Shown here in pieces: positions 1 to 64,000 of a stretch of 64,000 nt of DNA. How positions within the stretch are numbered: the first letter of the stretch is position 1; each line of letters begins with the position of its first letter. Source of the stretch: a virus. Lineage: Duplodnaviria > Caudoviricetes. The notes under the pieces were generated by a model. That model was given only the letters and a program-made list of their open reading frames with translations. It had not been told where the DNA came from and did no database searches. Both the position numbers and the translations under genes were made by a program. The stretch is from IMG/VR virus record IMGVR_UViG_3300030330_005139; one strand, 5' to 3'.

Positions 1-384
1 GAGGATTCCTCTGATAAGTATCTTGCTAAGAGACGTAAGGCAATTGCCAAGTCCATGGGTAAGAAGGAGGATGTGAAGGAGGCCAGAAATCCTGGTGAGA
101 CTCCTAGTTCGATGAAAGAAGGTATTGACTTCAAGGGTGCTAAGCGTATTGATGATGCCCGTAAAGCCAAGCGTGAGGCCCTCTACAAGAAGTCTCCTTC
201 TACCAAGCAAAAGGACCTGATGAAGGGTAAGTTCCGCCCTGGTGCTTCTGACGAGGAGCGCAAGTCTGGCTACCGCGATATCATGAAGGAAAAGGGCACC
301 CAACCTATCAAGGATGGTAAGCCTATGTTCAACAAAGAAGAACTGGAAGCCATTCAGGCAAAGGTTGATTCCTGGGAAGACTGA
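1..384 (+). CDS. 3' part of a Lys/Glu-rich probable internal head protein (5'-truncated by the window)
   Basis: Frame +1 is open from base 1 (EDSSDKYLAKRRKAIAKSMGKK...). Charged low-complexity composition with VKE/MKE motifs resembling gp21 cleavage sites. Confidence 0.6.
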   Translation, partial: EDSSDKYLAKRRKAIAKSMGKKEDVKEARNPGETPSSMKEGIDFKGAKRIDDARKAKREALYKKSPSTKQKDLMKGKFRPGASDEERKSGYRDIMKEKGTQPIKDGKPMFNKEELEAIQAKVDSWED

Positions 385-402
385 TAAACTGGAGGGTCGG
401 TA

Positions 403-2439
403 ATGAGAGACGTTTTTAAGTATTTCAAATACGCAAGATCCGTCCAACAAGATGTTCTCGCTGAGAGCACAACTTCTGAAAGAGCCCATGAACTCGGTTA
501 TGAATATCGGTCTCGTGGTGTCTGGTTAGACCCACGGACCGGTAAGAGGTATCGTGCTCAGGGAACTCAGTTCAGGGAAATTGATGTTGCACAACCAGTA
601 GAAAGAGAACCAGCAGCCGAAGAAGAACCAACATCTGAGAGAGAACCCGAACAACAGGGACAAGAAGAGGGTGGTGAGGAACAAGTTTCATCCAATCCTC
701 AGGTCAACAGAGTTGTTCCTGGTGGACCCACCGACTCTGTCGTTGCTTCTGGAGATCAATCAAGAGTTGAAAAACAACTCTCAAGAGGAAGAGAACAAGT
801 ACAAAGTGCAGAGAGAAAGGCACAGATCAAAGCTCAGGCAGCTGCTTTGATTGCTGCAGACAGGGCTAAGAGACAGGCTGAAGCTGATGCCGCTGCTGAA
901 GCAGAAGCACCAGAGGGTCTTGATGATCTTCTCAGTGACATCAGGGATGAGGAACCTGCGAAGAAACCAGAAGACTTCCCTACAATTGATCAGACTGTGG
1001 ATGAACTTGACTCAGAAGAGAAGAGTCAAGAAGAGATGGATGATGAGTTTGACACAGAGTTTGAGCAGTTCACTAAAGATAGAGAAGAGATGATGAGGGA
1101 TCTGACGGCACGTCAGAGAGCCATCATGGAGAAGAAGTTTGGAAGATTCACTGAGAGTCTGAAGAACATTCCTTCTGCATCTGATAAGAAATCATTCCTC
1201 CAGTCGATGGCTCATGCCAAGACATATGAGGGAAGAGTGAACGCAGGTGCTGGTAAGAATAATCTTGGTTATGCTGACATCCAGAATCTTATGGCAAACC
1301 GTGACAGACTCATAAAAGGTTATGGTGATGGGTCACCACAACAAATCAAGAAGTTTGTTCAATCTGTCAGATCAAATAAAGTCTCTGATGAGTTTGTTGA
1401 TGCTTCATTTGACGTTCTTCCAGAAGCATTTAAGAAGTCTCTGACTGGTAAAGGTCAGGTTACTAACGATAAATATGTTTCGGATGACAAGGCACATAAG
1501 GACATCCACTATCTTGGTAAGAACGAAGATGGTAGTGTGAAGAGAGGAGCAGCAAGTAATAAAGACAGAGCTAAGTTGATGTGGAGGATCTACCTAGAAC
1601 AGGGTGGTCGTGACGCATATACAGGTCTCCCATTGGACCTACAAGCCATGGACCTTGAACACGTTCGTGGTTTTAATAACAAAGATGGTGGCGCGCCTGG
1701 TAAAAAAGAGTGGGAACAGAGAGAAAATGATGACAACATGACTCTCATCAACTCAAACATCAACCAGAAGAAGGTTGATCTTTCGATGGAAGATTTCTTT
1801 AAGAGAGAAGTTGATCCTAATAAGAATAAGTCTGAAGAGGACTTTGGTGGAATTGAGAAACTGTTTGAGAAACAGAATCAAATTGGAACAGTTGGTGAAC
1901 AACTGGCAAAAACCCTTTTGGGTGAGGGCGGTAAGGGACTTGGTAACGAAGTGACCAGAGAACTCTTGACAGAACACTTCGGTGCTGATGACACCAGATA
2001 CACTGAACTCAGAGACGAGTTTAGAAAGGTCGCAACTGAAGACAAAGATAAGAAGAAAGCTGCAGGAATGAAATCCAAATTGGGTAAGACACTCCTTAAA
2101 GCAACTGGATTGTCTCGTGGTATCACTGACCCATCAGGCAGAAGAACAGTGGCACTCCAGGAGAATGTTTATCGTGGGTTCCTTCAGTCAATGGCTGGAG
2201 CAAAACCAGCAGACCGTCAGAGATATATGGATGGTTGGGCTGAAGCCATCAAGGCTGGTAACGAAGAAAGAAGTCCAAAGGCAGTCAATCGTAAGTTGGT
2301 TGAACTGGGTCTGATTGATGAGGATATCTTGAACGATAAGAAGGCTGGACGAGTGTTCAAGGAGGAACTGGAAGAGTTGACAAAACCATCAGGACGCGAT
2401 ATAATTGAAAGACTAAAGAGGTCCCTTAGAGACTTTTGA
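403..2439 (+). CDS. Large HNH endonuclease (Cas9-type HNH motif) with internal-head-protein-like N-terminus
   Basis: IYLEQGGRDAYTGLPLD..MDLEHV..ENDDNMTLINSNINQKK matches the Cas9/HNH pattern QxGRDxYxG..D(H)..N..L...N..K. Acidic linker and VLAE site near the N-terminus. Confidence 0.75.
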   Translation: MRDVFKYFKYARSVQQDVLAESTTSERAHELGYEYRSRGVWLDPRTGKRYRAQGTQFREIDVAQPVEREPAAEEEPTSEREPEQQGQEEGGEEQVSSNPQVNRVVPGGPTDSVVASGDQSRVEKQLSRGREQVQSAERKAQIKAQAAALIAADRAKRQAEADAAAEAEAPEGLDDLLSDIRDEEPAKKPEDFPTIDQTVDELDSEEKSQEEMDDEFDTEFEQFTKDREEMMRDLTARQRAIMEKKFGRFTESLKNIPSASDKKSFLQSMAHAKTYEGRVNAGAGKNNLGYADIQNLMANRDRLIKGYGDGSPQQIKKFVQSVRSNKVSDEFVDASFDVLPEAFKKSLTGKGQVTNDKYVSDDKAHKDIHYLGKNEDGSVKRGAASNKDRAKLMWRIYLEQGGRDAYTGLPLDLQAMDLEHVRGFNNKDGGAPGKKEWEQRENDDNMTLINSNINQKKVDLSMEDFFKREVDPNKNKSEEDFGGIEKLFEKQNQIGTVGEQLAKTLLGEGGKGLGNEVTRELLTEHFGADDTRYTELRDEFRKVATEDKDKKKAAGMKSKLGKTLLKATGLSRGITDPSGRRTVALQENVYRGFLQSMAGAKPADRQRYMDGWAEAIKAGNEERSPKAVNRKLVELGLIDEDILNDKKAGRVFKEELEELTKPSGRDIIERLKRSLRDF

Positions 2440-2445
2440 TTTTTG

Positions 2446-3318
2446 ATGTCCAAACTTTCTGAATCAATTGATGATGCTTACTTCACTTGTCCAGAGGATG
2501 TTGAGTTTGTTCATGACAAGCTGAGGGAGTCTGATTGGTTGGGTGGAAGCATTCTGGAACCTTGTGCTGGTGCTGGTCGTCTGGTAAAGGGACTTGAGAA
2601 CGTTCAGATGTGGGACCTCAATCAATATGATGTCCCTCTCGATCGTGTGGGTAATTTTCTTGACCAACCCGCAAATGAGAGATTTGATCTTGTTCTAACT
2701 AATCCTCCCTTTGGGTGGTTGGGTCATCTTGCCGGAGACATCTTCAACAAGGCAACTCAGTTCGCTGATCGGATTGCAATCATTCTTCCTCAATGTTATA
2801 GGAAGGTTCAGAGAATTGATAAGATCAATGAGATGTGGCACCCTGTTGGTGACTTCGATCTTCCAAATCAAGAGTACATTCTCCCTGATGGTCAACGTAA
2901 GTTTGTAAGAACTTGCTTCCAGATGTGGGAGAAACGTGATTACAAACGCAAAAAGTTTGGAAACACATCTTACCATGAGTTCTTCCGTCAAGTTCCCAAA
3001 GATCAGGCAGAATATTATCTCAGAACACAAGGATCCTCAGCTGGAAGAATTCTTGAAGGTCTCAAGTATCCTGATGGTCGTGAGTACAACTCCAACTCAG
3101 GTCGATGGATGGCTGGGGGTAAGGAAACCATCCTTAAATATGATTGGACCAAGGTTGCAAGATTTGCATCTGGTGCCCAATCCATTGGTCTCCATGACAT
3201 TGCTTGGGGGCTTCGATCTCCTAACACTGAAGAATACCTAATCCATGGTATAATGTATGATCTAATTAACGGTGTTTACGATCAACAACCTGAAAACAAC
3301 CTCATGAAATACTTCTGA
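2446..3318 (+). CDS. DNA adenine N6-methyltransferase (gamma-type motif order)
   Basis: Motif X YFT, SAM motif ILEPCAGAG, then catalytic NPPF. ATG at 2446. Confidence 0.85.
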   Translation: MSKLSESIDDAYFTCPEDVEFVHDKLRESDWLGGSILEPCAGAGRLVKGLENVQMWDLNQYDVPLDRVGNFLDQPANERFDLVLTNPPFGWLGHLAGDIFNKATQFADRIAIILPQCYRKVQRIDKINEMWHPVGDFDLPNQEYILPDGQRKFVRTCFQMWEKRDYKRKKFGNTSYHEFFRQVPKDQAEYYLRTQGSSAGRILEGLKYPDGREYNSNSGRWMAGGKETILKYDWTKVARFASGAQSIGLHDIAWGLRSPNTEEYLIHGIMYDLINGVYDQQPENNLMKYF

Positions 3319-3320
3319 TA

Positions 3321-4172
3321 ATGACACTCGAAATCAACAAAACCCATTTGATGTCTAACATTGATGGATGTGAACAGATGGACCCAGAGTCTGTCAATCT
3401 GGTCGTCACTTCTCCACCTTATGATAACCTGAGAGAGTACAATGACTCCTCCACCTGGAACTTTGATGTGTTCAAGCAGGTTGCTGATGGACTCATTCGT
3501 GTTCTGAAACCAGGTGGTGTCATTGCATGGAATGTTGCTGATGCCATCGTTGAACTTCACAAGAAGCAAGGAACTTCAAGGACTGGTTCTTCGTTTCGTC
3601 AGTGTCTTTACTTCCAAGAACAGGGACTGAACTTCCATGACCTGATCATTTACGAGAAACCAGCTGCTCGTTTCTCTGCTTCTGCCACTGGTCTTCGTTA
3701 CTCTGATGTGTTTGAGTATGTCTTCATCATGACGAAGGGGAAACCAGACCACATGCAAGTGATTGCGGATAAGAAGAACAAAGGGTTTGGAACAACCTTC
3801 ACCAAAGATGGTGGAAGAAACAAGGATGGAACCCGTAATCGTGATGCTGAGAAGACACAGATTGCTGTGAAGGAGTTTGGTGTTCGTCACAACATCTGGA
3901 GGATCAACAACTCATGTGGAGCTCACGGGATGCCTAAGGAGGCTTACGAACACCCAGCTCTGATGCCACAGGAACTGGCAGATGACCTGATCCGTTCTTA
4001 CTCTCGTGAAGGTGACCTGGTGTTGGATCCGTTCATGGGTTCCGGAACAACAGCAAGAATGGCTTTCAAGAACAATCGTGATTACATTGGGTTTGAGATT
4101 GACCCCACTTACCATGAGTTGTGTGTCAATCTCAACGCTTCGGAATGTAACTCCGTGTTTGACAAACTCTAA
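3321..4172 (+). CDS. DNA N4-cytosine/N6-adenine methyltransferase (beta class)
   Basis: N-terminal VTSPPY, HPA..P and C-terminal VLDPFMGSGTT. Confidence 0.9.
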   Translation: MTLEINKTHLMSNIDGCEQMDPESVNLVVTSPPYDNLREYNDSSTWNFDVFKQVADGLIRVLKPGGVIAWNVADAIVELHKKQGTSRTGSSFRQCLYFQEQGLNFHDLIIYEKPAARFSASATGLRYSDVFEYVFIMTKGKPDHMQVIADKKNKGFGTTFTKDGGRNKDGTRNRDAEKTQIAVKEFGVRHNIWRINNSCGAHGMPKEAYEHPALMPQELADDLIRSYSREGDLVLDPFMGSGTTARMAFKNNRDYIGFEIDPTYHELCVNLNASECNSVFDKL

Positions 4173-4187
4173 AACATCTGTTAGTAT
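4159..4187 (+). promoter_or_regulatory. sigma70-type early promoter for the sigma factor gene
   Basis: TTGACA (4159-4164), 17 bp spacer, TGn-TAGTAT (4182-4187). Confidence 0.7.
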
Positions 4188-4209
4188 AAAACTCCATTAC
4201 ACATCACCC

Positions 4210-4911
4210 ATGCAATTCGCCAAACAAATTGACCACGTCGAAGAGATCGAACTTTGTAAGAAGGCACAACAAGGAGGCGATGATGGCGAGAGGGCTAAGA
4301 GTATAGTGGTCAATGCCAATCTTGGTTTGGTTGCTCACATTGCAAAGAAGAACTATTACAAGAACGATCAATATTCCTTTGACGATCTCTTTCAGGAGGG
4401 AGTATTTGGTCTTGTTCGAGCAATCGAAAAGTTCGATCCAACAGAGGGTTGTCGGTTCTCAACTTATTCTTATTACTGGATCTATGCTTTTATCAGCAGG
4501 TTCAAGAATAACAACAGGGGAAGCATCCGTCTTCCTCTTCATGTCACTGACAAGATGAGGACTCTTGAGAAGAAGGACAAGGTTGCCTTTGAGGAATACA
4601 AGTCCAAGATTCCTGTGGCAGTCTCTCTGAATAAGATGATTAGTGACTCCACTTCTATCTTGGACTTGGTTTCTGATGAAGATGAGACAAATATTCTTGA
4701 TCGAATTGACAATGAACTTCTGATGGAACAGATCAAAGAACTTCTTTCTGAGAAAGAGTTTGATGTTCTTTGTAATCGTTATGGTCTTGAGGGACGAGAA
4801 CAGAAGACTCATCGTGAATGTGCCAAGATTTATGGAGTCTCTCACACAGCAGTTTATCTGATTGAGAAGAAGGCTTTTGAGAAAATTAGGAAAACATTTG
4901 CCACTAAATAA
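4210..4911 (+). CDS. RNA polymerase sigma70-family factor (RpoD/RpoS-like, not gp55)
   Basis: Region 2 NLGLVAHIAKK..DDLFQEGVFGLVRAIEKFDP..RFSTYSYYWI, SIRLP, and region 4 HTH. Start placed at ATG 4210, downstream of the promoter. Confidence 0.9.
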   Translation: MQFAKQIDHVEEIELCKKAQQGGDDGERAKSIVVNANLGLVAHIAKKNYYKNDQYSFDDLFQEGVFGLVRAIEKFDPTEGCRFSTYSYYWIYAFISRFKNNNRGSIRLPLHVTDKMRTLEKKDKVAFEEYKSKIPVAVSLNKMISDSTSILDLVSDEDETNILDRIDNELLMEQIKELLSEKEFDVLCNRYGLEGREQKTHRECAKIYGVSHTAVYLIEKKAFEKIRKTFATK

Positions 4912-4938
4912 TAAAAACACTGAGTGTAAGTGTAGAAA

Positions 4939-6183
4939 GTGATGAAAAGTTTTCTGAATTTCTTCTCCGAAGCAAGGGTCACCCGTGCTGCTCAAGAAGC
5001 GAAGAGGAAGGGTCTGACTTATCAGGATGGTTATTGGGTAGACAGATCTGGTAAGAGGGTCGCAAGAACAGAGAATGGGGAGCTCAAGATTCTCTCAGCG
5101 AGAGAGGCTGCACAGGAGGAGGAACCCACCCAAGAGAGAAAACCAGAATCTGAAGGTGAGGTTCAACAGCAGCGTCCTGGTGGAGAGGTTGAGCAACCCA
5201 AAGAGAAGAGAAAGGGGAAAGATATGACCATTGTGTTTGGGAGATTTAACCCTCCCACAATTGGACACAAGTTGGTTCTTGATAAGGCTTCATCTCTCCC
5301 TGGAGACTATGTGGTTTATCCTTCGAGATCGAATGATCCTCAGAAGAATCCTCTTGAACCCGCTGAGAAGACGGAAATCATGAAGAAGATGTTCCCTCAG
5401 CATTCTGACTCCATTGTCAATGATGAAAGCATCAGAACAATCTTTGATGCTCTTAAAGTTGCAGATGAAGAGGGTTACACAAATGTAAATATCGTTGTTG
5501 GTTCTGACAGGATCTCCGAGTTTGATTCATTGGCTCAGAAGTATAACGGAGAGATGTATAACTTCGAAGAGATCAACACGATCTCTGCTGGTGAAAGAGA
5601 TGAGGAAGAGGCTGGTGTTGGTGGAATGTCAGCATCTAAGATGAGAAAGGCTGCAGCTGAAGATGACTTTGAGTCTTTCAGGCAAGGAACTCCAGAAGAG
5701 ATGGAGGACAAAGATGTTAGGTCTTTGATGAATCTTCTGAGAAAGAGAATGAATGTTACAGAAGGTTGGAACTTGTGGGAGATTGCTCCTAAGTTTGATT
5801 GGAAAAACCTTCGTGAGAATTATGTAACTGGTAAGATTTTTAATCTGGATCAGATTGTGGAGAGTCTGAAGACAGGTTTGATTGGAAAGGTAATCAGAAG
5901 AGGAACTAATTATCTGATCTGTGTGACAGAAGAGGATGTTATGTTCAAGTCTTGGATTCGTGATCTTAAAGAGTACACTGAAGTCAAGATGGATCGTAAG
6001 ATGAGAACAAAGGATAAGCCAAACACTCTTGAGGGAACTGGTGGTTACTTTAAGAACGCAGCTGCAATTACTCCTGGGTTTGAAAATGGTGATAATACTA
6101 ACCTTCAACCAGGTGGTAAGCCTTACAAAGGTTATCAGAAGCAAACAGTCAAGGAATTCATAAATAAGTTTAGGAAAAAGTAA
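4939..6183 (+). CDS. Cytidylyltransferase/NMNAT-like HIGH-superfamily nucleotidyltransferase, probably packaged
   Basis: FGRFNPPTIGH (HxGH), VVGSDR and MSASKMR motifs. N-terminal MKSFLNFFSE. Late promoter CTAAATA upstream. Confidence 0.85.
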   Translation: MMKSFLNFFSEARVTRAAQEAKRKGLTYQDGYWVDRSGKRVARTENGELKILSAREAAQEEEPTQERKPESEGEVQQQRPGGEVEQPKEKRKGKDMTIVFGRFNPPTIGHKLVLDKASSLPGDYVVYPSRSNDPQKNPLEPAEKTEIMKKMFPQHSDSIVNDESIRTIFDALKVADEEGYTNVNIVVGSDRISEFDSLAQKYNGEMYNFEEINTISAGERDEEEAGVGGMSASKMRKAAAEDDFESFRQGTPEEMEDKDVRSLMNLLRKRMNVTEGWNLWEIAPKFDWKNLRENYVTGKIFNLDQIVESLKTGLIGKVIRRGTNYLICVTEEDVMFKSWIRDLKEYTEVKMDRKMRTKDKPNTLEGTGGYFKNAAAITPGFENGDNTNLQPGGKPYKGYQKQTVKEFINKFRKK

Positions 6184-6198
6184 GATCTAAATTCAATC

Positions 6199-7485
6199 AT
6201 GAATAACCCTCTTAATGAGATTTCCAAAGTGTATCTTGAACAGGTACTTTCGGAAGAAAAGATTGTTGCTGAAAGTGTTTTTCAAGAACTCCTGGAAGAA
6301 GGATTTGAAGAGTCCGATATCAGAGAGGCCATTGATGGTGTCTTGACAGAGGTTTCTAGTAGTTATTATGATTCGGCTGTCAAAGCTTCTAAGAAGAAAT
6401 CAAACGAACTCAAGAGAAAGGAGTTCATGAGTAAGGTGAGAGGTCGTCTCGCTAATGCTCAAGTTGCTGCTTATAATAAAGGAAGAGAACTCAAACAGAA
6501 AGCTGGTGACACAATCAATAGAGCAAAACAGAGTGCAGCCGGTAAAGTTTTTCGGGCGAAGAAAGCTCCTGAGAAAGTGAAGAAGGGACTGAAGGGATTC
6601 ATCAAGAAGCAAGCAGAGAAGGTTGTTAATAGAATGTCGGAAGATTATTCTGACTGGAGAAGTGATCTGATTGAAGTCAGTGGTTACTCTTATGCCAACA
6701 CAACTGGTGCTGTTCCAACCAAAACCAAGAAGAGTGAGGAGTTAGATCAGGAAATTACAGTCAAGAATGTCAAGAATAAGGTTGTAATCAATCCAAACAT
6801 GAGAGAGGAGTTCGCCTCGATGGGTGCGGAAGTTCTCGAAGTTTCTGAGATCGATGAAAAGATTAACATGAGAACGGCAGATGTCGGGGATGTCGTCAAG
6901 GATTTTTATAAGTCTGATGCTCCTCAGTTCAAAGGTAAGTCAAAAGAGAAGAGACGCCAAATGGCGATCGCTGCTAAACTTGAAGCTGAAGATCAGAATG
7001 AGGAATTCACTCTTGAAGATGTGATTGAGTTTCTTGTCACTGAGGGATATGTTTGGGATCGTGCTGGTGCCGAGAAGATGCTTGAGGAAGCTTCTGAAAC
7101 GGAAATGGAACTGATTTTCGAAACATTCATCAACGAAGCCAAAACGGACAAGGAAGGTAACGACAAGTTTGATCGTTACAAGCGAATGGTTCGACACAAG
7201 CAGGATAAGTACGGAGTTTCTACTTTGAAGCAACGTCTGATGACTGGTGCTGATCACAACATTGATAATGAAAAGAAGGCAAAAGCCATGGGTGAAGCAC
7301 TGAGTGTAGATGATCAGATGAAAATCTCTCGTGAGGCAGCAAAGAAGAGAAATCCTAACCCTGACCACAAGGCAATTCGTGCCAAGATGATGCAGAAACC
7401 TCTTCCTAAGGACACAAGAACAGATGCTCAGAAGATGACTGACGCAACTGGTCCTCGCCCTGGTTCAAACTACAGAGGTGACTGA
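6199..7485 (+). CDS. Probable internal head (prohead-core-like) protein
   Basis: Many (L/I/V/F)xE motifs, highly charged, late promoter ATAAATA upstream. Confidence 0.6.
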   Translation: MNNPLNEISKVYLEQVLSEEKIVAESVFQELLEEGFEESDIREAIDGVLTEVSSSYYDSAVKASKKKSNELKRKEFMSKVRGRLANAQVAAYNKGRELKQKAGDTINRAKQSAAGKVFRAKKAPEKVKKGLKGFIKKQAEKVVNRMSEDYSDWRSDLIEVSGYSYANTTGAVPTKTKKSEELDQEITVKNVKNKVVINPNMREEFASMGAEVLEVSEIDEKINMRTADVGDVVKDFYKSDAPQFKGKSKEKRRQMAIAAKLEAEDQNEEFTLEDVIEFLVTEGYVWDRAGAEKMLEEASETEMELIFETFINEAKTDKEGNDKFDRYKRMVRHKQDKYGVSTLKQRLMTGADHNIDNEKKAKAMGEALSVDDQMKISREAAKKRNPNPDHKAIRAKMMQKPLPKDTRTDAQKMTDATGPRPGSNYRGD

Positions 7486-8165
7486 TGAAAAAATGCAAAC
7501 CTGGACAATACTATTGTTACACCGACAAGAAGTGTAAACCAATTCCTAGGGGATTCAAGGTAGTTGGTCGTGCTGGTTATCTTCGCAAAGAAAATGGTCA
7601 CTCTGTTGACGATGAACCAAAAAATGGTAACGGCAATGGTAATGGAAATGGTAACGGCAATGGAAATGGAAATGGTAACGGCAACGGAAATGGTAATGGA
7701 AGTGGGAACGGCAATGGAAATGGTGGAAATGGTAATGGTGGTGGTATGAGCGAGGAATCAAATCCTCGTATTCCTAGAAAGAAGGGACAACCTGCAAATT
7801 CTAAGAAACACTCTGATCTTTATACTGATGAGAATCCAAAAGGAACCATTCATGGTTTAGGGTTCAAAGATGTTGCGACTGCTAAATCGAGCGTTTCTAA
7901 GATTAAAAAGTCAAGTCGTTCTCATGCTCACAAAATCCAGGCAGCAGTTGCTATGGAACAAAGAGCAAGAGAGATGGGTAAGACTTCTGAAGCAGCTGTC
8001 TATAGAGCATTTATTAATGTGATGAAGAAAAAGACCAAGAAAATGAACGAGGGTTGGTCTGACAAATACAAAAAATCAATTGATTGTAACAATCCAAAGG
8101 GATTTTCTCAGAGGGCACATTGCCAAGGAAAGAAAAAGACCTTTAAAGAGTTTATGGGTGATTGA
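7485..8165 (+). CDS. Probable internal virion protein with (Gly-Asn)n linker
   Basis: Cys motif, NG repeat, HSDLYTDENPKGTI module, CNNPKGFSQRAHC module. Confidence 0.6.
   Translation: MKKCKPGQYYCYTDKKCKPIPRGFKVVGRAGYLRKENGHSVDDEPKNGNGNGNGNGNGNGNGNGNGNGNGNGSGNGNGNGGNGNGGGMSEESNPRIPRKKGQPANSKKHSDLYTDENPKGTIHGLGFKDVATAKSSVSKIKKSSRSHAHKIQAAVAMEQRAREMGKTSEAAVYRAFINVMKKKTKKMNEGWSDKYKKSIDCNNPKGFSQRAHCQGKKKTFKEFMGD
7623..7746 (+). repeat. Degenerate AAY-GGN hexamer repeat encoding poly(Asn-Gly)
   Basis: aatggtaacggcaatggtaatggaaatggt... read directly. Confidence 0.95.
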
Positions 8166-8194
8166 TAAATAACTAAAGATATTGGGTAACTATC

Positions 8195-8371
8195 ATGTGG
8201 GCACTTTTTCTTCCATTTGCACGCTCGGTCGTTCTTCACCTCGTTGATTCACCGAAAATCAAACTCTTGGTTGTAGAACTTCTCGAAGCACTGGTCGCAC
8301 GCACCGATAATAAACTCGATGACCTCGCTGTCGCTCAGGTACGCAAAGCCCTGATCGAAGAAGAGGCATGA
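8195..8371 (+). CDS. Small hypothetical protein (58 aa; not in ORF track)
   Basis: MWALFLPFARSVVLHLVDSPKIKLLVVELLEALVARTDNKLDDLAVAQVRKALIEEEA. Late promoter upstream, terminator downstream. Confidence 0.75.
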   Translation: MWALFLPFARSVVLHLVDSPKIKLLVVELLEALVARTDNKLDDLAVAQVRKALIEEEA

Positions 8372-8378
8372 TGATTGT

Positions 8379-8405
8379 GGGGACATCTTATGTGTCCTCA
8401 TTTTT
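8379..8405 (+). terminator. Intrinsic terminator
   Basis: GGGGACA/TGTCCTC stem plus T tract, overlapping the late promoter TATAAATA. Confidence 0.7.
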
Positions 8406-8447
8406 ATAAATATTCATTAGCACAGAAATTCTACTAAGGGCAAAGAC

Positions 8448-8957
8448 ATGGCACTTTGGGGCAATAACGACAATGTGACTTCCACCGGAACGGTCTCATT
8501 GAACTATGATACTGGTGTAGTTACTGGTTCCGGAACCACATTTGTAACCGATCTGACAGAGGGTCAGGTAATTCGTTTCGGTACAAGAGAAAACGTTTAT
8601 TTCGGTGATGCCGTAATTACTGGTATTACTAGTGCCACTCTTCTTACCATTGGTAGTACCGCTGGTCTGAGTGGAGCAGCAATCGCATCCACAGACTTCT
8701 CGGTGAGTGAACTTCCTAAGTCTTCGGTTTTGGATTCTACCTTCAGTGAAGTCAATGGTGATTTCGACAAGTACATGTACGGTGTCGCTGCTGAGGAAGT
8801 TTCTGATTCTGCTGGTGGTCAATATGAAACTGGCGCTGGTTGGGTTGGTGTTACCACTTACATGGACACCCACGGAAACCTCAGAGTGAAGAAGGAAGTT
8901 ATGGTTGCGATGTCTGGAATCACAACTGGAAATACTCCTCTCTATCCTCCTGCTTGA
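8448..8957 (+). CDS. Virion structural protein (Thr/Gly-rich, beta-strand)
   Basis: MALWGNND start, AGWVGVTTYMDTHGNLRVKKE C-terminus, late promoter. Confidence 0.65.
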   Translation: MALWGNNDNVTSTGTVSLNYDTGVVTGSGTTFVTDLTEGQVIRFGTRENVYFGDAVITGITSATLLTIGSTAGLSGAAIASTDFSVSELPKSSVLDSTFSEVNGDFDKYMYGVAAEEVSDSAGGQYETGAGWVGVTTYMDTHGNLRVKKEVMVAMSGITTGNTPLYPPA

Positions 8958-8964
8958 TATGTAA

Positions 8965-9357
8965 ATGTTTTTCACTGAATTGAATGAGGAGAACTTTCTC
9001 CTCTTTGCTATTAAAAATTATGAGAACCCTCAGGCAGTAACTAAAGAGGACTTCGAAAAGGATTTAAACCATTTCAAGTACATCAAGAGGTTACTGAAGA
9101 GATATAAAAACAATGGTGAGTTGAGATCTCACTTGTTGATTAATCACTTTATTGTTCTTTACAATATCTTTGGTGAGGCAACTACGCCAATGCTTTTTTA
9201 TAAACTTGAGAATAATCTCTGGCCTGTCATTAAGACATTCGTTGTCTTTCTTGATAGGCTTCCTGAATACCCTCACACATACATCCATGAAATTGAAATG
9301 GATGAACAATGTCTAAAAGAACTGGAGAGCATTACTGATGGAAAAGTCAAAGATTGA
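8965..9357 (+). CDS. Conserved T4-like hypothetical protein upstream of primase
   Basis: F.KDL.HFKYIKRLLKRY..LLINHFIVLYNIFG motif and synteny. Confidence 0.7.
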   Translation: MFFTELNEENFLLFAIKNYENPQAVTKEDFEKDLNHFKYIKRLLKRYKNNGELRSHLLINHFIVLYNIFGEATTPMLFYKLENNLWPVIKTFVVFLDRLPEYPHTYIHEIEMDEQCLKELESITDGKVKD

Positions 9358-9655
9358 CAAGGTCATCAATGCATTTAGAAATGCAATGTATCAAGAGTTC
9401 AGTGTTGAGGATAGTGTCAACGAGGAAGGAATGGTAGCAAACCCTCCTGGGGGGAGTGGTGGATTCAGTGGGTCGTCTCCTGCTTCTGGACCTACGGCTG
9501 GTTTTGATCCTGTCATGAAAATTGATGGGAGAAGAAAGTATGTCAAAAGGTACATGGAAAAACTTATCAAAGACAGAGAGAAGAGAGCAGAAAGAAAAAG
9601 GAAGAAGCAAGCGTCTAAATTCAACCCGTTCTTCACAAACAATGGAAGAGAATGA
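9338..9655 (+). CDS. Hypothetical protein
   Basis: ORF tiles between its neighbours; Gly/Ser-rich core. Confidence 0.6.
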   Translation: MEKSKIDKVINAFRNAMYQEFSVEDSVNEEGMVANPPGGSGGFSGSSPASGPTAGFDPVMKIDGRRKYVKRYMEKLIKDREKRAERKRKKQASKFNPFFTNNGRE

Positions 9656-10052
9656 TGTCCCGGTAAGAATAGCTGTATCAGAACAAAGGATCAAAGATCT
9701 CAATGTTGTGGTGGTTAGGGTAAACACTGCAATTGAAAAACTAAGTGAGGTAAATACATCAGTTAGCAGAATGCTTGCCCTTCATGAAGAGCGTATATCG
9801 AAACAAGAAGAGATTGACTCTATACTATTTGCAAAGATTGACCAACTCCGCGATAAAACTGACGAGCATCATAACAATCTCTTGCAAAGAGTTTATCAGT
9901 TAGAGCGAAAGGTTTGGACAGCCTTTGGCGTTGCAGTTACTATCGCATTCTTTGTTTCAAATTACGCAGACTTTTTTGGTAAGTTCACCCCTAACAACTT
10001 GACCCCGACTTACAACTCAGTTATCATTGAGGAGACGAGCCGTGACATCTGA
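9642..10052 (+). CDS. Coiled-coil protein with C-terminal transmembrane helix
   Basis: Heptad coiled coil followed by VWTAFGVAVTIAFFV. ATG 9642. Confidence 0.65.
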   Translation: MEENDVPVRIAVSEQRIKDLNVVVVRVNTAIEKLSEVNTSVSRMLALHEERISKQEEIDSILFAKIDQLRDKTDEHHNNLLQRVYQLERKVWTAFGVAVTIAFFVSNYADFFGKFTPNNLTPTYNSVIIEETSRDI

Positions 10053-11056
10053 TGGATTATATTGATGTTAAATACATCAACCTTCTTTCTCCAAGACTTG
10101 AGAGATTCAAGAAGGTAAAACCAAATCTTTATAATTGCAGATGTCCCCTTTGTGGAGATTCCAAAAGGAACAAGACAAAGGCAAGGGGTTACTTCTATCA
10201 AATCAAGAATAACACAAACTACAAGTGTCACAACTGTGGAGTTAACATCTCTCTCAGCAACATGTTGAAAGAGGTGGACCCTGTTATGCAAAAAGAGTAT
10301 GTCTTTGAGAAATTCAAAGAGACAGGTACGGGTTCTTCAACTAAGACTAAGAGACCTGAGGATATCCTTTCTCAATTGAAGTCATCTAAACCTCAATTCA
10401 AAAAGAAGGTAATGGTAGAAGAGTTCAAGGATTTGAAAAACGCATTCAAGGTTGATGTGTCTCGTCATTACCTTGAGTCAAGAGCAATCAACTCTGGTGA
10501 GTTTTACTTTGTTGAAAATTTCAAGGAGTTCATCAACACCCTTAAGCCAGGAACATTTGATGACACTAAATTTGGTGAACCGAGAATTGTGATTCCTCTT
10601 GTTAGGAATGGCAAACTAATCGGGGTTCAGGGGAGAGCTGTCTCTTCTAATCCTGTTAAATACTTAACCATCATGTTCGATGAAGATGCACCAAAAATCT
10701 ATGGGCTTGATAGAGTTGATCGAAAGCTTCCCGTCTTTGTCGTCGAAGGACCGTTCGACAGCACTTTCCTCCCTAATAGTGTGGCTCTGTGTGGTAGTGA
10801 CGGTGAAGTTGGTGATCTTGAGGGAAGCGATATCGTTTTTGTTTACGACAATGAGCCTCGTAACAAAGAAATTGTTAGAAGAATCGGAGACACAATTGAA
10901 GGAGGAGGAAAGGTCGTCATCTGGCCACCCAACGTAACCCAGAAAGACATCAATGACATGGTCCTCTCTGGACACAATGTGGTTGAAGTTGTGAACCAAA
11001 ACATTTATCAAGGGCTTCAAGCAAAACTTAAATTTACAAATTGGAAAAGAGTATGA
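10052..11056 (+). CDS. gp61: DNA primase
   Basis: Zn finger CRCPLCGDS..CHNCG, TOPRIM motifs VVEGPFDS and DNEPRN. Confidence 0.95.
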   Translation: MDYIDVKYINLLSPRLERFKKVKPNLYNCRCPLCGDSKRNKTKARGYFYQIKNNTNYKCHNCGVNISLSNMLKEVDPVMQKEYVFEKFKETGTGSSTKTKRPEDILSQLKSSKPQFKKKVMVEEFKDLKNAFKVDVSRHYLESRAINSGEFYFVENFKEFINTLKPGTFDDTKFGEPRIVIPLVRNGKLIGVQGRAVSSNPVKYLTIMFDEDAPKIYGLDRVDRKLPVFVVEGPFDSTFLPNSVALCGSDGEVGDLEGSDIVFVYDNEPRNKEIVRRIGDTIEGGGKVVIWPPNVTQKDINDMVLSGHNVVEVVNQNIYQGLQAKLKFTNWKRV

Positions 11057-13356
11057 GCAACGGTACAAAGGTTAAGAAGAGGGATGGAAGGATTGAGTCT
11101 CTCGATCTCGATAAGATGCACCTCATGGTTCAGGAAGCATGTGATGGATTGGCTGGAGTTTCTGCATCTCAGGTTGAGATGACATCTGGAATTCAGTTTT
11201 ATGATGGGATCACAACTTCAGAGATCCAAGAGATCTTGATCAAGAGTGCCAGTGACCTGATTGATTTGGAAAGTCCAAACTATCAATTTGTTGCTGCTCG
11301 TCTTCTTCTCTTCTCTGTCCGTAAACAACTTTATGGACGCAGGAGTCAACTTCCCAATCTGATCGATCACATCACTGATCTCGCTTACAGGGATCTTTAT
11401 GATAAGGACATCTTCAATTATTACTCAAAGGAAGAGATTGAGAAGGTTGGTGGTTGGGTGGACCATCAAAGAGACCTCCTGTTCACCTATGCTGGATTGA
11501 GACAGGTTGTTGATAAGTATCTAGTTCAGGACAGAAGCACTGGAGATGTCTACGAAACTCCACAATTCATGTACATCATGATTGCATTGACCATCTTTAA
11601 GAATTATCCTAAAGAAACAAGACTTTCTTACGTCAGAAGGTACTACGATGCCATCTCAAAACACAAAATCAACATCCCCACACCAATCATGGCGGGTGTC
11701 AGAACTCCCCTACGCCAGTTTGCGTCTTGTGTTCTGGTTGATGTTGATGACACCCTGGACAGTATTTTTAGTTCTGATATGGCCATTGGCCGTTATGTCG
11801 CACAAAGGGCTGGTATCGGTATCAATGCTGGGCGGATTCGTGGCATCAACGCTAAGATCAGGGGTGGAGAAGTACAGCACACTGGCGTTGTTCCTTTCCT
11901 TAAAAAGTTTGAATCAACTGTACGATGCTGTACACAAAATGGCATCCGAGGTGGATCCGCGACAGTCCACTTCCCCATCTGGCACCAAGAGATCGAAGAC
12001 ATCATCGTTCTGAAGAACAACAAGGGGACAGAAGACAACCGTGTGAGGAAGTTGGATTACTCCATTCAGTTGTCAAAGATTTTCTACGAAAGGTTCATCA
12101 ACGATGGCGAAATCACACTCTTCTCACCTCACGACGTTCCAGGTCTTTATGATGCTTTTGGTACTGATCGATTTGACGATCTATATGTGGATTATGAACG
12201 AGATGAGTCTGTTCCAAGAAAGACTATTGGGGCTCAAGAACTCATTCTGGATCTCCTGAAGGAGAGGGCAGAGACTGGTCGTCTGTATCTGATGAACATC
12301 GACCACTGCAACAGTCACTCCTCCTTCAAGGATAAGGTGGAGATGTCTAACCTGTGTCAGGAGATTACTCTTCCCACTTATCCTCTTCAACACATTGATG
12401 ATGAGGTTGGTGAGATTGCCCTGTGTATCCTTTCCGCAATCAACGTGGGTAAGGTTCACTCTGACAAGGAACTGGAAGACCTCTGTGACCTCGCTGTGAG
12501 GGCTCTGGAGGAACTCATTGATCATCAGAACTATCCAATCAAGGCAGCTGAGATTGCCACTAAGGCTCGCCGATCACTTGGAGTTGGGTTTATTGGTCTG
12601 GCTCACTATTTGGCTAAATTAGGTTATGATTATGATTCCCAGGAAGCATGGGATGCCGTTCATTCTTTGAGTGAGTCTTTTCAATACTTCCTTTTGAAGT
12701 CTTCCAATGAAATTGCCAAAGAAAAGGGACACTGTGAGTACTTTGGTAGAACTAAGTACGCTGATGGGATCCTTCCTATCGACACCTACAAGAAGGATGT
12801 TGATGAGATCTGTTCACAGCCTCTCCAACACGATTGGGAATCGCTTAGAAAGTCGATTCTGGCTCACGGATTACGACACTCAACATTGTCTGCTCAGATG
12901 CCATCTGAAAGCTCGTCCGTTGTGTCAAACGCAACAAATGGAATCGAGCCACCTAGAGACTATTTGTCCATTAAGAAGAGTAAGAAAGGACCCCTTAAGC
13001 AGGTTGTACCGTCTTACTCAACTCTTAAAAACCATTACACACTTCTCTGGGACATGAAGAATAATAATGGTTATGTGAATGTGGTGGCAGTGATGCAGAA
13101 GTTCTTTGATCAGGCGATCAGTGGAAACTGGTCTTACAATCCAGAGAACTATCCTGATAATGAGGTTCCTGTTTCTGTTATGGCACAGGACTTCCTTAAC
13201 ACTTATAAGTATGGTTGGAAGACCTCTTATTATCAAAACACATATGACAATAAGACAGATGAAGTGAAAGAAGAACCAGAGAATTCTAAATTAGACGACA
13301 TCTTAAACGAACTAACTAACTCAGAGGAGGAAGCTTGTGAAAGCTGTTCAATTTAA
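11053..13356 (+). CDS. nrdA: Ribonucleotide reductase class Ia alpha subunit
   Basis: ATP cone (VKKRDG), PTPIMAG, SNLCQEI, C-terminal CESC. No intein. Confidence 0.97.
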   Translation: MSNGTKVKKRDGRIESLDLDKMHLMVQEACDGLAGVSASQVEMTSGIQFYDGITTSEIQEILIKSASDLIDLESPNYQFVAARLLLFSVRKQLYGRRSQLPNLIDHITDLAYRDLYDKDIFNYYSKEEIEKVGGWVDHQRDLLFTYAGLRQVVDKYLVQDRSTGDVYETPQFMYIMIALTIFKNYPKETRLSYVRRYYDAISKHKINIPTPIMAGVRTPLRQFASCVLVDVDDTLDSIFSSDMAIGRYVAQRAGIGINAGRIRGINAKIRGGEVQHTGVVPFLKKFESTVRCCTQNGIRGGSATVHFPIWHQEIEDIIVLKNNKGTEDNRVRKLDYSIQLSKIFYERFINDGEITLFSPHDVPGLYDAFGTDRFDDLYVDYERDESVPRKTIGAQELILDLLKERAETGRLYLMNIDHCNSHSSFKDKVEMSNLCQEITLPTYPLQHIDDEVGEIALCILSAINVGKVHSDKELEDLCDLAVRALEELIDHQNYPIKAAEIATKARRSLGVGFIGLAHYLAKLGYDYDSQEAWDAVHSLSESFQYFLLKSSNEIAKEKGHCEYFGRTKYADGILPIDTYKKDVDEICSQPLQHDWESLRKSILAHGLRHSTLSAQMPSESSSVVSNATNGIEPPRDYLSIKKSKKGPLKQVVPSYSTLKNHYTLLWDMKNNNGYVNVVAVMQKFFDQAISGNWSYNPENYPDNEVPVSVMAQDFLNTYKYGWKTSYYQNTYDNKTDEVKEEPENSKLDDILNELTNSEEEACESCSI

Positions 13357-14533
13357 AGTTTCACCAGAGATGATGAACAAAAGTATGACAGAAGTGAAGA
13401 GATTGACTGTATTCAATACAGAGCAAGTTGATTCCAAGAAACAACCAATGTTTTTTGGTAAACCGTTGGGAGTTCAAAGATACGATTCTTATAAGTATCC
13501 AGTCTTTGAAAAGTTGACAACACAACAACTTGGTTATTTCTGGAGACCTGAGGAAATCTCCCTTCAGAAAGACAGAGGTGATTACCTCACTCTGAGACCA
13601 GAACAGAAACACATTTATACTTCCAACCTGAAGTATCAAATCATGTTGGACTCTGTTCAAGGAAGAGCTCCTGGGATGGCTTTTGCTCCTTACTGTTCTC
13701 TCCCTGAACTTGAGTCTTGCATGAAGGTGTGGGAGTTCATGGAGATGGTCCACTCTCGTTCTTATACTCACATCATCAAGAACATCTATTCTGACCCCTC
13801 AGAGGTGTTTGACACCATCCTGAAGGACGATCGGATTCTCGAAAGGGCAAAGACAGTCACTGAGTCTTATGATGACTTTGTCAACAGTGCCCATTTGTAT
13901 GATCAGAATAACTTCTGGGAACTTGCCAACGAAGGTCATGATCTTGGTAAGATTGAGAGGAAGGAACTGAAGCGTAAACTTTATAGAGCAGTTGCAAATG
14001 TCAACATCCTGGAAGGAATACGGTTTTATGTTTCTTTTGCTTGCAGTTTTGCTTTTGGTGAACTTAAACTCATGGAAGGTTCAGCAAAAATTATCTCCTT
14101 TATTGCTAGAGATGAGAATCAACACCTCGCCATCACCCAGAACATTCTGAACAAGTGGAGAGCAGGTGATGATCCTGAAATGGTTCAGATCGCTAAGGAA
14201 GAAGAGGAATGGTTCTATGCAATGTTTGACAGAACTGTGAATGAAGAGAAGAGATGGGCTGATTATCTCTTCAAAGAAGGGAGCATGATCGGTTTGAATG
14301 ACAAACTGTTACAACAGTATGTTGAATGGATTGCCAATCGTAGAATGAAGGCAATTGGTCTGAGACCTGTCTATGATGTGGCAGCGAAGAACAATCCTCT
14401 CCCCTGGACACAACATTGGATCTCCTCCAAGGGTCTCCAGAACGCACCCCAGGAAACTGAAATTGAATCGTATCTCATCGGAGGTATCAAACAGGATGTC
14501 AAGAAAGACACTTTCACAGGATTCAAACTCTGA
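13337..14533 (+). CDS. nrdB: Ribonucleotide reductase beta subunit
   Basis: FWRPEE, EMVHSRSY, EGIRFY, RDENQH, PQETE motifs. Confidence 0.97.
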   Translation: MKAVQFKVSPEMMNKSMTEVKRLTVFNTEQVDSKKQPMFFGKPLGVQRYDSYKYPVFEKLTTQQLGYFWRPEEISLQKDRGDYLTLRPEQKHIYTSNLKYQIMLDSVQGRAPGMAFAPYCSLPELESCMKVWEFMEMVHSRSYTHIIKNIYSDPSEVFDTILKDDRILERAKTVTESYDDFVNSAHLYDQNNFWELANEGHDLGKIERKELKRKLYRAVANVNILEGIRFYVSFACSFAFGELKLMEGSAKIISFIARDENQHLAITQNILNKWRAGDDPEMVQIAKEEEEWFYAMFDRTVNEEKRWADYLFKEGSMIGLNDKLLQQYVEWIANRRMKAIGLRPVYDVAAKNNPLPWTQHWISSKGLQNAPQETEIESYLIGGIKQDVKKDTFTGFKL

Positions 14534-15038
14534 GTTTCATAGGAAAAAATTGAAGTGGACAAATCAATTTGTTGAAGATAATATAGACATCATTGAATCA
14601 AATTATTCTAAATTTCCTAATAGAAATAGATGGAATTGTAATTGTCATGTAATACATGATGATGATTTTGATGTTCAACATATTGATTATCCACTTCTTA
14701 GAGAGAAATATGAGAAAGTTGTTGATGATTTTTGTAGAAAACAAAACCTAAGATTGTCACATCTTAGTGATTTGTGGTACAACTACTATAAGAGAGGCCA
14801 ATATCAAGAACCTCATACTCACGACGGTCCAGTTGGTAAATCATTTACAGCAGTTCATTATATGATTTTTGATCACAAACATCATAGTGAAACTAAATTC
14901 ATTGATTCTGATATTGTTGCTCCAAAAGTAAAGCAAGGACATATTTTATTTTTTCCTTCCAATTGGACTCATTATGTTCCATACAATCAAACTACGATTC
15001 CTAGACTGACAGTGGCCTTTACCTTTATTTGTTACTAA
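14496..15038 (+). CDS. 2OG-Fe(II) oxygenase-like protein (AT-rich)
   Basis: WYNYY..YQEPHTH, FFPSNWTHYV..RLTVAF. GGAGG upstream of ATG 14496. Confidence 0.75.
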   Translation: MSRKTLSQDSNSEFHRKKLKWTNQFVEDNIDIIESNYSKFPNRNRWNCNCHVIHDDDFDVQHIDYPLLREKYEKVVDDFCRKQNLRLSHLSDLWYNYYKRGQYQEPHTHDGPVGKSFTAVHYMIFDHKHHSETKFIDSDIVAPKVKQGHILFFPSNWTHYVPYNQTTIPRLTVAFTFICY

Positions 15039-15132
15039 TGTTCGAATCTGATAACTGGGAAGACTTCCCACTGAGGGAGGGAGATTATGTCACTGGTCAT
15101 TCTCTAAATAATGAGAATGATGATGATGACCA

Positions 15133-15573
15133 GTGTGTGATTACGAAAACCCCTGGATTTTTGAAGGAACCCCTTTTCTATCTGAGAATATTGACGATAA
15201 CTTCGGTTTTGTCTATCTCATTACAAATCTCACAAACGATCGCAAATACATCGGAAGAAAGGTTTTTTGGTTTCATCGAAAACCTCCTGGAAAGAAACGA
15301 AGAGTCAAACAAGAGAGTGATTGGAAGCGGTATTACGGATCAAGTGACGAACTGAAAGAAGACGTGAAACTCCTCGGAACTCACATGTTCAAGAGGGAGA
15401 TTCTTTCGCTGCATAAAACTAAAGGTAAGACAAACTTTGCTGAGACTGAGGCGTTGTTCAAGAACAATGTTCTCACAGAGTCTATGGAGGACGGGTCTCC
15501 CCTTTATTACAATTCCAACATCATGAACCGTTATTATAGAAAGGATTACTTCACGGGCTTGACAGAGGAGTGA
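15133..15573 (+). CDS. GIY-YIG family nuclease
   Basis: GFVYLITN..KYIGRK, SDWKRYYGSS, YYNSNI motifs. Confidence 0.8.
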   Translation: MCDYENPWIFEGTPFLSENIDDNFGFVYLITNLTNDRKYIGRKVFWFHRKPPGKKRRVKQESDWKRYYGSSDELKEDVKLLGTHMFKREILSLHKTKGKTNFAETEALFKNNVLTESMEDGSPLYYNSNIMNRYYRKDYFTGLTEE

Positions 15574-15588
15574 GGGTGTGGGTAAGAT
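15559..15588 (+). promoter_or_regulatory. sigma70-type early promoter
   Basis: TTGACA, 18 bp spacer, TAAGAT. Confidence 0.55.
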
Positions 15589-15616
15589 AACTAGTGTTAG
15601 AAGATAAACTTTTTTG

Positions 15617-15835
15617 ATGGAAGAATTTTCCACAGAGACCCTCGTTGAGAACGTTCACGAGTGGGCTTGCCACCGGATGAATGAACTGGAGCAAGAGAAA
15701 AAGTATCTTGATCTTGTTGCTCTTTACGAGGAGTATCAAGAGTGGATGACCAAAGACGACGACGAGGACGTTGAGGTCATATCTATCGCAAAGATTGACC
15801 TTGATGATGACGAAAATTATGGTTGGTACGATTAA
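15617..15835 (+). CDS. Acidic hypothetical protein
   Basis: ORF directly behind the promoter. Confidence 0.6.
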   Translation: MEEFSTETLVENVHEWACHRMNELEQEKKYLDLVALYEEYQEWMTKDDDEDVEVISIAKIDLDDDENYGWYD

Positions 15836-16514
15836 TCTAAGAAACTTCTTTGTCTATTACAAAGATGGTTTGAATCATCATGTTGGTGCTGTTGAGAAAC
15901 TTTACGAGGATCTCAAGAGAGATGCACCACATCTCTTAGATGGTGATTCAGAGTGGGTTAGAATTTACAGAGACCAAGTTGAGACACCTTCACCAGTTTC
16001 TAAGGCTGGTCTTGAACTCATCGAAGAGTTTGAAGGTCTCCATGAGGTTCGTTCTGACGGCATGGTTTATGCTTATTATGATCCTCTCAGTGGAGGACTT
16101 CCCATTACCATTGGTTATGGATCCACCAAGACAATGAGTGGTGGTCCTTTCTTTATTGGAGACTCAATCACACAAGAAGATGCAAGTGATCTTCTTGACG
16201 CTCAGGCAGAGAGGGATTATTGGTCTGTCCTTGAGAGAACGATTCCTTATTGGGATGAGATGAATGAGAATCAACGTGGTGCATTGTTGAGCTTTAGTTA
16301 CAATCTCGGAGCTCACTTTTATAACACAAGAGGATTTGATACAATCTCACGAGTCCTTAGAGAGAAGGACTGGGATGGAGTTCCTGATGCTCTTTATCTC
16401 TATCGTAACCCAGGCACCAGTGTTGAAGCTGGACTGGCAAGACGAAGGGCTGCTGAGGGTGAACTTTGGAAGACACCAGTCACTAAGTATGTCCCCTTCC
16501 ATCACCCAGTCTAA
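15819..16514 (+). CDS. Lysozyme/endolysin (GH24) with N-terminal extension
   Basis: LIEEFEG..AYYDP..TIGYG, ALLSFSYNLG, GLARRRAAE. Confidence 0.9.
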   Translation: MVGTINLRNFFVYYKDGLNHHVGAVEKLYEDLKRDAPHLLDGDSEWVRIYRDQVETPSPVSKAGLELIEEFEGLHEVRSDGMVYAYYDPLSGGLPITIGYGSTKTMSGGPFFIGDSITQEDASDLLDAQAERDYWSVLERTIPYWDEMNENQRGALLSFSYNLGAHFYNTRGFDTISRVLREKDWDGVPDALYLYRNPGTSVEAGLARRRAAEGELWKTPVTKYVPFHHPV

Positions 16515-16625
16515 AATCTGTAAAGACTGTGACAATCTTAAGATAGTATGTTAGGGTCTCTAAATAAGACGAGAGAGATTGATGGAAATCATTTCTCTCT
16601 TCTTTTTGCCCTTTAGTAATGGAAC

Positions 16626-17234
16626 ATGAAATTACCTAATATTAAAACTGGAACGGTCGTTGTCGGAGCTTTGGCATCTTTCTTTATGATTACGGAGCAC
16701 ATGGCAGTTAGATCATACAAACCATCTCCAGCAAAACAACAAGTAGTAGAAGAATCACAACAAGAACCACAACCACGAACCTTAAGACTCCAAGGAGCCT
16801 CTCCAACAGAACAGGAAGTCCTTGAGTTTATTACTGAAATTGGAATCACTGATAAGAATGCAGTTGCAACCATCCTTGGAAACATTAAGCAGGAATCTAA
16901 GTTTGAAACTCGTATCTGTGAAGGTGGAAAGAGAACTGGATATTCAGGATGTCACAGAGGAGGATTTGGTCTCATTCAGTGGACAACACCAGGGAGATAT
17001 AAAGGACTTGGTAAGTATGCCAGTTCAAGAAATGCTGATCCCAACGACCTTCAAATTCAGTTAGAATACATGTTGACGGAGAGACCTTGGAAGAGAGCTC
17101 TTGGTTCATTCAAAACACCTGGTAAATCCATTGACAGTTACATGAGATCCGCTCACGTTTGGTTGGGTTGGGGAGTTCACGGAGAGAGAACCAATTACGC
17201 TCACGATTACGCGAACCGACTTTATTGGGGTTGA
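16626..17234 (+). CDS. Phage tail-lysozyme-like muramidase with N-terminal hydrophobic anchor
   Basis: ATILGNIKQES, GFGLIQWT, QLEYM motifs. Confidence 0.8.
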   Translation: MKLPNIKTGTVVVGALASFFMITEHMAVRSYKPSPAKQQVVEESQQEPQPRTLRLQGASPTEQEVLEFITEIGITDKNAVATILGNIKQESKFETRICEGGKRTGYSGCHRGGFGLIQWTTPGRYKGLGKYASSRNADPNDLQIQLEYMLTERPWKRALGSFKTPGKSIDSYMRSAHVWLGWGVHGERTNYAHDYANRLYWG

Positions 17235-17258
17235 CACCGTCCTCACAGGTGTTATAAT
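17231..17258 (+). promoter_or_regulatory. Strong sigma70 promoter driving the tRNA/ncRNA cluster
   Basis: TTGACA, 16 bp spacer, TGn-TATAAT. Confidence 0.8.
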
Positions 17259-17261
17259 TTA

Positions 17262-17336
17262 AGGGTTGAGAGGGAAGACCACTCAACTGCGGTGACTCCC
17301 TTGGTGGTTCAGGGTCAGCGGCGATAGGAACCACCA
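17262..17336 (+). ncRNA. Structured RNA (hairpin plus probable pseudoknot) upstream of tRNA-Arg
   Basis: GGTTGAG/CTCAACT hairpin, TGGTGGTTC/GAACCACCA 9-bp stem, and TGACTCCCT~AGGGTCA crossing pairing. Confidence 0.5.
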
Positions 17337-17339
17337 CAT

Positions 17340-17413
<74 letters not shown>

Positions 17414-17451
17414 TTGGTAACTCTGTTACCTTATTGTTTACTTTGATCATT

Positions 17452-17748
17452 ATGTCGGTTCTCAAATCTGTGGATCTAAACAACGTTATCCGATCCGCAG
17501 CACTGGTTGTTGTTGGTCTCCCTCTCACTGGTGGATTGGCTCTCGGTGTTTTGGCTAATCTCCCTGAAGGTGTGACTCGATCCTCGCGAGCTCAGGAGAG
17601 TCTGAAAGCAGATCTCACTCGTCCCTGTCTTGATTATGTCCTGTCTAAGAATGACAGCAAGTTGGAGCGAGAAGCTAAGAATGACATCGATGATGTCCTT
17701 GGCGGTCAGGCTAACTATACTGAAGCCTGTCGCTGGACTCTGGGTTGA
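17452..17748 (+). CDS. Hypothetical membrane-anchored protein inside the tRNA cluster
   Basis: Hydrophobic N-terminus, two Cys, terminator downstream. Confidence 0.65.
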   Translation: MSVLKSVDLNNVIRSAALVVVGLPLTGGLALGVLANLPEGVTRSSRAQESLKADLTRPCLDYVLSKNDSKLEREAKNDIDDVLGGQANYTEACRWTLG

Positions 17749-17753
17749 GTCAT

Positions 17754-17772
17754 AGCCCCTTCGGGGGCTTTT
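17754..17772 (+). terminator. Intrinsic terminator or processing hairpin
   Basis: AGCCCC-TTCG-GGGGCT followed by TTT. Confidence 0.75.
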
Positions 17773-17846
17773 GCCTTCTTAGCTCAGTTGGATAGAGCAG
17801 GGCTTTTGTAAAGCTCAGGTCGTCGGTTCAAGTCCGTCAGAAGGCT
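17773..17846 (+). tRNA. tRNA-Thr(TGT)
   Basis: GCCTTCT/AGAAGGC acceptor stem, loop TT-TGT-AA. Confidence 0.93.
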
Positions 17847-17848
17847 TG

Positions 17849-17915
17849 AAGTGTCGGGGGTTTCGTGCCTGTGAGGAGTCATAACTCTGAGGCTGTGTAA
17901 ATCCTCCATCACTCT
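17849..17915 (+). ncRNA. Long interrupted hairpin between tRNA-Thr and tRNA-Gly
   Basis: Nested stems AGTG/CACT, GGGGGTTT/AAATCCTC, GCCT/AGGC, GGAGT/ACTCT. Confidence 0.4.
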
Positions 17916-17987
17916 GCGGGTGTAGTTCAGTGGTAGAACGTCAGCCTTCCAAGCTGAATGTCGTCGGTTCGAATCCGATCTCCCGCT
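17916..17987 (+). tRNA. tRNA-Gly(TCC)
   Basis: GCGGGTG/CTCCCGC acceptor stem (one U-U pair), TCAGC-CT-TCC-AA-GCTGA anticodon arm. Confidence 0.93.
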
Positions 17988-17988
17988 T

Positions 17989-18212
17989 GTCCAAGAGGTG
18001 ATGCTCAAGGACGTTCTGGACTGGGGTTCGATTCCCCACACTTCCACTCATGGGGGTGTCCTGGTTTCGACAGGGCGTTACAAGTGTGACTGATGACGGG
18101 ACAACACAACAGATGCTAACAACATCGTTTCTTTCAACCGCAGCCTCGTAGCTGCCTGAATGGTTGACCAGGTGAGATGAGCCGGGTTCCTCAATCATCC
18201 ACTGGACCTGGA
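17989..18212 (+). ncRNA. ssrA: Circularly permuted two-piece tmRNA, cyanobacterial type
   Basis: The T-arm and 3' acceptor strand (TGGGG-TTCGATT-CCCCA-CACTTCC-A, 18022-18046) precede the 5' end GGGGGTG...GGTTTCGAC (18052). G3:U pair present. Tag ORF 18115-18159 reads ANNIVSFNRSLVAA*. Outer ends are approximate. Confidence 0.92.
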
Positions 18213-18225
18213 AGGGTCCTCCCAA

Positions 18226-18297
18226 TGCCCTGTAGCACAACGGCAGTGCAGGAAGCTGTTAACTTCAAGGTTACTGGTTCGAATCCAGTCGGGGCAG
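18226..18297 (+). tRNA. tRNA-Asn(GTT)
   Basis: TGCCCTG/CGGGGCA acceptor stem, GAAG-CT-GTT-AA-CTTC anticodon arm. Confidence 0.92.
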
Positions 18298-18299
18298 TA

Positions 18300-18428
18300 A
18301 ACGGATTGGCGACATCCGTGCTCACATCTCCAGGAGAAAAAAGAACTGGAACACCAACCCATGTGAGAGAGAGGTGGGACCCCTCTTGAGCCCTTCAGTG
18401 GTAATCTGCAGGTTATCACTGTCGCCTA
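18300..18428 (+). ncRNA. manA-like structured RNA between tRNAs
   Basis: Stems CGGAT/ATCCG, CTCACAT/ATGTGAG, TCCAG/CTGGA and CAGTGGTAATC/GGTTATCACTG. Loop GGCGAC can pair with GTCGCC. manA RNAs are known beside cyanophage tRNAs; the family call is from memory. Confidence 0.55.
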
Positions 18429-18501
18429 GCCCGAATAGCTCAGCGGTAGTAGCGTCTCCCTTACAAGGAGAATGTCGGCGGTTCGATCCCGTCTTCGGGC
18501 A
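18429..18501 (+). tRNA. tRNA-Val(TAC)
   Basis: GCCCGAA/TTCGGGC acceptor stem, TCTCC-CT-TAC-AA-GGAGA anticodon arm. Confidence 0.95.
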
Positions 18502-18517
18502 TTTCACACAAAGACTT

Positions 18518-18748
18518 ATGTGGAGAATCTGGTGTTACGCACTTGGTAAAAAGGAAGGTCGTAACAAGAAAGACGCAGATCGAATTGCTCTCCTAAGAAC
18601 CTTCATTCTTTTCGCATATCTCATCACTAATTGTTTCATTGTCGCTGGTGTTATCAGACACTGGAACACTGAAGGTAAGACATTGATTTACATGTGTCAG
18701 GAAGAAAGAAACATGAGAAGGTCTTGTACATTAGTGTCTGAAAACTAA
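18518..18748 (+). CDS. Small membrane protein
   Basis: MWRIWCYALG..ADRIA..TNCFIVAGVIRHW. ATG 18518. Confidence 0.7.
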   Translation: MWRIWCYALGKKEGRNKKDADRIALLRTFILFAYLITNCFIVAGVIRHWNTEGKTLIYMCQEERNMRRSCTLVSEN

Positions 18749-18810
18749 CACATAAGATTTATTGTTGATATTGATTCTCTTATAATTAGTTGGGCAATAA
18801 AGATTTTTGT

Positions 18811-19134
18811 ATGAAATTCCTATTCGCACTAATCGCAACATTGTTCCTTGCTCTCCCTGCCTGGGCAGTGGATGTAACCATGGGAGCAAATGGTAATCTG
18901 GTCTTTGAACCAAATGAATTCACTGTCTCTGCGGGTGACACTGTTCACTTTGTGAATGGTATGTTGCCACCACATAACATCATTGTTGAGGGAAGAGATG
19001 ATCTTTCCAAAGACGAACTCCTGTTTGCGACAGGTGACACACAAGACATTGTTTTTCCTGACGCTGGTGATTATAACTTCTACTGTGGACCTCACCAGGG
19101 TGCTGGAATGACGGGAGTGGTGCATGTAGAATGA
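18811..19134 (+). CDS. petE: Plastocyanin
   Basis: Signal peptide, PHNI, and Cu ligands C-GP-H-QGAG-M. Confidence 0.95.
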   Translation: MKFLFALIATLFLALPAWAVDVTMGANGNLVFEPNEFTVSAGDTVHFVNGMLPPHNIIVEGRDDLSKDELLFATGDTQDIVFPDAGDYNFYCGPHQGAGMTGVVHVE

Positions 19135-19274
19135 TTGATGAACATGGTTGGACACAGAGGGATCCCATCAGTGAAGATGAGTTGATCCTTCTTTGTGTCA
19201 AGAATGCCCCCTGTGGCACAGATCGAAAACAAGTATTAGCCCTTATTAAAAAGTACGAAGAAAAACTAAAATGA
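19131..19274 (+). CDS. Small hypothetical protein (47 aa; not in ORF track)
   Basis: ATGA-coupled to both petE and talC. Confidence 0.65.
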   Translation: MIDEHGWTQRDPISEDELILLCVKNAPCGTDRKQVLALIKKYEEKLK

Positions 19275-19921
19275 AAATCTTTTTGGACACAGCCGACACT
19301 GAAGTGATCAGAAAGCACTTCAGCACTGGTCTTGTTGATGGTGTAACAACTAACCCAACTCTTATTCGGAAGTCTGGACGAAATCCAGAAGAGGTTTACC
19401 AGGAGATTAAAGACATTGGTGTCAAGGACATCAGCATGGAAGTCAGTGGAACTGCTGACGAGATGTTCTCAGAGGGTGTTAGACTCTTTGAGAAGTTTGG
19501 TGATGTCTCCACCATCAAGGTTCCCTGCACTCGCGAAGGGCTTGACGCCTGTTATCGTTTGAGTAAGGAACTTGTCAAAACAAATGTGACTCTTGTGTTT
19601 TGTGCGGCTCAGGCAATCCTGGCAGCCAAGGCAGGAGCAACTTATGTTTCTCCTTTCGTTGGTCGTCTTGATGACCAGTCTGTTGCAGGTCTTGAGGTGG
19701 TTCGTTCCATCACTGGACTTTATCAGATCCATGGCATCAGAACTCAGGTTCTCTCTGCATCGATTCGTTCCATTCAGAGAGTTGTTCGTTCTTATTACAA
19801 TGGGGCTCAGGTTGTAACAATGCCTCCAGACATCTTTGATAAGATGTATGATCACATCCTTACAGATGCTGGAATGGAGATCTTTGAGAAGGATCTCAAA
19901 CTCGTAGAAACTTTTACTTAA
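19271..19921 (+). CDS. talC: Transaldolase (TalC/MipB family)
   Basis: IFLDTA, GVTTNP, IKVP, YVSPFVGRLDD motifs. Confidence 0.96.
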   Translation: MKIFLDTADTEVIRKHFSTGLVDGVTTNPTLIRKSGRNPEEVYQEIKDIGVKDISMEVSGTADEMFSEGVRLFEKFGDVSTIKVPCTREGLDACYRLSKELVKTNVTLVFCAAQAILAAKAGATYVSPFVGRLDDQSVAGLEVVRSITGLYQIHGIRTQVLSASIRSIQRVVRSYYNGAQVVTMPPDIFDKMYDHILTDAGMEIFEKDLKLVETFT

Positions 19922-19932
19922 GGAGAAACCTA

Positions 19933-20076
19933 ATGGGTAAGAAATCTCGTAAGAATAGTAAGGGAGACACTTGGGAGTGGGAAGAGACTCCTGAGATGAC
20001 TGAAGCACTTAAGAGGCTTCACGATGACATTCGTAAGGCTGAGTCTGAGGCTTCAGATTACGGTGTCGGTAAATAA
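19933..20076 (+). CDS. Small hypothetical protein (47 aa)
   Basis: AGGAG Shine-Dalgarno; MGKKSRKNSKGDTWEWEETPEM... Confidence 0.65.
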   Translation: MGKKSRKNSKGDTWEWEETPEMTEALKRLHDDIRKAESEASDYGVGK

Positions 20077-20102
20077 ATAACCAAGTAAGATTTTACAAAC
20101 AT

Positions 20103-20237
20103 ATGAAACTTTTACAAGTCGCTGGGCTTCTCGGCGTAGTTGCCTTCCTTGGAGCTGGTGTGATTCATGGCCAGTTCCACATTTACAATAGTTCAATTCC
20201 TCATGTTCATGAGAATGGTGTCATTCACGCTCATTGA
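20103..20237 (+). CDS. Small exported or membrane His-rich protein (44 aa)
   Basis: Hydrophobic N-terminus followed by HGQFH..PHVHENGVIHAH. Late promoter upstream. Confidence 0.65.
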   Translation: MKLLQVAGLLGVVAFLGAGVIHGQFHIYNSSIPHVHENGVIHAH

Positions 20238-20264
20238 TAAATATTCTCGTGAATATAACACATT

Positions 20265-20459
20265 ATGGATTACAAACCTTACTCCCCAGAATGGCATCGT
20301 AAAAGATACTTAAAAGAGGCACTAGACAAGTACCTTGACGACTATGTTGAAAATGACATTATTGTGGGGGACATTCTGGACATTATTTGCGCCCGTCAAG
20401 AACGGGCACACGCAGAGTATCTCAAATTAGAAGACTTAGAGTTAAAACTTCGGGAGTAA
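20265..20459 (+). CDS. Hypothetical protein
   Basis: MDYKPYSPEWHRKRYLKEA ORF after a late promoter. Confidence 0.7.
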   Translation: MDYKPYSPEWHRKRYLKEALDKYLDDYVENDIIVGDILDIICARQERAHAEYLKLEDLELKLRE

Positions 20460-20460
20460 A

Positions 20461-20775
20461 ATGTTATCAACTCAATACAGACTCAGACTTGAGTCCATTT
20501 GCAGATGTATTGCTAACAAAGAACAAGTTCCTTTGGAAGACATGATCTGGGCAGAGAAACTTGCCAAAGCTCATACTCTTGCGAGGGACTGGCTACAGAA
20601 AGCGAGACGACAAGCTTCTCAAGATATTGAAGAAGGTAGCACAGATGATTTTCTTAATAGGATGGGTCTTGGGGACCCCGATCCATCCAATCACAGAACG
20701 GGGTTCTCTGGAGCGGATGAAATCGTAGATTGGTTTAAACAAGATAAACCCGATGATTGGAGGCAAAGGGACTAA
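20461..20775 (+). CDS. Conserved cyanophage hypothetical protein
   Basis: MLSTQYRLRLE..GLGDPDPSNH..DWRQRD. Confidence 0.75.
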   Translation: MLSTQYRLRLESICRCIANKEQVPLEDMIWAEKLAKAHTLARDWLQKARRQASQDIEEGSTDDFLNRMGLGDPDPSNHRTGFSGADEIVDWFKQDKPDDWRQRD

Positions 20776-21023
20776 TGCAATCAGTAATCTATTCAAATAA
20801 AAATCAAGAGTCCGAAAGAGCTGTCATGCTTCTTTCAAATATGAAAGAAGATTTCCATGAGTATGTTCTGGGTAAGGACTTTACTGAGAATCAGTTTCAA
20901 GCAGAGTTTGGTGAAACTGCTGAGTATCCACAGATTGCCATTGGATTGGTTCACAGAGGAGGGTTGAAAGAGACCCTTCAGTTTATGAAAGAAAACAATT
21001 ACTTTGACTTGAGAAATGAATGA
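20775..21023 (+). CDS. Glutaredoxin-fold protein lacking CxxC
   Basis: VIYS..F.AEFG..AEYPQI..GG pattern parallels the glutaredoxin at 41568. Confidence 0.65.
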   Translation: MQSVIYSNKNQESERAVMLLSNMKEDFHEYVLGKDFTENQFQAEFGETAEYPQIAIGLVHRGGLKETLQFMKENNYFDLRNE

Positions 21024-21189
21024 TGTTGTCAGAGGTCTTATGGGGAATGACTTTTTCCTTGCCTCTCTTTGTTATCTTCTAGTTGTGGTCCCCACACTGG
21101 GGATTGCTTATGTCCACAGACCAAGGAAAAAGGTTGAGTTGTCCGATGAGGACAAACATCTTTACACGAATCACGATGAAGGGCCTTGA
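21016..21189 (+). CDS. Small membrane protein (57 aa)
   Basis: FFLASLCYLLVVVPTLGIAYV transmembrane segment. Confidence 0.55.
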   Translation: MNDVVRGLMGNDFFLASLCYLLVVVPTLGIAYVHRPRKKVELSDEDKHLYTNHDEGP

Positions 21190-21214
21190 CAGGAACCGTT
21201 TTTTCCCTTACACT
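21186..21214 (+). promoter_or_regulatory. sigma70-type early promoter
   Basis: TTGACA, 17 bp spacer, TACACT. Confidence 0.7.
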
Positions 21215-21235
21215 AAGAGAGTAAACAGTCGAATC

Positions 21236-21451
21236 ATGACCATCACAACAAAGTTCAAGAAAGACATTCAAACTCTTCGCGGTGCTTCTAACGGTGACTT
21301 TCTCTTGGATGTGAGAAATCCAAAACTCTTCAAGAAAGTTCGTCGTTATTACGAAAATGAAGGGATTGTTTTTTCTGGTGACCATCTTGATGATTATGAA
21401 ATTCTGATGGAACAAATTTGTGCAGATCTTGAATCCATTGAAGTGGCATAA
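21236..21451 (+). CDS. Conserved hypothetical protein, copy 1
   Basis: MTITTKFKKD..LDVRNPKLFKKVRRYYENEG. Paralog of 22086. Confidence 0.8.
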   Translation: MTITTKFKKDIQTLRGASNGDFLLDVRNPKLFKKVRRYYENEGIVFSGDHLDDYEILMEQICADLESIEVA

Positions 21452-22089
21452 TGAATTATACGTTCCCAATAAATTTTGTTTACTGGAAACAAGTTCCAAA
21501 TCATAAAAAAATTAAAGATTACTTGTTACCAATCATAAAAAAGAAAAAAAAAGAAACCAAATCAAGTGGACCACACGGTTGGGAATGTGATATCAATACA
21601 AGTTTCTCAATGGGTTTTGACTTTAATAGTTTTCTTTTTGAAGATAAAATTGTCAAACAAATTGTTTGGGAATCAATTGATTCTATGTTTGAAGAACTGA
21701 ATAGTTTAGATGTTCCAAATTCTTCAATTGTTAAAGAACAGTGGTATAACATTTATACTAAAGATTCTCAAGATCAATATCAAGAAATACATCATCATTT
21801 ATCAGAATATCCAGTCATTCATAATGACATAGAATATTTTCCATCATATTCTTTGATATATGTTCTTCAGAGTCAAACAGAAAAGAATCCAACTGTTTTC
21901 CTTTCTCCTGGACCTCATACAGGAAGACCTGCTACCACTAGTGACATCTATTTTGATACCTCAAACCATGATACAATAGGTGAGGGTACGGTTATTATTT
22001 TTCCGTGTCACTTAAGACATTATGTCAAACCAACAAAACAAAATAGAATAACACTATCATACAACATTTTTTCTGATCTTCGATCATGA
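21451..22089 (+). CDS. 2OG-Fe(II) oxygenase-like protein (AT-rich)
   Basis: WYNIY..YQEIHHH, EGTVIIFPCHLRHYV..RITLSYN. Confidence 0.75.
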   Translation: MNYTFPINFVYWKQVPNHKKIKDYLLPIIKKKKKETKSSGPHGWECDINTSFSMGFDFNSFLFEDKIVKQIVWESIDSMFEELNSLDVPNSSIVKEQWYNIYTKDSQDQYQEIHHHLSEYPVIHNDIEYFPSYSLIYVLQSQTEKNPTVFLSPGPHTGRPATTSDIYFDTSNHDTIGEGTVIIFPCHLRHYVKPTKQNRITLSYNIFSDLRS

Positions 22090-22292
22090 CCATTACAACA
22101 AAGTTCAAGAAAGACCTTCAGACTCTTGAAGGTGCAGCCAAGGGTGATTTCTTCCTTGATGTAAAGAATCCAAAACTTTTCAAAAAGGTCCGTAAGTTTT
22201 ATGAGAACGATGGTGTAGAATTCTCTGGTGATCCTCTGGATGACTATGACATCCTCATTGATTGTATTGCTGAAGACCTGGAAACTAAATGA
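22086..22292 (+). CDS. Conserved hypothetical protein, copy 2
   Basis: MTITTKFKKD..LDVKNPKLFKKVRKFYENDG. Confidence 0.8.
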   Translation: MTITTKFKKDLQTLEGAAKGDFFLDVKNPKLFKKVRKFYENDGVEFSGDPLDDYDILIDCIAEDLETK

Positions 22293-22543
22293 TCATGACA
22301 ACTAAAGTTATTTTTGAACGGTTCCCATACAGATACGTTGAAGCCGGTGTGCTGGAAAACGGATGTGGAGATTACCGAATTCAGAAAGCAGATAACTATA
22401 CCAAGAGGTATCGTGACATGTATCTTCTGGATAACAAGATGCAACTCTTGACTGCTATTGATGACCTCGATTACACGAAGTGGCTTGACCCGGAAGGGGT
22501 TCCCTGTTATGTAAAAGACACCGTATCAAAAAAGGAGGCATGA
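22289..22543 (+). CDS. Hypothetical protein
   Basis: Translationally coupled ORF. Confidence 0.7.
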   Translation: MIMTTKVIFERFPYRYVEAGVLENGCGDYRIQKADNYTKRYRDMYLLDNKMQLLTAIDDLDYTKWLDPEGVPCYVKDTVSKKEA

Positions 22544-22833
22544 TGGCCCTCAAATGGGAAACAGAAGAACTGGAGATCCTCAAAAAGAGGGAGGTTATTA
22601 TCTTCTCTGAAAACATCAAGAGAGAAGATTTAAATGATTCCGAACTACCAACAGACATTCATCTCATTGAATATCGAATTGGTGAAACACTTTATTGTGA
22701 CGCTGTGAGGTGTTACAAGAAGGTTCCAATCTTTGATGTTTATTATGATAAGTTGAAACCTCTTGGTGGAAAGATCATCTCCATCACAAATGGTTATGGT
22801 AAAATCAAACCAAAGTTGTTTCAAGCAAAGTAA
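22540..22833 (+). CDS. Hypothetical protein
   Basis: Coupled ORF with IFDVYYD..GYG motif. Confidence 0.7.
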   Translation: MMALKWETEELEILKKREVIIFSENIKREDLNDSELPTDIHLIEYRIGETLYCDAVRCYKKVPIFDVYYDKLKPLGGKIISITNGYGKIKPKLFQAK

Positions 22834-22836
22834 CTT

Positions 22837-22890
22837 CATAAATTAATGTGGGGAAGCATAAACTAATGTGGGGAAGTTTGTCTTCCCCTT
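22837..22890 (+). repeat. 20-bp tandem repeat overlapping a terminator-like hairpin
   Basis: CATAAATTAATGTGGGGAAG / CATAAACTAATGTGGGGAAG (19/20), followed by CTTCCCC-TT. Confidence 0.85.
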
Positions 22891-23091
22891 CTTCTTGCAA
22901 CTAAATAATAGTTGAAGTATCCATATCATCTAGGTGTGTCATCATGGACCAACACGATGAGTTCAGACAATTGGAGTGGCAGATCTACAAAACAAACCAA
23001 GAGGTTCGAACCTCAGTGGTTGAGAACTTGGGGGAGTTGTCTGTCTCTGGAATAGACATAAATATGGATAGTCTAATTACAGGAATTTCAC

Positions 23092-23241
23092 ATGGAAGGT
23101 ACCAAAAAGACGGCTAGCCGTAAATCTGCAAGTGGTGCATCGATGTCAAAGTATGACGTTGAAGTAGAAGCAAGACTGCAAGCTCTTGAGCAAAAACTTG
23201 AAGATCTCACTAAGAGACTTGCCAAGAAGATGTCTTTCTGA
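23092..23241 (+). CDS. Small coiled-coil protein (49 aa)
   Basis: SASGASMSKYDVEVEARLQALE. AGGA Shine-Dalgarno and late promoter upstream. Confidence 0.7.
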   Translation: MEGTKKTASRKSASGASMSKYDVEVEARLQALEQKLEDLTKRLAKKMSF

Positions 23242-23270
23242 TAAAATACAAATACAAGAAATCGTAAATC

Positions 23271-24326
23271 ATGGTTGACTATAAGAAAACTGCACTGGTT
23301 CTCGGTGCAGGTGGATTCATTGGATCTCACATGGTGAAAAGACTTCGGAGTGAAGGTTACTGGGTAAGAGGCGTAGACCTTAAGCGACCTGAATTCTCCG
23401 AGACAGAAGCCAACGAGTTCATTCAGGGAGACCTGACTGATGTTGACTTCGTTCGCCGTGTGTTAGAATTTCGTGGTTACCTTGGTAACTTTTATGAGTC
23501 TGTTCCTTACAGACTCGTTCGTCCCTTTGATGAGATCTATCAGTTCGCTGCCGACATGGGTGGTGCAGGTTTTGTCTTCACTGGTGAGAATGATGCAGAG
23601 ATCATGCACAACTCTGTTACCATTAACTTGAATGTTCTTGAGGAACAACGCAAGTTGAATGATCATAAGGGATCTAAATTTACCAAGATCTTCTACTCTG
23701 GATCAGCTTGTATGTATCCAGAACATAATCAACTTGATCCTGACAATCCTGACTGTCGTGAAGAATCAGCATACCCAGCAGACCCAGACTCAGAGTACGG
23801 ATGGGAGAAACTCTTCTCCGAGCGTTTGTACTTTGCTTATAATCGCAACCATGGCATCCCTGTTCGGGTTGCTCGATATCATAACATCTTTGGGCCAGAA
23901 GGAACCTGGGAAGGAGGACGAGAGAAAGCCCCAGCAGCCATGTGTAGGAAGGTAGCATATCTTCCTTATGATGGTGGAGCCATTGAGGTGTGGGGTGATG
24001 GTGAACAGACCCGTTCGTTCCTTTACATCGATGAGTGCATCGAAGCAACTCGTCGCTTGATGGACTCTGAATTCATGGGCCCTGTCAACATTGGTTCTGA
24101 GGAGATGGTCACCATCAACAAACTGGTTGACACGGCAGCAAATGTTGCCAACAAAGAAGTAAGAAAGATTCACGTCGATGGACCCCTGGGTGTTCGTGGT
24201 CGTAACTCTAACAACGATCTCATCCGTGAGAAGTTGGGTTGGGATTACTCTCAGACATTGGAAGAGGGAATCCGTAAAACATATGAATGGATTAAAGAAC
24301 AAGTATCATTGAAGAACACTAAATGA
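23271..24326 (+). CDS. NAD-dependent epimerase, GDP-mannose 3,5-epimerase-like
   Basis: GAGGFIG, AADMGGAG, YGWEK, GREKAPAA.CRK, GVRGRNS. Confidence 0.9.
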   Translation: MVDYKKTALVLGAGGFIGSHMVKRLRSEGYWVRGVDLKRPEFSETEANEFIQGDLTDVDFVRRVLEFRGYLGNFYESVPYRLVRPFDEIYQFAADMGGAGFVFTGENDAEIMHNSVTINLNVLEEQRKLNDHKGSKFTKIFYSGSACMYPEHNQLDPDNPDCREESAYPADPDSEYGWEKLFSERLYFAYNRNHGIPVRVARYHNIFGPEGTWEGGREKAPAAMCRKVAYLPYDGGAIEVWGDGEQTRSFLYIDECIEATRRLMDSEFMGPVNIGSEEMVTINKLVDTAANVANKEVRKIHVDGPLGVRGRNSNNDLIREKLGWDYSQTLEEGIRKTYEWIKEQVSLKNTK

Positions 24327-25177
24327 GAGTTTTAATTCTTGGGTCGAGTGGGCAGATCGGTGCTTACTTGACCACTTACCTGAGAGATCAGGGACATGAA
24401 GCAATTGAGTTTGACATTGCTAAGCATCATGGTCATGATCTGACACAGATCCCCAATCACAATCTTGAACGTGAGGTGGAGAAGGCAGACTTCGTCTTCT
24501 TCCTTGCGTTTGATGTTGGTGGGTCACGTTATCTGAAGAAGTATCAACACACCTTCCAATTCATCGACAACAACGCCAGACTGATGGCGAACACATTTGG
24601 TTGCCTGGAGAAATGGAAGAAACCATTTGTCTTTGCATCCTCTCAGATGAGTAACATGAGTTACTCTCCTTATGGTGTTCTGAAGAATGTGGGAGAACTT
24701 TATACCAAATCTCTTGGTGGTAAGATCGTTCACTTCTGGAATGTTTATGGCATTGAGAAGGACCACGATAAGGCACACGTCATCACAGACTTCATCAAGA
24801 AAGGATTTGAGACTGGTGTGATTGATATGTTGACTGATGGAACAGAGGAGAGGGAGTTCCTTTACGCAGAAGACTGCTGTAAGGCACTGGAGATGTTGAT
24901 GAACAACCACGAGGAGTTCACTTCGGAGGATCCTCTTCATATCACCAGTTTCCACTCAACAACGATCAAAGAGGTTGCACAGATCATCGTGGGTCAATTC
25001 AATTTGATTGGTAAGAGTGTGGAACTCAAACCAGCGGAAGCAAAAGATCAAGTCCAACTTGATAAGAGAAACTCAGCAAACACTTTCATCACAAAGTGGT
25101 GGTTGCCAGAGACAACGATTGAACAAGGTATTGCTAAAGTATTTGAGGAAATGAAGAATGACTATCTCGTTCAATGA
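24323..25177 (+). CDS. NAD-dependent nucleotide-sugar epimerase/reductase
   Basis: GSSGQIG, YGVLK, WNVYG. Confidence 0.85.
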   Translation: MRVLILGSSGQIGAYLTTYLRDQGHEAIEFDIAKHHGHDLTQIPNHNLEREVEKADFVFFLAFDVGGSRYLKKYQHTFQFIDNNARLMANTFGCLEKWKKPFVFASSQMSNMSYSPYGVLKNVGELYTKSLGGKIVHFWNVYGIEKDHDKAHVITDFIKKGFETGVIDMLTDGTEEREFLYAEDCCKALEMLMNNHEEFTSEDPLHITSFHSTTIKEVAQIIVGQFNLIGKSVELKPAEAKDQVQLDKRNSANTFITKWWLPETTIEQGIAKVFEEMKNDYLVQ

Positions 25178-26051
25178 TCTTGGTAGAGCAGGTCGTCTGG
25201 GTAACCAGATGTTTCAGTATGCTGCCCTGAGAGGAATTGCAGCACACAAAGGTTACAACTGGATGATTCCTCCTGAGGATGCTCCTCGTCCAGACAACTA
25301 TGGTCTCCATGAGGCATTCAAACTTACTCATTGTAAGACTGAGAATGTTGGTGAGCAACAAGCAAAGCAACTCTCCTGGAGAGAGTTTCATTACAATCAA
25401 GACTTGATGGACAACATCCCTGATGGGATTGATGTGGATGGATACTTTCAAACAGAGAGATGGTTCAAACACATTGAAGATGAGATCAGAGAAGACTTCA
25501 CCTTCAAGAATGAGTGGTTGGATCCGTGTCTTGAGTACATTGAGAGCATTGGAAATAAGAAGTTGGTTTCTCTTCACATCAGAAGAGGTAACCCTAATCT
25601 TCAGGGTGAGAGAGGAGAGAAGTGGTCTTATCAACTACTCCAACACACTCATCCTCTGATGAAACAAGAATATTATGAGAGAGCACTTTCACACTTTGGT
25701 GATGATTATCAGGTGTTGGTGTTCTCTGACGTGATTGATTGGTGTAAGAAACAACCTTGGTTGCAAGGTGACAGGTTCCTCTTCTCTGACAACTCAAAGA
25801 TGTTGTTTGAGGATGGTGCATCTGTTCCCTATGTGGACCTGTGTTTGATGAGTCTCTGTTCTGATGCCATTATTGCCAACAGTAGTATGAGTTGGTGGGG
25901 TGCTTGGTTGATCAACAATCCTGACAAGAAGGTGGTTGCACCTAACCCTTGGTTTGGACCTGCAGTGTCTCACTACATCATGGACGATCTGATCCCTGAG
26001 GGTTGGATCGAAGAGTATAACGACCCTGCAGAAGTTCCCCCAGAAGTATGA
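25158..26051 (+). CDS. GT11 alpha-1,2-fucosyltransferase-like
   Basis: GRLGNQMFQYA, GYFQ, HIRRG, IIANSSMSWWGAWL. Confidence 0.9.
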   Translation: MTISFNDLGRAGRLGNQMFQYAALRGIAAHKGYNWMIPPEDAPRPDNYGLHEAFKLTHCKTENVGEQQAKQLSWREFHYNQDLMDNIPDGIDVDGYFQTERWFKHIEDEIREDFTFKNEWLDPCLEYIESIGNKKLVSLHIRRGNPNLQGERGEKWSYQLLQHTHPLMKQEYYERALSHFGDDYQVLVFSDVIDWCKKQPWLQGDRFLFSDNSKMLFEDGASVPYVDLCLMSLCSDAIIANSSMSWWGAWLINNPDKKVVAPNPWFGPAVSHYIMDDLIPEGWIEEYNDPAEVPPEV

Positions 26052-26854
26052 TTGGTTTTAATTATCTCGGAAAACTAGGACAACTTGGTAACCAGATGTT
26101 CCAGTATGCGACTGTGATGGGAGTGGCAAAGAACATTGGCACCTCTTATTGTATTCCAAATCATGATGAAGTCTTTGATGATGGGATTGGAAACAAACTT
26201 AGGATTGAATTGTTCAATGCCTTTGACATTAATCCAGAGAGAACTGGTTTTGTTCCTGGACCAAACATTCAAGAGAAGGACTTCACCTTTGACCCTTCTC
26301 TGTTTGAGATCCCATCTGATCATGATGCATCTCTTGTTGGTTTCTTCCAGACACAGAGATACTTTGAACACATCGCTGATGATGTGAGAAAGGAATTCAA
26401 GTTCAGACAACACATCGTTAATGATTGTAAGGAGATTGTTGAGGAGGTCTTTGAAGATCCCATTGCACTTCACATTAGAAGAGGTGATTATCTAATCAAC
26501 TCCGCCAATCATCACAACTTATCTCTGGAATATTATAAACAGGCACTCAAACGATTCCACAAAAAGAGACAAGTGATTATCTTCACAGATGATCCTAAGT
26601 GGGCATCTGAACAAAAGTTATTTGAATCAGATCGGTTTATAGTTTCAGAAGGGACTGGTTCTTACCATGATCTTTATCTCATGACACGGTGTAGTGATTT
26701 CATTATCGCTAACTCAACTTATTCTTGGTGGGGTGCATGGTTGGCAAACCATGGAAGAGTGATCGCACCAGCAAGATGGTTTGGTCCTAACAACCAACAT
26801 AAATCACTCAAAGATCTTTATCCATCCCATTGGGAAATCTTAGATTATGATTGA
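26048..26854 (+). CDS. GT11 alpha-1,2-fucosyltransferase-like
   Basis: GQLGNQMFQYA, HIRRGDY, IIANSTYSWWGAWL. Confidence 0.9.
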   Translation: MIGFNYLGKLGQLGNQMFQYATVMGVAKNIGTSYCIPNHDEVFDDGIGNKLRIELFNAFDINPERTGFVPGPNIQEKDFTFDPSLFEIPSDHDASLVGFFQTQRYFEHIADDVRKEFKFRQHIVNDCKEIVEEVFEDPIALHIRRGDYLINSANHHNLSLEYYKQALKRFHKKRQVIIFTDDPKWASEQKLFESDRFIVSEGTGSYHDLYLMTRCSDFIIANSTYSWWGAWLANHGRVIAPARWFGPNNQHKSLKDLYPSHWEILDYD

Positions 26855-27725
26855 TCTCAAACAGACAACGTTCATTATTCCTCTTAGGGTTGACACTGGA
26901 GACAGACTTCGTAACGTCATTCTCTCAACTTGTTTTCTCCTTCATCACTTTGACACCACCGTGATGATCAAGGAAGTTGACAGTGAGAGGAGGTTTGAAA
27001 CCTTTGCTCTTCCCATCATCAAGAGACTTGTTGACACAAAGAATCTGGTTCATGTCTTCGAAGAAGAGACGAGAACTGATGATGCCTTCCACAGGACTAA
27101 GGTTCTGAATGATATGGTGATGATGTCGAAGACTGACGTTGTTGTGAACTATGACACGGACATCATCCTCCCTGTTTCAAGTTACACAACTGCAGTGGAG
27201 ATGTTGTCTGGTGAATGTGATGTTGTTTATCCATATAAGTTTGGTGAAAGGGGAGAAAGAAAAGTCAATCTTCCTCTCACCATTGACACTCAGGAGGACA
27301 TGGATGGGTTTGAGAATAATGATTGGGTCAAGTCATTTATTGAAAGTGATTACTCACCAGACATCTTTGATCAGAATGCCTTCTATGCTCGGAATGTAAA
27401 TGGTCTTGGGTGGGCAGAGTATGGAATGGTTCAGTTCTTCAACAGACAAGTTTACATTGATGGTTACCTGGAGAACGAGGGGTTCATTGCATATGCTCCA
27501 GAGGATGTGGAGAGACATCACAGATGGAAGACGTTGGGTTATAATATTGGAAGAGTGGATACACATGCTTATCACCTTGAGCATGACAGAACTCAGAACT
27601 CATGGTACACTAACCCACACATGGTTAGGAACAATCAACTCTGGGAAGAACTGAAAGTCCTCTCAAAGGAACAATTGATTGAGTATTACACACAACAAGA
27701 TTACGTTAAGGAGAGGTTGGGATGA
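26847..27725 (+). CDS. Glycosyltransferase (GT-A fold, GT2/GT7-like)
   Basis: FIIP, DTD, ENEGF..YAPEDVE, YHLEH. Confidence 0.8.
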   Translation: MIDLKQTTFIIPLRVDTGDRLRNVILSTCFLLHHFDTTVMIKEVDSERRFETFALPIIKRLVDTKNLVHVFEEETRTDDAFHRTKVLNDMVMMSKTDVVVNYDTDIILPVSSYTTAVEMLSGECDVVYPYKFGERGERKVNLPLTIDTQEDMDGFENNDWVKSFIESDYSPDIFDQNAFYARNVNGLGWAEYGMVQFFNRQVYIDGYLENEGFIAYAPEDVERHHRWKTLGYNIGRVDTHAYHLEHDRTQNSWYTNPHMVRNNQLWEELKVLSKEQLIEYYTQQDYVKERLG

Positions 27726-28495
27726 AGTTTTGGAACCTAGTTACATTTGCTGATAAGGCCAACTCAGTAAAACAGAAATACTTGAATGATTATGCAGAGT
27801 CCTTGGGTTTGGTCACTCATCCTTACACACAAGCCTGGTTGAAGAAACAATCCTTTTACAAGAACAACAAAGAGATCCTGAGCAGTGAGACAGGTGCAGG
27901 TTATTGGTTGTGGAAACCTTACATTATTGCCAACCTGATGGATAAACTCGATGATGGTGAGTTGATTATTTACTCTGATGTTGGTGACATGTTCCATCCA
28001 GAACTCTTCCCTTATGTTGAGGATCTAATGGGTCCTGATGATCCTTGTCTTCTTTTGATTGGTGGTTTCCCTCAGAAACTCCTGACCAAGAGGGACTGTT
28101 TTGTTTATATGGATTGTGACGAAGAGGATTACTGGGAGTGTACTCAACTCGAAGGTGGAATGCAGTTCTGGAGAAACACACCAGAGGCAAGAAAGATTGT
28201 GGGTGAATGGTTGGAAGCTTGCACTGATCGAAGGATCCTCACAGACGATGAGAATGTTTCTGGTAAGGAGAACTTTGATGGATTCCGTGGACACTTCCAT
28301 GACCAGGCAGTTCTGACTAACCTGGCTTGTAAGTATGGTCTCTCTGCTGTCCCTCAACAGGATCAGATTAGAAATTACCTTGAGTGTAATGTTGATTATT
28401 GGTATGAGAGAAATGAAGAGAGTGGGTTCAACATGGGAAGACCCATTGAGTCCCTCTTGTTGCAACTGAAGGAGGATTCCCCACATGTTGCATAG
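27722..28495 (+). CDS. Putative glycosyltransferase (GT-A fold)
   Basis: GYWLWKP, YSDVG, HDQAVL. Confidence 0.65.
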   Translation: MKFWNLVTFADKANSVKQKYLNDYAESLGLVTHPYTQAWLKKQSFYKNNKEILSSETGAGYWLWKPYIIANLMDKLDDGELIIYSDVGDMFHPELFPYVEDLMGPDDPCLLLIGGFPQKLLTKRDCFVYMDCDEEDYWECTQLEGGMQFWRNTPEARKIVGEWLEACTDRRILTDDENVSGKENFDGFRGHFHDQAVLTNLACKYGLSAVPQQDQIRNYLECNVDYWYERNEESGFNMGRPIESLLLQLKEDSPHVA

Positions 28496-29288
28496 TATCA
28501 TCCTCACAGTTCACAATAAAGATTATCTCATCAAGAGTGTCATTGAAGCAATCTATCAATACACAGTGGGTGATTATGAACTCATTGTTGTTCTGGATGG
28601 TTGTACTGATAACTCAGCAGCAGTTGTCGAGAGTGTTGTGAATGATAAGACAACTGTCATCGAAACACCTGATGTCTTTGAGACCAAGGCAAACAATGCT
28701 GGGTTGAAGTTCGCAGAAGGTGATTATGCCATCATCGTTCAGGATGACATCATCGTTCAGGAACCTGGTTGGAACTTGAGAATGATGGAACCATTTGAGG
28801 TGTTTGATGATGTGTTTGCCGTCACTGCTAACACAGCACACAACTGGGTTCCCAATCCTCACTCACTTCATCTGGGAATGAAGGAAGACCTTGACTCCTG
28901 TTGGTGTGACATCCTCCACCACACAGACCATGCACAGAGAAAGAACACTCCAAGAAATGAATTTGCTGTCAGAGCAACTGCTAATCGTGGTCCTCTGATG
29001 ATTGACATGTCTGATCTGAAGAAGTTGAATTACTTTGATGAGGAGTTTGCACCACAGGACATGGATGATCATGATCTGATGTTTAGGATGCACAAGGAGT
29101 TAAATAAGGTGTGTGGTTGTTATTGGATTGACTTCGAATCAAGAGATGAGTGGGGTGGAACCAGAGTGTCTGGATCTGTTGCTCCTTGGTTGTTGAAGGC
29201 AAACCAAAAGAACATGAAACTGTTCTATCAAAGACATAAAGATCTTATTGATATGAATTACAACAATGAGAACCGTTTGATTAAATGA
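28485..29288 (+). CDS. Glycosyltransferase family 2
   Basis: IILTVHN, IVVLDGCTDNS, QDD. Confidence 0.85.
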   Translation: MLHSIILTVHNKDYLIKSVIEAIYQYTVGDYELIVVLDGCTDNSAAVVESVVNDKTTVIETPDVFETKANNAGLKFAEGDYAIIVQDDIIVQEPGWNLRMMEPFEVFDDVFAVTANTAHNWVPNPHSLHLGMKEDLDSCWCDILHHTDHAQRKNTPRNEFAVRATANRGPLMIDMSDLKKLNYFDEEFAPQDMDDHDLMFRMHKELNKVCGCYWIDFESRDEWGGTRVSGSVAPWLLKANQKNMKLFYQRHKDLIDMNYNNENRLIK

Positions 29289-29926
29289 CTTATTCTAAGA
29301 GATTCAGCAGCAAATTCTTTTCTAAACTTCTTCAACCAGCAGGAAACAATCCTCAGAGGGACAGGGCATCCTCTTTGGAAATTGTGTTTGAGGAACTCGA
29401 TAAGAAGAAGACCAAAGACTTTTTTATCGTAGAGACAGGTTGCATGAGACCTGACCATGGACACCTAACCTTTGGTGATGATGGTGCCAGCACTTACATC
29501 TGGGATGACTTCGTCAATTATTACGAAGGAGATGTGGCTTCTGTTGACATCAACCAGGTCAATGTTGATTATGCCAATGCGAACACGTCGGATAAGACAC
29601 AAGTTTACTGTCAGGACTCTGTTGAGTACCTGTGGGGTCTATCTCCGAAGAGAAAGATTGATTTCCTTTACCTTGATTCCTACGATTTCGTTCCTACTGA
29701 TCCTGTTCCTTCACAACTTCACCATGTGAAAGAACTCTGTGCGTGTATGAAGAATCTCAAGAAGGGAACCATCATTGCTGTTGATGACCATCTAAACACT
29801 CCTGTGTTCGATCAGTACAGATCAACTCTCGCACAGGGTGGGAAGGCAAGGTTTGTCGAGGACTTCATGAATAATATTGGAGCAGAACTCCTTCATGATG
29901 GGTATCAGATTGTATGGAGACTTTAA
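29285..29926 (+). CDS. SAM-dependent methyltransferase (class I)
   Basis: IVETG, SVDI, DSV, IDFLYLDS, IAVDD. Confidence 0.75.
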   Translation: MTYSKRFSSKFFSKLLQPAGNNPQRDRASSLEIVFEELDKKKTKDFFIVETGCMRPDHGHLTFGDDGASTYIWDDFVNYYEGDVASVDINQVNVDYANANTSDKTQVYCQDSVEYLWGLSPKRKIDFLYLDSYDFVPTDPVPSQLHHVKELCACMKNLKKGTIIAVDDHLNTPVFDQYRSTLAQGGKARFVEDFMNNIGAELLHDGYQIVWRL

Positions 29927-30348
29927 ATTTAAGACATGATGGTGATCCTTGTTTGAGGAGAGTGTCTCGTAAAGTGAAGTACTTTGATAAGTCTTTGGGT
30001 GATCTTTTGGACGAGATGAGAAGGATTATTAAAATTGAAAATGGTGTTGGTCTTGCTGCTCCTCAGGTTGGTGTCAACACACGAGTTATTCTTGTGATTG
30101 ATGAGGAGATTGTTGAGATGATCAACCCTGAGATCACCTGGACATCCCCTGAGTGTGTTATGATGGAGGAAGGATGTTTGAGTATTCCGGAACATTACAT
30201 TAATATCGAGAGACCGAGAGAAATCAAGGTTAAGTTCCAAACAAGAAAGGGTAAGTATAAGAAGTGGAAATTGAAAGGACTCCAAGCAAGGATTGTTCTA
30301 CATGAGGTTGATCATTTAGATGGGAAGTTGATGACGGACTATGAGTGA
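29914..30348 (+). CDS. def: Peptide deformylase
   Basis: GVGLAAPQVG, EGCLSIP, HEVDHLDG. Confidence 0.96.
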   Translation: METLNLRHDGDPCLRRVSRKVKYFDKSLGDLLDEMRRIIKIENGVGLAAPQVGVNTRVILVIDEEIVEMINPEITWTSPECVMMEEGCLSIPEHYINIERPREIKVKFQTRKGKYKKWKLKGLQARIVLHEVDHLDGKLMTDYE

Positions 30349-31102
30349 TGTTTTATTGAGACCATGGCATGGAGGACTGGGGGATCACCTCCAGTTTTCT
30401 ACTCTGCCTGAAGAGTTTCACAAACAACAAGGGAGAAAGACTTATCTTCTTGATGGAGCAGAGTTCCGCAATGAGGAGATTTATAAACTCGTCTGGGAAC
30501 ACAATCCTTATGTCCTGGATGTGAAGGAGGGTGAGTGGAACGCTGGTGACCTTCCTCACTTTGACATGTCAGAGTGTAAGACTGGAAACTGGATTAGTAA
30601 CTGGGAAAGACTTCATGGTCTGGAACCAACAAACACGAGACCAAAGATTTATTATGAACCACAAAAGGTTGATGGTCTTAGTGACACCATCTTAGTGGAC
30701 CTCTCAAGTATCTCCATCAGTCACGATGGAAAGGTTCTTGGTTATACCGTGGAGGAAATTGAGAAGACTTTTCAAAAGGTCCGGAAAATTTTTTCTGGTA
30801 AGAAATTCGTCTCCATAAGATTCAAAAATTACATCGCCGATGACATCAACAGGTTCGAACCAGAAGTGGATGAGACTCTGGAGATCGAGAGCATCTTTCA
30901 TTATTGCGATGTGATTCGATCTTCGTTTGGAATCTGTTGCCTTTACAGTGGACCGATGGTTCTCTCAACGGCAATTCAAAGATTCAACCCAGACTTAAAG
31001 ATCTTCTGCATTACTTCACCGCTCACATTTAACAGTGACAGAATTCAGAAACAAGGGATGTTTTATTTCCCTGAGTACGTTGATTACATGGTAACAGAAT
31101 GA
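30341..31102 (+). CDS. Putative glycosyltransferase (GT9/heptosyltransferase-like)
   Basis: GGLGD, NPYV, SGPM motifs resemble GT9. Confidence 0.5.
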   Translation: MSDVLLRPWHGGLGDHLQFSTLPEEFHKQQGRKTYLLDGAEFRNEEIYKLVWEHNPYVLDVKEGEWNAGDLPHFDMSECKTGNWISNWERLHGLEPTNTRPKIYYEPQKVDGLSDTILVDLSSISISHDGKVLGYTVEEIEKTFQKVRKIFSGKKFVSIRFKNYIADDINRFEPEVDETLEIESIFHYCDVIRSSFGICCLYSGPMVLSTAIQRFNPDLKIFCITSPLTFNSDRIQKQGMFYFPEYVDYMVTE

Positions 31103-31758
31103 ATAACAGAGTTTTTATTACAGGGTGTGGGAGTGGACTCGGTCTGTCTCTTTATAAGAAAGCAAGTGGGACATCCGCTGTGTTTCCCCATTACCGTAAG
31201 GGAGACCCAACAATTGCAAGATTGATCGGAGACCTGAGAGATCCTGACTTTCCTGATAAGGTTGATGAGTTTATTCGTCGGTGTGACATCAATGTGTTCA
31301 TCAACAATGCTGGTGTTCATCTGAGTAAGTCTCCGAGAAGAACAACGGATGAAGAAGTGGATGAAGTGATTGGAAGTAATCTGACTTCACAGATTAAAGT
31401 TATCAACAGAGTTTACAATTACTTTGTTGAGAAGAATGATGGAATGATTATCAACATCAACTCTCTGTGTGTCAGACATCCGTCACCAACAGAGACTGTT
31501 TATTGTGCTTCTAAGTTTGGTCTGTTGGGGTTCTCGAAGGCACTTCAGATTGATGCTCTGGGACGAAACGTGGAGATTGTTGATGTCTTCCCTGGAGCAG
31601 TTCAAACAAGAATGACAAGAAACAGAGATAATTATGAAACTCTGATGTCCGCTGATGAGGTGGCAGAGGAGGTTATTTCCCTGCTTGATAAAAGAGGGAA
31701 AACGTTTTATAATAGTGAAGTGGTACTTAGAAAGAGAAATGAAAGCAGCGGTTCTTGA
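31099..31758 (+). CDS. Short-chain dehydrogenase/reductase
   Basis: TGCGSGLG, NNAG, YCASK. Confidence 0.9.
   Translation: MNNRVFITGCGSGLGLSLYKKASGTSAVFPHYRKGDPTIARLIGDLRDPDFPDKVDEFIRRCDINVFINNAGVHLSKSPRRTTDEEVDEVIGSNLTSQIKVINRVYNYFVEKNDGMIININSLCVRHPSPTETVYCASKFGLLGFSKALQIDALGRNVEIVDVFPGAVQTRMTRNRDNYETLMSADEVAEEVISLLDKRGKTFYNSEVVLRKRNESSGS
31685..31713 (+). promoter_or_regulatory. Internal sigma70-type promoter
   Basis: TTGATA, 17 bp spacer, TATAAT. Confidence 0.6.
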
Positions 31759-32752
31759 GAAGCTGAACTCACCACTGGCAGTTCGGGAGGTTGAACTGAC
31801 TCCTCTGTCAATTGGTCAAGTTCTCGTGAGGGTACTGACAAGTGGAATCTGTGGAGCTCAACTCCATGAGATCAAAGGTTACAAGGGAAATGAAAAGTTT
31901 CTTCCACACCTGATGGGTCATGAGGGGTGTGGAATTGTGGAGTCTGTTGGTCTGGGTGTCAACACTGTGAAGGTTGGAGATAAGGTTGTGATGCACTGGA
32001 GACCAGGTGATGGAATTGAATCACCGTTTCCCTCTTACATTCTTGATGGAAAGAGAATCTCAAGTGGAAAAGTAACAACACTCAGTGAGTATTCAATTGT
32101 CTCTGAGAACCGACTGACAAAGATTGATCCCAAAACACCAACAGTCTTGGCTGCAATGTTGGGTTGTTCGATGACCACAGCTCTGGGTTTGATTGACAAT
32201 GAGATCAACCTGAAGTTTGGTGAGAGTGTTGCTGTCATTGGTTGTGGTGGGGTGGGACTCAATCTCATTCAGGGATTGAAGATGAAAGGCGCTCATCAGA
32301 TCTTTGGTGTTGATGTCAATCAGTCTCTGGGTGACATGGTTCTGGATCTTGGAGCTGATTACTTCCTTTACAACATTGATGCTCTTCAACATGTGGATGT
32401 TGTCATTGACACCACGGGTAACCCATCTGTAATTGGGAAGGCATATGAGAGGCTAAATCCTAGTGGTCGTTTGATTCTTGTGGGACAACCAGCACCGAAG
32501 ATGGGAATTGCAATTCCAAATGCAGTCTCCATGTTTGAGGGTTCTGGTAAAACCATCAAGGCAACACAGGGTGGAATGACAAATCCAACTGTGGACATTC
32601 CTCGTTACATCGACTTGGCACTTGCTGGGAAACTGGATTACGAGAGCATTCACACTCACACATACACACTGGATGAAGTGAATGACGCATTTGACCTCCT
32701 TCGAAGTGGAAATGCAGGAAGGATTATGATCAAGATTGGAGAAGAACAATGA
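31739..32752 (+). CDS. Zn-dependent alcohol dehydrogenase (MDR family)
   Basis: GICG, GHEGCG, VGDKV, GCGGVG. Confidence 0.9.
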   Translation: MKAAVLEKLNSPLAVREVELTPLSIGQVLVRVLTSGICGAQLHEIKGYKGNEKFLPHLMGHEGCGIVESVGLGVNTVKVGDKVVMHWRPGDGIESPFPSYILDGKRISSGKVTTLSEYSIVSENRLTKIDPKTPTVLAAMLGCSMTTALGLIDNEINLKFGESVAVIGCGGVGLNLIQGLKMKGAHQIFGVDVNQSLGDMVLDLGADYFLYNIDALQHVDVVIDTTGNPSVIGKAYERLNPSGRLILVGQPAPKMGIAIPNAVSMFEGSGKTIKATQGGMTNPTVDIPRYIDLALAGKLDYESIHTHTYTLDEVNDAFDLLRSGNAGRIMIKIGEEQ

Positions 32753-33963
32753 GAAAACAATGGACTAAACAGGAACTGATTGACTTTGAGAGTGAGATTG
32801 GTGTTCTTTATGAGAACAATCAACTCCCTTTCTTGTTTCACCTCTCAGGAGGAAATGAAGATCAACTCATTGATATCTTCAGTCAAATCAATGAAGGAGA
32901 CTGGGTGATTTCGAATCACAGAAGTCATTACCATGCACTTCTTCATGGCATTCCTCCTGAGATTGTCAAACAAAGAATCATCGATGGACGAAGCATGTTC
33001 ATCTATGACAACCAACGGAAGTTCTTTGTCTCTGCAATCATTGGTGGAACTCCTGCCATTGCTGCTGGAATTGCCTGGGCGTTGAAGAAGAAAGGAAGTC
33101 AGAATAAGGTCTGGTGTTTCATTGGTGATGGAACAGAAGATAACGGACACCTGTTTGAGGCTGCTCGTTATGTTGATGGTTGGAATCTTCCTTGTAACTT
33201 TGTGATTGAGAGTAACAATCGATCTGTGGAAGCATCCAATGAAGATCGTTGGGGGACTCAATCAAACCTTCAGTGGAACTTTGATTGTGTGACCAAGTAT
33301 GAATATGAATGTTCTTATCCTCACTGTCGTAAGCCTGGAATGATTGACCTGGAAGAGACTCTGAAGGTCAAGAAGACCGACGAAGAGTACTTCCCTCCTC
33401 TTCCTGACTTTAAGTATCCTGACCTTCCTCTAAAACTTCTGGAGGATGACAAACCCACTTACAAGGAGGGTGTCAAGAGATCGATGCAGAAACTGGCTGA
33501 GAGAGGTGCCATCTTCATTGGTTACAACGTAAAGTATGGAAAGGCAATGGGAACACTTGAGGGTGTTCCTGATGACCAACTGGTGGAGACACCAGTGGCG
33601 GAGAACCTGATGTCAGGACTGGCCATTGGAATGAGTCTTGAAGGTTTCCTTCCTGTCATTTACTTCGAACGACATGATTTCATGTTGGTGGCAGCAGATG
33701 CCATTGTGAATCACATTGATAAGATTGAACGCATTTCTCATGGTGAGTTCAAGGTTCCTGTTATAATGAGAGCTGTGACCGCAGACGCTGGTCCATTCTA
33801 CTCTGGTCCAACACACTCACAGAACCTGACGGAAATGTTTAGACGAGCTGTTGACTTCCCTGTCATTTGTCCTCAGGATGGTCTTGGTGTGATTTGGGCT
33901 GTGGATGGAGCACTTGCAAGTGGTCAACCCATGATGATGATTGAGAAGAAATCACTTTACTGA
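32749..33963 (+). CDS. Fused TPP-dependent E1 alpha/beta (transketolase-like) enzyme
   Basis: HLSGG.E, HRSH, GDG..NN TPP motif, ETPVAEN, GPTHSQ. Confidence 0.85.
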   Translation: MRKQWTKQELIDFESEIGVLYENNQLPFLFHLSGGNEDQLIDIFSQINEGDWVISNHRSHYHALLHGIPPEIVKQRIIDGRSMFIYDNQRKFFVSAIIGGTPAIAAGIAWALKKKGSQNKVWCFIGDGTEDNGHLFEAARYVDGWNLPCNFVIESNNRSVEASNEDRWGTQSNLQWNFDCVTKYEYECSYPHCRKPGMIDLEETLKVKKTDEEYFPPLPDFKYPDLPLKLLEDDKPTYKEGVKRSMQKLAERGAIFIGYNVKYGKAMGTLEGVPDDQLVETPVAENLMSGLAIGMSLEGFLPVIYFERHDFMLVAADAIVNHIDKIERISHGEFKVPVIMRAVTADAGPFYSGPTHSQNLTEMFRRAVDFPVICPQDGLGVIWAVDGALASGQPMMMIEKKSLY

Positions 33964-33964
33964 C

Positions 33965-34708
33965 ATGACAAAGAAACGTATTCTTGTTATTGGTGACAGT
34001 TGTAGAGACGTTTACACTTATTGTGAGGCTTCACGTCTGGCTCCGGATCGTCCGGTCCCAGTCTTGGAACCTGTTCGTGTAGATAAGATGCCTGGGATGG
34101 CAATGAATGTCTACGAGAACTTGATTAAGATGACACCGAAGAGTGGTGTGGACATTGTTACAAACTCTAACTGGAAATCAATTCGTAAAGAACGATTTGT
34201 TGATTCCAAGAGTAACCACATGTTTGTTCGTGTGGATCATGGTGACGAAGTTGAGAGGTGTGATGTGAGTCAACTCAACCTTGATTATGACTGCATTGTT
34301 ATTTCAGATTACGATAAAGGTTTTCTTACAGAATCTGACATTGATGAGATCTGTCGGAAACATGACAATGTGATCCTGGACACAAAGAAACAACTGGGTG
34401 TCTGGGCAACAGACGCAACGTGGATCAAGATCAATCAACATGAGTATGAGAGGTCGGAAGTCTTCATTAAAAGATACATACCAGACAACATTATCAAAAC
34501 ACTTGGTGGTGAGGGGTGTGAGTTTGATGGACAGGTTTATCCTGTGTTAAAAAAGAAACAAGTTATTGATGTTTCTGGTGCTGGTGACACCTTTTTAGCT
34601 GCTTTTGTGGTAAGGTGGTGTCAAGATAAAGATGTGGTTGGTGCAATCAAAGTTGCCAATCACATGGCATCTAAAGTCGTATCTAAAAGAGGAACAAGTA
34701 CACCATGA
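33965..34708 (+). CDS. Heptose-7-phosphate kinase (HldE/RfaE kinase domain, PfkB family)
   Basis: ILVIGD..D.Y, PVPV, ISDYDKG, DVSGAGDTF. Confidence 0.85.
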   Translation: MTKKRILVIGDSCRDVYTYCEASRLAPDRPVPVLEPVRVDKMPGMAMNVYENLIKMTPKSGVDIVTNSNWKSIRKERFVDSKSNHMFVRVDHGDEVERCDVSQLNLDYDCIVISDYDKGFLTESDIDEICRKHDNVILDTKKQLGVWATDATWIKINQHEYERSEVFIKRYIPDNIIKTLGGEGCEFDGQVYPVLKKKQVIDVSGAGDTFLAAFVVRWCQDKDVVGAIKVANHMASKVVSKRGTSTP

Positions 34709-35511
34709 CGGCGATTGTAACGGGACATAAAGGTTTCATTGGACGGAACCTTTATAACACCCTGAAGGTAATGGGTCATGATCCTCTTGGGGTTGAGATT
34801 AACAGCGCTTGGAGTTTCTTAGAGAACTTCAATAACTGGAAAGATGTAAGTGCTGTTTATCACCTCGGTGCAATTTCTGACACCAGGGAGACTGATCTTG
34901 ATAAGATTTACAATTACAACATTGACTTCAGTCGAGCTTTGTTTGAGGCTTGTGCCATCAATGGAGTTCCCGTGAAGACTGCATCATCTGCAAGTGTTTA
35001 TGGTAACCTTGTTCATGAAATCAACCCTCTCAATTATTATTCTCTGTCCAAACTGACGATGGACTATTGGATTGAGGAACACATGGCACACTTCCCTTTG
35101 ATCCAATCATTCAGGTTCTTCAATGTTTATGGGGATGGTGAGGAAGATAAGGTCAGGAAAGGGACAGCTTCTCCTGTTTCCACATTCATTCACCAGGCAA
35201 AGACCAAGGGGGTTGTCAAGGTCTTCACGGGGTCAGAGGACTTCATGAGGGACTTTGTTTGTGTGAGGGATGTTGTCTCTCTGATGATCAAGAATGATGA
35301 ACCGAGTGGTGTTTATGATCTTGGAACAAGTCAGCCAATCTCATTCCAGATGGTGGCAGAGTTGATCTGTGCAAAGTATGGAGCAAAGATAAAGGAAGTC
35401 CCCTTCCCCGAAGACTTGGATGGTAAGTATCAAATCTTCACCTCAGCCAAGAAGGATTTCAATCATCAGTTCATTACTGTGAGAGATTATTTGGAGTCAA
35501 TTCATGAGTAA
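34705..35511 (+). CDS. hldD: ADP-L-glycero-D-manno-heptose 6-epimerase
   Basis: TGHKGFIG, HLGAISDT, ASSASVYG, PLNYYSLSK, RFFNVYG, GKYQ. Confidence 0.85.
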   Translation: MTAIVTGHKGFIGRNLYNTLKVMGHDPLGVEINSAWSFLENFNNWKDVSAVYHLGAISDTRETDLDKIYNYNIDFSRALFEACAINGVPVKTASSASVYGNLVHEINPLNYYSLSKLTMDYWIEEHMAHFPLIQSFRFFNVYGDGEEDKVRKGTASPVSTFIHQAKTKGVVKVFTGSEDFMRDFVCVRDVVSLMIKNDEPSGVYDLGTSQPISFQMVAELICAKYGAKIKEVPFPEDLDGKYQIFTSAKKDFNHQFITVRDYLESIHE

Positions 35512-35914
35512 GATTGTTTGGACAAATGGGTGCTTTGACATCCTTCACCCTGGTCACATTGAACTCTTCAAGATTGGTAAGACACTTTCCAATGGAGGGA
35601 AGTTGATTGTTGGTCTTGATTATGATGAGAAGGTGAAGGTGGATAAGGGTCCTGAGAGACCCATCAACACTTTTCAAGACAGGAAGATCATGCTAGAATG
35701 CATTAAATACATTGATGTTGTTCTTGGATTTGGATCAAGGAAGGAACTTGAAGACCTCATTGAACTACACAAACCTGACATTCTAATTGATGGAGGAGAA
35801 TGGCGCCATGATGGAGTGGGACGAGAATTTGCGAAGGAGACTCGGTTTTTCGATCGGGTCGGAGGATATTCCTCCAGTAAAATCATCGAAAGAATCCGCA
35901 GCAGATCCAATTAA
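35504..35914 (+). CDS. Heptose-1-phosphate adenylyltransferase (HldE/RfaE domain II)
   Basis: TNGCFDILHPGH, KGPERP, SSSKII. Confidence 0.88.
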   Translation: MSKIVWTNGCFDILHPGHIELFKIGKTLSNGGKLIVGLDYDEKVKVDKGPERPINTFQDRKIMLECIKYIDVVLGFGSRKELEDLIELHKPDILIDGGEWRHDGVGREFAKETRFFDRVGGYSSSKIIERIRSRSN

Positions 35915-36251
35915 GTTTGTCCCCAAAGGTTGGGGATACGAAAAGTGGATTGCCAATGGACCTGAATACTGTGGTAAGCTTTTGTTTATTGCAAAGGATA
36001 GGAGATGTTCATGGCATTTCCATGAACTGAAAGATGAAGTCTTCTTCGTTTACAGAGGTGCCATTGAAGTTTATCATTCTAATGATGATCTTCTTGAGAG
36101 TGCAGACATGACTCTCCTTGGTCCTGGTGAGAAGTTTCATGTTCCTCGTGGGATGAGACACCAGATGGTTGCTCTTGCTGACACAGAGTTGTTTGAGTTC
36201 AGTACTCAACACTTTGATTCAGATTCCCACAGACTTATCAAAGGGGACTAA
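35808..36251 (+). CDS. Cupin (sugar isomerase-like); start uncertain
   Basis: KGWGYE, SWHFH..KDE, RHQ, EFSTQHFDSDS.R. Confidence 0.75.
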   Translation: MMEWDENLRRRLGFSIGSEDIPPVKSSKESAADPIKFVPKGWGYEKWIANGPEYCGKLLFIAKDRRCSWHFHELKDEVFFVYRGAIEVYHSNDDLLESADMTLLGPGEKFHVPRGMRHQMVALADTELFEFSTQHFDSDSHRLIKGD

Positions 36252-36589
36252 TGAAGAGGTATTGTATTGACATTGATGGTACAATCTGTACCCCCACAGT
36301 TGGAAGAGGTTATGAACTTGCTGAACCTTTCCCTGACAGGATCGCAAGCATCAATGAGATGTATGATCAAGGACATTATATTATCTTCTTTACTGCAAGA
36401 GCGATGGGTCGATTCTGTGGTGACCCTGACGACAGACAGAAAGCTGAGGATCTTATGAGAGATCTCACAGAAAAACAACTTGAGAAGTGGGGAGTGAAGT
36501 ATCATGAACTTCTTTTCGGTAAACCACACGCCGATGTTTTCATCGACGACAAAGCTGTAAGTGACACGGATTGGTTCTGTTATGGTTAG
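36251..36589 (+). CDS. HAD-family phosphatase (capsule-biosynthesis type)
   Basis: DIDGT, FTAR, GKP..FIDDKA. Confidence 0.85.
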   Translation: MKRYCIDIDGTICTPTVGRGYELAEPFPDRIASINEMYDQGHYIIFFTARAMGRFCGDPDDRQKAEDLMRDLTEKQLEKWGVKYHELLFGKPHADVFIDDKAVSDTDWFCYG

Positions 36590-37376
36590 AGACAAGAATA
36601 AATCACTCTCCAAAGTAAAAGGGATTGGTCCAATTTATTATCTCAATCTTGATGGGCAACCTGAGAGACGTGAGTTTATGGAGGAGCAGTTCGAGTATTG
36701 GGAGATTGATAATTACAAAAGAATCTCTGCTTATGATGGTCGAGACGATGACCTGAGTGACATCATCAAGGGACGTTACCCTGACATGATGACCTCTGGT
36801 GAGATTGGTTGTACAACATCACATCTCAAAGCCATCAAGGAGTTCTATGAGACTGGAGAACCTTATGCAATCATCATGGAAGATGACTGCAGTCTTGACT
36901 TGATTCGGTTCTGGAACTTTACATGGAAGGACTTTTACTCTAGAATTCCTTATGACTGGGATGTCGTACAAATTGCAATCATTTGTACAGGAGACATTCA
37001 CATCAAAATCCATAAGAGATTTGTGAATGAGTTCTCAACAGCTTGTTATCTTATCACTCGTCATCATGCCGAGAAGATGATCAAGCTTCACTGTAGAGGT
37101 GACAAGTATAAGCTGGACAATGGAGTGAGACCTCGTCCCGTTGCGGATGACCTTCTTTATAACTCTGGAAACACTTACTCAATCCCTCTTCTTCTTTATC
37201 ATATCCCCTTGGGATCATCCATTCATCCTGATCATGTTGACGCATTTCATAAAGGGAATTATGATGCACAAATGAACTTCTGGCAAAACATGGGAGCTCA
37301 GAAGTCTATTGATGAGTTGATGGATTATGATCCTTATCTGGGTCGTGTCAGTGAGTCGTCAGCAAACAGGGGCTAA
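36582..37376 (+). CDS. Glycosyltransferase family 25
   Basis: YYLNL..RR, SAYDG, GEIGC..SH, IMEDD. Confidence 0.85.
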   Translation: MVRDKNKSLSKVKGIGPIYYLNLDGQPERREFMEEQFEYWEIDNYKRISAYDGRDDDLSDIIKGRYPDMMTSGEIGCTTSHLKAIKEFYETGEPYAIIMEDDCSLDLIRFWNFTWKDFYSRIPYDWDVVQIAIICTGDIHIKIHKRFVNEFSTACYLITRHHAEKMIKLHCRGDKYKLDNGVRPRPVADDLLYNSGNTYSIPLLLYHIPLGSSIHPDHVDAFHKGNYDAQMNFWQNMGAQKSIDELMDYDPYLGRVSESSANRG

Positions 37377-37416
37377 ATAATGAAACCCCACAACAAACAA
37401 CTAGCCATTATTAAAT

Positions 37417-37704
37417 ATGGAAAAAGAGGTATCGGACTTTTCTCTTAAGAGAAGAGAGTGTTCTGTTTGTAAGGCGGTCTGGATCAACGATCAACACATC
37501 TGGTCTGGAACTGGTGCTCAGGGGGATGAACAAACACTACATAACCTGGTATGTTACTCTCAACCTGAGGGATCTGGATGTATCAATCCAGCAAGAGAGG
37601 GTAAGGGTGGGCAGATGTATCCTGATAAGGACTCTTGGGAAAAGAGATCCCAAAAGATTGAACAATTAATGAAAGACATGGAGAACGGCAATGCCTCGTG
37701 GTAG
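37417..37704 (+). CDS. Hypothetical Cys-containing protein
   Basis: CSVC..W..LVC..GCINP. Late promoter upstream. Confidence 0.65.
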   Translation: MEKEVSDFSLKRRECSVCKAVWINDQHIWSGTGAQGDEQTLHNLVCYSQPEGSGCINPAREGKGGQMYPDKDSWEKRSQKIEQLMKDMENGNASW

Positions 37705-37846
37705 ACTTGACAAGATTGGAGCTGAGAACCGGCTTTATAAACTCATGAACAGACTCGACGATGAGCCATGTGCCGACAGTGATAAATATCTTGCAAAGAG
37801 GTATCTCAATTACGTTTTAGATTATATCAAAGAACATTCAAGTTAG
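37691..37846 (+). CDS. Small hypothetical protein (51 aa)
   Basis: MPRGRLDK..LAKRYLNYVLDYIKE. Confidence 0.65.
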   Translation: MPRGRLDKIGAENRLYKLMNRLDDEPCADSDKYLAKRYLNYVLDYIKEHSS

Positions 37847-37860
37847 GAAATAATAAATAA

Positions 37861-37960
37861 ACCTTGGGCGAATGGCTCAACTACTATCGCTAGCCCAAGA
37901 ACTAAACAAACAGAGACATGTCGAGTCTCTTATCATCCGTAGGTTAAACTCTACGAGACA
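37861..37960 (+). promoter_or_regulatory. Structured 5' leader of the porin gene
   Basis: Hairpins CTTGGGC/GCCCAAG, AGAGAC/GTCTCT and CGTAG/CTACG. Confidence 0.45.
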
Positions 37961-37976
37961 AAAAAGGTAAACAAAA

Positions 37977-38351
37977 ATGATCAAATCTGTATTCGCAGCA
38001 ACTGCTGTAATGTCCATGTCCGCTGGTGCCGCTTTCGCAGGCCCTTATGTTAATGTAGAAACCAATGCTGGTTGGGTTGGCGACGACTACACCGCAGCAG
38101 TTACCGACATCCACGCTGGTTTTGAAGGTCCCATTGGTGAGAGTGCTGGCTGGTATGTTCAGGGCGGACCTGCGCTGGTGAACGTTGATGGTGAAGAGGC
38201 TGCAACTGAGATCTCCGGTAAGGCTGGACTTGGTGTTGATGTTACAGAATCCCTCAACATCTATGGTGAAGTTTCCTTCCTGACCGAAGATCAGTCCTTC
38301 ACGGATGATCTGGCTCTCGGAACTAAAGTCGGCGTCAAGTGGACTTTCTGA
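37977..38351 (+). CDS. Small outer-membrane beta-barrel (porin-like)
   Basis: Signal peptide AFA|GPYVNVE, alternating strands, C-terminal KVGVKWTF. Confidence 0.85.
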   Translation: MIKSVFAATAVMSMSAGAAFAGPYVNVETNAGWVGDDYTAAVTDIHAGFEGPIGESAGWYVQGGPALVNVDGEEAATEISGKAGLGVDVTESLNIYGEVSFLTEDQSFTDDLALGTKVGVKWTF

Positions 38352-38377
38352 TTCACACATAGTGTGTTATAATATGG

Positions 38378-38400
38378 GGGGACCAGAGGTCCCCTTTTTT
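38378..38400 (+). terminator. Intrinsic terminator
   Basis: GGGGAC-CAGAG-GTCCCC followed by T6. Confidence 0.8.
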
Positions 38401-38413
38401 ATTGCTTGGACTT

Positions 38414-38749
38414 ATGAGAAAGTTTATTCCCCTTCTCGTCCTTCCTTTTCTTGTGTCCTGTGGTGGACCGAAGGAGGAAGTGGTCGAGGCTCCTCAGTAT
38501 CCCGTTTACTGCATCCGTGAAGTCGTCTTCCTGGACGATGATCCTCAAGGTCGAGTTCTTCTGGACATGCCTGGTTATCCTTATGGACAGACTGACAAGT
38601 ACCAAGAGATTGATAGACAGACTTATAATGAACTTGATGTTCCTGTCTGCCAATCTGATGACCCACGCATGTCTTTGGAAGCAAGTGGCATTGCCTGGGC
38701 AGATGGACGTGACACATCATTGGATGAATTGCCCGAGTCGGTTGAATAA
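38414..38749 (+). CDS. Lipoprotein
   Basis: Lipobox LVS-C after a hydrophobic leader. Confidence 0.7.
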   Translation: MRKFIPLLVLPFLVSCGGPKEEVVEAPQYPVYCIREVVFLDDDPQGRVLLDMPGYPYGQTDKYQEIDRQTYNELDVPVCQSDDPRMSLEASGIAWADGRDTSLDELPESVE

Positions 38750-38759
38750 ATAAAACTGA

Positions 38760-38814
38760 ATATCGTTGCCGCTGAGGGAGTGGTTGGCAAAATCCAACAA
38801 ACACTCCCCTTTTT
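38760..38814 (+). terminator. Long hairpin with T tract behind a late promoter (terminator or small RNA)
   Basis: GGGAGTG-GTTGG..CCAAC..CACTCCC-TTTTT. Confidence 0.65.
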
Positions 38815-38831
38815 CTTCATTAAACTAAATT

Positions 38832-39554
38832 ATGATTGAATACTTTCCTTATCATAGAAAACTTCTAAAGAAGAAAGAAGTTAAAGAACTTTTAAATCAT
38901 TTTGACCAGACATTGCTGCACGTTGGGACAATGTCTGGAGGTGATAATGAGACCACAAGACAAATAAAGCAAGCTTACAATGGTTACTTTGAGGACCCAA
39001 GTGCTAATAGAATAATTTATGATGCCTTGGATAGAGATTCGGGGTTCTGCTGGAGAACCATTGCACAAACTACTGAGCGACCGCTGTTGTCGAAGAGTAA
39101 ACTCGGTCAGTTTTATCATCCACACCAAGACAGTCCCATTCTTGGAGACTACAGTACATCAGTTGTTCTGAACGATGACTTCGAAGGTGGTGAACTTCAG
39201 TTGCGTGTCGCTGGTGAGGTGAAGAATTACAAATTTAAACCTGGTGAGGCAATCACTTACCCAACAGGAATGGATCATTGTGTCCGTCCTGTGACTAAAG
39301 GAGAAAGGAAGGCACTTGTCATTTGGACTAAGAGCTCAGTGACAGATCCTCTGTTGAGAGAGATTGCCTGTCTTTCAAATAAGGCATATCATATTCTCGC
39401 TAAAGAAAAAGACAAGAGAAAAGAGAATCCCTATCTTTTTGAAGATGGGATTGAACAGGCTTCAAATGATCCTCTTTTCTTAATGGATAAGATTTTCTCC
39501 CTTATTGGAAGAGCTGATGGTAGCCAGTGGTATAGTAGACGAAATGGTGAGTGA
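38832..39554 (+). CDS. PKHD-type 2OG-Fe(II) oxygenase
   Basis: YHPHQD, FEGGEL, HCVRPVTKGER. Confidence 0.85.
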   Translation: MIEYFPYHRKLLKKKEVKELLNHFDQTLLHVGTMSGGDNETTRQIKQAYNGYFEDPSANRIIYDALDRDSGFCWRTIAQTTERPLLSKSKLGQFYHPHQDSPILGDYSTSVVLNDDFEGGELQLRVAGEVKNYKFKPGEAITYPTGMDHCVRPVTKGERKALVIWTKSSVTDPLLREIACLSNKAYHILAKEKDKRKENPYLFEDGIEQASNDPLFLMDKIFSLIGRADGSQWYSRRNGE

Positions 39555-39765
39555 GATTGGAAGGTGGATCACAATGGTAATGATGCTCTTCACCATGTGT
39601 AACCAGAGCCCAGAAACACGTCAAGCTTGTATGACTGACTGGGATGTATGGTTATATCCTGAACTTAAGCGGGGGTGGGACCTTCGCTTCGGTGGAGAGA
39701 AACCCTATCAAGAAGAAGAGGAAAAACTCAGAGAGAGACAGAATAACAAATGTATGTTAGGATGA
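39544..39765 (+). CDS. Hypothetical protein
   Basis: Overlapping ORF, DWDVWLYPEL..EKPYQEE. Confidence 0.6.
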   Translation: MVSEIGRWITMVMMLFTMCNQSPETRQACMTDWDVWLYPELKRGWDLRFGGEKPYQEEEEKLRERQNNKCMLG

Positions 39766-39785
39766 ACACACACTGATGGGGTTCC

Positions 39786-40019
39786 ATGAACACTGACCGT
39801 ACTTATTACATTGCATACGATAACGAAACAAGGTTCTGGATTCAGGAAACAAGATTCGGTTTGTATCAGACCGGTCTTGAGGATGGAACTAAGCTTCTGA
39901 CTGGATTGGATAAGGATGGGACTCTGAAGATGACAGCTCAACACATTGTCTGGATGAAGGAAGGTTTCCCTGAACCACTTAGTGGATCTTATGATGGTGT
40001 GGTTGGTGGAAAACTCTAA
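39786..40019 (+). CDS. Hypothetical protein
   Basis: C-terminal YDGVVGGKL. Confidence 0.7.
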   Translation: MNTDRTYYIAYDNETRFWIQETRFGLYQTGLEDGTKLLTGLDKDGTLKMTAQHIVWMKEGFPEPLSGSYDGVVGGKL

Positions 40020-40044
40020 ATAAAGAGAAGAGTAGGATCATTAG

Positions 40045-41259
40045 ATGAGAAGTTTCGATCAGTTTGTTGAATCATCTTCGAAGATTATAAAAGATGAACT
40101 CAACCCAAAGTTCTGGGATGGGAAAGAACTGAAGGAAGACGTAAGAAAGGCATCGATGAGAATCGCTAAGTATTATGCCAACTGGACTGATATCCCCATG
40201 ACAGCCGTGGAGGATGTTCATCTGGTGGGTGGTAATGCTTCTTATCTTTATAATGATAAGTCCGATCTTGACATTCATCTCATCGTTGATAAAGATAAGG
40301 TTTCTGAGTGTGGAGAACTCCTGGATGATTATCTAAGATCAAAGAAGAAACTCTGGGCGTTTGAGCACGACGTAAAGATTTACGGAACAGAAGTTGAAAT
40401 TTATGCTGAGGATGTTAGTGATCCCAAACCTGCTGCTCAGGGTCGTTACTCAATCAAGAATGATGAGTGGATCACTCAACCGAGCAGAGAGATTCCAAAG
40501 ATCAATGATGCTGCAGTTGTGAGCAAGGTGAAGAACCTGGCTGGAGAGATTGATGACATCATTGATGATGAAGTATCAAATGAGTCGCGTCTTCAGTTTA
40601 TCAAAAAGAAACTCTTTAATCTTAGAAGACAATCTCTTTCTGAGGGTGGTGAGTTTGCCTTGGGTAACCTTGTGTTCAAGTCTCTGAGAAACAAAGGTTA
40701 CATTGATAAACTCAATGATTATATGACCAATGTTACTGATAAGAACCTCTCTCTTTATGAGTGGCTTGACATTGAAGAGTCCTCACTTACTCGTGTGATG
40801 AGTAAGGATAAGAAGGGTGGAATGGCAATCATGTCAGCACAGAGAGGTGACAAGAGTGCGAAAGAGAACAGAGCTCGTTCCCAGCAACTTGACAAAGACA
40901 TCAGAGGGAAGGGGTTACCAGGAGCAACCAAAGTTTCTGGTCGTTACACAGAGAACAAAGGTCAGAAGGATGAGAGAAAGGTTGGTGAGAGATCTCATGT
41001 GATCTCCAGTGGTAAGATGGGTAAGAAAAGATTTGCTAAAACAATCAAGTCCCTTGGTAAGAAATACAACCAAGACAGTGTGCTCTTGAAGAAGAAGACA
41101 AAAGGAGATGCGGCACTGGTGGGGACAAACAAATCCTCATTCCCAGGTTATAATAAGCGTATGAAAACTGGTAAGATGAATCCTGGTAAGACAGGTGAGT
41201 TCGACACCAAAGTCAAAAACAAAACGTTCACTTATGAATCAACTGAAGAGGGCATCTAA
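40045..41259 (+). CDS. Pol-beta-superfamily nucleotidyltransferase fused to a basic C-terminal domain, probably packaged
   Basis: LVGGNASY..SDLDIH, VEIY. N-terminal MRSFDQFVE. Late promoter upstream. Confidence 0.8.
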   Translation: MRSFDQFVESSSKIIKDELNPKFWDGKELKEDVRKASMRIAKYYANWTDIPMTAVEDVHLVGGNASYLYNDKSDLDIHLIVDKDKVSECGELLDDYLRSKKKLWAFEHDVKIYGTEVEIYAEDVSDPKPAAQGRYSIKNDEWITQPSREIPKINDAAVVSKVKNLAGEIDDIIDDEVSNESRLQFIKKKLFNLRRQSLSEGGEFALGNLVFKSLRNKGYIDKLNDYMTNVTDKNLSLYEWLDIEESSLTRVMSKDKKGGMAIMSAQRGDKSAKENRARSQQLDKDIRGKGLPGATKVSGRYTENKGQKDERKVGERSHVISSGKMGKKRFAKTIKSLGKKYNQDSVLLKKKTKGDAALVGTNKSSFPGYNKRMKTGKMNPGKTGEFDTKVKNKTFTYESTEEGI

Positions 41260-41467
41260 GAAGTTCATGAAGAAGTTCCCATTCAATCATGTGGTCCTGG
41301 AGGATCGTAAAGAAGTCTGGATCAAGGGAGGTTATCCTGGATGTATGGCTGTTCCTAAACTCATGGAAAAGTTTTATCCTGACTACGATGCTAAGTTGGC
41401 AAAGAATGAGTTCATTGAGGAACTCAAGAAAGATCCTTCTGTGAGGGACAGGTTAGACGACACATGA
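41234..41467 (+). CDS. Hypothetical protein
   Basis: ORF overlapping the NTase stop codon. Confidence 0.6.
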   Translation: MNQLKRASKKFMKKFPFNHVVLEDRKEVWIKGGYPGCMAVPKLMEKFYPDYDAKLAKNEFIEELKKDPSVRDRLDDT

Positions 41468-41571
41468 AGAACGAAGACAACCCTCACAGTATGGGGCCTC
41501 TCGCTAATTTAGTGGGAGGATTTCTAATTGCATTATTTGTTGTTCTGATTCCATTTATTATTTTACTATGA
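41464..41571 (+). CDS. Small membrane peptide (35 aa)
   Basis: ATGA-coupled on both sides; single transmembrane segment. Confidence 0.5.
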   Translation: MKNEDNPHSMGPLANLVGGFLIALFVVLIPFIILL

Positions 41572-41804
41572 CTTTTACTGTTTATTCGAAACAAGGATGT
41601 CCTTACTGTGTTAAGGTCATTAGGGCTCTGCAACTTGCAGAACAGAAGTACGTCGAGTTGAAACTAAATAGAGACTTCGACAAGAGTGAGTTTATCCAAC
41701 AGTTTGGGTTTGGTTCGACCTTCCCTCAAATTGTCACGGAGGATAAACGAATCGGTGGTTGTACCGAAACTGTCAAATACCTACGAGAGAACAATCTAGT
41801 CTAA
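41568..41804 (+). CDS. nrdC: Glutaredoxin
   Basis: CPYC, TFPQI, IGG. Confidence 0.92.
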   Translation: MTFTVYSKQGCPYCVKVIRALQLAEQKYVELKLNRDFDKSEFIQQFGFGSTFPQIVTEDKRIGGCTETVKYLRENNLV

Positions 41805-42169
41805 TGTTTGATCCAGATCTGGAAATCAATAACGCTGTTGAACTGGCAGTTGATCATGCTTTCAGAGGTAAGATTACTATCAACATGTATGAATATCTGA
41901 AGTCACTCAAGGCAACGAGAGGGGACGCTGAGAGATTTCTTGAGAGTCCCACCGCAAAGAATGTCAACCTTTTGATTTATGATCTCGATGATTATCTTGA
42001 GGGAGGTTCTGACTCCGAACATAAGCAACTCAGAGAGGCTTATGGTCATCTTGGGAAGCCAGAGGCAAGAAAGATAAGAAACTTTCTTGACAGTATTATC
42101 ACAGACGCAGGGAAGTATGCACATGACAAACGACCAGGAAGGAGGAAAAGATCTGGCCCCTCTAAATAA
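41804..42169 (+). CDS. Conserved cyanophage hypothetical protein
   Basis: YLEGG..LREAYGHLGKPEARKI. Confidence 0.75.
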   Translation: MFDPDLEINNAVELAVDHAFRGKITINMYEYLKSLKATRGDAERFLESPTAKNVNLLIYDLDDYLEGGSDSEHKQLREAYGHLGKPEARKIRNFLDSIITDAGKYAHDKRPGRRKRSGPSK

Positions 42170-42185
42170 TGAAGATCAACCCCGA

Positions 42186-42374
42186 ATGAACAGAGGGGTT
42201 GAACTAATGATGAGAAACAAAAACAGGAGGAGAGAAGAGCCTAGCCCGGAACCCAAACCTAAGTGGTTTCAATTTCGATTAGGGCAAGTGATTACTCTCT
42301 TTCGTAGAGAATTTCACTTTGGATTCGAAATCTATTTGGATACAAACAAAGGTAAGTTCTCAAAGGAGGAGTAA
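42186..42374 (+). CDS. Hypothetical protein
   Basis: NRGVELMMR..LFRREFH. Confidence 0.6.
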   Translation: MNRGVELMMRNKNRRREEPSPEPKPKWFQFRLGQVITLFRREFHFGFEIYLDTNKGKFSKEE

Positions 42375-42375
42375 G

Positions 42376-42597
42376 ATGATAGCTGTCACCCTTACACTGT
42401 CTGCTTTAATTTCACTGTTATTTCTCGGACTTGGTGGAGTTATTGGATGGTTAGCAAAAGATGTTGTTAATCAAAAGAACACAGCATTCTATCCCATGCA
42501 CCCAGAGTTCTTGGATGAGGATGGAAACATTATCGCAGATGAGATTATGTCTGTGAGATTCGAAAACCCTGAAGAACTTGGGGAAGATCATTACTAA
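42376..42597 (+). CDS. Membrane protein
   Basis: GGAGGAG Shine-Dalgarno, transmembrane helix, HPEF.DEDGN. Confidence 0.75.
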   Translation: MIAVTLTLSALISLLFLGLGGVIGWLAKDVVNQKNTAFYPMHPEFLDEDGNIIADEIMSVRFENPEELGEDHY

Positions 42598-42620
42598 ACA
42601 CTGATTATTTTATTAAGACC

Positions 42621-43079
42621 ATGGCAACAGCAAAGAAACTCCCACCCAACCCCTTTATTCATGAGATCCTTGAGTTGGCGAGTAAACAAAAGAGTGCCGC
42701 AAAGAAAGTTGAGGTTCTGAAAGAATACAGAACAGATGCACTTACGGCAGTTTTGATTTGGAACTTTGATGAGAGTATCATCTCTATGCTTCCTGAGGGT
42801 GAAGTCCCCTTTGAGAAGAATGATGTCCCTGTTGGTACAGACCACACCTCTCTTCGTAAAGAATGGAGAAACCTTTATCACTTCGTGAAGGGTGGTAACG
42901 ACAGTCTTTCGAAGACACGTCGTGAATCGATGTTCATTCAGATTCTTGAAGGTCTTCATCCCACTGAGGCAGAACTCTTGTGTCTCATCAAGGATAAACA
43001 ACTGACCAAGAAGTTCAAGATCACTAAGGCTAATGTTGACGCCGCTTTCCCTGACATCCAATGGGGCGATCGGTCATGA
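42621..43079 (+). CDS. Conserved T4-like hypothetical protein
   Basis: LPEG..P, RRESMFIQILEGLHP.EA. Confidence 0.8.
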   Translation: MATAKKLPPNPFIHEILELASKQKSAAKKVEVLKEYRTDALTAVLIWNFDESIISMLPEGEVPFEKNDVPVGTDHTSLRKEWRNLYHFVKGGNDSLSKTRRESMFIQILEGLHPTEAELLCLIKDKQLTKKFKITKANVDAAFPDIQWGDRS

Positions 43080-43264
43080 GTAAAGGTTTTGACATTAACT
43101 TCGAAGGACTTGACATGGACCCAGATCAGGTCCAGGCGCTTCTTAAGCAATATAAAAAGATTAAGAAGTATCAGAAATCAAATCTGTTTGCCATCAAGAC
43201 AATGGATGGAACAGAGAGTGTCGTGTCTAAGATGATTGAGGAAGCTAATGAAGAAGGGTTCTAA
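43076..43264 (+). CDS. Hypothetical protein
   Basis: Translationally coupled ORF. Confidence 0.65.
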   Translation: MSKGFDINFEGLDMDPDQVQALLKQYKKIKKYQKSNLFAIKTMDGTESVVSKMIEEANEEGF

Positions 43265-43415
43265 CCCCATCAACATCCTTAGACTCATCAGTGAGTTGGA
43301 AGGATCCTCTCAGATGCTCAACCTGATCGATGAACAGGAAGACAAAAGAATCATTGATCTTCTGAAGTCAAAGTATTATAAAATTTATTTCAGTCTGAAG
43401 AAACTTGATAAATAG
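43248..43415 (+). CDS. Small hypothetical protein (55 aa)
   Basis: PINILRLISELEGSSQ..YYKIYF. Confidence 0.6.
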   Translation: MKKGSNPINILRLISELEGSSQMLNLIDEQEDKRIIDLLKSKYYKIYFSLKKLDK

Positions 43416-43433
43416 CTCAAAGAGTGCTATAAT
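43405..43433 (+). promoter_or_regulatory. sigma70-type promoter with an embedded ATAAATA late motif
   Basis: TTGATA, 17 bp spacer, TGn-TATAAT. Confidence 0.65.
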
Positions 43434-43459
43434 GTACTCATGAGGTCAGAGGAACCACC

Positions 43460-43678
43460 ATGACAAAACTCTTATTGAGTCTAATTGTGATTTCCTTGTT
43501 GGGTTCATCACCCGCCTTGGCGGATGACCACACCCCTCTTAGTTGCGAGGAGTATTCTGAGGTTCGTGAGATAATCTTAGAAACTGATTGGCTCTCTCAA
43601 AAAGAAAAAGATCAGCTTCTTAAGAACATCGAATCGTTCCATGAAACTTCTTGTGTCTGGCCTTCGTTCATTCCTTAA
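43460..43678 (+). CDS. Small secreted protein with two Cys
   Basis: Signal peptide PALA|DD. Confidence 0.65.
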   Translation: MTKLLLSLIVISLLGSSPALADDHTPLSCEEYSEVREIILETDWLSQKEKDQLLKNIESFHETSCVWPSFIP

Positions 43679-43788
43679 GTTTTCATTTTTGGGTAGAAGA
43701 CTGGAGGAACGCAAGTAGGACAACGCGGAACGGATCGTTCATTTGAGACCACCCATACCTCAAACGCACACGTTGCCCAAAGGAACGG
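43664..43788 (+). ncRNA. Tandem glutamine riboswitch (glnA / Downstream-peptide type)
   Basis: Two units of CGTTCA-[stem]-CGCA..GGAACG, located upstream of a DUF4278 gene. Confidence 0.8.
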
Positions 43789-43854
43789 GAACTAACTCGG
43801 ATCACCCTTAGGGGTTAAAGGAGAAAAACTGTTCACCAACTTTGGAGTAAACAA

Positions 43855-44106
43855 ATGTCTCAAGCTACTTATCGTGGTGTTGCATACACCATTCAGAATG
43901 ACACACAGAGTGTCCCTCAAACCATCTTGACTTATCGTGGTGTGGACTACCGTCCCAACACTGAGATCAACCAACCGTCTGGTGAGCGCACCTATCGTGG
44001 TGTCTCTTACCAAGCTGGTGTCAATCTCGAAGTTGAGCATGTTCGTAAGAACATCCGCAAGCAGAACGCTCTTCATGGAGCACAAAAATCTCTGGCAATG
44101 CGGTGA
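43855..44106 (+). CDS. DUF4278-family protein with three TYRGVxY repeats
   Basis: TYRGVAY, TYRGVDY, TYRGVSY. GGAG Shine-Dalgarno. Confidence 0.8.
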   Translation: MSQATYRGVAYTIQNDTQSVPQTILTYRGVDYRPNTEINQPSGERTYRGVSYQAGVNLEVEHVRKNIRKQNALHGAQKSLAMR

Positions 44107-44126
44107 TTGGTCACTCGTAGTTTGTG

Positions 44127-44154
44127 AGGGGAGGGGTTACACCCCTCCTTTTTT
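44127..44154 (+). terminator. Intrinsic terminator
   Basis: GGAGGGGT-TAC-ACCCCTCC followed by T6. Confidence 0.85.
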
Positions 44155-44184
44155 AGTTTATACTGTCATATAATGCCAATCATC

Positions 44185-44343
44185 ATGGATACAGAAAAAC
44201 TAAAACTGATTGTAAGAAATTTAAAGTCTCTGGTCGATGTCTTGGAGTCTGAGATTTATTCTGATGTAGAATCATACACTAAAGGATCAGAGTATCTCCC
44301 CCCACTTGCTGATTACGATGAGGTCTTTGAAGATGACGAATGA
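44185..44343 (+). CDS. Small conserved hypothetical protein (52 aa)
   Basis: KLKLIVRNLKSLVDVLESEIYSD..DYDEVF. Confidence 0.75.
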   Translation: MDTEKLKLIVRNLKSLVDVLESEIYSDVESYTKGSEYLPPLADYDEVFEDDE

Positions 44344-44569
44344 GGATTGGAGATATTCAGAAGACAAACTCAAACTCAGGGGAGAGTGTCTTCACATCCT
44401 GTTAAATAAGTTTAGTTATGATGACCCCAACAAAGTCAATTACATAACTCAGGACATTTATGAGTGTGCTCATGACTGGGTGTCACAAGGAAATAAGATC
44501 AGCAGTGGAATCGTTGCTTACTTTGAAGCCTACTATGTAAACAAGGTGGACACAGAACGTTATGTATGA
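44333..44569 (+). CDS. Hypothetical protein
   Basis: DWRYS..IYECAHDWVSQG. Confidence 0.7.
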   Translation: MTNEDWRYSEDKLKLRGECLHILLNKFSYDDPNKVNYITQDIYECAHDWVSQGNKISSGIVAYFEAYYVNKVDTERYV

Positions 44570-44741
44570 AGAACTAGACTGTTTTGAGAGGGCTTTGCAA
44601 CACTTTGGAACCAGGGTTGAAGTTATTGCTGCCATGGAACTTGGTGGTAGAATTAACGCTGAAGATGCCTATCAAATGATTAAAGACGAACTCAAAGAAC
44701 TCAAGAAATGTCGAAGACAAGTTAAAAAACAGGAGGATTAA
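44562..44741 (+). CDS. Small conserved hypothetical protein (59 aa)
   Basis: FERALQHFGTRVE..EDAYQMIK. Confidence 0.7.
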   Translation: MYEELDCFERALQHFGTRVEVIAAMELGGRINAEDAYQMIKDELKELKKCRRQVKKQED

Positions 44742-44746
44742 CATCA

Positions 44747-45382
44747 ATGAAAGTTAGTTTAGTGACAGTTACTCCTGACGCAGAGAAGCACATCGCTTAC
44801 TGCGCAAGAGTCAGTAACCCACAGAATCAAAACAATGATTCATTCGAAGGATTGCTTCGTTATTGTATCAAACACCAACACTGGAGCATCTTTGAACAAG
44901 CAACAATGACTCTGGAGATTGAAACAACCAGAGCTATCGCGGCTCAAATTTTGCGCCATCGCTCATTTACATATCAAGAGTTTTCACAACGTTATGCAGA
45001 TACTAGTCTTCTGACTGACATTGAACTTCCTGAACTGAGACGACAGGACACCAAGAACAGACAGAACTCCATTGATGATCTTGATCCAGAGGTTGTTGAG
45101 AAGTTGAATCGTCAGATGGTAACTCTGTTCAGTTCTGCATCCAATCTCTATCAACAGATGTTGGGACATGGTGTGGCAAAGGAATGTGCTCGATTTGTTC
45201 TCCCTCTCGCAACTCCAACAAAAATGTATATGACTGGCTCAATTCGCAGCTGGTTACATTATATTGATCTGAGATCTTCTAATGGAACTCAGAAAGAACA
45301 CATGGACATTGCTTTGGCGTGTAGAGACATCTTCACAAAAGAGTTTCCAACCATTGCATCTGCGATGGATTGGACAGAATAA
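44747..45382 (+). CDS. thyX: FAD-dependent thymidylate synthase
   Basis: HWSIFE, QILRHRSF..EFSQRY, AKECARF. Confidence 0.96.
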   Translation: MKVSLVTVTPDAEKHIAYCARVSNPQNQNNDSFEGLLRYCIKHQHWSIFEQATMTLEIETTRAIAAQILRHRSFTYQEFSQRYADTSLLTDIELPELRRQDTKNRQNSIDDLDPEVVEKLNRQMVTLFSSASNLYQQMLGHGVAKECARFVLPLATPTKMYMTGSIRSWLHYIDLRSSNGTQKEHMDIALACRDIFTKEFPTIASAMDWTE

Positions 45383-45405
45383 ATAACTAACCCCTGAGTT
45401 TAATT

Positions 45406-45657
45406 ATGGCGACATATCCTGTCAGAAATAAAAAGACTGGTGAAGAAAAAGAGATCCAAATGAGTGTTCATGACTGGGATCAGTGGAGAGAGGACAATCC
45501 TGATTGGGAACGTTTCTACACTCCATATAACTCACCAGCGTTGGGTCTTGAAATGGGCGACCCCCTTAGCAAGATTTACACGAAACATCCAGGTTGGAAG
45601 GATGTTATCAGTTCAGCTAAGAAGCAACCAGGAAGTACACTAAAACACTACGACTAA
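45406..45657 (+). CDS. Conserved hypothetical protein (FmdB-like position)
   Basis: MATYPV..GWKDV; synteny before phoH. Confidence 0.7.
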   Translation: MATYPVRNKKTGEEKEIQMSVHDWDQWREDNPDWERFYTPYNSPALGLEMGDPLSKIYTKHPGWKDVISSAKKQPGSTLKHYD

Positions 45658-45661
45658 TTTT

Positions 45662-46426
45662 ATGCCGAGAAAGAGCAAGTCAGGGATTGGAAGTACTAAT
45701 CCTGTCCCCTTTGGTATGAGCAACAAGCAGATGAAGAGGAAGAAACCAATCAATCTTGATTACATCAAGAAGATTGAACCTCTCACTGATAATCAGGAAT
45801 ACTTCTTTGATAAGTATTCAAAAGATCAGAATATGGTTGCTTATGGGGTGGCTGGAACTGGCAAGACATTCATCGCACTCTACAACGCACTTCTAGATGT
45901 TCTGGATGTCAAGAGTCCATATGAAAAGATTTACATTGTTCGTTCTTTAGTCGCCACCCGAGAGATTGGATTCCTCCCTGGTGACCACGAAGATAAGTCA
46001 TCTCTTTATCAGATTCCTTATAAGAACATGGTCAAATACATGTTCGAGATGCCAGACGACAACGCTTTCGAGATGTTGTACTCTAATCTCAAAGCACAAG
46101 GAACGATTGGTTTCTGGTCCACCTCCTTTATCAGAGGAACAACTCTCGATAAAGCGATTATAATTGTTGATGAGTTCCAGAATTTGAACTTCCACGAACT
46201 CGACTCCATCATTACTCGTGTTGGTGTTGATTCTAAGATTCTCTTTTGTGGTGACGCTACTCAGTCTGATCTAACAAAACAGAATGAAAGGAATGGAATT
46301 GCAGACTTTATGAAGATTCTGAGGAACATGCCTTCCTTTGATATCGTTGAGTTTGAAGCAGAAGACATCTGTCGTTCTGGTCTTGTCAAAGAGTACATTG
46401 TTGCTAAACTTGAATTGGGTCTTTAA
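45662..46426 (+). CDS. phoH: PhoH-like ATPase
   Basis: GVAGTGKT, IGFLPG, IRG, VDEFQN, GDATQSD. Confidence 0.95.
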   Translation: MPRKSKSGIGSTNPVPFGMSNKQMKRKKPINLDYIKKIEPLTDNQEYFFDKYSKDQNMVAYGVAGTGKTFIALYNALLDVLDVKSPYEKIYIVRSLVATREIGFLPGDHEDKSSLYQIPYKNMVKYMFEMPDDNAFEMLYSNLKAQGTIGFWSTSFIRGTTLDKAIIIVDEFQNLNFHELDSIITRVGVDSKILFCGDATQSDLTKQNERNGIADFMKILRNMPSFDIVEFEAEDICRSGLVKEYIVAKLELGL

Positions 46427-47115
46427 TGTTTATTCATAAGGAAGTTGACTTTGACTCCATGTCAAGGGAGACAATTGATGGTGTCAGATACTACCATGTA
46501 CCTGGCACCGATAAGTTGGTTAGGTTACCTTCAATCACTTCTGTGATCAGTCACAGGAACAGAGAGAAGTTCAAAGAATGGAGGAAGAGGGTTGGTGAGG
46601 AAGAAGCCAACAACATCACTCGTAAGGCAACTCATCGTGGTACTGATGCTCACACATTGATTGAAGAGTATCTGAACAACGTTGATCCTGAGGAGATGAC
46701 TAAGGTTCTTCCTTTGTCTGAGTATCTGTTCAAACAGGCTAAGCCAACTCTGGACAAGATTGATAACATCCTGTGTCAAGAACAGGCAATGTTCAGTTAT
46801 CAACTTGGGATTGCTGGATCAGTTGATTGCATCGCTGAGTTTGATGGTGAGTTGGCCATCATTGACTTCAAGACTTCCAAGAAACCCAAGCCGCGTGAGT
46901 GGATTGAGGATTACTTTGTTCAGTGTGCAGCTTATGCTTGTATGCTTTACGAAATGAAAGGAACAACTGTTAAGAAGTTAGTTATAATTATGACATGTGA
47001 AAATGGTGACGTTGAAGTCTATGAGGAATATGACAAGAGCAAGTACATCAGACTTCTCACAGAATATATTAGAGAGTTTGTTCAATTCAAATTACAGGAA
47101 TATGCAAAAGCCTGA
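46426..47115 (+). CDS. PD-(D/E)xK exonuclease
   Basis: PSITSV, RGT..H, AGSVD, IIDFKTS, Q.AAY. Confidence 0.88.
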   Translation: MFIHKEVDFDSMSRETIDGVRYYHVPGTDKLVRLPSITSVISHRNREKFKEWRKRVGEEEANNITRKATHRGTDAHTLIEEYLNNVDPEEMTKVLPLSEYLFKQAKPTLDKIDNILCQEQAMFSYQLGIAGSVDCIAEFDGELAIIDFKTSKKPKPREWIEDYFVQCAAYACMLYEMKGTTVKKLVIIMTCENGDVEVYEEYDKSKYIRLLTEYIREFVQFKLQEYAKA

Positions 47116-47371
47116 AGAAGAAAATCTGAACGATCTTCTGAGAAGTAAGTTCTTTTCTCCATCGAGATTCTCTGAGGAGATTGAGAAGGTCGTTCTTGAG
47201 AACCCATCCATGGGTTACATGGATGCCATTGTCTTCTTCTGCGATAACAACAACATTGACATTGAGTCTGTTCCAAAGTTGATCTCTAAGCCTCTGAAAG
47301 AGAGGATTAGATGTGAAGCGATTGAAATGAATTTACTGAAACGAACAAGCAGAGCTAAACTTCCCATATGA
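47102..47371 (+). CDS. gp33: Late transcription co-activator
   Basis: IE..V..YMDAI..LKERIRCEA..LP; synteny. Confidence 0.85.
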   Translation: MQKPEEENLNDLLRSKFFSPSRFSEEIEKVVLENPSMGYMDAIVFFCDNNNIDIESVPKLISKPLKERIRCEAIEMNLLKRTSRAKLPI

Positions 47372-47970
47372 TTCCTAAGGTGAAACCCTTCGACGCTTAC
47401 AAGTCCTACCTTGGACTTAAGAACCACTTTACCCGGTCTAACTATGACTGGCATAAGTACGCTGGAAAGTCGAAGGCATCTGTTCAAGCATTTTATAAAA
47501 GAAAGGACAGATTTTGGTTTGAGAAACTCTCAAGACAGAAGAATGATCAAGAGGTCATCGACTTCTTCGTCGCCAACTTTTCAATGAGCGATGACCCTGG
47601 AACTCTCTGGATTGGTGAGGTTATTCGTAATGGAGAAAGTAATTACACAGAGTGGAAGAAGAGAAACCAAGCTCTGAGTTATCACTTCAAGGAAGAGGTT
47701 GAGAAACTCTTTGATGGAAAAAAGTTTGATGATGTGTTTATGATTGATGGGTCACGTCACCCTGAGATTGTTAAGAAACATTTAGGAAAAGAGGTTTCTC
47801 TTGAAACTTTGATTATATTGGAGAGGATTTTGGGATTCAAGAAAGAGTTTGACAAGAAACTTAAAGACCCTGTCTGGCAAGTTCTTTCCATGAGAATGTC
47901 TAAGTATAATTCATTCCTTAGTGTAGACATTTTTAAGTTCAAGAAAATTTTAAAAGACGCAGTGTTATGA
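47368..47970 (+). CDS. gp59: Helicase loader
   Basis: Y..LKNHF..YD..KY.GK, F.KRKDR, SLET. Confidence 0.9.
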   Translation: MIPKVKPFDAYKSYLGLKNHFTRSNYDWHKYAGKSKASVQAFYKRKDRFWFEKLSRQKNDQEVIDFFVANFSMSDDPGTLWIGEVIRNGESNYTEWKKRNQALSYHFKEEVEKLFDGKKFDDVFMIDGSRHPEIVKKHLGKEVSLETLIILERILGFKKEFDKKLKDPVWQVLSMRMSKYNSFLSVDIFKFKKILKDAVL

Positions 47971-48302
47971 GTTTCTTTGATTCGGAAATTGTTCAAAAAG
48001 AAATGGAGGACATCACTTCTCTTCAGGAGGAGATCTATGATAATGTGTACTCCTACTTCACGATGAATAAGAAGGAGAAGATTGAACACATCAAACTCCT
48101 TCAAACCCTTGTTGACAAACAAAAGATTCTTTATGCTCGTCTTTCTCTCTCGGATGATCCCAGAGCAAAACAGATGAAGGAAAACATTCGTGACTCAGCA
48201 AAGAATCTTGGATTCCCTGATGATGCAGACCTAAATAAGATGTTCGCTTCGATGTCAAATATGATAACATTGATGATGGAGGCATTGGAGGAACAAGAAT
48301 AA
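47967..48302 (+). CDS. Conserved cyanophage hypothetical protein
   Basis: MSFFDSEIVQ..RLSLSDDPRA. Confidence 0.75.
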   Translation: MSFFDSEIVQKEMEDITSLQEEIYDNVYSYFTMNKKEKIEHIKLLQTLVDKQKILYARLSLSDDPRAKQMKENIRDSAKNLGFPDDADLNKMFASMSNMITLMMEALEEQE

Positions 48303-48368
48303 CAGATAGTGGGCTGGACGATCCCTAAGCTAAGTCACACAAGCCAAATACAACAAATAGGTAAACAC

Positions 48369-49292
48369 ATGTCGTTCGAAAGTCTAAAGAAGCAATCCTC
48401 TCTGGGTTCCCTCACTTCCAAACTGGTCAAGGAAGTGGAGAAGATGAATGGTGGAGATAAAGGAGGCGATGAACGTCTCTGGAAACCCGAGATGGACAAA
48501 AGTGGTAACGGTTACGCTGTAATTCGTTTCCTCCCTGCACCTGATGGAGAAGATCTCCCCTGGGTGAAGTTGTTCAACCACGCCTTCCAAGGTCCCGGTG
48601 GTTGGTACATTGAGAATTCTCTGACCACTCTGAACCAGAAAGACCCTGTCACAGAGAGCAACCGTGATCTCTGGAACAGTGGTGTTGATTCTGATAAGGA
48701 CATTGTCCGTCAACGGAAGCGTAAGCTCTCCTTCTACGCCAACATTTATGTGGTGAAAGATCCCGCTAACCCTCAGAATGAAGGTGGTGTCTTCCTCTAT
48801 CGTTTCGGTCGTAAGATCTTCGATAAGATCATGGAAGCAATGCAACCTGAGTTCGAGGACGAGACTCCCATCAACCCCTTCGACTTCTGGCAAGGTGCCA
48901 ACTTCAAACTGAAGCTGAAGAAGGTTGCGGGTTACTGGAACTATGACTCCAGTGAGTTCGCTGCACCATCAGCTCTTCTGGATGATGATGAGGCTCTGGA
49001 GGCAATCTGGAAAAAGGAGTACTCACTGGCTGAGATCGTTGCTCCTGATAAGTTCAAAGATTATGACACCCTTCAGAAGCGTCTTGACTCTGTTCTTGGA
49101 GTCGGTAAGCCCAAGGCTCGTCCTCAAGAGGATCTCGACACTGAGGTCGCAGAGACTGTCAAACCCGCAAGTGATGAAGAAGTTCTTCGTCGTCTTGAAG
49201 AGAGCGCTAAGGCAGCACGAGAGGTTGAACCTGCCACCTCTGTTGATGAGGAAGACCCGATGTCATATTTCTCAAAGTTGGCAGAAAGCTGA
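48369..49292 (+). CDS. gp32: Single-stranded DNA-binding protein
   Basis: DERLWK..GNGYAVIRFLP, WYIENSLTT, acidic tail. Confidence 0.95.
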   Translation: MSFESLKKQSSLGSLTSKLVKEVEKMNGGDKGGDERLWKPEMDKSGNGYAVIRFLPAPDGEDLPWVKLFNHAFQGPGGWYIENSLTTLNQKDPVTESNRDLWNSGVDSDKDIVRQRKRKLSFYANIYVVKDPANPQNEGGVFLYRFGRKIFDKIMEAMQPEFEDETPINPFDFWQGANFKLKLKKVAGYWNYDSSEFAAPSALLDDDEALEAIWKKEYSLAEIVAPDKFKDYDTLQKRLDSVLGVGKPKARPQEDLDTEVAETVKPASDEEVLRRLEESAKAAREVEPATSVDEEDPMSYFSKLAES

Positions 49293-49348
49293 GGGAAATC
49301 GACCTTTGATTCCAAAAAAGGTCTAAAATTTTTTCCTGGGCAAAATTG

Positions 49349-49383
49349 ACCCCCTTTAGGTTTTTCAGACCTGAAGGGGGTTT
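49349..49383. terminator. Hairpin between convergent gp32 and gp53
   Basis: ACCCCCTTTAGGT/ACCTGAAGGGGGT. Confidence 0.75.
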
Positions 49384-49387
49384 CTGT

Positions 49388-50056
49388 TTAGGTGTACAAT
49401 CTGATGTCATCACCTTTCACAACACTTGGGCTCACATATTGAGTCGATCCTTGTTTGTATGGCATAATTCTGTCAAGGTCATCTTCAATCAACATGAGGT
49501 AGAATGGTTTGAGAACGTAAATGTTTCTCCTCTCTTCTTGGAGTCTCTCTTCCTCTTGGTAATTGGTCACCTCAACAGTGATTTCTGCTGCAGTCGCCTC
49601 ACTTCCAAGACCATAATCATAATAATCAAGTCTGAAGTTCTTAGGAACTGTGAGACCAGCTGGGATGAGAACTTTACCCAATGAGTCAGTCACTTCAATG
49701 GTTTCATAGTGATTGGTTGCGTTGATGTTCTCTTCTGATCCATACTTCTTCATCAGATAATCATCATATGCTTCTTGAGTGAGTGGCCACTCATTTCCAG
49801 GATTGATGATGTTATTTCCAAGCATCACCACCCAATCGTAGTTGGGAGTGTCATAAACTTCCTGAGATACGTCATCTGGACGATCTCCTGGTCTAATCTG
49901 AAAGCGTGTGTAATAGAACAGATTATTGAAAATGTCTGGTCTAATTTTTGCTCTCTTGAAGAGGTTTTTGGTTCTGACGTAGTCACCATTCTTCGCATTA
50001 GGAAGACGGCTGACATAATCAAAGTCTGGAACGTGTCTAAAGTACTTTCTTGCCAT
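49388..50056 (-). CDS. gp53: Baseplate wedge subunit
   Basis: YF..P..Y, GDRPD..Y..WVV..N, WPL, HYET. Confidence 0.88.
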   Translation of the reverse strand: MARKYFRHVPDFDYVSRLPNAKNGDYVRTKNLFKRAKIRPDIFNNLFYYTRFQIRPGDRPDDVSQEVYDTPNYDWVVMLGNNIINPGNEWPLTQEAYDDYLMKKYGSEENINATNHYETIEVTDSLGKVLIPAGLTVPKNFRLDYYDYGLGSEATAAEITVEVTNYQEEERLQEERRNIYVLKPFYLMLIEDDLDRIMPYKQGSTQYVSPSVVKGDDIRLYT

Positions 50057-50057
50057 T

Positions 50058-51539
50058 TTAGTAACCCATGTTGAGTGCGCCTTCTTCTGCGAGTTGGTCC
50101 CCCTGATAAATCGGTTCGAGTTCTGTGAAAGTTAAATCCATGTTATATGCTGTCATCGACCCATCGGGGTGAGTCATGTAGTTGTTGTCAGGAGTGTAAT
50201 TGACATTAAATGACTGCAACGCCACAGGTTTGAACTTAGGAAGGAATGGATGTTGTGCGTCAGTGTCTCCAAAGATGTACTCCAGTGTGAAAATGTTAGG
50301 AGTCAGGAGGAAAATACTTCCGTTTGAAGTTGCAGGAGCCATGTTCTTTTTGAAGAACTTGATGATGCTTCTACACATACCTGCTTCCTCCAATTCTCTC
50401 GGACAGAGTTTAAAGTTGAAGTTGACAGTACGAAGTGTGGGACCTTGGAACAGAAGTTCCATGTTTGGGTTGAGAACTTGACCTGTCGCACGAGCAACAA
50501 TGTTTCTCCCAACAGCTTGACCTGCGAAATAAGCTTTGATGAAAGGTGCCATTCCTGCATCTCCAGCCAGTTCCTGAGCGGATGCGGAGATGTCACCAAT
50601 CAATCTAGAAGCTGCGCCTGTCAAATCGAAGTTACCCAGCGTTCCGATTGTGTTACCTGCAGCAGCGGCGAGTTTAGCCTGAATGGCGTTTAGTTCATCT
50701 GCACCCCACTTGACATTCGTGTTTTCTTGAATACTTGGTTGCATCGGAAGTAAGACACTTCCTTGAGGATCTCCAAGACGATTTTTACCACTACTAATTA
50801 AGTTAGCAGCAGATTTCTCTCCAGCAAGTACGTCTATCCCAGCGTCTGCCCCGGGCGCTGTGTATTCATAGGCACTAATTCTAATGTAATCAAAACCAAG
50901 TTCTTGTAAATTCGCTAAAGGATATCTAAGTTCCTTTACAGATGCTGCTTGGGCCGCGGCTTTGGTTTGAGCTGGTTTGATTCCATCAGAGTCATTTGTG
51001 AGTGGAATGCTGGTTTCACCTGTTGGATCAACACCAAAGTTTGCTGATGCTGTCAGTGGAAACGCGATATCGGAGAGGAAATTTACTGGAGCATCGGATA
51101 GAAATTGAGGTTGCGCTGAGTATGGGTTAAAGTCTGTAACTGTCCCATTATTATTCACTACCTGCCCTGTTGTGGGATTAACCACATAAGGAATCATTTG
51201 TTCAGTGGAATAATAAGTTTGAAGTGTCTCTGCCTGAAGGGGACTCTCGTACTTTGTTGTGTCATTGAGGATAAGTGCTCTGTCTTCATTGAAAAGGGGC
51301 ACACCTTCCAAATAAAACTTCTCAGTGAACTGATCTACGGTTAATTGCTCACTCCCTGATAGACTACTGTTATAGAGTTGAGTGAACAATTCACTGTCAG
51401 TGATAGTCCAGTTTGAATCTGTAGACTCAGCAAGAAGTTTCCCCTGTGATGAATACAGTTGCATCTTGCCTGTACTTGTATCAGTGATCTCATCCACCTT
51501 TAGGGAGTCCCAAATTCTAGATGATTTATACGACGCCAT
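50058..51539 (-). CDS. gp48: Baseplate tail-tube cap with N-terminal extension
   Basis: LRYP, LNPNMELLFQGP.LR..F.F, IIKFFK, VNYTP. Confidence 0.85.
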   Translation of the reverse strand: MASYKSSRIWDSLKVDEITDTSTGKMQLYSSQGKLLAESTDSNWTITDSELFTQLYNSSLSGSEQLTVDQFTEKFYLEGVPLFNEDRALILNDTTKYESPLQAETLQTYYSTEQMIPYVVNPTTGQVVNNNGTVTDFNPYSAQPQFLSDAPVNFLSDIAFPLTASANFGVDPTGETSIPLTNDSDGIKPAQTKAAAQAASVKELRYPLANLQELGFDYIRISAYEYTAPGADAGIDVLAGEKSAANLISSGKNRLGDPQGSVLLPMQPSIQENTNVKWGADELNAIQAKLAAAAGNTIGTLGNFDLTGAASRLIGDISASAQELAGDAGMAPFIKAYFAGQAVGRNIVARATGQVLNPNMELLFQGPTLRTVNFNFKLCPRELEEAGMCRSIIKFFKKNMAPATSNGSIFLLTPNIFTLEYIFGDTDAQHPFLPKFKPVALQSFNVNYTPDNNYMTHPDGSMTAYNMDLTFTELEPIYQGDQLAEEGALNMGY

Positions 51540-51557
51540 TTGGTGAAGTTGTGGGTT

Positions 51558-51920
51558 TTAGTTATTTAGAGTGAATTTTTGATAAGCTATGGATCTGAGG
51601 TCACTCAACTCACTTTCACGAACAATATGAAGTTGGCTCTGGGTCTCAACCCAATCATAATTACGAACTTCTCCCCAGTGGTAGTTGATGCCCCTGAATC
51701 CCCACTCGAAGACACCGATACAAGCAATCAGTGGAAACTCATCATAAAGAATTCTTGGTGTCTTTGCTTTGTAGATGAATGTGTAATACTTTCCCACTTC
51801 TGGAACAACATCCGTATCTTTGAGAGTATCCATGATCAGTAACATCTTGTCATCAGAATCCTGAATTAGGGATGTTTGATCAAGAAGATCTCTTGTTCTG
51901 ATTGGTTCTGAATTAGCCAT
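51558..51920 (-). CDS. gp2: DNA end protector-like protein
   Basis: GKYYTF.Y.AKT..YDEFPLI, GINYH. Confidence 0.7.
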   Translation of the reverse strand: MANSEPIRTRDLLDQTSLIQDSDDKMLLIMDTLKDTDVVPEVGKYYTFIYKAKTPRILYDEFPLIACIGVFEWGFRGINYHWGEVRNYDWVETQSQLHIVRESELSDLRSIAYQKFTLNN

Positions 51921-52356
51921 TGAACAAGTTGTCCTCTGTGATTATTTTGAATTCAACTCCATTATCCAAACAGAAGTCCTCAGCAGCCTTCCACTTAGCT
52001 CGATTGACTTCATATGTCTTCACTTCATTGATGTAACTTTGAGTTACACGACTCCTCTTCTTTGGAGGCATTGTTTGTTTCTTTGGTTTAACTTCAACAA
52101 CATATTTCTTGACTTTTCCACCCTTCTCTTTCACCTCAATCAGATAATCTGGAAAGTAACGATGAACTCTGTGATCAACAGGAGAGAGATAAGGAATGCT
52201 GAACTCTTCTGATGCCCACCTGAGGATGTTTTCGTTCTTATCACACCAATTGCAGAATCGTCTCTCCCAAGAACTTCTACAAATAATGTTGTTCGGATCA
52301 CCTTGATATTTCTTTGGGTTACTCGGTTTGAACCGACTTTTAATAGGTCTCCCCAT
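51913..52356 (-). CDS. gp4: Head completion nuclease
   Basis: NPKKY.GD, RSSWE, WASEE, HRYFPD, VEVKP, N.AKW. Confidence 0.92.
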   Translation of the reverse strand: MGRPIKSRFKPSNPKKYQGDPNNIICRSSWERRFCNWCDKNENILRWASEEFSIPYLSPVDHRVHRYFPDYLIEVKEKGGKVKKYVVEVKPKKQTMPPKKRSRVTQSYINEVKTYEVNRAKWKAAEDFCLDNGVEFKIITEDNLFNG

Positions 52357-52361
52357 ACCCA

Positions 52362-52394
52362 CTAAATAAAGCATACTAATCAACCAATATTTAG
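52362..52394. promoter_or_regulatory. Pair of opposed late promoters (CTAAATA on each strand)
   Basis: CTAAATA at 52362 (+) and TATTTAG at 52388 (-). The same (C/A)TAAATA motif precedes many late genes in the window. Confidence 0.7.
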
Positions 52395-53051
52395 ATGGCT
52401 ACCGCAGGCGGTTCAAATCCAAAGGCATCGAGTATCAGGACATCCGATCTCAGAACTCGCGTTGCAAATGTCGCAACAACAACCAATTATATTGTCAAAC
52501 TACAACCACCCCCGCTTGTCGCCGCTTACTTGAGAGATAAAGGGTTTAATTACACCAGTGATGATGGTTATAATGTTGAGTTATCCTGTAATGTGGCTCA
52601 ACTTCCTGGTTCCAGTTTCTCAACACATGAACAAAGGAATGATTATTCTGGTGTAACGGAGAGAATGGTTTATCGTAGAGAATATGATACCAATTTGTCT
52701 TTCACATTTATGGTGAATAATCAATATGATGCTGTTGAGATGTTTGATGGTTGGATGGACTTTATTGCTGGACAAGAAGACACCTCATCGTTCCTAAGTC
52801 CTTACGCTTCTTATCGGACTTCTTATGCGAACGATTATAGAACAAACATTCACATTACCAAGTTTGAGAAGAATGTTGATGCGAAATCACTAAAAGGTGA
52901 AAGACCAAGAGAATTGAGATACACCATGGTTGGTGCATATCCTATTTCAACACAACCAATGCAAGTTGGTTACGGGGACAAAAATAACATGTTACAATAC
53001 AGTGTTTACATGACCTTCATTCGTTATGTGAGAGAAAGAGTAGACGCATAA
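52395..53051 (+). CDS. Baseplate/tail-tube initiator (gp54/gp19-like)
   Basis: C..AQLPG, F..WMD.I, AYP; synteny. Confidence 0.75.
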   Translation: MATAGGSNPKASSIRTSDLRTRVANVATTTNYIVKLQPPPLVAAYLRDKGFNYTSDDGYNVELSCNVAQLPGSSFSTHEQRNDYSGVTERMVYRREYDTNLSFTFMVNNQYDAVEMFDGWMDFIAGQEDTSSFLSPYASYRTSYANDYRTNIHITKFEKNVDAKSLKGERPRELRYTMVGAYPISTQPMQVGYGDKNNMLQYSVYMTFIRYVRERVDA

Positions 53052-53093
53052 ACCCCACCTAAATATTCACACTGAGATTGTTATTACTTTACA

Positions 53094-53810
53094 ATGCCTT
53101 TACCAAAAATTGCAACTCCAACTTATGAATTGGAACTGCCCTCAACAAAGAAGAAAATCAAATATCGTCCCTTTCTTGTAAAAGAAGAGAAACTCTTGGT
53201 TCTCGCAATGGAGAGTGAGGATACGAAACAGATTACAACAGCAATCAAGAACGTGCTGAAATCATGTATTTTGACCAGAGGTATTAAGGTTGAAGTTCTT
53301 CCAACATTCGACATTGAGTTTTTGTTTCTCAACATTCGTGCCAAGTCCGTTGGTGAGGTTGTTGAGTTGAAGTTGATTTGTCCTGATGATAGAATCACAG
53401 AAGTTGATGTTGAACTTGATATTGAAGAGATTCGTGTTCAGGAACAGGAGGGTCACAACAAAACAATCATTCTTGATGACAATCTGAGGATGGACATGAA
53501 GTACCCCTCTCTTGAACAATTCATCAAGAATAACTTTGATGTTGGAAATGTAGACATTGAGCAATCTTTTGAGTTGATCGGTTCTTGTGTGGATAAGATC
53601 TACAACGAAGATGAGGTTTGGGATACTGCTGATGTCTCGGCAAAAGAGGTCAAAGAGTTTCTTGAGCAGATGAATTCGAAGCAGTTCAAAGACATTGAGA
53701 AGTTCTTTGAGACGATGCCAAAACTCATTCACACAATCGAAGTTATTAATCCAAAAACTAAAGTTAAGAGTCCTATCGTGTTGGAGGGTTTAAACTCTTT
53801 TTTCGCGTAG
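53094..53810 (+). CDS. gp26: Baseplate hub assembly chaperone
   Basis: YRPFLVKEEK.L, FL.IRAKSVGE, MKYP. Confidence 0.9.
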   Translation: MPLPKIATPTYELELPSTKKKIKYRPFLVKEEKLLVLAMESEDTKQITTAIKNVLKSCILTRGIKVEVLPTFDIEFLFLNIRAKSVGEVVELKLICPDDRITEVDVELDIEEIRVQEQEGHNKTIILDDNLRMDMKYPSLEQFIKNNFDVGNVDIEQSFELIGSCVDKIYNEDEVWDTADVSAKEVKEFLEQMNSKQFKDIEKFFETMPKLIHTIEVINPKTKVKSPIVLEGLNSFFA

Positions 53811-53812
53811 GG

Positions 53813-53980
53813 ATGGTACACATGTCTCTTGAGGCTTATTTCAAACTGAATTTCGCCCTCATGCAGTACCATAAATACTCACTGACGGAGATTGAAAACA
53901 TGATTCCCTGGGAACGGGACATTTACGTTACACTCCTCCAGCAACATCTTGAAGAAGAGAAGAAACGGCAAATGGAGTAA
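53813..53980 (+). CDS. gp51: Baseplate hub assembly catalyst (55 aa; possibly made as a gp26 -1 fusion)
   Basis: YFKLNFALMQYHKYSLTEIENMIPWERDIY. Missing from the ORF track. Confidence 0.85.
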   Translation: MVHMSLEAYFKLNFALMQYHKYSLTEIENMIPWERDIYVTLLQQHLEEEKKRQME

Positions 53981-56146
53981 ATGGCAGATCCAAAGAAGTC
54001 AAACAAAATGTCCATCTCAGGTAACTCTGAATCGACTTCTGCTGCCAAGAAGAAAGGTATAAACTCAGTAAAAAGTAAGGCAACATCAACGGATATTGTG
54101 GATGTTGATGAGAATGTCGCAGAAGTAATTGGCATTCAAGACAACTTTGACCTATCATATGGGGAGTACAGAACTCTCCTAAAAGAAGCTGCTATCAGGG
54201 GAAGAGATGACAATTCACCAATTGATGGAGAAACAACAGAGAAGATCACACAAGAATACAGGAGAATAAAGGGAAAGGAAGGACAGATTAGACCTAAGGT
54301 AAAGAAGGTTTCCTTCCAAAAAGTATTCAATACAAAACCACCAAAGGTAGCTGGACTGATTGGTGGATCTTCTTCTCTTGCACTGAGATCACCAGATGCT
54401 CTGAAAGAAAAAGAAGAAAAAGAAGAAGACAAAAAAGAGATGATGATGGACAAGTATGTCTCATCATCTCTTACAAAGATAACAAAGAACATCTTTGACA
54501 TTGAGAAAGTTGTTGTTACTATCTTAGGGGACGAAAAGACAAAAGCAAAAAGAGATAATCAGGCAATCCGCGATGCAAAGAGGAAAGAAAAAGAAGAAGC
54601 AGGTGAGAAGGCAGTTGCGAAAAAATCTAAGAGTTTCTTGCAAGGCTTCAAGCCAAAGATTCCTTTCATGGATCAAATCAAGACGTACTTTGGAAACATC
54701 CTTGCTGGTGGAGCAGTCTTAGGATTGTTGAATTGGGTCAATGATCCTGAGAATCAAAAAAAGATTGATTCATTTACAACATTCTTACAGGATTCTGTTC
54801 CAGTAATTTTGGCTGGGTTTGCTGCCTTAATTGCTTTTGATCTTGGAATGAAACTTCTTGGATTTGTGAAGCTTTTTGTTCCTGTCCTAACAACACTTAT
54901 AGGGTTTATGATGAATCCTGCTGTGCTTCTTGCCCTTGCTGGGATTGGAGCTGCGATTCTAATTGATAAAGGTGTGGATATGGCCAGAGATGCACGAGAA
55001 GGTGCAGAGGCCCAAAAAGATCATGATGCACTCAATCAACAGCTGAGAGATGCAGGAATGACTCCAAGGGGGATGAACATCTCGTCAGACATTGGTGAAG
55101 GTGAAGATGGAAGAACACCAGCACAGGAAGCAATCTACCAAGAAGTTCAGAAAAGAAGAAAAATACTTCACAAATATAGTGAGGGTATGAGATCGGAGTT
55201 TGATGCTGTCGATCGTCTAAGACGAGAGCAAATCGAAGCAATTCAGGAAAAAGACTCGAAGTATACTATTAAGAATGTTTATGGTAATCGTGTTCTTACA
55301 GAGGAGGGAGAAGCAGAAGTAGAAAGAATCAAACAAGAAGCAGAAGAAAGGAAAAAGAAAATTCGAGAAGAGTTTGATAAGGAAGTTGCAACTCCTGGTA
55401 GTGTCATGAGGGGTGGTATTTCACTCACCGACCAAGTCATGGGAACTGGTGAGGTTACCACTGAGAGAATTGATGAGCGACTGAGCGCAGCGGAGAAAGC
55501 AAAAAAAGGAAGTAATACCAGAACAAGAGTTCCCGGTGTTGGGTCGATTGTCGCTGGAAGGAATTTCTTTGGTATTGCTGAAACGAAATACTACAATGTG
55601 AATGGAGAGCAAATTAAGAAAGAAGAATTCGATAAACTGGTTAAAGGTGTAAAGTCCAGGATAGAGGGTGGAGAAAAGATTACAATTCCATCAGTCACTC
55701 CACAACCAGGTGTTGGTCCTGGATCAGAGAAAGAAACCGCAGAAAAGGTTAAACCAAGAACTCTGACTGAAGCTGAATTTACTGAGGCAAGAAATAATGC
55801 TGACATCCTTGATGAATATAATGATGAAATTGGAAATTCAAGAAATTATGAAGAGTATTTGAAATCAAAGGGTCTCATCGTCCCTAGGGATGATAAAAAG
55901 ATGGGAGTGGATGCAGAAGAACTTCCAATTGCTCCAGTACAGAAGACACAACCAGCCCCAGATCCTCCTGGAGTAACTGATAAGGATGATGTGACTGTTA
56001 TGCCTGGACCAGAAGCTGGTCCCAACGCATCGACTGCTTCATCCCAACCAGCAGCTGATGTTGCCTTCTTCTCGTCTGAGGACACTGGTAATGATTCAAT
56101 TCTTGGTGTGAAGGGTCTCTATAATGTAACGGCGGTGGCAGCATGA
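53981..56146 (+). CDS. Baseplate hub / tape-measure-like protein (gp29-like)
   Basis: Long helical protein with hydrophobic segments, directly after gp26/gp51. Confidence 0.6.
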   Translation: MADPKKSNKMSISGNSESTSAAKKKGINSVKSKATSTDIVDVDENVAEVIGIQDNFDLSYGEYRTLLKEAAIRGRDDNSPIDGETTEKITQEYRRIKGKEGQIRPKVKKVSFQKVFNTKPPKVAGLIGGSSSLALRSPDALKEKEEKEEDKKEMMMDKYVSSSLTKITKNIFDIEKVVVTILGDEKTKAKRDNQAIRDAKRKEKEEAGEKAVAKKSKSFLQGFKPKIPFMDQIKTYFGNILAGGAVLGLLNWVNDPENQKKIDSFTTFLQDSVPVILAGFAALIAFDLGMKLLGFVKLFVPVLTTLIGFMMNPAVLLALAGIGAAILIDKGVDMARDAREGAEAQKDHDALNQQLRDAGMTPRGMNISSDIGEGEDGRTPAQEAIYQEVQKRRKILHKYSEGMRSEFDAVDRLRREQIEAIQEKDSKYTIKNVYGNRVLTEEGEAEVERIKQEAEERKKKIREEFDKEVATPGSVMRGGISLTDQVMGTGEVTTERIDERLSAAEKAKKGSNTRTRVPGVGSIVAGRNFFGIAETKYYNVNGEQIKKEEFDKLVKGVKSRIEGGEKITIPSVTPQPGVGPGSEKETAEKVKPRTLTEAEFTEARNNADILDEYNDEIGNSRNYEEYLKSKGLIVPRDDKKMGVDAEELPIAPVQKTQPAPDPPGVTDKDDVTVMPGPEAGPNASTASSQPAADVAFFSSEDTGNDSILGVKGLYNVTAVAA

Positions 56147-58146
56147 TAGGAATGGTCCCTGGGAGTTTAGCTAAAGGTCTTCTTGGTGGAAGTGCCAAGA
56201 AGTCTTCGGTGCAGGGTGCAAGTCGAGCAATCGTCAGACAAACCAAACAAGACGGAGAAGAACGAGCGAAAGAGAAACCAAAGGCAATTCCTGTAAAGAG
56301 ATCATCTCGTTCATCAGGTGGGATGAGTCTGGCTAAATTCACAGGAACATCTAGACCTGAGGAGAAAGTTGAGAAGATTCAAGTCGAAGAAGAGGGAGAT
56401 GAAAAGGTTGCCTCTTCTTTGACATCTCTGGACAAAGCCACAAAGTCTCTCAAGGAGTCCATGGTGGCTCTTGTTACCTTTAGGAGAAAGCAGGATAAGG
56501 AAATAGAAAAAGAAGAGAGAACTGCAACGAGAGAAGCAAAAGAGAAAGGGTTTGAAATTGGAGTTCCTGGGTTCGTTCGCAAAGCCGTACAACCACTCAT
56601 CAATAGGACGATGGATTATCTCAAGAACATTCTGATTGGTGGAATCATTCTTGCCATTGTTCAGAATCTTGAGAAGATCATCGATTACATTAAAGAACTT
56701 TGGAATGAAACTCTTAAACCAATTTTTGAATGGATGAACAAATGGATCTTCCAACCAATATGGACTGGATTGAAGTGGATCGTGAATGAAGGAGTTCCAA
56801 TTGTTAAAGAAATCTTAGCGCATCCTATATCACAAACGGTAATTGATGGGATTAAGGCTGGTCTTGATAAGATCAGTGAAGTCTTTCCAATCTTTGAAAA
56901 TTTGGTCAAAACATTCACCAAGGGTGGCAACGGTCAAGGTGGAGGCAGTGGCACATATGATACGTCATCTGGGGGTCTTTTGGCTGGAGGTGGTGTTGAT
57001 ATGGGATCAGCTGCGAAGAAACAAATCTCTGAAGCGGGATTTGGTGAATCTGAATTCACCTTGTTTAGAGACGCAGTTGCACAAATTGAATCTGGTGGTG
57101 AATATGACATCCAGGGTGGATCTGGTGACATGTATGCTGGTAGATATCAGATGGGTGCAGCTGCAAGACAGGATGCCGCAAGATTCTTAGGTGAAGAATT
57201 CCAAGGAGACAGTGAAGCAGCAAGAAAGAGATTCAGAGAAGATCCTGCAATGCAGGAGAGATACTTCGCTGCTTACACCAGAGCCAATCATCAGACTCTG
57301 ATGAGGAACAAGACTTATGCGGCAATGAGTAATGAGCAGAAACTCCAAGTTCTTGGTTATGCCCATAACGCTGGAGCTGGGAATGCATTGAAGTGGATGC
57401 AACAGAACATGAGAGGAAGTTTTGAGGATGGGTTTGGTACAAAGTCCTCAAAGTATGCAGACGCCATAAGAAGAGCTCAAGAACAAAGAAGACAACCACT
57501 GCCACCATCCATGAGATCAAGGGGTACAACACCTGTTGCTGGAGAGAGTATTGTGTCAAGTGACATTAAGGATTTTAGAAAGTTTAGAACCTCAATGGGT
57601 GGAAGTGCCACAAGACAACCAACTGCTAACCCTGATTATTATCAGATCAGAGAAATGGGTGTTTATGGAAGTGGTAATTATAATATTAGTCCTTTGGCTG
57701 ATGACACCAATTATGAGATTGGACTACACAAAGGTGCAGGACACCATGAGAACAGAGCCTTTGACATTCCAGTCCCTCCCAATTCTGCACAGGGTGACAG
57801 AGTTGCAAAGTTCTGGAGAGATCGTGGATACACAGTGATTTGGAGATCAGCTGGTCACTATGATCACGTTCATGTGGAAGTTCCGAAAGCGAGAGCTGAA
57901 GAGTTCTTCAAAGTGATTCCAGAACTTCAAAAACCAGTTCCTCCAAGTGACAGAGCGAAGAATGTTTCAACCGAACCCTCTTACAGTAAAACTAAAAATA
58001 CTGTTGTGGTTGCATCCAACCCTCCAGCAACACCAGTTGTTATTAATGGGGGTGGTTCAGGTCTTCCCGCCTCTGGCGGTTCTGACAAAAAGGCGTTAAA
58101 TAGTCTTATGAGACAAAGAGCAAATAGTCAACTCTATTCCGCATAA
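56143..58146 (+). CDS. Tail-associated protein with lysozyme-like and Zn-peptidase-like domains
   Basis: AQIESGG.Y..AGRYQ (muramidase-like) and H..NRAFD..GHYDHVHV (M15-like). Confidence 0.7.
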   Translation: MIGMVPGSLAKGLLGGSAKKSSVQGASRAIVRQTKQDGEERAKEKPKAIPVKRSSRSSGGMSLAKFTGTSRPEEKVEKIQVEEEGDEKVASSLTSLDKATKSLKESMVALVTFRRKQDKEIEKEERTATREAKEKGFEIGVPGFVRKAVQPLINRTMDYLKNILIGGIILAIVQNLEKIIDYIKELWNETLKPIFEWMNKWIFQPIWTGLKWIVNEGVPIVKEILAHPISQTVIDGIKAGLDKISEVFPIFENLVKTFTKGGNGQGGGSGTYDTSSGGLLAGGGVDMGSAAKKQISEAGFGESEFTLFRDAVAQIESGGEYDIQGGSGDMYAGRYQMGAAARQDAARFLGEEFQGDSEAARKRFREDPAMQERYFAAYTRANHQTLMRNKTYAAMSNEQKLQVLGYAHNAGAGNALKWMQQNMRGSFEDGFGTKSSKYADAIRRAQEQRRQPLPPSMRSRGTTPVAGESIVSSDIKDFRKFRTSMGGSATRQPTANPDYYQIREMGVYGSGNYNISPLADDTNYEIGLHKGAGHHENRAFDIPVPPNSAQGDRVAKFWRDRGYTVIWRSAGHYDHVHVEVPKARAEEFFKVIPELQKPVPPSDRAKNVSTEPSYSKTKNTVVVASNPPATPVVINGGGSGLPASGGSDKKALNSLMRQRANSQLYSA

Positions 58147-59435
58147 TGGAGAATCCAAACACAGGTGCAGGTAACATAAAGAAGTTCCAAGTCACCAACA
58201 ATCGAACTGGTAACTCTGTGGATCTCTCTGCAGGTATTGTTGAGTATAGTTTTTACGAGAACGTTCTCTCAAACAATATTACTGCACGTGCTATTGTTGT
58301 TGAAACTGGTAACCAAGATCAAGGTGCTCAGGACAGCACCATTGATGGACTTCCCATCCGAGGTGGTGAGAAGGTCGTCATTGAGGTTGAAGATGCCACA
58401 CAACAACCCATCACTCTTCGTAATCCTTTGAGAGTTAATAAGATTGGTAAGGCGACGCCTGGAACAAGACAGGATGTTTATGTTCTTGAGCTTGCAACCG
58501 ATGAGTATCATTTGAATGAGCAGACGAGGGTCACGAAACAATATCAAGGAAAGATCTCCGATAATGTAAGAACGATCCTTACAGAGGTTTTGAAGACAGA
58601 GGAACCCCTTGACATTGACGAGACAGCTCTGGATATGAACTTCTTTGGTAACACCAAGAAACCATTCTACACTGTGACATGGTTGGCATCAAAGTCAGTT
58701 CCAGACTCAAGTGTTGGTGACACAGCTGGTTATCTCTTTTACCAAACAAGAGATGGTCTGTTCTTCAAATCAATTGACAAGTTGTTTGAACAAGAACCAA
58801 CTAAGAAGTATTTTCTGAATGACACACAAGCTCTTCCACCTGGTTACGATGCAAAGGTGTTGAAGTATAATATTGGAAGTAACATCGATCTCCACACTCA
58901 ACAATCAATCGGTGCTTACAACAACAGAAGCATCTACTTTGATTTTTATGCAATGAACTATAAGGTTGTTGATTTTAGTATTGAAGAACAAGAGGGAAAG
59001 GCAAAAACAGCTGGACCAGATTACATCAATGTTGATGAAGAGTTTGTGGCGGAACCCACCAGACTTTACAATCACATTCTTGATGTTGGTGTCAATCCTC
59101 CTGGTTCTGGTGATGATCAACTGAGGAATCAGAAAAAAGATCCAACTGCACCAAACTACAAAGCAGAAGACACAATGGTTCAGACCATTATGAGATATAA
59201 TCAGATGTTCACTGTTAGGGCTGATATTATTATTCCTGGTGACTTTACTATCAAGTGTGGAGACATCGTTCAATGTGACTTCCCACAACTAAAAGGTGGA
59301 AGAGAACAAGAAATAAACAGACAAAGTGGTGGTAAATACATGGTGGCATCTGTTTGTCATCGAATTACAGGAAAGGATACATTGACGAGTCTTGGTTTGG
59401 TTAGAGATTCGTTTGGTAAAGAGGGAGGTTTCTGA
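58146..59435 (+). CDS. Baseplate hub protein (gp27-like)
   Basis: GYLFYQT.DG..FKSID, PGD, SGGKYMV..VCH; precedes gp5. Confidence 0.7.
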   Translation: MENPNTGAGNIKKFQVTNNRTGNSVDLSAGIVEYSFYENVLSNNITARAIVVETGNQDQGAQDSTIDGLPIRGGEKVVIEVEDATQQPITLRNPLRVNKIGKATPGTRQDVYVLELATDEYHLNEQTRVTKQYQGKISDNVRTILTEVLKTEEPLDIDETALDMNFFGNTKKPFYTVTWLASKSVPDSSVGDTAGYLFYQTRDGLFFKSIDKLFEQEPTKKYFLNDTQALPPGYDAKVLKYNIGSNIDLHTQQSIGAYNNRSIYFDFYAMNYKVVDFSIEEQEGKAKTAGPDYINVDEEFVAEPTRLYNHILDVGVNPPGSGDDQLRNQKKDPTAPNYKAEDTMVQTIMRYNQMFTVRADIIIPGDFTIKCGDIVQCDFPQLKGGREQEINRQSGGKYMVASVCHRITGKDTLTSLGLVRDSFGKEGGF

Positions 59436-59437
59436 TA

Positions 59438-62344
59438 ATGATGGACGATTTATTAAGACAACATTTTGTTGGCCGGGATGGATACACCTGGTGGGTAGGA
59501 CAGATTGCTCCTGAGGAGACTTGGAAGAATAACATTCCTGGACAACCAGAACCAGATAACACTTCGATTCTTGGTTTCTCTGAGAGATACCGTGTGAGAA
59601 TCATGGGTTATCACACAGACAGCACATTTGATGTTGCAGACGAGGAACTCCCCTGGGCATACATCATGTACCCAGTCACTGCTGGTGGTGGAGGTAGATC
59701 ATCTTACCAGTCATCCAACATTGCTGCTGGTAACTTCGTCATTGGTTTCTTCATTGATGGACCCAACGCACAACTCCCCATCATCCAAGGAATTATTGGT
59801 AACAATGATTACCAAGAAGTGATGAAGGAGTTGAATGGTGATAAGAGATTTGTCCCTATAACTGGCAACCAACCAGGTGAAAAGGTTTCAACTTTATTGG
59901 TAAAGGCAACTCCTGGTGCTGGAGAAACTGCTCCACAAGAAAACTCAACTGGTGCCACAACCAATAAGGATTACGTTGAGAGCACGACAGGAAATAACAC
60001 TCAGACAGATTTCCAATCTCAAGAGAGTAGGAAAAGCGGTCAAAGGGACAAACCTCTTGCTGAAACACAAGAGTGTGATCCAGCACAAACTGGCAAATTC
60101 CAACAACAGTTGCAAAACGCTCTTCGGGATATTCAAGAGCTCCAGAGGTCAATTTATGACACAAGGAGTGCATTAGCATTGGAGACATCTGACATTCAGG
60201 CAGAGATTGATGCCAAGATTGACGAGGCTTCTAAGTTGATTTCAGGAACAATCAAGAACGGAATCAATGAAGTTGAGGCAGCCATTCAGAGAGAAACCAA
60301 TGAAAAACTAAAACAGGCTTACAACAAGGTCTTCCCTAATGAGATGCCTGGCGTCATGAAGACAACAGAGAAAGTTGTAGACGCACTTGCTTGTGCATTT
60401 AGAGAACAGGTTAATGGCACAGGAGGAACAGTTGCAGATATGTTGGGATTGGCATCAAACAGAATGGTCAACGCTGACAACTGTGCTGCTGAGATTGCAA
60501 TGGGGATCTTGTATGGTATTGCTGTGGGTGGTGCCTCTAAATCACTAGGAGAAGGACTTGGTGATCTCGCTACTGATGTCGTTGATGACACCACTGGGAT
60601 TGTTGGTGACGCCGCTGGTGATATTGTTGGAACTGTTAGTGGTACAGCAGATCAAGCTCTTGGTGCCGCTGGTGACGTTGTTGGGGCTGTTGGTGATCTA
60701 ACATCGGCAATCTCAGATGTCACAAGTGGTGCTAAAAGTTTTGTCAAGGATCCTTTGTCATTCTTGGGTTGTGAAGAGGACCCTAAGTGTAACACAGTCA
60801 CAATTTACAGTCTGTGGAATGGGTCAAAAGTGAGTGGAAAACCTGGCATTTCAGGGGTGATGGACTCAATGAAAAACTCTGTTGATTCTGTAACAGGAGT
60901 TGTTGATGCAGTAACAGGCACCCCAGATGATATTGAAAGTATTTTGAATGAGACTCTGGGAGAATTTCAAAATCTCTTCAATAATCCAAACTGTGATAGT
61001 GGACCCAACAGTGCAAAAGAATGTGGACCACCAACAACCAAGTACATGAACACTGGTGGTGGTTCTGGTGCTTCTGGAAATGTCATTGTCAGTGTAGCTG
61101 GTGAGGTTCTTGGTTACGATCCCATTGATTTTGGAACTGGTTATTCAAAAAACACAACTGCTTATATTGATGACGATTGTGGAACTGGAAGTGGTGCTGT
61201 CGTTAAACCAGTCATTGAAGACTACACCTACACAGATGATGAAGGCAATGAAGTGAAAACCCAAGGTGTTGTTGACCTGATTGTTCTTGATCCTGGAGCA
61301 GATTACACACCAACACCAAATGGAAACAAAGGTGGATTTGGAAGTGTGTGGAAGTATTCAAATGAAACTCTTATCACTCATCCTGATAAAACATTTGACC
61401 CACCCATTCCTCCTGGTTATGAAGTTGAGGTGACACCTGGTGATGGAGTCGAACTCCCACCTGGAACGGAGATTGTCACTGAACCGACCTCACCTAATGA
61501 GACAACTGGTGAAACTGGTGGTGAGACAATCGTTGGTGGAGCCACTCACATCGTCCAACGTCCTGGAATATTTACAACTCCTTTCCCACTTGACAAACCA
61601 GTCGGAGAGAGTTATCCTTCAGAATCAGATGGTGCTTATCCTGTTCTTCTTTATCTTTGTGAGATCATCATTCAGGAAGCTGGTGTTGGTTATCAAACAG
61701 GAGATGAAGTTGTCATTGAACCGTCTTATGGTGCAACCGCAGTCATGGAGGCAGACAATGTTGGAAGAGTAAATAAGGTTAAAGTTACCGCAGGAGGAGA
61801 GGGTTTCAAAGAAATGCCACTGATTTATGTCAGATCGGCAACTGGTTTCAACTCTGTCTTAAGTGCCAAGTTCTGTGTCAGACAGGTTGGCAAGGATGAG
61901 ATGTTCGAACCAGAAACTCAGGAAAAAGTGGTCACAGTCGTTAACTGTGTTGGAGCAAGACCAGTTGGATATGTAAATGGGAAACCATATTATGGTCCAT
62001 TCCACACACATAATGGCAGAAAGATGGTGGGAGCGGTACACACCTCCACTCCTCATGACTTTATTGATGATGTCCCCATCGTCCGAACACCTCTCCCCGA
62101 GGTTGAGGTTAGAAGTTCATCAACAACATCCACACCAGCGTCAACGTCAACAACACCGACACCGACACCCACTTCAACTCCAGTCCAAGCTCCGGTCCCA
62201 ACACCCACTCCAACACCTGCCCCGAGCCCAGCACCTGCCCCGAGCCCAGCACCTGCTCCGAGTCCAACTCCGAGCCCTGCTCCATCACCAAGTCCAAGTC
62301 CAAGTCCATCACCAGGTGGTGGAGGAGGATATGGAGGTTATTGA
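59438..62344 (+). CDS. gp5: Baseplate hub protein gp5 (OB-fold N-terminus), extended
   Basis: WW.G..RYRVRIMGYH..LPWA..V.GFF.DG..Q.P.I.G. Confidence 0.85.
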   Translation: MMDDLLRQHFVGRDGYTWWVGQIAPEETWKNNIPGQPEPDNTSILGFSERYRVRIMGYHTDSTFDVADEELPWAYIMYPVTAGGGGRSSYQSSNIAAGNFVIGFFIDGPNAQLPIIQGIIGNNDYQEVMKELNGDKRFVPITGNQPGEKVSTLLVKATPGAGETAPQENSTGATTNKDYVESTTGNNTQTDFQSQESRKSGQRDKPLAETQECDPAQTGKFQQQLQNALRDIQELQRSIYDTRSALALETSDIQAEIDAKIDEASKLISGTIKNGINEVEAAIQRETNEKLKQAYNKVFPNEMPGVMKTTEKVVDALACAFREQVNGTGGTVADMLGLASNRMVNADNCAAEIAMGILYGIAVGGASKSLGEGLGDLATDVVDDTTGIVGDAAGDIVGTVSGTADQALGAAGDVVGAVGDLTSAISDVTSGAKSFVKDPLSFLGCEEDPKCNTVTIYSLWNGSKVSGKPGISGVMDSMKNSVDSVTGVVDAVTGTPDDIESILNETLGEFQNLFNNPNCDSGPNSAKECGPPTTKYMNTGGGSGASGNVIVSVAGEVLGYDPIDFGTGYSKNTTAYIDDDCGTGSGAVVKPVIEDYTYTDDEGNEVKTQGVVDLIVLDPGADYTPTPNGNKGGFGSVWKYSNETLITHPDKTFDPPIPPGYEVEVTPGDGVELPPGTEIVTEPTSPNETTGETGGETIVGGATHIVQRPGIFTTPFPLDKPVGESYPSESDGAYPVLLYLCEIIIQEAGVGYQTGDEVVIEPSYGATAVMEADNVGRVNKVKVTAGGEGFKEMPLIYVRSATGFNSVLSAKFCVRQVGKDEMFEPETQEKVVTVVNCVGARPVGYVNGKPYYGPFHTHNGRKMVGAVHTSTPHDFIDDVPIVRTPLPEVEVRSSSTTSTPASTSTTPTPTPTSTPVQAPVPTPTPTPAPSPAPAPSPAPAPSPTPSPAPSPSPSPSPSPGGGGGYGGY
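62115..62341 (+). repeat. Pro/Thr/Ser/Ala low-complexity repeat (TP, AP, SP) ending GGGGGYGGY
   Basis: Includes a direct repeat of cctgccccgagcccagca. Confidence 0.9.
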
Positions 62345-62375
62345 CAAATGACAGAACAACTAAGGAGAACGACAA

Positions 62376-62960
62376 GTGGCTGAAAGAAAGAATTGGCACC
62401 AGGTTAGATATGGCACCGCTGAAGGTGAAATAAAGTTTGGTCATCTTCATGATGACAATGAACAGTCTGCTTTCATTGCGAGGAATGGTAGATCAAAGAA
62501 CCATTACATAACACTTGATCAAACTGGTGGACCAAACAGAAAACATGGAACCATCTGTAGGTCTCCTGGGTCATTCCAAGTTGAGGCAGGATCTGCTGTT
62601 CCAGTAGACACTCCTGGCATTGTATTTGATGCCGAAAATGGAGACATTGTGATAAAGGCACCGAATGGAAGAATTCGGATGGAAGCCATCAACGTTGACA
62701 TTCTTGCCATTGGTGGTGATGGTAACAATGGAAACATTCAGATTGAGGCAAATGAAAAGGTTCTTGTAAAGACCAAAGCATTTGATGTTCAATCAAAAGT
62801 CTCAACCAAGATTTTCTCGGAGAAGACAGTTGATGTTATTGGAAACTCAATCTGTAATCTTTATGGTGGAATTCTTGATTGTGCTGATGGATCCACAAAG
62901 GTCATTGGATCCAAAACACCATCAACAAATGAAGAACAAAACAGAGCGAGGACAGCATGA
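62376..62960 (+). CDS. Probable spike protein (gp5 C-terminal beta-helix-like)
   Basis: Periodic beta repeats (AENGDIVIKAPNGRIRMEA). GTG start with AAGGAG. Confidence 0.65.
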   Translation: MAERKNWHQVRYGTAEGEIKFGHLHDDNEQSAFIARNGRSKNHYITLDQTGGPNRKHGTICRSPGSFQVEAGSAVPVDTPGIVFDAENGDIVIKAPNGRIRMEAINVDILAIGGDGNNGNIQIEANEKVLVKTKAFDVQSKVSTKIFSEKTVDVIGNSICNLYGGILDCADGSTKVIGSKTPSTNEEQNRARTA

Positions 62961-63763
62961 AGGTACCTGATTTATATGTTGGTAAACAGTTATTTGTTGG
63001 TCTTGGTAAGGCCACTGCACTTGGAGTGGGAGACGCTGCAATTCGTGGATCTGCTTACCTTGAAGGTCCAACACTAACTGGATCCCCAGTGTTTCCCAAT
63101 GTTTGGGCGACATCAATGATTGGACCCACTGCAAACAGTGAGTCTCCAGTGCCATTCATTCCTGGGTCCCTTTGTTACTCAGGTAAAGCCCCTTGGCCCG
63201 ATTGCCCTGCAAATCCATTTTCTCTTGCTGTTATTGGACCAGCAGCATTTATGGGTCCAGTTAACACTAATCATGATGTGGTTGTTGGTATCGATCTTCT
63301 TGCACAGGGTGAAGTCAAATCCAATTGTGGTGGACATGTTCTTTCAAACAAGAAAGACTTTGACATTCCTCACCCAACAAAAGAAGGGTGGAGACTGAGA
63401 CACACCTGTCCAGAAGCACCTTATAATGATGTTTATGTGAGAGGGAGACTGAAAAACAGTGACACCATTCTTCTTCCAGAATATTGGACTGAGTTTGTTG
63501 ATAAGCAATCAATCACAGTAAACATCACTCCTGTTGGTGCTCCTCAATCAATCTATGTAAAGAGAATTGAGGGAAATAAGATTATTTTGTCTTCACAAGG
63601 TGCAATTCCAATCAACTGTCATTATCATGTGTTTGGTGACAGAAAGGATGGAGACAGGTTGATTCCTGAATATGAAGGAGAATCTCCAGCAGATTATCCT
63701 GGAAACAATGACGAATATTCAATTCTTGGTTATCATTATGACATCAGAGAGGAAAGAAAATGA
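62957..63763 (+). CDS. Tail/fibre protein with intramolecular-chaperone-like C-domain
   Basis: K.FDIPHP..RLRH.C.E.P...VY.RG..LPEYW. Confidence 0.65.
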   Translation: MKVPDLYVGKQLFVGLGKATALGVGDAAIRGSAYLEGPTLTGSPVFPNVWATSMIGPTANSESPVPFIPGSLCYSGKAPWPDCPANPFSLAVIGPAAFMGPVNTNHDVVVGIDLLAQGEVKSNCGGHVLSNKKDFDIPHPTKEGWRLRHTCPEAPYNDVYVRGRLKNSDTILLPEYWTEFVDKQSITVNITPVGAPQSIYVKRIEGNKIILSSQGAIPINCHYHVFGDRKDGDRLIPEYEGESPADYPGNNDEYSILGYHYDIREERK

Positions 63764-64000
63764 GTGAAACACCGGGCTATTCAGAAGCATTTATTCCTGG
63801 GAATACAGGTTCAGACAGTTGCTCTGATGATCAAGTTTGGGGAGACCCATCAACAGTCTATTCTTACATCCTGAAACCCAGGATGAAACCAGAAGATGAG
63901 TGGGATGCTCAATGTGACCCACTTTATCACAAGACAGCAAAGATTGACAGTCTTAGAATCAACACTGACATTCAGGGTCCTGGTGGAAGTGGAGCATTTG
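63760..64000 (+). CDS. Hypothetical tail-region protein (3'-truncated by the window)
   Basis: ATGA-coupled ORF MSETPGYSEAFIPG... runs off the window end. Confidence 0.6.
   Translation, partial: MSETPGYSEAFIPGNTGSDSCSDDQVWGDPSTVYSYILKPRMKPEDEWDAQCDPLYHKTAKIDSLRINTDIQGPGGSGAF

Follow-up and report, generated by a model that had tools for sequence, protein, structure and literature searches.

The window, by which we mean the entire 64-kb stretch of DNA from a T4-like cyanophage that was analysed, carries near its start an open reading frame for a 678-residue protein with an HNH nuclease motif, followed by two methyltransferase genes, a sigma70-like factor gene and a gene for a cytidylyltransferase or NMNAT-like enzyme, with genes for Lys/Glu-rich proteins on either side (Table 1). 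The first-pass annotation had described the nuclease gene as followed closely by an NPPF methyltransferase gene (MT1) and then an SPPY methyltransferase gene (MT2), and this order is correct: MT1 starts at 2443 (TTG) or 2446 (ATG), 3-6 nt past the HNH gene, and MT2 starts 2 nt past MT1. On the upstream side, the partial Lys/Glu-rich gene ends 18 nt ahead of the HNH gene.

Table 1. Features at the HNH locus, in window coordinates
Feature	Position	Strand	Basis
3' part of Lys/Glu-rich gene, S-SCSM1 ORF92-like	1..384	+	blastp 49% over 51 aa, E 5.5e-6
HNH gene (ORF)	403-2439	+	678 aa by translation
Leader, residues 1-21, MRDVFKYFKYAR...VLAE/S; resembles T4 capsid-targeting sequence	403..465	+	alignment
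~35-aa module (A..A..GL...G.G.W.D..G...), predicted small beta meander	466..582	+	profile, AF2
Acidic low-complexity linker, residues 61-229	583..1089	+	composition; pI 4.1
Conserved basic core, residues 230-678	1090..2436	+	pI 9.2; AF2 model
HNH (beta-beta-alpha-metal) nuclease motif, residues 380-465	1540..1797	+	conservation, profile and fold matches
Perfect sigma70-type promoter, TTGACA-17-TATAAT	2377..2405	+	12/12 matches
Methyltransferase 1 (MT1), NPPF motif	2443..3318	+	phrog_5172 4.7e-29, phrog_799; PADLOC MTase_II 1.3e-16; contains TNPPFG
Methyltransferase 2 (MT2), beta-class, SPPY	3321..4172	+	PF01555 2.3e-41; contains TSPPYD
Sigma70-like factor gene (start codon uncertain)	4159..4911	+	PF04542 and PF04545
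Cytidylyltransferase / NMNAT-like enzyme, same leader and module	4939..6183	+	PF01467
Late-like motif CATAAATA	6159-6166	+	motif match
S-SCSM1 ORF92-like Lys/Glu-rich protein gene	6199-7485	+	blastp 45% over 145 aa, E 1.4e-19

In the HNH protein, a linker that varies in length and sequence across relatives separates the N-terminal leader and module from a core composed of a helical domain, the HNH domain and a C-terminal helical bundle, modelled by AF2 at pLDDT 92.8 and pTM 0.86. The protein matches phrog_3561, a phage family of unknown function, over residues 73-561 (3.2e-19), and has no match in Pfam (E <= 1), NCBIfam or PADLOC. A phmmer search of the PDB returned only low-complexity matches to the acidic linker (LptE, CpxP), which were discarded as compositional. 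A homing endonuclease was considered and rejected on account of the protein's size, its stable syntenic position, its N-terminal tags and the breadth of its family, which spans 143 clusters at 50% identity.

The letters of the motif read QGGRDAYTG (residues 400-408), DLEH (417-420), N445 and LINSNINQKK (448-457), with E419-H420, N445, N454 and K457 as the putative catalytic set. Across an alignment of 57 diverse relatives reaching down to ~20% identity, residue 419 is acidic in every row, H420, N445 and N454 never vary and K457 hardly does; as a sequence pattern, the motif exceeds chance. PF13395 (HNH_4) is matched by 7 of the 57 relatives (best E 9.2e-6), the window protein itself lying below Pfam detection, and a profile search of the PDB reached the Cas9 HNH at E 2e-3 with DLEH opposite DIDH. 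Foldseek with the core model recovered the HNH sub-domain of GeoCas9 (probability 0.89), on which VIA-align superposed model residues ~97-245 (Z 5.1, rmsd 3.4, 90 aligned residues), and the fold also matches the HNH of Nme1Cas9, SaCas9, AceCas9 and AnaCas9. With the whole core against the PDB, Foldseek gave nothing at E <= 1e-3, and its meaningful rows concerned the HNH sub-domain only; the highest-ranked VIA-align results covered residues 248-381 and were generic helical bundles, which we did not take as kinship. Motif, conservation and fold all uphold the Cas9-like HNH of the first-pass annotation, and we regard the domain as a Cas9-type HNH whose predicted active site is intact.

The N-terminal end of the protein is shared with the cytidylyltransferase, whose leader (MKSFLNFFSE/AR, the stroke marking the putative cleavage point) aligns with that of the HNH protein. 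Leader and module together are common to the two proteins (E 4e-7 within the window), and a tag search of the 64 kb found them in these two genes only. AF2 renders the module as a helix followed by four short strands, with block-mean pLDDT of 69-84 and ~76-84 over most strands. When a profile of the module (A2) was run against the whole genomes of S-B05, S-SCSM1 and S-CREM2, only HNH, NMNAT/cytidylyltransferase and kinase proteins matched, all of them virion-associated wherever proteomics exists. A separate candidate for new cargo, P0353 with its tRNA-synthetase domain, was rejected as a chimeric contig that joins the N-terminal half of a cytidylyltransferase to a host-like GlnRS C-terminus.

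The capsid-targeting sequence (CTS) of T4 is MKTYQEFIAE (PMC8442874), and it lets a foreign nuclease be co-packaged with T4 DNA (PMC3012670). A T4-like leader is clear in the cytidylyltransferase and in many relatives, and the hydrophobic-x-E that closes the leader is kept in relatives. The HNH leader of the window departs from this pattern in having Y instead of E at position 10, which moves the putative cleavage site to E21, at the end of the first hydrophobic-x-E (residues 19-21). The LxE motifs earlier pointed out near both ends of the protein, VLAE (residues 18-21) and ELEE (654-657), are indeed present, but the total of 13 [LIV]xE motifs is not above chance (11.4 +/- 2.8 in shuffles); among the LxE evidence, only the conserved hydrophobic-x-E position at the leader end carries weight.

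Relatives of the HNH protein have been reported in virions or annotated as virion proteins, and all three such relatives keep the HNH motif. S-CREM2 gp12 (WNL50931), which belongs to the same family (A1 profile, E 4.5e-18), was found in virions by mass spectrometry with 28 unique peptides and 27.4% coverage, a peptide number comparable to that of baseplate proteins (PMC10665884). By record annotation, S-TIM5 AEZ65730 (E 2.1e-24) is a virion protein and S-CBWM1 gp174 (E 2.9e-40) a virion structural protein, the gene for the latter standing just before that for the major capsid protein in a block that includes portal and head peptidase. Like the window protein, gp12 has the HNH motif D-H...N...N, a beta module near its N-terminus and a long disordered N-terminal part; unlike it, gp12 is 869 residues long, begins with the leader MTSRWSNWS...FMAE and has the genes for a virion kinase and an EcoRI-like protein as neighbours rather than an NMNAT gene, and the two share no more than 33% identity, over 79 aa. 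Those who published the proteomic studies caution that non-structural proteins, when abundant, may be carried along in virion preparations, and the S-SCSM1 record lists even a translational repressor as a virion protein.

That the HNH gene sits among internal-head-type genes, as first proposed, holds by homology: the Lys/Glu-rich genes on both sides resemble S-SCSM1 ORF92, and the cytidylyltransferase is 48% identical to S-SCSM1 ORF91, both of these being virion proteins by GenBank annotation. The S-SCSM1 paper names ORF91 (NMNAT) among its mass-spectrometry virion proteins; the S-SCSM1 genome has no homologue of the HNH protein. Downstream of the HNH gene, the cytidylyltransferase gene is found in all 36 T4-like loci whose downstream flank reaches it, the window included. 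In a 98%-identical contig (L011), the full upstream gene encodes 335 aa and is preceded by CATAAATA 34 nt before its start. More broadly, 14 of 22 loci have TATAAATA upstream of the gene that immediately precedes the HNH gene, compared with 36 of 320 background genes. These motifs suggest that the HNH gene is transcribed late, together with the contiguous gene upstream. The earlier claim of virion delivery has indirect support: three virion-reported or virion-annotated relatives, a T4-CTS-like leader and late-gene linkage make packaging plausible.

The position of the gene also suits a protein that is not packaged at all, namely a nuclease of replication, recombination or repair, or one that degrades host DNA, which would be made in the cell, bind DNA tightly and co-purify with virions. 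Most genomes hold the HNH gene amid replication and nucleotide-metabolism genes, its neighbours being gp41, MazG, primase and NrdAB in T4-like cyanophages, gp55 and gp47/46 in S-CRM01, and, in uncultured lineages, a DNA-polymerase fragment on one side with SSB and UvsX on the other. The basic core and the caution about carry-over in the proteomics papers fit such a protein as well. We nevertheless consider it unlikely, because the virion relatives come from three unrelated cyanomyovirus lineages, the peptides of gp12 are on a par with those of baseplate proteins, the S-CBWM1 gene stands in a head-gene block, the CTS-like leader is common to other virion-associated enzymes, and the late promoter motif is enriched at the preceding gene.

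The methyltransferases bear on a second alternative, the one put forward in the first-pass annotation: virion-delivered restriction-modification, in which the packaged HNH nuclease would cut specific sites that are unmethylated in the DNA of the host or of competitors, while the adjacent methyltransferases mark the same sites in the phage. MT1 may methylate adenine at N6, judging from its motif and the annotation of distant homologues. Its phage relatives are nearly all remote, the best among the matches listed being a coliphage 'putative DNA N6-adenine methyltransferase' at 27% identity, with at least two Synechococcus records among the further matches. The predicted specificity of MT2 is N4-cytosine or N6-adenine, and its best PDB matches are N4-cytosine methyltransferases; its best PADLOC match is an orphan-methyltransferase model (2.2e-69). 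MT2 is of a kind common among cyanophages without an HNH homologue, its homologues in Syn9, Syn10, P-TIM40, S-MbCM6 and others being 54-55% identical. Transcription of the pair appears separate: the perfect sigma70-type promoter sits within the 3'-terminal coding region of the HNH gene and reads into the methyltransferases, an identical promoter stands ahead of MT2 in locus L012 and ahead of the sigma gene in loci L015 and L017, and the sigma gene has its own sigma70-like promoter at 4159-4187 (10/12 matches, with TG).

Across the 36 loci, the slot between the HNH and cytidylyltransferase genes is empty in 17 and holds sigma alone in 10, Dam in 6, MT2 with sigma in 1 and MT1, MT2 and sigma in 2, so that the two-methyltransferase layout is confined to one lineage and these methyltransferases appear in only 3 of 36. 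Nucleases that share more than 80% identity have methyltransferases of different classes beside them, or have none, no adjacent methyltransferase accompanies the HNH homologue in S-CRM01 or the S-B05 group, and no PADLOC restriction-enzyme model matches the nuclease. Co-occurrence, which the first-pass annotation had offered as a check, therefore speaks against the proposed pairing. What restriction-modification has in its favour is that the three genes directly adjoin in the window and L011, that early methyltransferases and a late nuclease, as read from promoter motifs, would fit in timing, and that a methyltransferase lies near the homologue elsewhere (Dam in the six loci, ACG-2014f, a divergent neighbour in S-TIM5), S-CREM2 having methyltransferase gp8 and the EcoRI-like gp11 nearby. 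There are general precedents too, since HNH-type restriction enzymes are known and chloroviruses package restriction enzymes in their virions. Because the slot is variable, the promoter separate, the pairing inconsistent and MT2 orphan-type, we conclude from the gene content that nuclease and methyltransferases are not one restriction-modification unit and that the two methyltransferases are independent add-on genes; restriction-modification as an account of the locus is quite improbable.

More doubtful still is that the protein is structural or condenses DNA inside the head, its HNH fold binding DNA without cutting. A basic core behind a disordered acidic linker would suit this, as would the site of the S-CBWM1 gene immediately before that for the major capsid protein, a place often taken by a scaffold or core gene, and an active nuclease inside the head would put the phage genome at risk. 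Against it, the whole set of catalytic residues (acid-His, Asn, Asn, Lys) stays fixed or nearly fixed at ~20% identity, in all virion-detected relatives too, and such conservation would not be expected of a purely structural protein.

The reading we favour, with a probability of roughly 0.6, is that the ORF at 403-2439 encodes a member of a head-carried, ejected protein family of cyanomyoviruses with a predicted-active HNH core, and that the methyltransferases are early, self-promoted orphans. The HNH gene would be transcribed late together with the internal-protein-like gene upstream, and the leader and beta module, whose sharing between proteins is evident, may bring the product into the prohead, where a gp21-type protease would remove the leader after the hydrophobic-x-E. 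Held inactive or restrained in the head, the protein would enter the host with the DNA and cut or nick a target that may be the DNA of the host or of competitors, acting alongside NMNAT in a first-strike cargo that in relatives also includes a kinase and a SAM hydrolase. The early methyltransferases, bringing their own promoter, may have landed in the hypervariable slot that separates the nuclease gene from the NMNAT gene, and their probable role is to shield the phage genome from restriction by the host. A bolder extension, which we regard as a long shot, is that leader and module form a portable tag loading changeable enzymes (HNH nuclease, NMNAT-like, kinase) into cyanomyovirus heads, that the injected nuclease tells host and phage DNA apart by phage-encoded methylation, and that the slot methyltransferases and nuclease here would make up an analogue of virion-delivered restriction-modification.

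If the nuclease is head-carried, abundant marine cyanophages would deliver DNA-cutting and NAD-pathway enzymes before phage gene expression, the T4 internal-protein idea would extend to large enzyme cargo, and there would be a defined, transferable tag with which to load proteins into the heads of cyanophages. Furthermore, where nucleases and methyltransferases adjoin in hypervariable regions of phages, co-inheritance needs to be checked before restriction-modification is called.

Compared with known systems, the domain shares with the Cas9 HNH (PF13395) a beta-beta-alpha-metal fold, the lack of zinc-binding cysteines and the series Q-x-G-x-D-x-Y-T-G, D-x-[DE]-H, N and N-x-x-K. Unlike Cas9, the phage protein has no REC or PAM-interacting domain, and Pfam, NCBIfam and PADLOC find no RuvC or other Cas domain in it, the remaining fold being a helical bundle; its HNH domain has a 25-residue insert separating two strands, and the protein around that domain is helical, phage-specific and tagged at the N-terminus. 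No CRISPR or direct-repeat array is present in positions 1-9000 of the window. Neither this protein nor S-CREM2 gp12 is a Cas9, so the published label 'CRISPR-Cas9 nuclease' for gp12 is misleading and is corrected here. HNH Type II restriction-modification systems resemble the locus in that a nuclease gene adjoins methyltransferase genes, here in one lineage; they differ in that the adjacency here fails to persist across loci, that its methyltransferases are orphan-type and separately promoted, and that no specificity domain is recognised. The virion-packaged restriction enzymes of chloroviruses share the idea of a packaged nuclease attacking host DNA.

The likeness to the T4 internal proteins IPI-III and Alt, which are loaded by a CTS and trimmed by gp21, lies in a short amphipathic leader at the N-terminus that closes with hydrophobic-x-E and is best seen in the cytidylyltransferase; in late expression, suggested here by motifs; in non-structural cargo that may be delivered with the DNA; and in varied cargo behind a conserved tag (PMC3012670, PMC8442874). 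Whereas the T4 internal proteins are small and basic, the cyanophage cargo is a large enzyme with an additional ~35-aa beta module and an acidic linker, and its cleavage and ejection are putative.

The best-supported reading of the 678-aa HNH protein is a capsid-tagged nuclease that would be made late, carried in the phage head and brought into the host along with the phage DNA. The reading draws directly on the domain, its conserved active site, a shared tag, synteny and promoter motifs, and takes virion association from the literature and record annotations on relatives.

The region belongs to a T4-like cyanomyovirus (Kyanoviridae) and carries replication and nucleotide-metabolism genes. The first-pass annotation had described an HNH protein gene followed by an NPPF methyltransferase gene (MT1) and an SPPY methyltransferase gene (MT2), and this description is accurate, since ORFs, motifs and gaps are all as observed: residues 400-457 contain QGGRDAYTG, DLEH, the conserved Asn and LINSNINQKK, VLAE lies at residues 18-21 and ELEE close to the C-terminus, and the gaps measure 3-6 nt before MT1 and 2 nt between MT1 and MT2. 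The LxE motifs that it took as a sign of packaging are not enriched in number: [LIV]xE occurs 13 times in the protein and 11.4 +/- 2.8 times in shuffled sequence.

Positions of the features discussed, in the window and in related records
Feature	Record	Position	Remark
ORF92-like gene	window	1-384	
HNH protein gene	window	403-2439	
Leader and module	HNH protein	residues 1-60	pI 9.8
Acidic disordered linker	HNH protein	residues 61-229	pI 4.1
Basic core	HNH protein	residues 230-678	pI 9.2
HNH motif	HNH protein	residues 380-465	within core
Perfect promoter	window	2377-2405	TTGACA-17-TATAAT, inside 3' end of nuclease gene
MT1	window	2443/2446-3318	TNPPFG
MT2	window	3321-4172	TSPPYD; PF01555, 2.3e-41
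Sigma70-like factor gene	window	4159-4911	regions 2 and 4; own promoter
Cytidylyltransferase gene	window	4939-6183	
ORF92-like gene	window	6199-7485	
226-aa ORF	window	7485-8165	pI 9.95
12-nt tandem repeats	window	7599-7746	
Virion SAM hydrolase gp6	S-CREM2 OR473000	3837-5081	
Virion kinase gp14	S-CREM2 OR473000	10579-12846	
gp106 and gp174	S-CBWM1 MG450654	66779-68341 and 132375-133961	
HNH gene fragment	S-B43 MN018232	73865-74359	residues 517-678, 76% identity
HNH protein with IKYKD motif	L063	5982-7931	
323-aa protein	L082	9806-10777	

The full-length HNH protein has no match in Pfam, NCBIfam or PADLOC and falls in phrog_3561 (E 3.2e-19); an exhaustive search with residues 230-678 returned 143 clusters at 50% identity. 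Conservation was scored on an alignment of 57 diverse family members, in which H420, N445 and N454 never vary, position 419 always holds an acid (E in 50, D in 7) and 56 members have K457; seven of the 57 match Pfam HNH_4, the Cas9-type HNH family. Compared with the PDB, the alignment profile finds Cas9 HNH domains (E about 2e-3), with DLEH over DIDH and both Asn over those of Cas9. The AlphaFold2 core model (pLDDT 92.8, pTM 0.86) contains a beta-beta-alpha segment that matches the GeoCas9 HNH domain (Foldseek probability 0.89; VIA-align Z 5.1, rmsd 3.4 over 90 residues), and the segment also matches the HNH domains of Nme1Cas9, SaCas9, AceCas9 and AnaCas9; the flanking helical domains matched nothing specific. 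These profile and Foldseek matches, together with the near-invariant catalytic residues, bear out the proposal of a Cas9-like HNH motif. The protein is not itself a Cas9, because it has no RuvC domain and a search of window positions 1-9000 found no repeat array.

Structure searches against viral models gave whole-length matches to S-CBWM1 A0A3G1L3U7, annotated 'virion structural protein' (E 3.9e-12), and S-TIM5 H6WG06, annotated 'virion structural protein and packaging' (E 2.1e-9). At sequence level both matches are confirmed by the family profile, which detects S-TIM5 AEZ65730 (E 2.1e-24) and S-CBWM1 gp174 (E 2.9e-40) with its paralogue gp106, and additionally S-CREM2 gp12 (E 4.5e-18); the relatives in all three cyanophages retain the acid-His...Asn...Asn arrangement. 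In the S-CREM2 virion proteome gp12, labelled 'CRISPR-Cas9 nuclease', is represented by 28 unique peptides and 27.4% coverage (PMC10665884), and the S-CBWM1 gp174 gene immediately precedes the major capsid gene, within a block shared with portal and head-peptidase genes. Both S-CBWM1 paralogues carry the HNH residues, gp106 being encoded near terminase and PhoH genes. The constant neighbours in the window likewise resemble proteins annotated as virion in the S-SCSM1 record: the cytidylyltransferase is 48% identical to ORF91 (NMNAT), which is named among 45 mass-spectrometry virion proteins (PMC9602691), and the two flanking Lys/Glu-rich products resemble ORF92. The family is already in virion proteomes, mislabelled or unnamed, and has been left unstudied. 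The S-CREM2 authors warn that virion preparations may carry over abundant proteins (PMC10665884), and the main alternative is a replication or recombination nuclease that co-purifies in this way; the usual gene neighbourhood, which in uncultured lineages includes a DNA-polymerase fragment, SSB and UvsX, speaks for it, and we regard it as rather unlikely.

The tag of the preferred reading, a nuclease carried in the head, occupies the first ~60 residues, which the HNH protein has in common with the cytidylyltransferase (E 4e-7 within the window). Both begin with an amphipathic leader, MRDVFKYFKYAR...VLAE followed by S in the nuclease and MKSFLNFFSE followed by AR in the transferase, and continue with the module A..A..GL...G.G.W.D..G..VART..GEL. 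In T4, the capsid-targeting sequence (CTS) MKTYQEFIAE is cut once by the head protease (PMC8442874) and can load foreign proteins, a nuclease included, among the packaged DNA (PMC3012670). In other lineages, the leaders within this family terminate in F-[ILFV]-x-E, followed by A or G, with the same module behind. Across whole genomes, the leader and module profile finds only the nuclease and transferase in S-B05, only the NMNAT in S-SCSM1, and only gp12 and, twice, the gp14 kinase in S-CREM2; every match having proteomic data is virion-associated. AlphaFold predicts, with moderate confidence, a helix and then a small four-strand meander. The cargo set would include both the nuclease and the NMNAT-like enzyme; the nuclease would probably lose its leader, be ejected from the head and act on host or competitor DNA.

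Other N-termini were also seen. The S-CREM2 virion kinase gp14 has the beta module in duplicate, and the virion SAM hydrolase gp6 begins with a CTS-like MKDFDSFLEE and no module. In uncultured lineages (P0132-P0146, P0170-P0212, P0233-P0266, P0217-P0256) the HNH core follows at least four other, unrelated modules (EW.WR..G.PD..N..HL; N.GPEKWLSRSL; C..PDGS.YG.ADG..CRKG; C.KG.SCG..CI), which suggests lineage-specific targeting or partner-binding heads. The motif IKYKD.DG...EM......K...HPA occurs in the HNH protein of one uncultured lineage (locus L063) and in a 323-aa protein whose gene adjoins the HNH gene in a different one (L082); it could be another shared tag, distinct from the first. One metagenomic protein, P0353, joins the N-terminal half of the cytidylyltransferase (leader, module and HIGH motif) to a GlnRS-like C-terminus and is most likely an assembly chimera.

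METHYLTRANSFERASES and the slot, the variable gap between the HNH and cytidylyltransferase genes, were surveyed in 80 related IMG/VR loci by mapping neighbours against a reference-protein panel. The order in T4-like cyanophages is constant: ORF92-like gene, HNH gene, slot, cytidylyltransferase gene, ORF92-like gene. At 14 of 22 loci the gene that immediately precedes the HNH gene carries the late motif TATAAATA, compared with 36 of 320 background genes; in L011, the contig 98% identical to the window, CATAAATA lies 34 nt before that gene. Sigma70-type promoters usually precede the slot genes (MT1 2/2, Dam 7/7, sigma 10/13; background 39/320). A near-identical promoter (TTGACAAAA..CAGGACG.GATA.AAT), lying within the 3' end of the HNH gene, leads into MT1 in the window, into MT2 in L012 and, in L015 and L017, into the sigma gene, as though promoter-led cassettes were being shuffled at a single hotspot. 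Elsewhere in the window, a 226-aa ORF combines a Cys-rich N-terminus with a long (Gly-Asn)n run derived from tandem repeats. The phage S-B43 keeps only the last quarter of the HNH gene, beside its cytidylyltransferase, apparently a relic of gene loss.

The first-pass annotation had proposed a virion-delivered restriction-modification system. Among the 36 loci, window included, with both slot flanks visible, the slot is empty in 17 and holds a sigma70-like factor in 10 (the commonest single occupant), a Dam-type methyltransferase in six, MT2 with sigma in one, and MT1, MT2 and sigma in two, the window and its 98%-identical contig. Nucleases >80% identical thus have methyltransferases of different classes or none. 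The best PADLOC match of MT2 is an orphan-methyltransferase model (E 2.2e-69), and its homologues (54-55% identity) occur in Syn9, Syn10, P-TIM40, S-MbCM6, S-H35 and S-RIM4, all of which lack the HNH nuclease; among the matches listed, phage relatives of MT1 are remote and mostly coliphage (best 27% identity), with two Synechococcus records among further matches. Restriction-modification could apply only in this lineage, where the three genes adjoin, and even there we consider it improbable. The invariant catalytic residues make it unlikely that this is a head protein which binds DNA without cutting it.

Among known systems, this proposed capsid-tagged nuclease comes closest to S-CREM2 gp12 as a described protein, to the Cas9 HNH as a domain and, in mechanism, to the T4 internal proteins loaded by the CTS. 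A packaged HNH enzyme whose extended cargo tag is shared with other proteins gives that internal-protein theme a new twist.

Follow-up and report, generated by a model that had tools for sequence, protein, structure and literature searches.

The window analysed here is a 64,000-nt stretch of the IMG/VR virus record IMGVR_UViG_3300030330_005139 with ~42% G+C, in which nearly all genes lie on one strand. It encodes NrdA, NrdB, an endolysin-like protein, transaldolase, a nucleotide-sugar epimerase, a gp5-like baseplate hub, plastocyanin, a sigma-factor-like protein and a cytidylyltransferase, and the genome is that of a T4-like cyanomyovirus. The nearest sequenced relatives are the Synechococcus phages S-H68, RN05-S, RB11-B, S-B43 and S-T4 (~78% DNA identity, conserved genes). 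Within a tRNA cluster on the plus strand, this marine cyanophage carries an intact two-piece tmRNA gene of the cyanobacterial type. The unit is 238 nt long and occupies the entire gap between the genes for tRNA-Gly and tRNA-Asn (Table 1). The same tmRNA was found in the nearest IMG/VR record, G001 (36.9 kb), at 132 bits.

Table 1 Features of the tmRNA locus and the surrounding tRNA cluster, in window coordinates.
Feature	Position	Strand	Basis
Candidate sigma-70 promoter, perfect consensus (TTGACA, 16 nt, TATAAT, with TG)	17231-17258	+	Consensus scan, prediction only
tRNA-Arg	17339-17414		ARAGORN
tRNA-Thr	17773-17846		ARAGORN
tRNA-Gly (UCC); 3' end 1 nt from tmRNA leader	17916-17987	+	ARAGORN, junction distances
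tmRNA unit	17988-18225	+	
Acceptor piece, 59 nt before CCA addition	17988-18046	+	Rfam alignment, sequence, covariation
Leader U-GUCCAAGAGG at 5' end of acceptor piece	from 17988	+	Sequence
P2 3' strand, in acceptor piece	17997-18018	+	Rfam alignment, covariation
T arm	18022-18038	+	T stem 18022-18026 with 18034-18038
3' acceptor strand CACUUCC	18039-18045	+	Sequence
Discriminator A, last base of acceptor piece; CCA unencoded	18046	+	
Intervening segment CTCAT (CUCAU in RNA), predicted to be removed in maturation	18047-18051	+	Sequence
Coding piece, 174 nt	18052-18225	+	Sequence, Rfam, alignment, covariation
5' acceptor strand GGGGGUG	18052-18058	+	Sequence
D-loop-like UGGUUUCGAC, in coding piece after 5' acceptor strand		+	Sequence
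P2 5' strand, in coding piece	18071-18091	+	Rfam, covariation
Tag frame, GCU resume codon to UGA stop (18157-18159), encoding ANNIVSFNRSLVAA	18115-18159	+	ARAGORN
H-type pseudoknot 3' of tag	18166-18199	+	Compensatory changes
Pseudoknot stem 1	18166-18169/18185-18188 plus 18171-18172/18182-18183	+	Covariation
Pseudoknot stem 2	18176-18180/18195-18199	+	Covariation
Terminal hairpin GGACCU-GGAA-GGGUCC	18204-18219	+	Rfam alignment, covariation, MFE fold
tRNA-Asn (GUU)	18226-18297	+	ARAGORN, Rfam
tRNA-Val	18429-18501		ARAGORN

The identification of the gene is based on two kinds of search. ARAGORN called a permuted tmRNA (tmRNA*) on the plus strand at 17957-18250 with the tag ANNIVSFNRSLVAA*, and the Rfam covariance model of the cyanobacterial tmRNA (RF01851, cyano_tmRNA) matched end to end with 129.4 bits (gathering cut-off 70, E 8e-35). 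The merged permuted model RF04321 gave 107.2 bits against a gathering cut-off of 47. The initial annotation of this DNA had proposed a phage-borne permuted tmRNA of the cyanobacterial type and had suggested the Rfam model as a check; both scores exceed their cut-offs and bear the proposal out. Its span of 17989-18212 placed the locus correctly and missed both ends, which lie at 17988 and 18225. Both programs overstate the gene, the ARAGORN span overlapping tRNA-Gly as well as tRNA-Asn and the Rfam span (17965-18219) tRNA-Gly only. An Rfam search of positions 17200-18800 with E values up to 1 returned nothing but the tmRNA and tRNAs, with no riboswitch or other family in the spacers.

The proposed permuted order can be read directly in the sequence, with the T arm and the 3' acceptor strand located upstream of the 5' acceptor strand and only the 5-nt CTCAT separating A18046 from the coding half, which starts at G18052. 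The alanine identity elements predicted alongside the tag frame are present as G18054:U18043 (corresponding to G3:U70) and A18046, and the ARAGORN tag follows in frame. As had also been claimed, no CCA is encoded after A18046; the same holds for those tRNAs of the cluster whose sequence was read. A 6-nt tail (UCCCAA) joins the terminal hairpin to tRNA-Asn. The sigma-70 consensus upstream of the cluster is an uncertain candidate for the promoter of a polycistronic tRNA transcript: two terminator-like hairpins (17416-17430 and 17754-17769) intervene between it and the tmRNA, so that the transcription unit is uncertain.

For comparison, we assembled a phage and a host dataset. The phage set comprised 68 IMG/VR viral contigs with the signature of a permuted tRNA-like domain, including 44 loci with cyanobacterial-type tags; some of these contigs could be host fragments, with L020 and L037 being the least phage-like. 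The host set contained at least 120 loci from Prochlorococcus, Synechococcus, Cyanobium and Vulcanococcus, obtained with a scan that required exact conserved motifs. A scan of metagenome contigs with a 14-nt leader pattern was unspecific (1/119 loci was a real tmRNA, namely L050) and added no members to the clade of the window.

The window shares the permuted order, a 7-bp acceptor stem, G3:U70, the discriminator A and the unencoded CCA with the two-piece tmRNAs of Prochlorococcus, marine Synechococcus and Cyanobium. There is no difference in the T loop or in UGGUUUCGAC, and P2, the ANNIV.F-type start of the tag, the 3' pseudoknot and the terminal hairpin with its GGAA loop are host-like. The intervening segment of 5 nt is similar to the 6 nt of Prochlorococcus hosts, whereas it measures about 12-16 nt in marine Synechococcus hosts. 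Differences are found mainly at the ends of the pieces and in front of the tag. Host tmRNAs of the RF01851/RF04321 type carry a 5' hairpin, e.g. GUCCGG-N4-CCGGAC, before UAGGUGA, while the window has only U-GUCCAAGAGG before GUGA. Many hosts show a U run after the terminal hairpin, which is lacking in the window, and the 14-aa tag is two residues shorter than the 16-aa host tag.

The most conspicuous difference concerns pseudoknot PK1 (GCC/GGU plus GCUC/GAGC), which in hosts lies between P2 and the resume codon and is missing from the shortened corresponding region of the window. PK1 was lost through a 9-nt deletion in the window and in all phage tmRNAs with the same type of leader; the gap takes out the 5' strand of the GCUC/GAGC stem together with the GGU partner. 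Phage tmRNAs with a host-like 5' hairpin retain PK1, in which GCUU/AAGC is a compensatory exchange. In E. coli, no other pseudoknot is as closely tied to function. Reduced tmRNAs without pseudoknots exist elsewhere, and PK1 is a typical rather than a defining feature. The absence of both the host PK1 and the hairpin at the 5' end of the acceptor piece speaks against a functional copy of the host RNA.

The secondary structure was assessed by covariation in an alignment of 58 phage and host sequences (MAFFT), with column shuffles and partners slid by 1-3 columns as controls. The canonical structure pairs in 91.3% of cells, compared with 78.4% after shuffling and 42-52% after sliding, and changes on both sides were found at 31/50 canonical pairs. 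The acceptor stem is paired in 100% of cells, as is the T stem with its two covarying pairs; all 58 sequences agree in the G3:U70 pair, the discriminator A, the T loop and UGGUUUCGAC. The helix CAGGGCGT/ACGTTCTG between the two pieces, recognised in the initial annotation, corresponds to P2 at 18011-18018/18071-18078. P2 extends through 18009/18081, 18001-18004/18084-18087 and 17997-17999/18089-18091, and its helices 1-3 are paired in 96-100% of cells with both-side changes at 9/16 pairs.

Further downstream, stem 1 of the 3' pseudoknot shows compensatory changes at 5/6 pairs (91% of cells paired) and stem 2 at 5/5 pairs (94%). Even within the window clade stem 2 has changed on both strands, reading GAUGA/UCAUC in the window, GGUAA/UUACC in L001 and L007, and GGUCA/UGACC in L050. 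The terminal hairpin (18204-18209/18214-18219) has both-side changes at 5/6 pairs and a host-like CUGGAAGG loop region. Covariation therefore supports the acceptor stem, the T stem, P2 and the 3' pseudoknot. The alignment is imperfect in the variable 3' region, which is reflected in the 55% pairing of the tag-hairpin helix. MFE folding and cofolding of the two pieces, which cannot model pseudoknots, recovered the T arm, the acceptor stem and the terminal hairpin, while the rest of the fold was non-canonical.

A second pairing between the pieces, GTCCA..TGAT with ATCA..TGGAC (17989-17993/18203-18207 and 17999-18002/18194-18197), had been proposed together with P2 and did not hold up. Only 52% of cells are paired, and 452/500 shuffles perform equally well, as do the slid controls. 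Its parts belong to other elements: ATCA forms the 3' strand of pseudoknot stem 2, TGAT falls within the P2 extension, and TGGAC makes up the 5' strand of the host-conserved terminal hairpin. Moreover, GTYCA is kept in phage clades with unrelated 3' hairpins, e.g. GGGGGUG...CCCC. GTCCA and TGGAC are both invariant in the four-member window clade, so that a pairing specific to this clade is conceivable, though nothing supports it. A pairing of CAAGAG(G) with CUCUUG of the 3' tail was seen in the L006 type but was discarded, since L004, L068 and the window do not conserve it.

Next to the RNA structure, the tag frame itself carries a signature of constraint. The frame of the window opens with an alanine resume codon, ends at an in-frame stop and encodes 14 aa with the hydrophobic C-terminus LVAA. 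Among 17 distinct phage tags, codon positions 1 and 2 are invariant for the six conserved residues of the A-N-N/K-I-V-x-F start, while every position 3 varies. Between the tags of the window and of L007 there are four synonymous and one nonsynonymous codon differences. By these patterns the phage tag evolves like a coding sequence and is probably translated. Such coding-type constraint favours real trans-translation, and the codon-periodic substitutions argue against a pure SmpB decoy.

Tags of hosts are nearly uniform: among the 119 host loci listed, all are 16-18 aa long and end in AA (119/119), 115 end in APVAA, and the commonest sequences are ANKIVSFSRQTAPVAA (68 loci) and ANNIVRFSRQ(A/T)APVAA (39 loci). 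Phage tags vary in length and at the C-terminus (VAV, ALV, ATA, QTV, VTA), with 19/44 not ending in AA. Consequently, degradation may not be the fate of tagged proteins throughout the phage family.

The junctions with tRNA genes are a further property of the phage loci. No tRNA adjoins the tmRNA in any of the 119 host loci listed (0/119). Among phages, a tRNA abuts the 5' end in 18/44 loci and starts at most 70 nt past the stop codon in 20/44. The identity of the neighbours differs between clades, with Gly, Thr, Arg or Ala upstream and Asn, Arg, Ala, Leu, Pro or Asp downstream. The GTYCAAGAGG leader follows a TAnTATATA-type box at a distance of 4-5 nt in 22 loci and an ATAAATA-type box in three loci, and in the five loci of the window clade the discriminator base of a tRNA lies 0-1 nt upstream. 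The host-like hairpin is preceded by tRNA-Thr within a few nucleotides in 13 loci; in one further locus the contig is too short upstream to show a tRNA. Since one and the same leader occurs either after a promoter-like box or after a tRNA, its simplest reading is that of the mature 5' end of the acceptor piece (17988/17989). In the window clade, this end would be made by tRNA 3'-end processing and not by transcription initiation.

The question of origin was addressed by sequence identity and phylogeny. Among the host loci listed, the best identity of the window tmRNA to any host is 66%; within its own clade it is 95% (L001/L056) and ~83% (L007, L050). The 30 hosts sampled group tightly in a maximum-likelihood tree, and the phage sequences lie outside this group on long branches, with 100/100 support and a branch of 0.41 for the window clade. 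A single branch can split hosts from phages with weak support (78/0). The gene was thus not captured recently from any of the hosts sampled; an ancient acquisition and rapid evolution in the phages would both fit and are indistinguishable here.

Two readings of the locus as a non-functional or partial element were discarded. An attP-type ssrA fragment is ruled out by the completeness of the gene, its identity of at most 66% to sampled hosts and the long phage-only branch, and is further countered by the neighbours, which are tRNAs, plastocyanin and transaldolase rather than an integrase. A decoy that consists of the tRNA-like domain (TLD) only, as in DS6A, is ruled out by a coding piece in which tag frame, pseudoknot and terminal hairpin are present and constrained.

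Trans-translation by this RNA would depend on host proteins. The absence of smpB from the window had been stated beforehand, and a tblastn search with host SmpB agrees with it (best E 0.31 over 25 aa). SmpB (PF01668) was not found in three 100%-complete related phage genomes with this tmRNA type, and is present in a host genome. Given this absence from the window and the three complete phages, the phage RNA must use host SmpB; it would also need host AlaRS, EF-Tu, RNase P, a 3'-processing nuclease and the CCA-adding enzyme. At the equivalent site of close relatives such as RB11-B no tmRNA was found, from which it follows that the gene is dispensable. The 207-nt gap of RB11-B was considered as a place for a hidden mini-tmRNA; ARAGORN was negative, and the stretch opens with ATG and, on inspection, resembles a small ORF.

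Phage-borne tmRNAs have been described before. Among 543 RefSeq bacterial viruses, ssrA was found only in mycobacteriophages, phage G and DS6A (Hudson et al. 2014, PMC4131195), and tmRNA and SmpB have been reported in huge phages (Al-Shayeb et al. 2020, PMC7162821). A survey of 18,146 phage genomes listed a tmRNA in 402, of which 53 were two-piece and 50 of those marine or aquatic (Buchholz et al. 2022, PMC9004378). A tmRNA database paper of 2025 counts 79 phage sequences among its entries. Table S1 of the 2022 survey includes 'Permuted' tmRNAs of Synechococcus phages S-CAM1, S-CAM3, S-CRM01 and S-SSM7 and Cyanophage S-SSM6a (PMC9004378), and with five cyanophages already tabulated the novelty implied in the initial annotation falls away. 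The remark in the initial annotation that standard annotation often misses such genes proved correct: in the GenBank records of these five phages the tmRNA is either unannotated or overlaid by a 'hypothetical protein'. Our literature search found no paper on the function of cyanophage tmRNA.

The five tabulated tmRNAs resemble that of the window in host group, T4-like cyanomyovirus type, cyanobacterial-type permuted architecture and neighbourhood, i.e. a tRNA cluster upstream of transaldolase. The S-CAM type additionally shares the GTYCAAGAGG leader and the PK1 deletion. However, the window represents a separate lineage (~63% identical overall, 82% over a 114-nt core). In the S-CAM type, the tmRNA begins behind a promoter-like TAnTATATA box and the tag is extended at its N-terminus (ANTSDSAANNIV...), whereas the window clade starts 0-1 nt past a tRNA and has a short tag. 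Methylophilales phage Melnitz and Pelagibacter phage HTVC008M likewise carry a permuted tmRNA in a marine T4-like phage with no own smpB reported, for which ribosome rescue or amino-acid recycling early in infection has been proposed (PMC9004378). These tmRNAs are of the alpha type with AND...-type tags, and that of Melnitz is linked to a glutamine riboswitch, a family without a match around the window tmRNA. Mycobacteriophages of the Bxz1 group and DS6A also have ssrA without smpB, but the mycobacteriophage tmRNAs are one-piece RNAs of standard order in phages of actinobacterial hosts (PMC4131195), and DS6A is without a tag frame, while the window keeps one under coding constraint. Altogether, the window tmRNA is a well-supported further example of an already known gene class and no new kind of system. 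What seem undescribed, and modest in extent, are the seamless embedding from tRNA to tRNA, the occurrence of one leader after either a promoter-like box or a tRNA, and the loss of PK1.

Considering gene identity, architecture, covariation, tag constraint, smpB absence and flanking tRNAs, we infer that the locus is, with reasonable likelihood, a phage version of the two-piece tmRNA (ssrA) of picocyanobacteria that is functional and resides in a phage tRNA operon. The tmRNA would be transcribed within a polycistronic tRNA transcript, and both pieces would be excised by the tRNA-processing enzymes of the host. Here, 3' processing of tRNA-Gly would generate the 5' end of the acceptor piece at 17988, a cut after A18046 followed by host CCA addition its 3' end, RNase P the 5' end at G18052, and RNase P acting at the 5' end of tRNA-Asn the 3' end of the coding piece at 18225. 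The resulting pieces of 59 nt (+CCA) and 174 nt would be joined via the 7-bp acceptor stem and P2, charged by host AlaRS through G3:U70 and A73, and could enter stalled ribosomes with host SmpB and EF-Tu. Translation is predicted to resume at GCU 18115, append ANNIVSFNRSLVAA and end at UGA; the ribosome would be released, and the C-terminal VAA of the peptide would mark it for host proteases. The likely benefit would be sustained rescue capacity and recycling of amino acids after shutdown of host transcription and decay of host mRNA. Ribosome rescue of the phage's own, countering of nucleases and biased proteolysis, the functions put forward initially, would be plausible.

A more specific version of this idea is that the window clade represents a tRNA-operon cassette stripped of its own promoter, 5' hairpin, PK1 and terminator, which obtains all four ends solely via RNase P and tRNA 3'-end processing, and still tags proteins with a phage-specific 14-aa tag. 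We put this forward tentatively, with a probability somewhat short of even.

An alternative interpretation would be that the RNA works in trans-translation and chiefly competes with the host tmRNA by attaching a different tag. The 14-aa tag without the host 'Q(A/T)AP' segment would then alter recognition by adaptors or proteases, or the degradation speed of rescued peptides. The near-invariance of the host tags, the variable length and C-terminus of the phage tags and the coding constraint on the conserved tag part are in line with this idea. The tag of the window retains the terminal VAA, however, so that no altered fate can be seen for this phage, and the proposal differs from a functional copy in emphasis alone. 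We consider it rather unlikely as the main role. It is also conceivable that the RNA acts as a sponge that binds host SmpB, EF-Tu or AlaRS, tags poorly and damps host trans-translation. A phage without smpB must draw on the host protein, PK1 and the 5' hairpin are gone, and the TLD-only form found in mycobacteriophage DS6A offers a precedent, as the same role was proposed for it (Hudson et al. 2014, PMC4131195). However, the full tag frame with its codon-periodic substitutions is retained, and compensatory changes preserve both the 3' pseudoknot and the terminal hairpin, although a decoy would need neither. We regard an inhibitory role as highly improbable.

The least credence, in our estimation, is due to a role in counter-defence, in which the gene would pay mainly when abortive-infection nucleases (mRNA interferases, anticodon nucleases) stall ribosomes. 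The gene sits in a cluster of tRNA genes, for which a role in making up for cleaved or depleted tRNAs of the host has been proposed, and the sporadic distribution among related phages would suit an accessory arms-race gene. The window contains no linked defence or anti-defence gene, however; the neighbours are metabolic (plastocyanin, transaldolase), and nothing separates this role from a general rescue capacity.

A functional phage copy of the host tmRNA would be of relevance for marine picocyanobacteria, which are major primary producers and whose T4-like phages remodel host translation via tRNA sets and peptide deformylase. An RNA with which the phage brings its own means of ribosome rescue is part of this translation toolkit, and yet it is unannotated in deposited cyanophage genomes. 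The locus also illustrates the streamlining of a phage-resident tmRNA, with PK1, the 5' hairpin and the terminator lost and the promoter swapped for a tRNA. With its compactness, nucleotide-precise predicted ends and a tag distinguishable from that of the host, it makes tagging during infection directly testable. If the cassette interpretation is true, its 14-aa tag could allow phage-driven trans-translation to be followed directly by mass spectrometry in infected picocyanobacteria.

The conserved tmRNA leader GTYCAAGAGG is preceded by one of two boxes in phage loci including L006, L031, L032, L004, L010, L020 and others. A TAnTATATA box, frequently taking the form TGCTAnTATATA, lies 4-5 nt before the leader in 22 phage loci, whereas an ATAAATA box resembling, in its sequence, a T4-type late promoter precedes it in 3. 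Therefore, the transcription class of the phage tmRNAs may differ among lineages.

In the window, a candidate sigma-70 promoter is predicted approximately 80 nt upstream of tRNA-Arg, and the strength of this predicted match is unusual for a phage tRNA cluster. Two terminator-like hairpins follow downstream. For the two longer spacers within the cluster, no Rfam family match was obtained even at E values up to 1. The initial annotation had classed both as structured RNAs and one as "manA-like"; the latter name is unsupported by Rfam. Elsewhere in the window, a sigma-factor-like ORF adjoins a cytidylyltransferase gene, both being located upstream of the nrd genes.

Coordinates and characteristics of the features (window positions unless another sequence is named)
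Feature	Position	Details
Sigma-factor-like ORF	4006-4911	phrog_351, E 7e-58
Cytidylyltransferase	4939-6183	phrog_395, E 3e-96
Candidate sigma-70 consensus promoter	17231-17258	TTGACA, 16 nt, TATAAT, upstream TG; 12/12 consensus match
Terminator-like hairpin 1	17416-17430	downstream of candidate promoter
Terminator-like hairpin 2	17754-17769	downstream of candidate promoter
Longer tRNA-cluster spacer	17847-17915	
Longer tRNA-cluster spacer	18298-18428	
L037 tmRNA	727-995	viral contig
L311 (Synechococcus phage RB11-B) gap	2976-3182	207 nt, site equivalent to window tmRNA

Variation was also observed in the encoded tags. In L032 (S-CAM3-like), L006, L005, L012 and their relatives, an insertion of ~20-30 nt duplicates the resume-codon context AUAGAUGCAAAC, giving rise to an N-terminally extended tag (ANTSD.AANNIV...) and leaving two GC(N) codons as candidate resume codons. 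The L037 tmRNA has a host-type T stem (AGCGG/CCGCU), retains PK1, the host pseudoknot between helix P2 and the resume codon, and clusters with the hosts on a long branch in the tree; its tag is phage-like (ANNIVSFRRTAVAV) and its flanks are tRNAs. It could be recombinant, or it could have been acquired separately and at a later time. Contig CALRJS020000007.1 (L122), labelled as a Sphingobacterium thalpophilum MAG, also contains a permuted tmRNA of the cyano type, with the picocyanobacterial tag motif; this contig is probably cyanobacterial and mis-binned.

At the equivalent site of RB11-B, a close relative of the window phage, the gene order is tRNA-Thr, tRNA-Ala, gap, tRNA-Asn. ARAGORN found no tmRNA in this gap, which has an ATG start and, on visual inspection, resembles a small ORF. 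Since this close relative lacks a tmRNA at the equivalent site, the tmRNA is an accessory gene in the window's phage group.

Follow-up and report, generated by a model that had tools for sequence, protein, structure and literature searches.

A conserved T run at the 3′ end of gene 26 that very probably joins gp26 to a small gp51 reading frame in cyanophages and other T4-like phages

Organisation of the gene 26/51 locus

The window analysed here is a 64,000-nucleotide stretch from a virus of the Caudoviricetes (IMG/VR record IMGVR_UViG_3300030330_005139), and those of its features that are described below lie on the + strand. Gene 26 (53094..53810) encodes a protein of 238 aa, ends with a TAG at 53808-53810 and matches both PF12322 T4_baseplate (3.5e-71; 239.8 bits against a curated cut-off of 24.5) and phrog_150 (1.3e-77). 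It is followed by a 55-aa ORF annotated as 'gp51' (53813..53980), which matches phrog_634 'baseplate hub assembly catalyst' at 3.8e-27. The pair adjoins a tail-tube-like ORF upstream (52395..53051; PF23849 Phage_TTP_2, 3.4e-11; phrog_45) and a 721-aa candidate tape measure ORF downstream (53981..56146), beyond which lies a 667-aa ORF (56143..58146; phrog_5867, 5.9e-36). The layout is that of a single PF12322 gene with a 55-aa ORF in its −1 frame, and not that of the two full-length genes found in T4. On the phrog_150 profile gp26 covers positions 5-232 and the 55-aa ORF covers the last 40 (242-281), and since both match the same profile some members of this family must hold the two parts in one chain.

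The 3′ end of gene 26 reads gag ggt tta aac tct ttt ttc gcg TAG. As the first-pass annotation of this DNA had pointed out, it contains three in-phase heptamers of the form X XXY YYZ, namely G GGT TTA (53786-53792), T TTA AAC (53789-53795) and T TTT TTC (53798-53804), and a Shine-Dalgarno-like (SD-like) GGAGG at 53783-53787, 10 nt 5′ of the last heptamer. Following a TAA at 53765-53767, the −1 frame of gene 26 stays open from 53768, a point 40 nt short of the gp26 stop, as far as a TAA at 53978-53980; this is the frame of gp51, again as first described. A shift at T TTT TTC would append to 237 residues of gp26 the 58 residues of a C-terminal extension (53804..53980, TAA included) that contains the annotated gp51 ORF. 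The computed trans-frame translation is 295 aa long with the junction ...NSFF|RVGMVH..., the predicted tryptic junction peptide of this long form being SPIVLEGLNSFFR and the predicted C-terminal peptide of the short form SPIVLEGLNSFFA.

To estimate how often such heptamers arise by chance, we counted in-phase X XXY YYZ heptamers in the window's 52 ORFs that are 150 aa or longer; the frequency is 0.27 per 100 codons, and within the last 15 codons it is 0.115 per ORF. Given this background, three heptamers in the last 8 codons of gene 26 are far above expectation, although two of the three overlap (53786..53795) and both derive from one Gly-Leu-Asn stretch. An in-phase T TTT TTN occurs only once among the 52 ORFs, at the end of gene 26.

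Conservation of the shift site

We assembled a set of close relatives comprising 80 IMG/VR loci, with gp26 68-78% identical, and Synechococcus virus S-PRM1. Two of the IMG/VR loci stop before gp51, and 80 loci, the window included, were usable. In every one of these 80 cyanophage-type loci TTTTTTC lies exactly 10 nt 5′ of the gp26 stop and gp51 is in the −1 frame, which answers the first-pass annotation's question whether heptamer and phase are kept across cyanophages. Synonymous sites are frozen at T TTT TTC. In all 78 distinct gp26 ORFs of the set the site codons are either TCT TTT TTC (42) or AGT TTT TTC (36), so that synonymous breakage of the heptamer, raised earlier as a possible counter-observation, is seen in none of them. 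The serine codon of the site has thus been swapped between two codon families yet always ends in T, whereas elsewhere in these ORFs serine codons end in T in just 61% of cases and phenylalanine is encoded by TTT (69%) or TTC (31%).

The two other heptamers behave differently. G GGT TTA, or its G-ending form, is present in about one fifth of the close relatives and T TTA AAC in the window only; both are probably incidental, and the idea of a 'stacked' signal did not survive this comparison. Judged by its conservation, T TTT TTC is the only one of the three heptamers that matters.

A tblastn search placed relatives of gp26 in 715 phage records. We inspected six distant isolates (Pelagibacter phage Mosig, Caulobacter phage Cr30, Stenotrophomonas phage Mendera, Aeromonas phage Aeh1, Sinorhizobium phage phiM9 and Vibrio phage ValKK3), all six of which have an in-phase T TTT TT(C/T/G) and a gp51 domain in the −1 frame. 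A further 67 IMG/VR loci, in most of which gp26 shares only 23-30% identity with its query (a few of the loci belong to the query phages or to close relatives of these), show the same site and the same −1 phase as the close relatives. Taken together, all these loci yield 125 distinct junctions, drawn from cyanophages and from phages of Pelagibacter, Caulobacter, Stenotrophomonas, Aeromonas, Sinorhizobium and Vibrio, and all 125 combine an in-phase T TTT TTN with a gp51 domain in the −1 frame; the relative frame, whose variation had been considered a possible objection, is constant. The run is T6 in 90, T7 in 8 and T8 in 27 junctions, and the codon preceding the TTT of the heptamer always ends in T (TCT, AGT, GAT or AAT). 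Mixed heptamers such as G GGA AAG occur at none of the 125 junctions, every lineage having a pure T run. The extension measures 56-69 aa. From the start of the heptamer to the stop there are 10 nt in 92 junctions, 7 nt in 31 and 31 nt in 2.

Two variants deserve description. In Pelagibacter phage Mosig (2196-2232 of its locus) the zero frame continues for 8 sense codons past the heptamer, with the stop 31 nt from the heptamer start, a spacing that differs from nearly all other junctions and suggests that a close stop codon is not essential. In a large uncultured clade retrieved from IMG/VR with the phiM9 gp26 query (loci L096-L129), the site reads GAT TTT TTT TAA, a T8 run with the stop directly after the heptamer, and a −1-frame TGA usually adjoins the run on its 5′ side, so that the −1 ORF opens exactly at the run. 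In total, 26 junctions have a −1-frame stop immediately 5′ of the T run, and a shift would there be possible at the run only.

The small gp51 frame compared with T4 gp51

In T4 (NC_000866) genes 26 and 51 are divergent and lie on opposite strands (gp26 at 3803-4429 of the locus on the − strand, gp51 at 4480-5229 on the + strand). T4 gp51 (249 aa) consists of a PF12322 domain at residues 1-201 (3.9e-52) followed by a C-terminal extension, and T4 gp26 consists of PF12322 only (residues 1-206) and ends three residues past a shared ...RGLKEFF motif. The two T4 proteins are paralogues, both with full PF12322 domains. By BLASTP the 55-aa ORF of the window is homologous to residues 211-246 of T4 gp51, and scripted trans-frame fusions align with T4 gp51 from end to end in a colinear manner. 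From this colinearity it follows that the cyanophage 'gp51' would be only the tail of the real gp51 counterpart, and, if so, that the long form must come from a shift.

A natural control is provided by seven Straboviridae in which genes 26 and 51 are separate: T4, Mosigvirus, Dhakavirus, Lazarusvirus, an RB49-type Krischvirus, Acj9 and Aeromonas phage AS4. With the two genes separate and divergent, the T6 run is absent from all seven. Six of them retain the Phe-rich C-terminal motif (KEFF or a variant), encoded as TTC TTT, TTT GTT, TTC CTT or TTT ATT, and in AS4 the motif is gone. Retention of the T run thus appears to be confined to phages that have the extension in the −1 frame; in T4 itself the Phe-Phe of gp26 is encoded as TTC TTT, and the slippery run has accordingly disappeared.

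We also asked how well the small ORF is equipped for translation of its own. For ATG 53813 we found no well-spaced Shine-Dalgarno sequence upstream in the window, in agreement with the first-pass annotation, and the weak AGGGA 8 nt 5′ of the second in-frame ATG (53822) is not conserved. In about one third of the close-relative loci the ATG just past the gp26 stop has given way to CTG, CTA or a similar codon; the second ATG is absent in a few, and one close-relative locus (L065) has neither. Within the first 13 codons of the extension, an ATG is missing from 23 of the 124 complete junctions, and 11 contain neither ATG nor GTG nor TTG. One example is Aeh1 (NC_005260, about 2196-2380 of its locus), whose −1 frame matches phrog_634 at 3.5e-14 and carries an unannotated gp51-type extension without a start codon, which would therefore be expressed as a fusion only. 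In S-PRM1 (MH629685; 3711-3895 of its locus) a gp51-type extension is likewise unannotated.

Sequences flanking the T run

Over the 125 junctions the anti-SD duplex energy of nt −18 to −6 averages −6.9 kcal/mol, compared with −1.2 kcal/mol in the rest of the gene, and in 86% of loci the SD-like element falls within the top 10% for the gene concerned. Synonymous recodings of the same peptide, however, still average −5.6 kcal/mol, which indicates that most of this signal comes from the conserved Leu-Glu-Gly peptide, and the element consequently argues only weakly for a ribosomal shift.

Downstream, neither RNAalifold nor folding of the window found a strong conserved structure at the canonical spacing of 5-9 nt; RNAalifold on 53 junctions gave no consensus structure, and the 96 nt 3′ of the heptamer in the window fold no better than shuffles (z −0.17). 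The 60 nt downstream of the heptamer have a mean z of −1.02, compared with −0.01 for a 40-nt control segment. Two small, partly overlapping hairpins can be drawn in relatives (columns 18-31 and 28-50 of alignment A1; 53815..53847 in the window, where they are weak). The first has 5 bp, begins 10 nt past the heptamer and is paired in 82.6% of cells, with covariation in all five pairs (e.g. GTC/GAC, ATC/GAT, ACT/AGT, GTT/AAC) and an observed value reached by none of 500 shuffles. The second has 9 bp and 72.5% of cells paired, with 46 double-change cells; its +1 slide control reaches 63.9%. Since both hairpins were picked by eye from the same sequences that were used to score them, we treat them as leads only. 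They surround the internal ATG codons, their compensatory changes include synonymous sites, and relatives without the first hairpin tend toward a strong second one. The hairpins might stimulate a frameshift or occlude start codons.

A ribosomal −1 shift and its alternatives

The earlier proposal of a gp26-gp51 fusion of about 295 aa, made by a −1 shift in the manner of lambda G/GT, has very strong comparative support. It is backed by the invariant in-phase T TTT TTN and the fixed −1 phase, by the start codons missing in many relatives together with the colinearity with T4 gp51, and by the disappearance of the T run in phages with separate genes 26 and 51. From these comparisons of sequence we consider it very probable that the fusion is made. 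Granted that it is, a ribosomal origin seems probable to us and a transcriptional one rather unlikely, with a small share left for another route or for both together.

The reading that we favour, with some reserve, is that gp26 and the small gp51 ORF constitute one recoded gene expressed by a ribosomal −1 shift at T TTT TTC. Most ribosomes would end at the TAG at 53808 and release the short form of 238 aa. A minority would slip back into the −1 frame at T TTT TTC, where the two tRNA-Phe would re-pair from UUU UUC to UUU UUU, and would then read CGC GUA GGG AUG... as far as the TAA at 53978, giving the 295-aa long form (...NSFF-RVGMVH...). The upstream GGAGG may aid the shift, and the nearby stop codon or the small hairpins may perhaps contribute as well. 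The two products would be made at some ratio, perhaps a fixed one as first proposed, with the long form presumably in the minority. It is the long form that would truly correspond to T4 gp51, and the short form would correspond to T4 gp26. Such a shift is plausible since U_UU.U_UU.C belongs to H_HH.U_UU.Y, the most efficient class of −1 heptamers in E. coli, which is used by IS elements (PMC4066793).

It is hardly credible that no fusion is made at all, and that a free gp51 peptide of 52-55 aa is instead initiated at ATG 53813 or 53822 by termination-reinitiation after gp26, with the T run merely encoding a conserved Phe-Phe. Separate genes are indeed annotated in the GenBank records, an ATG lies near the start of the extension in 101 of the 125 junctions, and the window has both ATGs, the second with its AGGGA. 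Yet neither ATG position is kept among close relatives, the junctions devoid of an ATG or of any common start codon include those of Aeh1-type phages, T4 gp51 has the fused architecture, and Phe-Phe can be encoded without a T run, as the TTC TTT of T4-type gp26 shows. Very unlikely, too, is an additive signal to which each of the three heptamers (53786, 53789 and 53798) contributes. Their density is far above the background, they are all in phase and, the −1 frame being open from 53768, gp51 could be reached by a shift at any one of them; but the −1 frame is closed up to the T run in 26 other junctions, and of the two upstream heptamers G GGT TTA/G is present in about one fifth of the close relatives and T TTA AAC in the window only. 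Moreover, heptamers ending in AAC are of low efficiency in E. coli, where UUA also performs less well than UUY as an A-site codon (PMC4066793).

A more serious contender, though one we think unlikely, is slippage by RNA polymerase, which would add one U on the T6 run and so produce a subset of mRNAs with gp26 and gp51 in one frame; the protein made from these mRNAs would not differ in sequence from the product of a ribosomal −1 shift. That all lineages have a pure run of 6 to 8 T, and never a mixed heptamer, is also what polymerase slippage would require, and a convincing canonical downstream stimulator was not seen. Efficient bacterial slippage usually takes 8-9 or more identical bases, however, and the T6 run of the window falls short of this length, being flanked by non-T bases there as in the 90 T6 junctions. 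The run always starts at codon position 3 and so forms a perfect X XXY YYZ, for which a polymerase has no use, nor would it need the SD-like element that lies 10 nt 5′ of the site. Were a longer run favourable, hundreds of cyanophages would not be expected to keep T6C unchanged, an argument weakened in that the same C opens a conserved −1-frame Arg codon. On the other side, RNA polymerase is known to slip readily on UUUUUUU (PMC4066793), and the title of Vladimirov et al. 2022, as far as a title can tell, points away from translational frameshifting. We therefore keep as a tentative second reading that the long form arises by slippage on T6, or by both processes, with the small, mutually exclusive hairpins 10-20 nt downstream, which covary at synonymous sites, tuning the event or hiding internal start codons. 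If that were true, T4-like phages would possess a superfamily-wide programmed transcriptional recoding event on an unusually short homopolymer.

A chaperone-like fold in gp26 and the neighbouring genes

An AlphaFold2 model of gp26 from the window, built with 38 sequences, has a pLDDT of 85 and a pTM of 0.77. In an exhaustive VIA-align search of 48,161 chains with residues 1-91, 3FGX ranks first (Z 7.7), the HK97 tail assembly chaperone (TAC) 2OB9 scores Z 7.5 (85 residues aligned, rmsd 4.1) and B. subtilis YqbN (3KLU) is third at Z 7.2; these values are modest, all below 8, and the fourth match drops to Z 4.8. The top three include what we take to be an XkdN-type prophage TAC. It is unlikely that a named TAC and an XkdN-type TAC would stand among the three best matches to the model by chance. 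Foldseek with the gp26 model against the PDB gave nothing significant, and phmmer of gp26 against PDB sequences gave no match. On the model, the N-terminal domain of gp26 (residues 1-91) matches a TAC-like, HK97 fold. By analogy with lambda G/GT, gp26 and gp26-51 are probably the short and the long form of a chaperone. Under the ribosomal shift that we favour, the N-terminal domain shared by both forms would coat the tape measure or the hub assembly, and the additional C-terminal domain of the long form would link it to the growing tail.

The 721-aa ORF has no Pfam (E up to 10) or NCBIfam match and no BLASTP similarity to T4 gp29; a weak, sub-threshold Atlas lead points to the PF25671 T4_Tape_measure cluster (score 0.80), and the S-SM2 homologue is annotated as a transmembrane protein. 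The 721-aa protein is rich in lysine and glutamate and has hydrophobic segments, and the 667-aa protein encoded 3′ of it has an endolysin-like, that is lysozyme/transglycosylase-like, region. The stretch 53981-58146 thus looks like a candidate tape measure gene followed by one for a cell-wall-degrading hub protein.

Discussion

The shift site, its phase and the colinearity with T4 gp51 are evident from comparative sequence analysis, and the TAC-like fold from the model built on it. The feature is real and important for annotation, and it has already been published: the gp26/gp51 arrangement in T4-like phages was described by Vladimirov, Gautam and Davidson (Virology 2022), as relayed in PMC10885494 and PMC12846349, the second of which (2025) cites that work in treating poly-T as a known −1 signal in the TAC-N genes of T4-like phages. 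Given this earlier publication, the finding in the window is a rediscovery. Direct literature searches for a gp26/gp51 frameshift returned only unrelated phages with the same gene numbers. The first-pass remark that such a shift is not the textbook picture for T4-like phages is true of T4 itself but overlooks that the arrangement had been in print since 2022.

For annotation, the consequence is the correction of a widespread error, the listing of 'baseplate hub assembly catalyst gp51' as a free protein of 50-60 aa; in the Aeh1 and S-PRM1 records the gp51-type extension was missed outright. The real counterpart of T4 gp51 in cyanophages and many T4-like phages would be the trans-frame product of about 295 aa. 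T4-like myoviruses would thereby join the general rule for long-tailed phages, in which a short and a long tail assembly chaperone are made from one N-terminus. T4, in turn, would be the derived exception, its two forms split into paralogous genes and the slippery run lost.

Among known systems, lambda G/GT is the obvious comparison; both it and a conserved −1 frameshift in tail assembly genes were reportedly described by Levin and colleagues in 1993 and by Xu, Hendrix and Duda in 2004. As in lambda, both products would share their N-terminus, the second ORF occupies the −1 frame, and the short overlap contains a slippery heptamer. The pair likewise follows genes of tail tube type and precedes a long gene that is a candidate for the tape measure, and the modelled N-terminal domain of gp26 is TAC-like. 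The differences are that the heptamer is T TTT TTC here and G GGA AAG in lambda, and that T TTT TTC is invariant over the whole superfamily, whereas the heptamers of lambda-type pairs vary between phages. The short form is also larger here, 238 aa with a second domain, and the extension is short at 56-69 aa.

The −1 frameshift in E. coli dnaX uses an SD-like element 10 nt upstream, a heptamer and a downstream hairpin. The window resembles it in having a heptamer of an efficient class with an SD-like GGAGG at the same 10-nt spacing, and differs from it in lacking a strong hairpin 5-6 nt downstream, the small, partly conserved ones in relatives lying 10 and 20 nt downstream; the shift would also extend the protein here, whereas in dnaX it truncates it. 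T4 has two separate, divergently transcribed genes and no T run, in contrast to the recoded pair of the window. Programmed transcriptional slippage shares with this locus a homopolymer at the junction of two frames and the same predicted protein. The T6 of the window, and the 6-8 of the family, are shorter than the characterised bacterial cases, which reportedly include A9 in Thermus dnaX, T9 in Shigella mxiE and sites in IS elements (Baranov et al. 2005). Closest of all is the system of Vladimirov et al. 2022 which, as summarised in the later papers, shares with ours the PF12322 family, the pairing of a short and a long form and a poly-T run at the end of the short gene; to the extent that it is described there, we see no substantive difference, and the window is another member.
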